IMG/VR virus record: IMGVR_UViG_2681813263_000013 | Reading direction: 5' to 3' (one strand) | Source of the DNA: a virus | Lineage: Duplodnaviria > Heunggongvirae > Uroviricota > Caudoviricetes | DNA: 4,500 nt | Shown: positions 1 through 4,500 of the stretch, one piece after another | Position numbering within the stretch: position 1 is the first letter of the stretch | Layout of the letters: every line of letters begins with the position of its first letter | Notes under the pieces: generated by a model | Seen by the model: only the letters and a program-made list of their open reading frames with translations | Databases searched by the model: none | What the model was told of the DNA's origin: nothing | Program-made: the position numbers and the translations under genes

Positions 1-1
1 G

Positions 2-655
2 GAAAGATATTTCCCCTGCGTGAATATCTCCGGTGAGCCGGAGGCGTATTTCCGTATGTCGCCGGAAGACTGGCTGCAGGCAGAGATGCAGGGTGAGATT
101 GTGGCACTGGTCCACAGCCACCCCGGTGGTCTGCCCTGGCTGAGTGAGGCCGACCGGCGGCTGCAGGTGCAGAGTGATTTGCCGTGGTGGCTGGTCTGCC
201 GGGGGGCGATTCACAAGTTCCGCTGTGTGCCACATCTTACCGGGCGGCGCTTTGAGCACGGGGTGACGGACTGTTACACGCTGTTCCGGGATGCTTACCA
301 TCTGGCGGGGATTGAGATGCCGGATTTTCATCGTGAGGATGACTGGTGGCGTCACGGTCAGAATCTCTATCTGGATAATCTGGAGGCCACAGGGCTGTAT
401 CAGGTGCCGTTGTCAGCGGCGCAGCCGGGCGATGTGCTGCTGTGCTGTTTTGGTTCATCGGTGCCGAATCATGCCGCCATTTACTGCGGTGACGGCGGGC
501 TGCTGCACCATATTCCTGAACAACTGAGCAAACGAGAGAGGTACACCGACAAATGGCAGCGACGCACACACTCCCTCTGGCGTCACCGGGCATGGCACGC
601 ATCTGCCTTTACGGGGATTTGCAACGATTTGGCCGCCGCATCGACCTTCGTGTGA
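2..655 (+). CDS. K: Tail tip assembly protein K (JAB/MPN metalloprotease-like plus NlpC/P60 cysteine-peptidase-like domains); 5' end probably truncated by the window edge
   Basis: Frame is open from the first in-frame codon (2) to TGA at 653..655. Translation carries a JAMM motif H-x-H-x7-S-x2-D (HSHPGGLPWLSEAD; His codons 113..115 and 119..121, Ser 143..145, Asp 152..154). It also has an NlpC/P60-type Cys (DCYTLF, codon 272..274) and His (NHAAIY, codon 470..472). Sequence matches lambda gpK as I recall it. ATG at 56 corresponds to the classical 199-aa lambda start; the ORF track uses GTG at 20. Spacing to I and J reproduces lambda exactly. Confidence 0.93.
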   Translation, partial: ERYFPCVNISGEPEAYFRMSPEDWLQAEMQGEIVALVHSHPGGLPWLSEADRRLQVQSDLPWWLVCRGAIHKFRCVPHLTGRRFEHGVTDCYTLFRDAYHLAGIEMPDFHREDDWWRHGQNLYLDNLEATGLYQVPLSAAQPGDVLLCCFGSSVPNHAAIYCGDGGLLHHIPEQLSKRERYTDKWQRRTHSLWRHRAWHASAFTGICNDLAAASTFV

Positions 656-1224
656 AAACGGGTGCCGAAGCCATCCGGGCGATGGCCACACAGCTCCCTG
701 CGTTTCGTCAGAAGCTGAGCGACGGCTGGTATCAGGTGCGTATTGCCGGGCAGGATGTTAGCACGTCCGGATTAACGGCGCAGTTACATGAGGCTCTGCC
801 TGACGGCGCTGTGATTCATATTGTTCCCAGAGTCGCCGGGGCCAAGTCAGGTGGTGTATTCCAGATTGTCCTGGGAGCAGCCGCCATTGCCGGATCATTC
901 TTTACCGCCGGAGCCACCCTTGCAGCATGGGGGGCTGCCATTGGTGCCGGTGGTATGACCGGCATTCTGTTTTCTCTCGGTGCCAGTATGGTGCTCGGCG
1001 GTGTGGCTCAGATGCTGGCACCGAAAGCCAGAACTCCCCGCACACAGACAACGGATAACGGTAAGCAGAACACCTATTTCTCCTCACTGGATAACATGGT
1101 TGCCCAGGGCAATGTTATGCCTGTTCTGTATGGTGAAATGCGCGTGGGGTCACGTGTGGTATCTCAGGAGATCAGCACGGCAGACGAAGGGGACGGTGGT
1201 CAGGTTGTGGTGATTGGTCGCTGA
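553..1224 (+). CDS. I: Tail tip assembly protein I (ubiquitin-like N-terminal region, Gly/Ala-rich hydrophobic central segment)
   Basis: ATG at 553 with GAGG about 10 nt upstream; 223 codons; stop TGA 1222..1224. Starts 103 nt inside K in a different frame, as in lambda. Translation MAATHTLPLASPGMARICLYGDLQRFGRRIDLRVKTGAEAIRA... matches lambda gpI from memory. Confidence 0.93.
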   Translation: MAATHTLPLASPGMARICLYGDLQRFGRRIDLRVKTGAEAIRAMATQLPAFRQKLSDGWYQVRIAGQDVSTSGLTAQLHEALPDGAVIHIVPRVAGAKSGGVFQIVLGAAAIAGSFFTAGATLAAWGAAIGAGGMTGILFSLGASMVLGGVAQMLAPKARTPRTQTTDNGKQNTYFSSLDNMVAQGNVMPVLYGEMRVGSRVVSQEISTADEGDGGQVVVIGR

Positions 1225-1242
1225 TGCAAAATGTTTTATGTG

Positions 1243-1270
1243 AAACCGCCTGCGGGCGGTTTTGTCGTTT
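1243..1270 (+). terminator. Putative stem-loop in the I-J spacer (8-bp stem aaaccgcc / ggcggttt, 4-nt loop tgcg) followed by a T-rich tract tgtcgttt
   Basis: Read directly: 1243..1250 is the reverse complement of 1255..1262, followed by a T-rich run to 1270. It lies between the I stop (1224) and the J start (1285). Function as a terminator is unproven. Confidence 0.2.
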
Positions 1271-1284
1271 ATGGAGCATGACGA

Positions 1285-1298
1285 ATGGGTAAAGGCAG
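1285..1298 (+). other. J: Start of host-specificity gene J (first 14 nt, atgggtaaaggcag, encoding M-G-K-G), interrupted at 1298/1299
   Basis: ATG at 1285 lies 61 nt after the I stop, as in lambda, with GGAG at 1273..1276. The remainder of the J 5' end (S-S-K-G-H-T-P-R-E-A-K-D-N-L-K-S-T-Q-L-L-S-V-I-D-A-I-S-E) is found on the minus strand at 1878..1796, so the gene is broken here by an inversion. Confidence 0.7.
1289..1298. repeat. Left arm of a perfect 10-bp inverted repeat (gtaaaggcag) at the inversion breakpoint
   Basis: gtaaaggcag at 1289..1298 is the exact reverse complement of ctgcctttac at 1879..1888. Both adjoining bases differ, so the repeat is exactly 10 bp. Confidence 0.85.
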
Positions 1299-1794
1299 AT
1301 GCGCGCCATGCCCGGTGACGCCAGAGGGAGTGTGTGCGTCGCTGCCATTTGTCGGTGTACCTCTCTCGTTTGCTCAGTTGTTCAGGAATATGGTGCAGCA
1401 GCCCGCCGTCACCGCAGTAAATGGCGGCATGATTCGGCACCGATGAACCAAAACAGCACAGCAGCACATCGCCCGGCTGTGCCTCTGTCAGTGCGACACG
1501 GTAAAAACCCGTCACCTCCATATTGTCAAGATAGAGATTCTGACCGTTACGCCACCAGTCATCCCCGCGATGAAAATCCGGCATCTCAATCCCTGCCAGA
1601 TGATAAGCATCCCGGAACAGCGTGTAACAGTCCGTCACCCCGTGCTCAAAGCGCCGCCCGGTGAGATGCGGCACACAGCGGAACTTGTGAATCGCCCCCC
1701 GGCAGACCAGCCACCACGGCAAATCACTCTGCACCTGCAGCCGCCGGTCAGCCTCACTCAGCCAGGGCAGACCACCGGGATGACTGTGGACCAG
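1299..1794 (-). pseudogene. K: Inverted, 5'-truncated second copy of K (K'), diverged from copy 1 (about 93% amino-acid identity by eye); its 3' end overlaps the first 50 nt of a second I gene (minus strand 1348..1299)
   Basis: The reverse complement of 1299..1794 aligns colinearly with + strand 107..602, with scattered and clustered substitutions. The minus-strand translation reproduces K from LVHSHPGG through the NlpC/P60 Cys and His to RHRAW. The ORF-track minus ORF 1150..1734 is this copy reading through into unrelated sequence. The minus strand 1348..1299 encodes MAATHTLPLASPGMAR, the start of I'. Confidence 0.8.
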
Positions 1795-1795
1795 N

Positions 1796-1878
1796 CTTCG
1801 CTGATGGCATCGATCACACTCAGCAGCTGCGTGGACTTCAGGTTGTCCTTCGCTTCGCGCGGGGTATGCCCCTTACTG
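1796..1878 (-). pseudogene. J: Inverted fragment of the J 5' end (J nt 15..97, codons 5..32), joined to K' at an ambiguous base
   Basis: Reverse complement of 1796..1878 reads agc agt aag ggg cat acc ccg cgc gaa gcg aag gac aac ctg aag tcc acg cag ctg ctg agt gtg atc gat gcc atc agc gaa g, which is S-S-K-G-H-T-P-R-E-A-K-D-N-L-K-S-T-Q-L-L-S-V-I-D-A-I-S-E and continues the MGKG at 1285..1298. Position 1795 is n. Confidence 0.8.
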
Positions 1879-1888
1879 CTGCCTTTAC
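1879..1888. repeat. Right arm of the 10-bp inverted repeat (ctgcctttac)
   Basis: Exact reverse complement of 1289..1298. It lies within codons 17..20 of the second I allele. Confidence 0.85.
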
Positions 1889-2232
1889 GGGGATTTACAA
1901 CGATTTGGTCGCCGCATCGACCTTCGTGTGAAAACGGGGGCTGAAGCCATCCGGGCACTGGCCACACAGCTCCCGGCGTTTCGTCAGAAACTGAGTGACG
2001 GCTGGTATCAGGTGCGCATTGCCGGGCGTGATGCAGGTGAAACCGAATTGTCTGCCCGTCTTAATGAGCCGCTGGCAAATGGTGCAGTGATCCACATAGT
2101 ACCGCGTCTGGTGGGAGCTAAAAGTGGCGGTGTGTTTCAGGCGGTGCTGGGGGCGGCTGTTATGGCGGTTGCTATATGGATGCCGGGGGTAGGAATTATG
2201 GCGAGTAATCTGCTGTTTTCTCTCGGTGCCAG
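1879..2232 (+). CDS. I: Second, diverged allele of tail assembly protein I (I'), partial: codons about 18..135 on the + strand, first 17 codons displaced onto the minus strand (1348..1299), 3' end lost in the N gap
   Basis: In frame with I numbering, the translation reads (I)CLYGDLQRFGRRIDLRVKTGAEAIRALATQLPAFRQKLSDGWYQVRIAGRDAGETELSARLNEPLANGAVIHIVPRLVGAKSGGVFQAVLGAAVMAVAIWMPGVGIMASNLLFSLGA. The first roughly 150 nt are nearly identical to copy 1 (603..750); the centre is strongly diverged. The ORF track starts this at GTG 1928 and runs it through the N gap as X residues. Confidence 0.8.
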
Positions 2233-2913
2233 NNNNNNNNNNNNNNNNNNNNNNNNNNNNNNNNNNNNNNNNNNNNNNNNNNNNNNNNNNNNNNNNNNNN
2301 NNNNNNNNNNNNNNNNNNNNNNNNNNNNNNNNNNNNNNNNNNNNNNNNNNNNNNNNNNNNNNNNNNNNNNNNNNNNNNNNNNNNNNNNNNNNNNNNNNNN
2401 NNNNNNNNNNNNNNNNNNNNNNNNNNNNNNNNNNNNNNNNNNNNNNNNNNNNNNNNNNNNNNNNNNNNNNNNNNNNNNNNNNNNNNNNNNNNNNNNNNNN
2501 NNNNNNNNNNNNNNNNNNNNNNNNNNNNNNNNNNNNNNNNNNNNNNNNNNNNNNNNNNNNNNNNNNNNNNNNNNNNNNNNNNNNNNNNNNNNNNNNNNNN
2601 NNNNNNNNNNNNNNNNNNNNNNNNNNNNNNNNNNNNNNNNNNNNNNNNNNNNNNNNNNNNNNNNNNNNNNNNNNNNNNNNNNNNNNNNNNNNNNNNNNNN
2701 NNNNNNNNNNNNNNNNNNNNNNNNNNNNNNNNNNNNNNNNNNNNNNNNNNNNNNNNNNNNNNNNNNNNNNNNNNNNNNNNNNNNNNNNNNNNNNNNNNNN
2801 NNNNNNNNNNNNNNNNNNNNNNNNNNNNNNNNNNNNNNNNNNNNNNNNNNNNNNNNNNNNNNNNNNNNNNNNNNNNNNNNNNNNNNNNNNNNNNNNNNNN
2901 NNNNNNNNNNNNN
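2233..2913. other. Assembly gap (681 N)
   Basis: Continuous run of n. By lambda colinearity it should hide the 3' third of I', the I-J spacer and roughly the first 89 codons of J, about 590 nt expected. Confidence 0.95.
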
Positions 2914-3047
2914 GTGCTGGGTACGGAAGTGAAATATGACACGCCGATCACCCGGACCATCACGTCGGCAAACATTGACCGACTGCGTTTTACCTTCGGT
3001 GTACAGGCACTGGTGGAAACCACCTCAAAGGGAGACAGGAATCCGTC
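2914..3047 (+). CDS. J: Host specificity protein J, internal fragment on a separate contig end (about residues 90..133 in lambda J numbering)
   Basis: Frame 1 translation VLGTEVKYDTPITRTITSANIDRLRFTFGVQALVETTSKGDRNP matches lambda J from memory. Bounded by N runs on both sides. Confidence 0.85.
2965..3047. repeat. 83-nt direct repeat copy A (partner 3198..3280, 8 mismatches, about 90% identity) flanking the second gap
   Basis: Both copies encode SANIDRL-R-(F or L)-TFGVQALVETTSKGDRNP, the same segment of J. This points to overlapping contig ends from two J alleles rather than a real tandem repeat. Confidence 0.8.
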
Positions 3048-3197
3048 NNNNNNNNNNNNNNNNNNNNNNNNNNNNNNNNNNNNNNNNNNNNNNNNNNNNN
3101 NNNNNNNNNNNNNNNNNNNNNNNNNNNNNNNNNNNNNNNNNNNNNNNNNNNNNNNNNNNNNNNNNNNNNNNNNNNNNNNNNNNNNNNNNNNNNNNNN
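3048..3197. other. Assembly gap (150 N), probably spurious (negative gap)
   Basis: The flanks are near-identical copies of the same J segment, so the true sequence is probably continuous without an insertion. Confidence 0.85.
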
Positions 3198-4500
3198 TCG
3201 GCAAACATCGACCGTCTGCGCCTGACCTTCGGTGTGCAGGCACTGGTGGAAACCACCTCAAAGGGTGACCGGAATCCGTCGGAAGTCCGCCTGCTGGTTC
3301 AGATACAGCGTAACGGTGGCTGGGTGACGGAAAAAGACATCACCATTAAGGGCAAAACCACTTCGCAGTATCTGGCCTCGGTGGTGGTGGGTAACCTGCC
3401 GCCGCGCCCGTTTAATATCCGGATGCGCAGGATGACACCGGACAGCACCACAGACCAGCTGCAGAACAAAACGCTCTGGTCGTCATACACCGAAATCATC
3501 GATGTGAAACAGTGCTACCCGAACACGGCACTGGTCGGCGTACAGGTGGATTCGGAGCAGTTCGGCAGCCAGCAGGTGAGCCGTAATTATCATCTTCGCG
3601 GGCGCATTCTGCAGGTGCCGTCGAACTATAACCCGCAGACGCGGCAATACAGCGGTATCTGGGACGGAACGTTAAAACCGGCATACAGCAACAACATGGC
3701 CTGGTGTCTGTGGGATATGCTGACCCATCCGCGCTATGGCATGGGGAAACGTCTTGGTGCGGCAGATGTGGATAAATGGGCGCTGTATGTCATCGGCCAG
3801 TACTGTGACCAGTCGGTGCCGGACGGCTTTGGCAGCACGGAGCCGCGCATCACCTGTAATGCCTGGCTGACCACACAGCGCAAGGCGTGGGATGTGCTCA
3901 GTGATTTCTGCTCGGCGATGCGCTGTATGCCGGTATGGAACGGGCAGACGCTGACGTTCGTGCAGGACCGACAGTCGGATAAGGTGTGGGCCTATAACCG
4001 CAGTAATGTGGTGATGCCGGATGATGGCGCGCCGTTCCGCTACAGTTTCAGCGCCCTGAAAGACCGCCATAATGCCGTTGAGGTGAACTGGATTGACCCG
4101 GATAACGGCTGGGAGACGGCGACAGAGCTTGTGGAGGATACGCAGGCCATTGTCCGTTACGGTCGTAACGTCACGAAGATGGATGCCTTTGGCTGTACCA
4201 GCCGGGGGCAGGCACACCGCGCCGGGCTGTGGCTGATTAAAACGGAACTGCTGGAGACGCAGACCGTGGATTTCAGCGTGGGTGCTGAAGGGCTTCGTCA
4301 TGTACCGGGCGATGTCATTGAAATCTGCGATGATGACTATGCCGGTATCCGCACCGGCGGGCGCGTGCTGGCGGTGAACAGCCAGACCCGGACGCTGACG
4401 CTCGACCGTGAAATCACGCTGCCATCCTCCGGCACCACGCTGATAAGCCTGGTTGACGGGCAGGGGAATCCGGTCAGCGTGGAGGTCCAGTCCGTCACCG
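3198..4500 (+). CDS. J: Host specificity protein J (tail tip central fibre protein), internal portion; 5' end in gap, 3' end beyond the window
   Basis: Frame 3 is open for about 434 codons from 3198 to the window end, which is why it is absent from the ORF track (no stop in window). Translation SANIDRLRLTFGVQALVETTSKGDRNPSEVRLLVQIQRNGGWVTEKDITIKGKTTSQYLASVVVGNLPPRPFNIRMRRMTPDSTTDQLQNKTLWSSYTEIIDVKQCYPNTALVGVQVDSEQFGSQQVSRNYHLRGRILQVPSNYNPQTRQYSGIWDG... matches lambda J from memory with a few substitutions. Confidence 0.95.

Follow-up and report, generated by a model that had tools for sequence, protein, structure and literature searches.

In 2006, Iyer, Burroughs and Aravind proposed that the ubiquitin-like domain (Ubl) of TAPI is set free by the JAB domain of TAPK, through a cut at the C-terminal glycine of the Ubl (Iyer et al. 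2006, PMC1779556). In lambda virions, gpK is undetected and gpI is resolved only over residues 134/135–223 (PMC10721106, PMC12617516); the gpI trimer (three copies) stays in the tip. In the F-type pyocin of Pseudomonas aeruginosa, the N-terminus of the gpI homologue PA0640 is present in stalled precursors and gone from mature particles, and deletion of PA0639, the essential gpK homologue, leaves tip-less tubes (bioRxiv 10.64898/2026.02.24.707460). The JAMM enzyme HvJAMM1 cuts a linear SAMP1–MoaE fusion exactly after its C-terminal glycine (PMC4443979).

We analysed a 4,500-nt stretch of phage DNA (the window), in which nt 2–1224 carry a lambdoid pair of tail-tip assembly genes, K and I, ordinary in content and essentially lambda in sequence (Table 1). 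The K/I region was ~96–99% identical to lambda, phage 434 and related E. coli prophages, with nucleotide identity of 95.7–96.7% to lambda, 434 and PhiR46_1. Segment 1–1298 was 99.5% identical to the K–I–J region of an intact locus, L003, and 96.5% identical to phage 434. This near-identity, together with the L-K-I-J gene order, places the genes in the K–I part of the lambda tail-tip module. An earlier note on this DNA had correctly credited the link between K and I to published comparative analyses; the source is Iyer et al. (PMC1779556). Because the domain interpretation of K and I repeats theirs, it is already known and has been in print since 2006, and the window adds nothing new to the K/I question raised then.

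Table 1 Features of the 4,500-nt window, with the basis on which each was placed.
Feature	Position (nt)	Strand	Basis or remark
Gene K (tail-tip assembly protein K), codons 31–247 and stop	2..655	+	Translation; PHROG phrog_30 minor tail protein, E = 9e-145
JAB/MPN (Prok-JAB) domain of K, C-terminal two thirds, residues 31–98	2..205	+	PF14464
JAMM motif HSHPGGLPWLSEAD (H68, H70, S78, D81)	113..154	+	Read from the sequence
NlpC/P60 (C40 papain-like) domain of K, residues 111–224	242..583	+	PF00877
K/I overlap, 103 nt; I in the -1 frame relative to K	553..655	+	ORF coordinates
Gene I (tail-tip assembly/plug protein I), complete, 223 aa	553..1224	+	Lambda gpI match
Ubiquitin-like beta-grasp of I, residues 14–97	592..843	+	Ends at invariant P92, G96
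Gly/Ala-rich hydrophobic linker of I, residues 98–133	844..951	+	I-family alignments
C-terminal plug domain of I, residues 134–223	952..1221	+	Counterpart is the trimer in the lambda tail-tip lumen
Hairpin and T-run between I and J (AAACCGCC-TGCG-GGCGGTTT, then T)	1243..1263	+	Sequence
First 14 nt of gene J (ATGGGTAAAGGCAG)	1285..1298	+	L003 mapping; collinearity ends here
Flipped 600-nt block, bounded by the 10-nt inverted repeat GTAAAGGCAG / CTGCCTTTAC	1289..1888	.	
K', codons 66–233 of a second allele	1289–1794	-	In flipped block
Single n	1795		In flipped block
5' end of J	1796–1888	-	In flipped block
I', second I allele, ~codon 18 to ~codon 134	1879..2232	+	Direct repeat, 92%; PF06805, 78.8 bits; L003 mapping
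Gene J fragments	2914–3047 and 3198–4500 (within 2914..4500)	+	PF24801 FNIII-A_GpJ, PF13550, direct repeat, mapping

The window is the entire contig, so the record never holds an intact K. Numbered on the 247-aa K, the first 30 codons lie beyond the contig end, and E19 (in AESCG) falls ~12 codons upstream of nt 1. The remaining translation (nt 2–655) reads ...LVHSHPGGLPWLSEADRR..., in which H68-S-H70-PGGLPWL-S78-EA-D81 fits HxHx7Sx2D exactly (H68 at nt 113–115, H70 at 119–121, S78 at 143–145 and D81 at 152–154). The earlier note had described a complete JAMM signature followed by an NlpC/P60-type Cys and His. The HxHx7Sx2D residues are where it placed them, but the signature is incomplete here in that E19 lies outside the window; E19 is present in the AESCG of a full-length K (P0006, 99% identical) and of phage 434 K. 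Elsewhere, K is habitually annotated from Met49 as a 199-aa protein, and the catalytic Glu is lost. The second site was found as described, with D120–C121 (C121 at nt 272–274), N186–H187 (470–472) and H199 (506–508) in the NlpC/P60 order of Cys, then His, then a third polar residue, here also His.

Profile searches placed K in both peptidase families, each above its Pfam gathering score. PF14464 (Prok-JAB) scored 26.0 bits on the window fragment against a cutoff of 25, and 51.9 bits over residues 3–98 of P0006. PF00877 scored 48.0 bits on the window fragment against a cutoff of 23, covering model positions 1–105 of 105, and 49.2 bits on P0006. The K profile also matched solved MPN proteins, namely 2kks (E = 1.6e-6), 2kcq (1.5e-3) and JAMM1 (5lda), with AESCG and HSHP aligned to these MPN/JAMM proteins. 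The motif and domain matches are not due to chance, and by homology K is a member of the Prok-JAB/MPN and NlpC/P60 (C40) families.

The K family is large, with 2,777 clusters at 50% identity (E <= 1e-3), and one 247-aa cluster representative, standing for 12,883 member sequences, shares 99% identity with the window fragment. Conservation was scored across 54 cluster representatives at 31–59% identity. H68, H70, D81, H187 and H199 were invariant in these distant relatives (54/54), C121 and E19 were each kept in 53 of the 54, and S78 in 52, the other two having Thr. The two catalytic sites are the most conserved columns of the protein.

Gene I is complete and matched lambda gpI (PDB 8iyk, 8iyl, 8k35 and 8xcg) over its full length, with E = 1.9e-139 and 4 mismatches in 223 residues. 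Of its three parts, the C-terminal one is seen in the virion: chains in PDB 9e7m span gpI residues 133–222, gpI has been modelled over residues 135–223 (PMC10721106) and 134–222 (PMC12617516), and the linker is not resolved in these structures (PMC10721106, PMC12617516). Fold comparison supports the earlier claim of a beta-grasp fold, of the ThiS/MoaD/SAMP type, for the N-terminal domain; the best structural matches to the gpI Ubl were SAMP1, MoaD and CysO. A single-sequence AF2 model of gpI (pLDDT 35.7) was unusable and was discarded. Separately, I is often annotated as a 190-aa protein that begins at a GTG (Val34) and so lacks the first two Ubl strands.

The Ubl ends in VPRVAG-A, with G96–A97 at nt 838–843. 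P92 and G96 were invariant in all 70 I sequences compared, including those from Pseudomonas, Serratia, Xenorhabdus and Shewanella. The residue after G96 was not Gly; it was Ala in 30 enterobacterial sequences and Ser in two solved Pseudomonas-type homologues. By hhalign, the I family aligned with E. coli MoaD at E = 0.35, placing G96 opposite G80, the penultimate Gly of MoaD, a weak alignment that is only suggestive for the residue register. Searched against PDB sequences, the I-family profile recovered gpI homologues only and did not reach ThiS, MoaD or ubiquitin, so that no significant sequence-profile link of I to ThiS/MoaD was obtained. The proposed relationship therefore depends on the fold and on the PSI-BLAST result reported in PMC1779556.

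On direct testing, the domain and fold claims of the earlier note survive. The analysis establishes which genes these are, the membership of K in two peptidase families, its catalytic residues and how well they are conserved, the beta-grasp of I with its conserved Gly, and the conserved L-K-I-J order. Taken as a whole, the note's observation is partly confirmed and its interpretation partly supported; the parts without support are conjugation, the fixed-stoichiometry reading of the overlap and the use of K' as corroboration.

The K/I overlap is real, and the phage 434 annotation has it at the same coordinates. The spacing of the two genes differs elsewhere (a 54-nt gap in Pseudomonas, a 1-nt gap in Xenorhabdus and a 4-nt overlap in Azotobacter), and the 103-nt overlap is therefore peculiar to the lambda lineage. 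Distant K homologues lack K residues ~228–247, which the 3' part of the overlap encodes. The idea that the overlap marks an enzyme–substrate pair of fixed stoichiometry is not supported, given this lineage specificity and the virion itself, from which K is absent and in which the I trimer stays in the tip. The pairing of the genes extends further than the overlap: in the loci of the Pseudomonas F-pyocin, of Xenorhabdus and of Azotobacter, a JAB plus NlpC/P60 gene with all catalytic residues immediately precedes I. At a Shewanella locus, unrelated genes (Arc, ANT and P22_AR_N families) lie directly upstream of I, and the locus is thus uninformative on K. Inspection of the overlap by eye found no convincing X XXY YYZ slippery heptamer for a -1 frameshift K–I fusion; we take the K–I fusion proteins in databases (for example, P0017) to be probable single-base frameshifts. 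Downstream of I, the phage 434 equivalent of the I–J hairpin is annotated as a terminator, and a scan for consensus terminators did not call the hairpin in the window.

Beyond the start of J, the window is no longer a phage tail locus in its natural order. Segment 1–1298 maps to L003 5449–6746 and stops there, giving way to the flipped block. The earlier note had found the same catalytic residues in an inverted copy, K', and had counted this as corroboration. K' does keep H68, H70, S78, D81, C121, H187 and H199 (PF00877, 46.4 bits), but it is a gene fragment. It opens at codon 66 next to one ambiguous 'n' and has no E19; past residue 233 the sequence turns unrelated, being antisense to the I–J spacer and the start of J. 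The I' allele runs into a 681-N gap, and the two J fragments are parted by 150 N yet overlap by 83 nt in reference coordinates. Searching 5,426 complete E. coli genomes for the junctions of the flipped block returned none, with each half present in more than 4,200. E. coli IH5 came up as a match to the doubled arrangement and was rejected, as its palindrome is centred inside K, between rRNA and tRNA genes.

The arrangement at 1289–2232 could in principle be genuine, produced when two prophage tail modules underwent inversion or inverted duplication at the 10-bp inverted repeat; both junctions fall exactly on the inverted 10-mer, a pattern that microhomology recombination or template switching would give. 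We consider such an event very improbable. Inverted repeats of 10 nt are common by chance, and several of the 22 inverted pairs listed for the window are exact 10-mers; the 'n' at 1795 sits where two non-adjacent segments join; and the pieces come from at least two alleles (99.5–100% versus 92–93.5% identity to L003). The record is moreover a stand-alone 4.5-kb scaffold with two N-gaps and overlapping J pieces, its junctions are absent from the complete genomes, and chimeric K proteins (P0001, P0002) occur in other draft contigs. K' is a second prophage allele, truncated, that mis-joining brought into a 4.5-kb mosaic draft scaffold; it lies outside the biology of K and I, and the 'inverted second copy' should count as evidence for nothing. 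As a pair of alleles, the two K sequences of the scaffold differ with dN/dS = 0.15 and no catalytic change.

Considered as a whole, the evidence is probably best explained by removal of the Ubl of I by the JAB domain of K during tip assembly, with the C-terminal part of I staying behind as a plug. K would be a non-structural assembly factor that combines a JAMM/MPN zinc metalloprotease with an NlpC/P60 papain-like cysteine peptidase. I has three parts, a MoaD/SAMP-like Ubl ending in VPRVAG96-A97, a hydrophobic Gly/Ala-rich linker and a C-terminal domain whose trimer comes to plug the lumen of the tail tip, where it binds gpJ and the C-terminal end of the tape-measure protein. The full-length I precursor would join the nascent tip with J and L; the JAB domain would then bind the Ubl and cut the linear peptide bond at G96–A97, as JAMM enzymes free SAMP1 and MoaD. 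The Ubl and K would leave, the C-terminal part of I alone would remain, and loss of the Ubl would license docking of the tape measure and tube on the tip. That K is the protease acting on I, that JAB rather than NlpC/P60 is the cutter, and the exact cut site are what we infer. The earlier note had spoken of processing or conjugation: processing is indirectly backed by the lambda and F-pyocin structures and proteomics, and conjugation is not supported, as the Pfam hits of the called genes from U to J include no E1- or E2-type family.

Several observations sit awkwardly with cleavage by JAB at G96. Host proteases of E. coli remove the N-terminus of PA0640 when it is expressed by itself (bioRxiv 10.64898/2026.02.24.707460), the N-terminus missing from gpI in lambda could simply be disordered, the residue after G96 is Ala or Ser instead of Gly, and the model gives no role to the equally conserved NlpC/P60 domain. 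In the mass-spectrometry table for lambda virions, gpI is represented by one peptide (9.9% coverage) with no position, so the table cannot separate cleaved from disordered gpI.

Alternatively, the NlpC/P60 domain may remove the Ubl or cut elsewhere in the linker, with JAB mainly as a Ubl-docking module or as a trimmer at a second site. C121, H187 and H199 are as strictly conserved as the JAMM residues, and virion gpI is resolved only from residue 134, ~37 residues past G96, which is compatible with a cut within the linker; Iyer et al. themselves raise NlpC/P60 as a possible Ubl processor, its papain-like fold being common to most eukaryotic DUBs (PMC1779556). Docking alone, however, would not need invariant JAMM residues, and cutting after the MoaD/SAMP Gly has biochemical precedent for JAMM enzymes, whereas we found none for NlpC/P60 enzymes, which leaves this assignment unlikely. 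The structural papers present K as an assembly factor only (PMC10721106, PMC12617516), and K might be a non-catalytic tip chaperone or maturation factor, with the N-terminus of I disordered or lost to host proteases as in PA0640 expressed alone. It is difficult to see why such a chaperone should have two complete catalytic sites as its most conserved columns in relatives at 31–59% identity, or why these residues are unchanged between the scaffold alleles at their low dN/dS; moreover, in stalled tip precursors the PA0640 N-terminus persists, to disappear only at maturation, which suggests a regulated, specific cut. We regard a non-catalytic K as unlikely. An extension that would use both peptidases has gpK as a two-headed maturation protease forming a proteolytic checkpoint in siphophage and F-tailocin tails, JAB stripping the Ubl from gpI and NlpC/P60 making a second cut, with gpH -> gpH*, the tape-measure cleavage of lambda (PMC12617516), as the candidate; we put this forward as a speculative and improbable elaboration.

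Proteins of the NlpC/P60 family usually serve as peptidoglycan endopeptidases. The PF00877 and weak NCBIfam matches of K are to cell-wall peptidases, and the peptidoglycan-cutting activity of lambda is without an assigned protein (PMC11101478), so that the domain could act in crossing the cell wall at infection, with no relation to I. This is very unlikely: gpK was undetected in lambda virions by mass spectrometry and its homologue in mature F-pyocin, deletion of the homologue stops the tip from being assembled and does not act at killing or entry, and lambda virions contain no such enzyme (PMC12617516). As gpK is not in virions, the literature speaks against an infection role. Conjugation of the Ubl through its C-terminal Gly to another tail protein appears barely credible. 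The MoaD/SAMP fold and conserved Gly of I suit it, and such a glycine could allow ThiS/MoaD-like interactions (PMC1779556), but the Ubl is an N-terminal fusion that would need prior cutting off, the Gly-Gly position reads G-A or G-S, and the published tail-tip structures describe neither extra density nor an adduct (PMC10721106, PMC12617516). No E1- or E2-type family was among the Pfam hits of the called genes U to J of L003 or of the Pseudomonas, Xenorhabdus and Azotobacter loci, and for this reason we do not file K–I as a ubiquitin-like conjugation system.

If K does remove the Ubl of gpI, lambda would carry a virus-encoded pair resembling a Ubl and its DUB as an assembly checkpoint. This would be a bacterial-virus relative of ubiquitin-precursor processing, and would name the protease behind the cleavage described in the 2026 F-pyocin preprint.

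Among known systems, lambda gpK/gpI, phage 434 and the E. coli lambdoid prophages have the same genes as the window and share the 103-nt overlap, the I–J hairpin and the L-K-I-J order. There is no substantive difference from lambda or 434, apart from the record itself, which truncates K at the contig end and carries a mis-joined second allele further downstream. The F-type pyocin of P. aeruginosa is more distant (~40% identity for K, 30–36% for I) and has the lambda-type gene order. PA0639 combines the same two peptidase domains and keeps every catalytic residue, and PA0640, the tip plug, has the same three-part layout and the conserved IVP-x-x-G-S-K motif. The plug loses its N-terminus as the particle matures, and the K homologue, which is essential, does not occur in particles (bioRxiv 10.64898/2026.02.24.707460). 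Unlike in lambda, the two pyocin genes are 54 nt apart instead of overlapping, and Pseudomonas K is without the ~20-residue C-terminal extension of lambda-type K.

HvJAMM1–SAMP1 and DRJAMM/MoaD–MoaE likewise set a JAMM metalloprotease beside a MoaD-like beta-grasp protein with a C-terminal Gly; Mec+/CysO and QbsD/QbsE are further JAMM/Ubl pairs. DRJAMM is reported to cut a natural MoaD–MoaE fusion. The JAMM–SAMP/MoaD/ThiS systems work in sulfur transfer or in the reversible modification of proteins, and an E1-like enzyme is part of them, whereas K–I is without an E1. K–I differs from the JAMM–SAMP systems also in having its Ubl fused to a virion structural protein, a protease with a second, NlpC/P60 domain, and G-A or G-S at the Gly-Gly position. 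Ubiquitin precursor fusions and their DUBs offer a further parallel, in that a linear ubiquitin-fold fusion is freed by a dedicated peptidase. Ub–ribosomal protein fusions are one example of eukaryotic ubiquitin precursors processed by DUBs, and among archaea CsRpn11 processes the CsUb precursor (PMC6043591). Here as in precursor fusions, the Ubl may be a transient solubility or shielding module. Released ubiquitin is reused, whereas in K–I the C-terminal partner is kept and the Ubl appears to be discarded. In phage T5, the gpI C-terminal trimer has a positional counterpart in the plug domain of pb3, which fills the equivalent site in the tail-tip lumen (PMC10721106). The T5 plug differs in being an in-line domain of the hub protein, PMC10721106 describing no separate I-like or K-like T5 gene, whereas in lambda the plug is a separate protein, I, encoded beside K.

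The window is the whole of contig CXDG01000260.1 from draft assembly GCA_001252135.1, in reverse orientation, and carries a lambdoid tail-tip module. Over nt 1–1298 it is 95.7% identical to lambda, 96–97% to PhiR46_1 and 434, and 99.5% to an intact prophage locus used as reference (L003; gene order U-V-G-T-H-M-L-K-I-J), and its I differs from the lambda gpI chains (PDB 8iyk, 8iyl, 8k35 and 8xcg) at 4 of 223 residues. K–I is a textbook locus, and K and I had been read correctly at first sight. The bioinformatic interpretation is already in print, and the earlier note rightly credited it to published comparative analysis: Iyer, Burroughs and Aravind (2006) described the assembly protein K (TAPK) as JAB plus NlpC/P60 and the plug protein I (TAPI) as an N-terminal ubiquitin-like domain (Ubl), a Gly-rich linker and a C-terminal domain, and proposed that the JAB domain frees the Ubl by a cut at its last glycine (PMC1779556). 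Their view of I as missing from the mature tail was later revised (PMC1779556; PMC10721106; PMC12617516). Whether K cuts I is a worthwhile question, yet not a new one, nor one that the window sequence sharpens.

In translation, the frame from nt 2 enters K at codon 31 and reaches a stop at 653–655 (numbering of the 247-residue protein). The JAMM signature had been called complete: the HSHPGGLPWLSEAD residues at nt 113–154 do match the HxHx7Sx2D motif, but the catalytic glutamate, E19, lies upstream of nt 1, past the contig end, so that completeness is inferred from near-identical homologues. Downstream follow the expected NlpC/P60 residues C121 (nt 272–274), H187 (470–472) and H199 (506–508). 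The fragment passed both Pfam thresholds (NLPC_P60, 48 bits, threshold 23; Prok-JAB, 26 bits, threshold 25), in agreement with the proposed JAB/MPN and NlpC/P60 families, and a full-length 247-residue K, 99% identical, scored 51.9 and 49.2 bits on the two models. A profile of K relatives matched the solved MPN/JAMM proteins 2kks, 2kcq and JAMM1 (5lda); in the profile alignments shown for 2kks and 2kcq, AESCG and HSHP of K paired with their counterparts.

An exhaustive search (E ≤ 1e-3) placed K relatives in 2,777 clusters at 50% identity. Among 54 aligned full-length representatives (31–59% identity to K), H68, H70, D81, H187 and H199 were invariant, E19 and C121 were each retained in 53, and S78 was retained in 52, with Thr in the other two; these residues rank among very few conserved columns. 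In Pseudomonas K no catalytic residue is missing and the two Pfam models give 76.7 and 59.4 bits; a JAB plus NlpC/P60 gene stands immediately 5' of I there and also in the Xenorhabdus and Azotobacter loci. As judged from these alignments, both peptidase centres are maintained, which favours catalysis and disfavours a purely chaperone-like K. In a Shewanella prophage (VFSJ01000080.1), genes with Arc, ANT and P22_AR_N family matches precede the I homologue in place of K, suggestive of a module boundary or of an insertion between the two genes.

For I, a single-sequence structure model was unusable; modelling from 70 aligned sequences, including a divergent branch seeded from the solved Pseudomonas homologue, gave residues 10–94 at pLDDT ~70–78 in the order β-β-α-α-β-α-β. 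All of the top 50 Foldseek matches were ubiquitin-fold proteins, SAMP1 and MoaD being the nearest folds to the Ubl, which bears out the β-grasp proposed for this end of I. Sequence profiles alone did not reach ThiS/MoaD from I, so the assignment rests on fold; on the predicted structure, the front of I is a ubiquitin-like, MoaD/SAMP-like β-grasp. The C-terminal part was modelled at low confidence, which fits its known state, a trimer held by gpJ. P92 and G96 were invariant in 70/70 sequences (...IVPRVAG-A/S-K...), and in a weak profile alignment G96 pairs with MoaD's penultimate Gly.

I (nt 553–1224, 223 aa) shares 103 nt with K, as the overlap noticed earlier implied. Divergent K proteins terminate near lambda-K residue 226–228, so the final ~20 residues of the lambda type form an extension specific to that lineage, which runs across the coding region of the first strands of I. 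In the first part of the overlap (553–655), the conserved K core (KWQRRTHSLWRHR) lies over I residues 1–13, an N-terminal leader preceding the first Ubl strand; in the second, conserved β1–β2 of I lies over the K tail (~228–247), absent from divergent K. From its sequence the overlap looks like a mutual extension of both genes, and no convincing slippery heptamer for a K–I frameshift fusion was found within it. Its suggested role in fixing enzyme–substrate stoichiometry does not survive: K–I spacing varies (the genes lie 54 nt apart in Pseudomonas and 1 nt apart in Xenorhabdus, and overlap by 4 nt in Azotobacter), the K tail is lineage-specific, and K is predicted to be catalytic and is absent from particles, while the I trimer stays in the tip.

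The recorded starts of both genes conceal the domains at issue. The K call, from Met49, loses the JAMM glutamate and leaves the NLPC_P60 match only; the I call, from Val34, loses Ubl strands β1–β2, though L19, G21 and F26, ahead of that start, are invariant in 70 homologues. Four K homologues from draft assemblies (P0001, P0002, P0017 and P0053) are K proteins with internal duplications or K–I fusions, the latter apparently the product of frameshifts of a single base or of deletions; errors in sequencing or assembly may therefore account for part of the 'TAPI fused to JAB' architectures described in prophages.

Pieces of the window mapped onto the reference prophage locus L003, with gaps and recorded gene calls.
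Feature	Window (nt)	Strand	L003 (nt)	Identity	Remark
Segment A	1–1298		5449–6746	99.5%	
Segment B	1289–1794		6060 back to 5555	93.5%	
Gap	1795				single n
Segment C	1796–1888		6829 back to 6737	100%	
Segment D	1879–2232		6051 onward	92%	
Gap	2233–2913				681 N
Segment E	2914–3047		6997–7130	100%	
Gap	3048–3197				150 N
Segment F	3198–4500		7048–8350	98.8%	
K call	56–655	+			starts Met49; 199 aa; classic lambda annotation
I call	652–1224	+			starts GTG at Val34; 190 aa
ORF call	3672–4301	-			209 aa; antisense to J; no Pfam match

Segment A and reversed C form a single continuous allele, and reversed B and D a second, K'–I'. The 600-nt block 1289–1888 is inverted relative to its flanks, with an exact 10-nt inverted repeat (GTAAAGGCAG/CTGCCTTTAC) at its edges; flipped, it yields two collinear partial K-I-J copies of different alleles, joined at the n. 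The window junctions occurred in 0 of 5,426 complete E. coli genomes and each junction half in more than 4,200 of them, and internally duplicated, chimeric K proteins are found on other draft contigs as well. Read most simply, the window is a scaffold into which several lambdoid prophage alleles were mis-joined, the inverted block probably being an assembly or scaffolding chimera. At 10 nt, the repeat at the edges of that block is too short for the word sizes with which short-read assemblers normally work. K' is a 5'-truncated second allele, codon 66 to 233, followed by unrelated antisense sequence. It differs from K at 30 nt (dN/dS = 0.15), and the catalytic residues are unchanged, as the earlier note had seen; this is ordinary purifying selection, adding nothing beyond thousands of homologues, and a truncated allele in such a scaffold does not corroborate K. 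The alleles differ at ten amino acids, nine of them within 28 residues (142–169; nt 335–418 versus 1483–1566) between the catalytic Cys and His of the NlpC/P60 domain, a stretch that may be a variable surface loop and possibly a partner-specific contact.

In reference coordinates segments E and F share 83 nt, at 90% identity, yet 150 N lie between them in the window; they are two alleles of J placed head to tail by scaffolding, not a real tandem duplication in J. The plus strand opposite the 209-residue ORF gave strong Phage-tail_3 and FNIII-A_GpJ matches while J itself is uncalled, and the ORF is almost certainly a spurious call, arising from N-gaps that break J. Between I and J, nt 1243–1263 form a G+C-rich hairpin with a short T-run; the phage 434 record annotates a terminator at the equivalent site, and a consensus terminator scan made no call at the hairpin. 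The 'complete' genome of E. coli IH5 (NZ_CP168269.1, 4804048–4810125) holds a near-perfect palindrome, J-I-K then K-I-J, centred inside K, with rRNA and tRNA genes on either side; every copy of K and J in it carries a partial-pseudogene annotation. Either a fold-back artefact of assembly or a genuine palindromic remnant seems to lie behind it, and it is unrelated to the window junctions.

In lambda, cryo-EM shows a gpI trimer, residues 134/135–223 only, plugging the tip lumen (PMC10721106, PMC12617516), and mass spectrometry did not detect gpK (PMC10721106). In an F-type pyocin, PA0640, the gpI homologue, lacks its N-terminus in mature particles and retains it in assembly-stalled precursors; deletion of the gpK homologue PA0639, itself absent from particles, gives tip-less tubes, and the preprint leaves the PA0640 cleavage mechanism unexplained (bioRxiv 10.64898/2026.02.24.707460). 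On the mechanism we consider most likely, I would enter the nascent tip at full length, K would bind the Ubl through its JAB domain and cleave at G96–A97, Ubl and K would then depart, and the rest of I would remain as a plug gripping the tape-measure C-terminus, cleavage licensing tip–tube docking. As a whole, this seems to us somewhat probable. Gene identity, families, fold, conserved residues and synteny come from the present analysis; N-terminus removal in F-pyocins, the absence of K from particles and the essentiality of its homologue come from the papers. That K is the protease, which of its domains acts and the exact site we infer.

Less probably, the NlpC/P60 domain of K performs the cut. 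Host proteases could also cut I with K non-catalytic, a rival that the conservation of both peptidase centres across the 54 representatives tells against. A role for K as a cell-wall hydrolase seems improbable; a separate speculation, that the gpI N-terminus is a lambda peptidoglycan hydrolase (PMC11101478), misfits a small MoaD-like β-grasp. True conjugation of the Ubl, which the earlier note had entertained, is disfavoured by its position as an N-terminal fusion, and no E1-like or E2-like family was among the Pfam matches of genes in the L003, Pseudomonas, Xenorhabdus, Azotobacter or Shewanella loci. [quoted passage not shown]

Follow-up and report, generated by a model that had tools for sequence, protein, structure and literature searches.

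An Inverted Block in the Tail-Tip Genes of a Shigella sonnei Prophage Scaffold: A Highly Probable Assembly Artifact Resembling a Microhomology-Mediated Inversion

Gene Content and Source of the Locus

The DNA analyzed here, a window of 4,500 nt, carries tail-tip genes of the lambda type, and both their domains and their order, K-I-J, are those of this gene set. Pfam assigns NLPC_P60 and JAB domains to K, Lambda_tail_I to I, and FNIII-A_GpJ together with Phage-tail_3 to J, and the DNA is 96-99% identical to lambda, 434 and prophages of E. coli and Shigella. The window was mapped onto a colinear natural prophage to give coordinates within K and J. Two reference prophages are referred to below: the colinear copy, in a complete S. 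sonnei chromosome (L005), of a prophage designated P1 here, and the colinear prophage of E. coli FDAARGOS_944 (L009), which serves as the reference for a second allele, copy B.

The first part of the window (1-1298) runs on the plus strand from K90 to J14. Gene K of copy A, encoding the tail-tip NlpC/P60 peptidase, occupies positions 1-655 of the plus strand and is called at 56-655 in the source record; of the 744 nt annotated as K, the window includes those from nt 90 onward. It is followed on the same strand by gene I of copy A (553-1224, called at 652-1224), which codes for the tail assembly protein and carries the Lambda_tail_I match. Gene J begins at 1285 on the plus strand with its nt 1-14 (ATGGGTAAAGGCAG, 1285-1298), where its frame stops. 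The sequence then continues in the opposite orientation: positions 1289-1794 correspond, on the minus strand, to K701 to K196, and 1299-1794 hold an inverted copy B, comprising K' from nt 196 to its end and the overlapping I' nt 1-50. A single N at 1795 marks the point where J nt 97 is unnaturally joined to K' nt 196. Beyond it, positions 1796-1888 read from J97 to J5 on the minus strand, and the inverted J nt 15-97 within this part (1796-1878) are 100% identical to P1 in L005. The plus strand is resumed at 1879-2232, which maps from K692 into I'; I' of copy B, from its nt 61, lies at 1889-2232 (plus strand) and is truncated by a gap of 681 N (2233-2913). Gene J reappears on the plus strand as nt 265-398 (2914-3047), in the P1 allele and 100% identical to L005, and, after a gap of 150 N (3048-3197) whose flanks overlap in J coordinates, as nt 316-1618 (3198-4500, plus strand).

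An exact-protein look-up identified the window, in its entirety, as the 4,500-bp WGS record CXDG01000260.1 of assembly GCA_001252135.1. This record originates from a Shigella sonnei draft genome, and the chimeric open reading frame (ORF) described below is likewise annotated as Shigella sonnei. Its three runs of N comprise 1 (1795), 681 (2233-2913) and 150 (3048-3197) positions. The two long runs identify the record as a scaffold, in which contigs are joined via N gaps. The single N at 1795 is presumably a scaffold join as well, at which the gap estimate had shrunk to its minimum, a habit that we attribute to Velvet, SSPACE or GapFiller; a search for published documentation of SSPACE or GapFiller leaving one N for an unclosable gap found none. 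The N at 1795, the scaffold status evident from the long N runs and a duplication of J nt 316-398 in two alleles had been overlooked in an earlier, sequence-only reading of this DNA.

The Inverted Block and Its Arms

That reading had described a block of 580 bp bounded by a perfect 10-bp inverted repeat, and this description is accurate: 1299-1878 is flanked by GTAAAGGCAG at 1289-1298 (left arm, junction A) and CTGCCTTTAC at 1879-1888 (right arm, junction B). The left arm represents J nt 5-14 and, read on the opposite strand, I' nt 51-60; for the right arm, the two roles are exchanged. The 10-mer is thus common to J codons 2-5 and I codons 17-20, as had been proposed. The homology at the arms is exactly 10 nt, as the flanking bases differ on either side. 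In gene I of copy A, the natural CTGCCTTTAC is located at 603-612.

The remaining J 5' end was likewise correctly placed on the minus strand: the reverse complement of 1796-1878 equals J nt 15-97 and, when joined to 1285-1298, reads MGKGSSKGHTPREAKDNLKSTQLLSVIDAISE, an intact J N-terminus. Similarly, the start of I' (nt 1-50) lies on the minus strand at 1348..1299, and its continuation is found on the plus strand from 1879. In the orientation of the window, both J and I' are therefore broken. A chimeric ORF of 194 aa spans junction A on the minus strand (1150-1734); the corresponding protein, CSQ77247.1, forms a singleton cluster from one contig.

The two K copies were expected to be about 95% identical and in opposite orientation, and alignment of 1289-1794 with 107-612 confirmed this with 94% identity over 506 nt, ungapped and with 676 nt between the arms. 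It had also been argued that such inverted copies would be unstable if real. Enterobacteria tolerate inverted repeats about 680 bp apart, and the argument is weak.

A further proposal was that flipping 1299-1878 would restore the continuity of both the J 5' end and I'. Both indeed become continuous, but the join J97-N-K'196 persists. This adjacency is present in no natural K-I-J genome, and undoing the inversion consequently does not restore the natural colinear order. Given the N at 1795 within this join, the flipped arrangement is unnatural as well.

How much can be read from the 10-bp repeat itself depends on the question asked. Shuffles of the natural K-I-J segment of 1.84 kb contained a mean of 1.6 perfect 10-nt inverted pairs, and 79% of them had at least one. 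The occurrence of such a repeat is therefore commonplace, and the view that the microhomology is shared by chance was borne out; that the repeat falls at both breakpoints is not chance. Between J1-97 and the segment from K196 to the end of I, no inverted match other than GTAAAGGCAG/CTGCCTTTAC reaches a length of 10 nt.

An inverted block bounded by inverted repeats within tail genes recalls, at a superficial level only, the programmed invertible segments of the Gin/Cin/Pin/Hin type that serve tail or host-range genes. The arms of such a segment would here consist of 10 bp that are ordinary coding sequence and coincide by chance, and the 4.5-kb record contains no recombinase, with K, I and J being accompanied solely by antisense ORFs that lack a Pfam match. 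Moreover, the genes are destroyed in either orientation, no alternative tail-fibre 3' ends are exchanged, and none of the phage and E. coli genomes searched has the arrangement. A programmed switch can be dismissed with near certainty.

The arms fit a private, real rearrangement, in which illegitimate recombination or a template switch during replication would have acted on the 10-bp inverted repeats. The breakpoints coincide with a perfect short inverted repeat, the junctions form a reciprocal pair, and no base was lost or gained; furthermore, inversions are known to arise from template switching at such short repeats (PMC8604942, PMC4689423). Three geometries can be envisaged: (a) the inversion of the 580-bp block, as originally proposed, (b) a 676-bp inversion within one prophage, extending from I' nt 61 to J nt 4, and (c) a large inversion of the chromosome with its ends in J of one prophage and in I' of another. 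All three yield the same two junction sequences. Geometries (b) and (c) escape the problem of the unnatural join only if the N at 1795 is an unrelated scaffold join of two junction contigs. The underlying pair of inverted repeats, 676 bp apart, is a fixed feature of every lambda-type K-I-J. Against a real event stand the scaffold N inside the block and the presence, in the same record, of blended alleles and of another non-colinear join, both of which are described in the following section.

Alleles of Two Prophages in One Record

Comparison with the two reference prophages revealed that the record combines pieces of at least two prophage copies. Copy A is P1, a prophage conserved in S. sonnei; positions 1-1298 of the window share 99.5% identity with the colinear K-I-J of L005. 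Copy B is 100% identical to L009 over 1879-2232 and 98.8% identical over the inverted K'. Examples of colinear reference sequences are CP104423.1:1299817-1312389 for P1 and NZ_CP065613.1:4374689-4383538 for the second prophage (P2). When the I' protein was used to look for the locus of copy B in a complete S. sonnei genome, the best long-contig matches were rejected; L007 (91.7-93.5% identity) and L008 (93.7% in the K' part) each carry a different allele.

The two alleles are not cleanly separated, and the record passes from one allele to another several times. All three mismatches of the copy-A K to P1 (487, 498 and 544) are copy-B bases, and the three intergenic mismatches to P1 (1246, 1252 and 1264) belong to a non-P1 allele. 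The blended copy-A K protein was found in this contig only, among 153 billion gene positions. The exact 190-aa protein of the copy-A I, in turn, occurs in at least 1,000 contigs, among them complete chromosomes of S. sonnei in which K-I-J is colinear. Allele blending of K is the expected product of gap filling from a mixed read pool. The intergenic bases, situated just left of junction A, can also be counted in favor of a real rearrangement, since junction A could then lie inside a single prophage copy.

A comparable mixture is observed in J. The J sequence downstream of the 150-N gap begins with a second allele for its first ~240 nt (about 3198-3440) and then merges into P1; mismatches to L005 are concentrated at 3209-3287, and beyond 3632 the sequence is identical to P1. 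J nt 316-398 are present twice, in two alleles that differ at 8 of 83 nt and flank the 150-N gap. As these nucleotides occur on both flanks, the true distance across the gap is negative. The record is accordingly non-colinear at two or more separate places, J97-N-K'196 and the J316-398 duplication, and thus contains more than one join that is foreign to its natural relatives and is located at or beside a scaffold gap, as is characteristic of a misassembly.

The presence of a second allele also bears on explanations at the level of single molecules. A snap-back hairpin within one molecule was considered as the sole cause and rejected, because the inverted K belongs to another allele than the forward K (42 mismatches in 651 nt). 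A read-level chimera would more generally arise during library preparation or amplification, when the polymerase switches templates or is primed by a fold-back at the 10-nt complementarity. Inverted chimeras are the main artifact of multiple displacement amplification (MDA), with more than 85% of chimeras being inverted and formed at a complementarity of 2-21 nt (PMC1855051), and the geometry at this locus is compatible with a molecule in which J nt 5-14 and I nt 51-60 folded back and primed on each other. Such chimeras are, however, normally single, non-reciprocal, accompanied by a deletion and individually rare, whereas a reciprocal pair with nothing deleted is observed here. Both junctions would also need to have survived the coverage filters of Velvet, and there is no sign that the DNA of this cultured isolate was amplified. 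The N join, the duplicated J stretch and the blending of alleles would, in addition, be left unexplained. A read-level origin is therefore regarded as quite improbable.

Searches for the Junctions in Other Genomes

Independent support for a real inversion was sought in other genomes. Queries of 88 nt, centered on junction A or junction B, were compared with 5,426 complete E. coli genomes, a set that does not include S. sonnei. In these genomes, about 11,500 half-matches to junction A and about 13,700 to junction B were obtained, and none of them extended across the 10-mer. Every match to an 88-nt query ends at the 10-mer, and none reached a query coverage of 80%. All of these natural half-copies carry the same repeat pair, so that the absence of the junctions among them argues against a real rearrangement. 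Exact 28-mers across both junctions gave zero matches in species-representative genomes, IMG/VR and JGI metagenomes, again collections without S. sonnei, and the arrangement was absent from the 50,697 phage genomes searched. A locus of E. coli IH5 (H1) was considered as an independent occurrence and rejected, as it has another structure and other junctions.

The flipped-back sequences, by comparison, are ordinary. An uninterrupted counterpart of the restored K'-I' exists in 3,239 genomes (best match 99.3%, as a single piece), and one of the restored I-J 5' end in 4,212.

At the protein level, the search extends to S. sonnei. The peptide across junction A had no other carrier among 5.8 billion protein clusters, which include the Logan re-assemblies; this result was discounted, since the record's own protein was missed too. 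Two short ORFs across the junctions gave no exact match, and such ORFs are unlikely to be called as genes in any case. Taken together, the protein-level evidence, which does cover S. sonnei, argues weakly against an occurrence of the junctions elsewhere. The singleton status of the chimeric ORF likewise stands against a real rearrangement, considering that S. sonnei is clonal and heavily sequenced. Independent support was thus not obtained: no junction match was found in the collections searched, and the chimeric ORF is a singleton.

Assembly Pipeline and Origin of the Inverted Block

In the available excerpt of the table in PMC5320598, WGS prefixes below and above CXDG (CWZL-CXAC and CXFB-CXGC) denote S. 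sonnei assemblies of 370-450 contigs. Judging only from these bracketing prefixes in the excerpt, this assembly was very probably made by the Sanger pipeline of Velvet, SSPACE and GapFiller. In this pipeline, Velvet assembly is followed by 16 rounds of SSPACE, down to five linking read pairs, and 120 iterations of GapFiller 1.11 (PMC5320598). In early 2016, around 30% of bacterial GenBank assemblies were its output, and its authors state that SSPACE and GapFiller, as greedy tools, are capable of false joins and report 4-10 misassemblies per genome (PMC5320598). This rate is far above that of private inversions mediated by 10 bp and is a further point against a real rearrangement.

In GapFiller, both edges of a gap are first cut back by 10 nt, and the sequence is then extended from either side one base at a time; a gap is closed if the extensions overlap by at least n nucleotides, with n set to 10 by default, and if the resulting size lies within 50 nt of the estimate (PMC3446322). 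In GapFiller's own benchmark, misjoins, including inversions, increased after closure from 12 to 18, from 4 to 7 and from 23 to 31, and another group set n to 18. The overlap at both junctions of the record is exactly 10 nt, which equals the GapFiller minimum, with the use of GapFiller being deduced from the neighboring prefixes in the table excerpt. This agreement in length was initially taken as strong evidence for GapFiller, an argument that was withdrawn because the 10-mer is the sole inverted match of at least 10 nt. As the only match available, it would be used by a real event too, and the length of 10 nt does not discriminate between the two. Conversely, if a sub-block were mis-oriented and a single 10-mer available, both closures would fall there and look reciprocal.

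We therefore consider it highly probable that the inverted block is an assembly-level artifact of scaffolding and gap filling and not a chromosomal inversion, and we are more confident still that it is an artifact of one kind or another. The sequence-only reading had offered a choice between an inversion and a chimeric read or contig, while leaning toward an artifact. This leaning is supported by the nature of the record as a mixed-prophage scaffold with other non-colinear joins, by junctions that are found nowhere else and by flipped-back sequences that are ordinary contiguous alleles. The amplification chimera that it had named as an example is less likely, and the block more probably originated from scaffolding and gap closing.

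The following course of events may be envisaged. The isolate would harbor two or more lambda-like prophages, P1, which is conserved in S. sonnei, and P2, whose allele would be nearly identical to that of E. coli FDAARGOS_944. With K-I-J regions that are 92-94% identical and exact shared runs of tens of bases, a de Bruijn assembly of short reads would fragment the region into small pieces, some of them allele-specific and others shared. The scaffolder might then build a single 4.5-kb record from pieces of P1 and P2, in which gap filling would blend the two alleles. At the scaffolding step, a sub-block consisting of K'196 to I', a 1-N gap and J5-97 could have been set in the wrong orientation. 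The two flanking gaps would subsequently be closed on the sole sequence shared by the mis-oriented neighbors, GTAAAGGCAG/CTGCCTTTAC, and the outcome would imitate a reciprocal inversion at a microhomology.

Within this model, chances are slightly better than even that the 10-nt closing rule was the step behind both joins. A suffix-to-prefix closing rule demands that both extension fronts stand at the 10-mer simultaneously, and a reconstruction of contig ends that would bring both fronts there together was not achieved. A clean reciprocal junction pair at a microhomology is equally expected from a real inversion. Nevertheless, a private real rearrangement is judged to be unlikely, and the same low probability is assigned to its recA-independent form, an inversion via the 10-bp microhomology in or between lambdoid prophages, such as the 676-bp flip from I to the start of J.

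Implications for Public Sequence Data

The block itself is of minor biological importance, and its value lies in a warning on public data. High-throughput short-read drafts may hold misjoins that resemble clean, microhomology-mediated inversions, and chimeric proteins such as CSQ77247.1 or the blended K are then taken up into protein databases, where they stand as unique entries. Any screen of prophage regions for structural variants or novel proteins should therefore distrust junctions that lie beside scaffold Ns on an overlap of about 10 nt. Were the inversion true, it would represent a modest natural example of an illegitimate inversion at short inverted repeats in a defective prophage.

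Comparison With Known Systems

The invertible tail-fibre segments of Mu (G/Gin), phage P1 (C/Cin) and e14 (P/Pin) share with this locus an inverted block inside phage tail genes. In contrast to these systems, the record contains no recombinase, no crossover sites of a known type and no alternative gene ends, and K, I and J are not among the genes that they switch.

Inverted chimeras of MDA and library preparation resemble the record in their inverted junction, a complementarity of about 10 nt and a distance of a few hundred bases (Lasken and Stockwell, 2007; PMC1855051). They are, however, single junctions that come with deletions, whereas a reciprocal pair is present here in DNA that shows no sign of amplification. 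Inversions between short inverted repeats, generated by template switching or illegitimate recombination, are closer in form, as they too exhibit a perfect repeat at both breakpoints, reciprocal junctions and no loss of bases. The record differs from them in that undoing the inversion leaves an unnatural order, a scaffold N is located in the block and no independent occurrence was found.

Misjoins of Velvet, SSPACE and GapFiller in drafts with repeated prophages show the same N-gap scaffold with pieces of two paralogous prophages in tandem, a 1-N join at an unnatural adjacency, joins on an overlap of 10 nt, which would be the tool's minimum, and junctions unique to the record. The present record departs from this class in mimicking a reciprocal inversion at a microhomology so cleanly, an unusually tidy result for a misjoin.

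Chimeric and Blended Gene Products

Across junction A, the left 10-bp arm of the inverted block, the record carries an annotated 194-aa "tail assembly protein" (CSQ77247.1; 1150-1734, minus strand), in which the C-terminal part of K', the second-prophage copy of the tail-tip gene K, is joined to antisense intergenic sequence. The cluster of CSQ77247.1 is a singleton, and the entry is therefore an artefactual database protein. A less conspicuous case is K of copy A (56-655), the copy assigned to the Shigella sonnei prophage P1 allele. It differs from P1 only at positions 487, 498 and 544, and at all three it carries the base of copy B, the second prophage. No second contig in an index of 153 billion genes was found to carry the 199-aa protein encoded by this copy. 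Despite its normal appearance, copy-A K is probably an in silico blend of alleles that has now entered the protein databases. The gene call for a 209-aa ORF antisense to J (3672-4301, minus strand) is probably spurious; a Pfam match was not found for it.

With regard to protein searches, a 75-aa query taken from an ORF of the record itself failed to recover that ORF in the word-indexed search, even though its cluster has this very ORF as representative. As a known positive was missed, negatives of this search with short queries are not dependable.

Duplicated J Sequence and the I-J Intergenic Region

Nucleotides 316-398 of J are found twice in the window, at 2965-3047 and 3198-3280, on either side of a 150-N gap. 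Comparison of these flanks revealed 8 mismatches in 83 nt, and the two copies represent different alleles. The scaffold has set paralogous J copies in tandem, and the real distance between the flanks of the gap is negative.

The spacer between I and J contains, at 1243-1268, a GC-rich hairpin with a trailing T run (AAACCGCCTGCGGGCGGTTTTGTCG) that resembles a terminator. A terminator is among the features annotated under the matching K-I-J region in a phage 434 record. In the window, this hairpin exhibits a non-P1 allele at three positions.

The Inverted 10-mer Pair in Natural K-I-J Regions

In all four natural colinear K-I-J references inspected (L003, L005, L007 and L009), CTGCCTTTAC at I nt 51-60 forms an inverted pair with GTAAAGGCAG at J nt 5-14, and in copy A of the window its members lie at 603-612 and 1289-1298, about 676 bp apart. 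Junction half-queries containing the 10-mer matched more than 4,000 complete genomes. None of the complete genomes searched showed an inversion between the two 10-mers.

A Quasi-Palindrome in E. coli IH5

A quasi-palindrome of about 6 kb, arranged J-I-K|K-I-J, is located in E. coli IH5 (L001 4191-10292; NZ_CP168269.1:4804026-4810127), a genome labelled complete. Its arms abut without a spacer and consist of two different alleles with 88-96% complementarity. Both J genes are cut short: a tRNA-Ala gene lies directly against one of them, and a 5S rRNA gene borders the other. This arrangement could represent either a misassembly or a real rearrangement between prophages; its junctions are unrelated to those of the inverted block in the window.

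Follow-up and report, generated by a model that had tools for sequence, protein, structure and literature searches.

The junction at position 1795, where the 5' end of a J gene meets the interior of a second K gene across a single n, is most probably an artefact of scaffolding and gap closure, a patchwork of two similar prophages and not a genuine fusion or duplication; we put the probability of this reading at roughly 0.88. The window, that is, the whole 4,500-nt stretch of DNA that was analysed, is record CXDG01000260.1, a complete 4.5-kb scaffold of the fragmented Shigella sonnei draft GCA_001252135.1. Its ambiguous letters comprise the isolated n at 1795 and two N runs, at 2233-2913 (681 N) and 3048-3197 (150 N). 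All called sequence can be assigned to the genes K, I and J of lambda-like phages and prophages, to which it is 86-100% identical; K-I-J DNA identity to lambda, 434 and HK630 amounts to 95-96%. Precomputed Pfam matches on the called genes include NLPC_P60 (PF00877), PF14464, Lambda_tail_I (PF06805) and J domains, such that K carries both a JAB and an NlpC/P60 domain, I carries Lambda_tail_I and J carries the domains of its own family.

As a ruler for gene order we used lambda imm434, with K at 1556-2155 (a longer ORF starts at 1412), I at 2053-2724 and J from 2785. Projected onto this ruler, the window resolves into six pieces (c1 to c6) that are non-colinear over K, I and J; the prophage-2 alleles of K and I are denoted K' and I'.

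1-1298, plus strand (c1): prophage-1 K (3' 655 nt), I (553-1224) and J nt 1-14.
1289-1298 (joint A): gtaaaggcag, a 10-nt overlap in which J nt 5-14 equal the reverse complement of the K' 3' end; putative false gap closure.
1289-1794, minus strand (c2): K' fragment of the prophage-2 allele, equivalent to copy-1 positions 107-612 and to lambda 1607-2112.
1795-1795: single n, a residual scaffold gap between two non-adjacent pieces.
1796-1888, minus strand (c3): J nt 97 to 5 (MGKGSSKGHTPREAKDNLKSTQLLSVIDAISE).
1879-1888 (joint B): ctgcctttac, a 10-nt overlap that is the reciprocal of joint A; likewise a putative false gap closure.
1879-2232, plus strand (c4): K' 3' end and the 5' two-thirds of I', prophage-2 allele.
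2233-2913: 681 N, a scaffold gap; the natural distance is about 562 nt.
2914-3047, plus strand (c5): J nt 265-398, prophage-1 allele.
3048-3197: 150 N, a scaffold gap between pieces that share 83 nt of J.
3198-4500, plus strand (c6): J nt 316-1618, of which the first ~240 nt are a second allele and the remainder is identical to prophage-1 J.

Comparison of the window with itself recovers the repeated pieces directly. Positions 1289-1794 are the reverse complement of 107-612 (94.1% over 506 nt), 1879-2033 match 603-757 (92.3%), and 2965-3047 match 3198-3280 (90.4%). Judged by this self-comparison and by the lambda ruler, the matches are long and high in identity and do not arise by chance. Piece c1 is colinear with lambda imm434 1501-2798 at 95.6% identity and c3 matches lambda J at 97.8%, while c2 lacks both the 5' part of K' and its last 14 codons. 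Positions 1243-1268, in the spacer between I and J, contain a GC-rich hairpin with a T run behind it (aaaccgcctgcgggcggttttgtcgttt) and look like a candidate intrinsic terminator; phage 434 record OL657226.1 has an annotated 'terminator' feature beneath its K-I-J match.

The lambda ruler and the self-comparison place the junction exactly where the sequence-only reading had put it: J is present up to nt 97 and, across the n at 1795, K' follows from LVHSHPGG (copy-1 position 107). The break in J falls after the first base of codon 33. Entry into K' had been set at about codon 30; it is instead at codon 18 of the 199-aa lambda K, which is codon 66 of the 247-aa form. As also anticipated, undoing the inversion leaves the order K-I-J(1..97)|K'(107..)-I' in place, and the statement that no lambda-like genome makes this J-to-K join holds for the 5,426 complete E. 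coli genomes that were searched, none of which contains it; breakpoints in the one similar record, E. coli FY26, differ. When J is read across the one-base n it is out of frame with K' (..AISE-X-WSTVIPVVCPG-stop), and thus the junction yields no in-frame J-K' fusion protein. The joint at the n shows no microhomology, and the only ambiguous base among 3,668 called bases sits exactly on the J|K' breakpoint. In gap-filling tools, a single N is, according to their documentation, what is left when a gap estimate is negative or when the gap is exhausted with no overlap; our literature search did not find a published statement of this convention. Under this convention, the n at 1795 would record a failed meeting of read-based extensions.

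Two further joints delimit the inverted pieces on either side of the n. Where c1 and c2 meet, their alignments have exactly gtaaaggcag (1289-1298) in common, and those of c3 and c4 share its complement ctgcctttac (1879-1888). Because the bases flanking the 10-mer differ, the inverted match, on which the sequence-only reading did not remark, is maximal and measures exactly 10 nt. In intact prophages the 10-mer is native at both sites, namely J nt 5-14 and the 3' end of K. If partners are exchanged at the 10-mer, the K' 3' end (…RASAFTGIYNDLVAASTFV-stop), the I' start and the J start all become intact again, and every ORF restored by such uncrossing is intact. All 10 nt of the inverted match, which is present at 603-612 as well, agree in the S. 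sonnei, FDAARGOS_944 and FY26 alleles. Lambda itself (imm434 2789-2798) retains 9 of the 10 bases (gtaaaggAag), which would rule out this false closure there. Comparison of ~2.1 kb of prophage 1 with the reverse complement of a ~2.1-kb prophage-2-like locus gave 9 inverted 10-mers against an expectation of about 4, and no inverted match of at least 12 nt. A target-site duplication left by an IS element was considered as the origin of the 10-mer and rejected, since the 10-mer is native in intact prophages and no IS sequence occurs in the window.

Once uncrossed, the pieces of the window are found in many genomes. The restored K'-I' sequence (850 nt) is colinear in 3,239 of the 5,426 complete E. 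coli genomes, with a best match of 99.3% in one piece, and 4,212 of them carry the restored I-J(1-97) colinearly. Neither joint A nor joint B is spanned in any of the 5,426, matches ending exactly at the 10-mer in both cases, and an exact DNA search of genome, viral and metagenome contig collections did not find the joint-A 52-mer. The n joint is 'covered' among these genomes in FY26 only, through two pieces that lie 561 bp apart and have other breakpoints. Fragments of K and J occur in 1-14 copies per E. coli genome (median 3-4) and are a typical multi-copy repeat.

The same comparison assigns the pieces to different prophage alleles. In the closed chromosome CP023645.1, K, I and J are colinear, and the I protein encoded there is identical to that of the window; for this neighbouring I protein there are 605 indexed blocks. 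Piece c1 matches CP023645.1 colinearly at 99.5%, and both c3 and c5 match its J (prophage 1) at 100%. This identity marks c5 as the prophage-1 J allele; its match to the FDAARGOS_944 allele is 93.3%. By contrast, c2 is 98.8% identical to the prophage K of FDAARGOS_944, where K' continues directly into I', and c4 is 100% identical to FDAARGOS_944 6497-6850, contiguous there with K'. Piece c6 is composite: its first 287 nt are FDAARGOS_944-like, and of its 15 mismatches to CP023645.1, 14 fall in 3198-3437 and one at 3632, with none over the last 868 nt. A search through I' homologues for prophage 2 in a closed S. sonnei chromosome reached CP030783.2 and a Shigella flexneri contig, both of which carry other alleles (91-99%). 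K and K' are 94.1% identical, and I and I' align for ~155 nt, after which only a 20-nt island is shared. The two K-I copies, far from being near-identical, thus match different prophage alleles, which argues against a recent duplication.

The 150-N gap sets the same scaffold at odds with itself. The 83 nt of J common to its two sides (2965-3047 and 3198-3280) are 90.4% identical, and lambda coordinates across it run backwards, from 3182 to 3100. On the left the copy is 100% prophage-1 allele; on the right it begins as the second allele and becomes identical to prophage 1 after ~240 nt. Because the same 83 nt of J stand on both sides, a true adjacency is impossible. The 681-N gap is flanked by lambda positions 2486 and 3049, corresponding to 6850 and 7413 in FDAARGOS_944. 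It exceeds the natural I'-to-J distance (~562 nt) by ~119 nt, an excess typical of a paired-read estimate.

Several features of the record are those of faulty scaffolding and gap closure. An N stands at the join, whose flanks are adjacent in no related complete genome examined. The record is a draft scaffold of six pieces with three N runs, at least two alleles and small contigs derived from repeats. It also holds another adjacency, at the 150-N gap, that is physically impossible. We propose that K, I and J were present in at least two similar prophages of the source S. sonnei genome, which was assembled as a short-read draft, and that a paired-read scaffolder linked the small contigs in wrong order and orientation. 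The erroneous order would have begun with K-I of prophage 1 and continued with K' of prophage 2 and the 5' end of J, both inverted, before I' of prophage 2 and, finally, two overlapping J alleles. A gap-filler would then have extended the contig edges base by base with reads, and two gaps would have been closed once the extensions shared 10 nt; closure at the 10 nt where J nt 5-14 match the K 3' end by chance in inverted orientation would produce both 'inversion' joints. Between K' and J no overlap would have been found, leaving an unclosable gap that shrank to one n, and two further gaps, of 681 and 150 N, would have remained open. Since inverted 10-mers are frequent by chance, false closure is easy once repeat contigs are wrongly oriented. 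We infer that reads spanning the joints are lacking.

Documented software behaves in this manner. GapFiller trims gap edges and adds one nucleotide at a time from reads (PMC3446322). It treats a gap as closed once the two extensions share 10 nt or more (default n = 10) and the inserted length deviates by no more than 50 nt from the estimate (PMC3446322). The overlap at each of the two joints is a maximal one of 10 nt, exactly at this minimum. The Sanger assembly pipeline combines Velvet, SSPACE with scaffolding down to five linking pairs and 120 rounds of GapFiller, after which contigs are sorted by size; 299 S. sonnei isolates were assembled in this way, with a mean of 405 contigs, and the authors themselves state that greedy steps 'can lead to false joins' (PMC5320598). 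Circumstantial evidence, consisting of the ENA-type accession, the species and the number 260 borne by a 4.5-kb record, suggests that GCA_001252135.1 passed through SSPACE and GapFiller in this pipeline; the accession was not found in two supplementary files of PMC5320598.

The sequence-only reading had ascribed the junction to an assembler that stitched together paths through a repeat graph, with the n at the stitch. Repeat copies were apparently stitched and the n does mark the place, but a path through the graph itself does not account for it as well; stitching after assembly, by a scaffolder and a gap-filler, is the most likely course. A de Bruijn node behind the 10-nt joints would require k ~11, which is implausible. 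The ends of the pieces lie 11, 10 and 20 nt from the nearest allele difference, and we considered taking this as proof of de Bruijn contig ends; the argument was dropped because at 6-10% divergence any position is that close to a difference.

A chain reminiscent of the window is deposited for E. coli FY26 (NZ_CP101741.1 4149725-4158285, RefSeq 'complete'), where it reads L-K-I-J(598 nt)|K-I-J(446 nt)|K-I-hyp-J. At the border of L and K the chain has a repeat of 65 nt, and within J it steps back by 235 nt; its units are divergent alleles with 96%, 89% and 86% identity to lambda. Its deposition means that such K-I-J' arrays exist at least in deposited sequence. Among the 5,426 genomes, the FY26 J|K joint is unique to this record, and the chain may itself be a misassembly. 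We therefore did not retain FY26 as support for real K-I-J' arrays, given that its joints are unique to the record and link divergent alleles.

The alternatives all take some part of the scaffold to be real DNA. One is a tandem or segmental rearrangement in which illegitimate recombination between two prophages joined K-I-J(1..97) to K'(from codon 18)-I', the n being one uncalled base. The order K-I-J'|K'-I' is self-consistent after the inversion is undone and the FY26 chain is similar, yet we regard this origin as highly improbable: the copies are different alleles (94% in K, with I and I' diverging), the joint is out of frame and devoid of microhomology, and the sole ambiguous base happens to lie on the breakpoint. 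The joint is missing from all 5,426 genomes, and the FY26 joints lie elsewhere in J and K and are confined to FY26. Moreover, the same scaffold holds another adjacency that cannot be real, and the inversion around the joint would require two more events. Nor do these observations support the idea of a tandem K-I duplication with a breakpoint in J, which had been raised from the sequence; rather than a continuous called sequence, the joint is an n found in none of the 5,426 genomes, the adjacent ORF is a singleton, and the chimeric product is known from one record. A real inversion by recombination between the inverted 10-mers is very unlikely but would account for the reciprocal joints; it could have happened inside a single prophage or have paired J of prophage 1 with K of prophage 2. 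On this view the n would remain a scaffold gap, behind which a long inverted segment may be concealed. A genuine inversion between the 10-mers would leave two reciprocal joints, and both are seen (1289-1298 and 1879-1888). The alleles fit as well: K1-I1-J(1-14) leads into inverted K', and J of prophage-1 type, also inverted, leads into K'/I'. What lies between the joints, however, is not the natural interval, which is gene I (~677 nt), flipped over; it consists of K'(107-602), the n and J(15-97), two non-adjacent fragments. Neither joint occurs in the 5,426 genomes even though the 10-mer pair sits in thousands of prophages, and the chimeric ORF appears in one record only of a clonal species. 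The 10-mer is one of several chance inverted 10-mers, the length of the overlap is that of a software threshold, and the near-zero gap between c2 and c3 contradicts a large inverted interval.

Chimeric templates formed in vitro, by polymerase template switching at short complementarity during amplification or library preparation and then assembled, are the least probable source of the joints. Both are indeed inverted joins at 10 nt of complementarity, and among chimeras of multiple displacement amplification (MDA) more than 85% are inverted, and a complementary stretch of 2-21 nt marks the start of more than 70% of junctions (PMC1855051). There is no sign of an amplified library, however, and rare individual chimeras would have to outcompete the true path twice at the same site; template switching also leaves the n and the overlapping J pieces unexplained, such that a scaffolding error would be needed anyway. 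Lastly, a garbled scaffold might be partly truthful, in that a strain-specific rearrangement of two lambdoid prophages took place at the 10-nt chance inverted match and flipped the stretch from J of the one to K of the other, possibly together with an FY26-like K-I-J' chain; we give this combination only an outside chance. Taken together, the data favour false scaffolding followed by false gap closure.

The false joins have left traces in protein databases. In the ORF at 1150-1734 on the minus strand, the K' NlpC/P60 domain is followed by a nonsense C-terminus that derives from the I-J spacer. The ORF is recorded exactly once, in GCA_001252135.1/CXDG01000260.1, and its protein is present in nr as CSQ77247.1, 'Tail assembly protein [Shigella sonnei]', which forms a one-member cluster among ~15 billion proteins. 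The entry is also misnamed, the protein being K and not I. Fragmentation of I' recurs in other drafts: positions 1887-2232 are 100% identical to a lone 367-bp contig, ACBKYT010000482.1, of an independent S. sonnei assembly, and the I' protein cluster has 113 members, mostly 'partial' and cut at about 108-133 aa. This predominance of partial members points to the 5' region of I' as a habitual contig break in short-read drafts.

The biological significance of the junction is small; the tail genes of the prophages are K, I and J of the ordinary lambda kind. Its relevance is to data quality, as false joins in a public draft record create chimeric ORFs, CSQ77247.1 among them. Where misoriented repeat contigs share an inverted 10-mer by chance, a 10-nt closure rule can fuse them with no N left as a flag. 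Single Ns and exact 10-nt overlaps are warning signs when draft prophage regions are scanned for rearrangements, fusions or duplications.

Among known systems, the tail-tip region of phage lambda (Lambdavirus) provides the parts, as the K/I overlap and the J start MGKGSSKGHTPREAKDNLK are both found in the window. The natural order in lambda is L-K-I-J on one strand, whereas the fragments of the window are inverted, repeated and interleaved between alleles. To our knowledge, closure at a chance inverted 10-mer has no published description. Large chromosomal inversions through homologous recombination between inversely oriented prophages are known from E. coli O157 and Shigella; these cross over in long homologous stretches, so that gene order is kept across the joint. 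The window resembles them in its two lambdoid prophages and reciprocal joints, but its crossover would be a 10-nt chance match between non-homologous genes. The FY26 chain shares with the window a partial J followed directly by K of another allele, in repeated fashion, but its breakpoints are at J nt 598 and 446, its K units start from near the beginning of the gene, and it contains neither an N nor an inversion. Greedy scaffolding and gap filling differ in that the pipeline is documented for its own assemblies, whereas for GCA_001252135.1 we infer its use. Their products are like the window in the N runs of estimated size between small contigs, in the two closures at exactly the 10-nt minimum of GapFiller, in a locus that is a multi-copy repeat (PMC5320598, PMC3446322), and in a species and accession style that are those of the 299 S. 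sonnei assemblies of the Sanger pipeline (PMC5320598).

Follow-up and report, generated by a model that had tools for sequence, protein, structure and literature searches.

The window analysed here, a stretch of 4,500 nucleotides, carries the same 83-nt segment of a lambda-like J gene on either side of its second long run of N. This apparent repeat is very probably a false duplication that arose when alleles of two prophages were scaffolded in series, in which case the intervening 150 N and the change of reading frame across them would both be artefacts. The window is the reverse complement of the entire record CXDG01000260.1 (4,500 bp) from the Shigella sonnei draft assembly GCA_001252135.1, and the proteins of this record are labelled Shigella sonnei. 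The runs of N and the pieces that meet at the second long gap are listed below, where types A and B denote two allele families.

1795-1795, no strand: N run 1, a single N, contig junction marker
2233-2913, no strand: N run 2, the first long gap, 681 N; true distance 562 nt on both reference types
3048-3197, no strand: N run 3, the second long gap, 150 N; true flank-to-flank distance -83 nt, that is, an overlap
2914-3047, plus strand: left fragment, type A, 134 nt, J nt 265-398; 100% identical to L003-L014, L030 and L031
2965-3047, plus strand: copy 1, type A, J nt 316-398; exact in 12 IMG/VR contigs
3198-3280, plus strand: copy 2, type B, J nt 316-398; exact in 10 IMG/VR contigs, none of them on the type A list

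The two copies are each 83 nt long and differ by 8 mismatches (90.4% identity), located at positions 2976, 2982, 2988, 2989, 2991, 3003, 3033 and 3037 in the numbering of the left copy. At least 75 matches in 83 positions would be expected by chance with a probability of about 1e-30 (p = 0.3 per position). The left copy translates to SANIDRLRFTFGVQALVETTSKGDRNP and the right copy to SANIDRLRLTFGVQALVETTSKGDRNP; seven codons are changed between them, of which six are silent and one is a TTT to CTG substitution (F to L), and as six of the seven changes are silent the copies are considered real alleles rather than errors. The initial annotation had described the same J stretch at about 90% identity with 8 mismatches and one F/L difference, and alignment of the flanks bears this out. 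Mapped on gap-free J genes, both copies correspond to J nt 316-398, equivalent to residues 106-133 of lambda J in the FNIII-A domain. Copy 1 ends with its last base at 3047, directly abutting the gap, and copy 2 starts with its first base at 3198, directly abutting the other side. The left piece (2914-3047) represents J nt 265-398 and the right piece begins at J nt 316, so that codons 106-133 appear twice at 90% identity because both flanks cover them.

The assignment to J is supported by sequence homology, domain content and gene order. The translation of the right flank aligns with residues 106-539 of the lambda tip attachment protein J (chains 8iyk_J and 9e7m_Ja; E about 1e-294), and the J pieces contain the Pfam domains FNIII-A_GpJ (PF24801) and Phage-tail_3 (PF13550), both above the cut-offs. 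On the FNIII-A_GpJ profile, the left piece spans positions 7-48 and the match of the right piece begins at position 24, and the two pieces therefore overlap. Furthermore, K (NLPC_P60) and I (Lambda_tail_I) are encoded upstream in the window, and the order K-I-J, which is that of lambda and is also found in annotated complete genomes, is present in the gap-free loci L001, L002 and L030. J in the scaffold does not form a single open reading frame of about 1,130-1,165 codons, as two N runs interrupt it, the frame shifts at the second of them and the gene is truncated at position 4500. Intact J genes of 1,165 aa are encoded downstream of an identical type A I protein in L030 and L031, and the broken open reading frame in the scaffold is attributed to assembly.

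Loci from IMG/VR and NCBI drafts served as references for the scaffold alleles, because no complete E. coli genome matches these alleles well enough; the loci compared are numbered with an L. Within the 30 other loci the segment is present once per J gene, and in all cases with an annotated J start it lies at J nt 316; L032 contains two J pseudogenes with one copy each. No contig among 2.9 million IMG/VR contigs contains the conserved 27-mer core of the segment twice at a gap of 191-221 nt. Taken together, the copies abut a gap on one scaffold, the segment is single in gap-free assemblies and the two versions are distinct true alleles, all of which are features of false duplications. A genuine tandem segmental duplication was considered as a candidate class and rejected, as the copies belong to two allele families and their junction consists of N only.

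The lengths of the N runs point in the same direction. The first long gap comprises 681 N, compared with 562 nt on both type A and type B references, and at the second long gap the right contig begins 83 nt before the end of the left contig on gap-free references. Since both lengths disagree with gap-free references (681 vs 562 and +150 vs -83), the N runs are interpreted as scaffolding size estimates. This agrees with the earlier proposal that the second gap is a scaffolding artefact, which is substantiated by the true distance of -83 instead of +150 nt and by the single copy in the 30 other loci. The frame change from 1 to 3 had likewise been called non-biological, and it follows from the copy offset of 233 (2 mod 3) across a mis-sized gap. 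The possibility that the N runs mask real colinear sequence was ruled out, as the first gap holds 681 N vs 562 nt and the second would need a duplication. Furthermore, the left 'contig' at the second gap consists of merely 134 nt (2914-3047) with N on both sides, a feature absent from the initial annotation.

The two copies belong to separate allele families. Exact 83-mer searches of IMG/VR recovered the type A version in 12 contigs and the type B version in 10 contigs, with an overlap of 0. All 134 nt of the left piece are found without a mismatch in 14 type A loci, and 10 type B loci contain the right copy at 100% identity; the type B loci are likewise 100% identical to the initial 240-287 nt of the right contig. 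The same partition extends upstream: type A loci are 99.4-99.6% identical to window positions 1-1298 (K, I and the J start) and 100% identical to the reverse complement of 1796-1888, and type B loci are up to 100% identical to the reverse complement of 1289-1794 (K) and to 1879-2232 (I). Each J type is thus linked to a K/I allele set of its own, and this scaffold contains both sets. As type A and type B loci each match alternate pieces, the scaffold can be described as interleaved pieces of two K-I-J modules. The earlier claim that J is stitched from at least two prophage alleles is upheld by the exact matches of the copies to type A and type B loci and by their linked K/I sets.

NCBI drafts and 12 IMG/VR contigs contain the exact type A 134-mer; it is absent from 5,426 complete RefSeq E. 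coli genomes (best match 97.8%) and yielded 0 matches in contigs of GTDB species representatives, which shows no more than that this collection does not contain the source. The best match of the right piece in complete E. coli genomes is 97.5%. The exact type A I protein occurs on 605 blocks of contigs, where it is named 'tail assembly protein [Shigella sonnei]'. This distribution suggests that the type A prophage allele typifies a lineage that the complete RefSeq E. coli set does not include. The cluster that contains the I protein of the window also includes a partial lambda tail assembly protein I of 170 aa on a 511-nt contig (REM14657.1), labelled 'phage tail protein, partial [Mycobacterium tuberculosis]'. 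Its presence in that assembly is almost certainly due to contamination with enterobacterial or lambda DNA.

The part of the window upstream of the first long gap contains the following features, which meet in two inverted joins.

1-655, plus strand: K, type A, 5' end cut by the scaffold end; Pfam NLPC_P60 and Prok-JAB (NlpC/P60 / JAB peptidase)
553-1224, plus strand: I, type A, complete, 223 aa; Pfam Lambda_tail_I
1285-1298, plus strand: J start, type A, first 14 nt, ending in GTAAAGGCAG; the match of 1-1298 to L003 and L030 stops here
1289-1794, minus strand: K, type B, inverted, putative chimeric join; 100% identical to L023
1796-1888, minus strand: J nt 5-97, type A, inverted, encoding GKGSSKGHTPREAKDNLKSTQLLSVIDAISE; 100% identical to L003 8324-8416
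1879-2232, plus strand: 5' part of I, type B, joined through the 10-mer CTGCCTTTAC; 100% identical to L022, L023, L024 and L026; Pfam Lambda_tail_I

Besides the second gap, the scaffold contains at least two further joins that are predicted to be chimeric from the way in which its pieces continue in other loci. Window positions 1-1298 (99.4-99.6% identical to the type A loci L003, L007, L009, L010, L013, L014 and L030) run straight into the reverse complement of 1796-1888 on the references, and L003 8324-8416 directly continues from the point where the 1-1298 match stops. Correspondingly, the reverse complement of 1289-1794 runs straight into 1879-2232. Positions 107-612 and 1289-1794 form an inverted repeat of 506 nt that is 94% complementary. 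The J start contains the 10-mer GTAAAGGCAG and the K/I boundary (603-612) its reverse complement CTGCCTTTAC, and both inverted joins, located at 1289-1298 and 1879-1888, pass through this 10-mer. As the reference continuations cross over at the 10-mer, the scaffold appears to have swapped partners twice at a 10-nt inverted microhomology. A read-through open reading frame across the first of these joins (1150-1734, minus strand) has been deposited as CSQ77247.1, 'Tail assembly protein [Shigella sonnei]', is encoded only on contig CXDG01000260.1 and represents a singleton cluster among about 15 billion proteins. Being both a singleton and the product of a putative chimeric join, CSQ77247.1 is regarded as a false K(B)/intergenic fusion protein in public databases.

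Five positions within 1-1298 (487, 498, 1246, 1252 and 1264) are the only ones at which the window departs from all type A loci in the comparison (L003, L007, L013, L030 and L031). Positions 487 and 498 lie inside a stretch where the K sequence of the window is common to types A and B, and 1246-1264 lie inside the I-J intergenic stem-loop. These five differences may be strain variants or result from consensus mixing between two prophages.

E. coli IH5 (H51) is the sole complete genome that covers more than 80% of window positions 1-2232. It was considered as backing for the inverted join and rejected, because its palindromic K-I-J' arrangement differs. In the IH5 locus (L032, from NZ_CP168269.1; locus positions 3193-9270), the genes form a head-to-head palindrome (J'-I-K' / 'K-I-J') that is flanked by tRNA-Ala and a 5S rRNA gene, and every K and J copy is annotated as a pseudogene. 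This palindrome represents a misassembly or, alternatively, an unusual remnant of a prophage.

The right J contig is itself mosaic and comprises three parts.

3198-3437, plus strand: type B part; B loci are mismatch-free up to 3458 or 3484, except L021 at 3316
3438-3484, plus strand: B-to-A switch interval, a 47-nt stretch in which A and B are identical
3485-4500, plus strand: type A part, to the scaffold end; rest of FNIII-A and Phage-tail_3

Type A loci show 14 mismatches to 3198-3437, the last of which is at 3437. From 3438 to 4500 no mismatch to L003 was found, and B loci diverge from 3459 or 3485 on. The 116-nt junction stretch is common to four IMG/VR contigs that otherwise carry different, unrelated alleles. 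Because natural J alleles are mosaic in the same manner, the switch at 3438-3484 may reflect true recombination or a change of path by the assembler.

The following scenario would account for these observations. The scaffold, part of a short-read draft, would have been built from at least six small contig fragments of the K-I-J tail genes of two lambda-like prophages. These prophages would alternate between identical stretches and stretches that differ by 6-14%, so that the assembler would have been able neither to collapse nor to separate them, and the scaffolder would then have placed alternative versions of the same region serially with N gaps in between. At the second gap, type A J nt 265-398 would form the left flank and type B J from nt 316 the right flank, and the real genome would contain one intact copy of the segment per prophage. 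If greedy extension halted where reads disagree, contig ends would be expected at A/B variant sites. The distances observed from contig ends to the nearest A/B variant are 1, 1, 5, 6, 7, 9, 11, 25 and 76 nt, at a mean variant spacing of about 12 nt; two ends thus lie 1 nt from a variant, and the proximity overall does not exceed chance. The exact assembler behaviour in this scenario is an inference, and based on the single-N junctions, greedy joins and accession style, we speculate that a Velvet/SSPACE/GapFiller-type pipeline (PMC5320598) was used. The initial annotation had proposed overlapping contig ends that were too divergent to merge. The overlap of 83 nt is confirmed, but the ends do not represent one locus: by their allele matches, the flanks are predicted to be paralogous alleles of two prophages, and the correct resolution would be two separate J genes. 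A gap closure that merged such paralogous flanks would therefore be wrong as well.

The same artefact could also have been produced from a mixed or contaminated sample, with the alleles contributed by two strains carrying different prophages rather than by one chromosome. The sequence is by itself compatible with one genome or two, and the exact 83-mer types are never found together in one IMG/VR contig. However, several lambda-like prophages per genome are normal, with a median of 2-3 and up to 14 J matches per complete E. coli genome. Furthermore, in IMG genome 2690316210 the J on contig L011 is of type A, K and I of type B occupy a separate contig (L026) together with a near-B J, and both types also occur in L003 (IMGVR_UViG_2698536312_000003), which derives from another isolate. 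A mixed sample is thus very unlikely, and as multi-J genomes, 2690316210 and L003 speak for co-residence, two prophages in one chromosome are the likeliest source of the alleles, as inferred from these other assemblies.

In L003, B-type tail genes are followed by a single N and then by A-type H-M-L-K-I-J. Within its positions 4902-5508 (N at 5497), the B-type genes end at the K/I boundary and are joined to the middle of the A-type tape-measure gene; a different isolate shows mis-scaffolding of the same prophage pair at a nearby position. Single-N junctions are also present in L010 and L011.

Still less likely than a mixed sample is that the window represents a true rearranged prophage remnant, in which an inverted K and a J pseudogene with both versions of codons 106-133 would be genuine, or, as a weaker variant, that true gene conversion took place at 3438-3484. 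A more specific proposal, namely a real partial J duplication by unequal recombination between resident prophages that led to a frame-shifted J pseudogene with both versions, is highly improbable. Shigella genomes are rich in rearranged prophage remnants, the length of 150 N is an estimate and bases could lie between the copies, and the clean B-to-A switch in the right contig makes exchange between J alleles conceivable. Against this, each copy reaches its gap edge to the base, as is typical of contig ends, the left piece measures 134 nt and is enclosed by N, and the size of the first gap is wrong as well (681 vs 562). Moreover, the window contains two more inverted joins at a 10-nt microhomology, the product of which is a singleton although the species is heavily sequenced (605 blocks for the type A I protein), and no such case was found in the other loci or in IMG/VR contigs. 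Error-rich reads of a single allele, which give rise to 'homotype' false duplications, a known minor class (PMC9516828), are effectively refuted as the source of the duplicate, as both 83-mers were found independently as exact matches in 12 and 10 other contigs and six of the seven codon changes are silent, as in evolved alleles and unlike random error.

With two prophage alleles scaffolded in series as the preferred reading, record CXDG01000260.1 matters as a data-quality warning only, and nothing biological would be duplicated. The false K(B)/intergenic fusion CSQ77247.1 is already in public databases, and the J fragments of the scaffold would mislead surveys of J (host-range) alleles, prophage counts and pseudogenes in Shigella. 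A duplication at gap flanks can be settled without reads by exact allele look-up in other assemblies.

The scaffold J resembles lambda gpJ (PDB 8iyk, 8xcg and 9e7m) in its FNIII-A and Phage-tail_3 domains and in the K-I-J order. In contrast to lambda gpJ, it is broken by two gaps, lacks nt 98-264, appears stitched from two alleles and has its end off the scaffold. Mosaicism as such is natural in lambdoid tail genes: in L002, A and B states are mixed within the 83 nt, L023 has a type B 5' end and shows no difference from A between window positions 3585 and 4423, and the sampled J alleles combine shared variant sites in many ways. However, natural mosaics swap one segment for another, and unlike in the scaffold, both versions in series were found in none of the 30 loci. 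The closest parallel is provided by heterotype false duplications in vertebrate assemblies, where two diverged versions of one region are kept, with a gap between them on one scaffold as a listed hallmark, and lead to apparent duplications as well as broken genes (Ko et al., 2022, Genome Biol 23:205, PMC9516828). The window resembles these cases in that a single scaffold carries both divergent versions of a region, separated by a gap. In contrast to the diploid haplotypes of the vertebrate assemblies, the two versions in the window would be paralogous prophage copies in a haploid bacterium or, less likely, derive from two strains.
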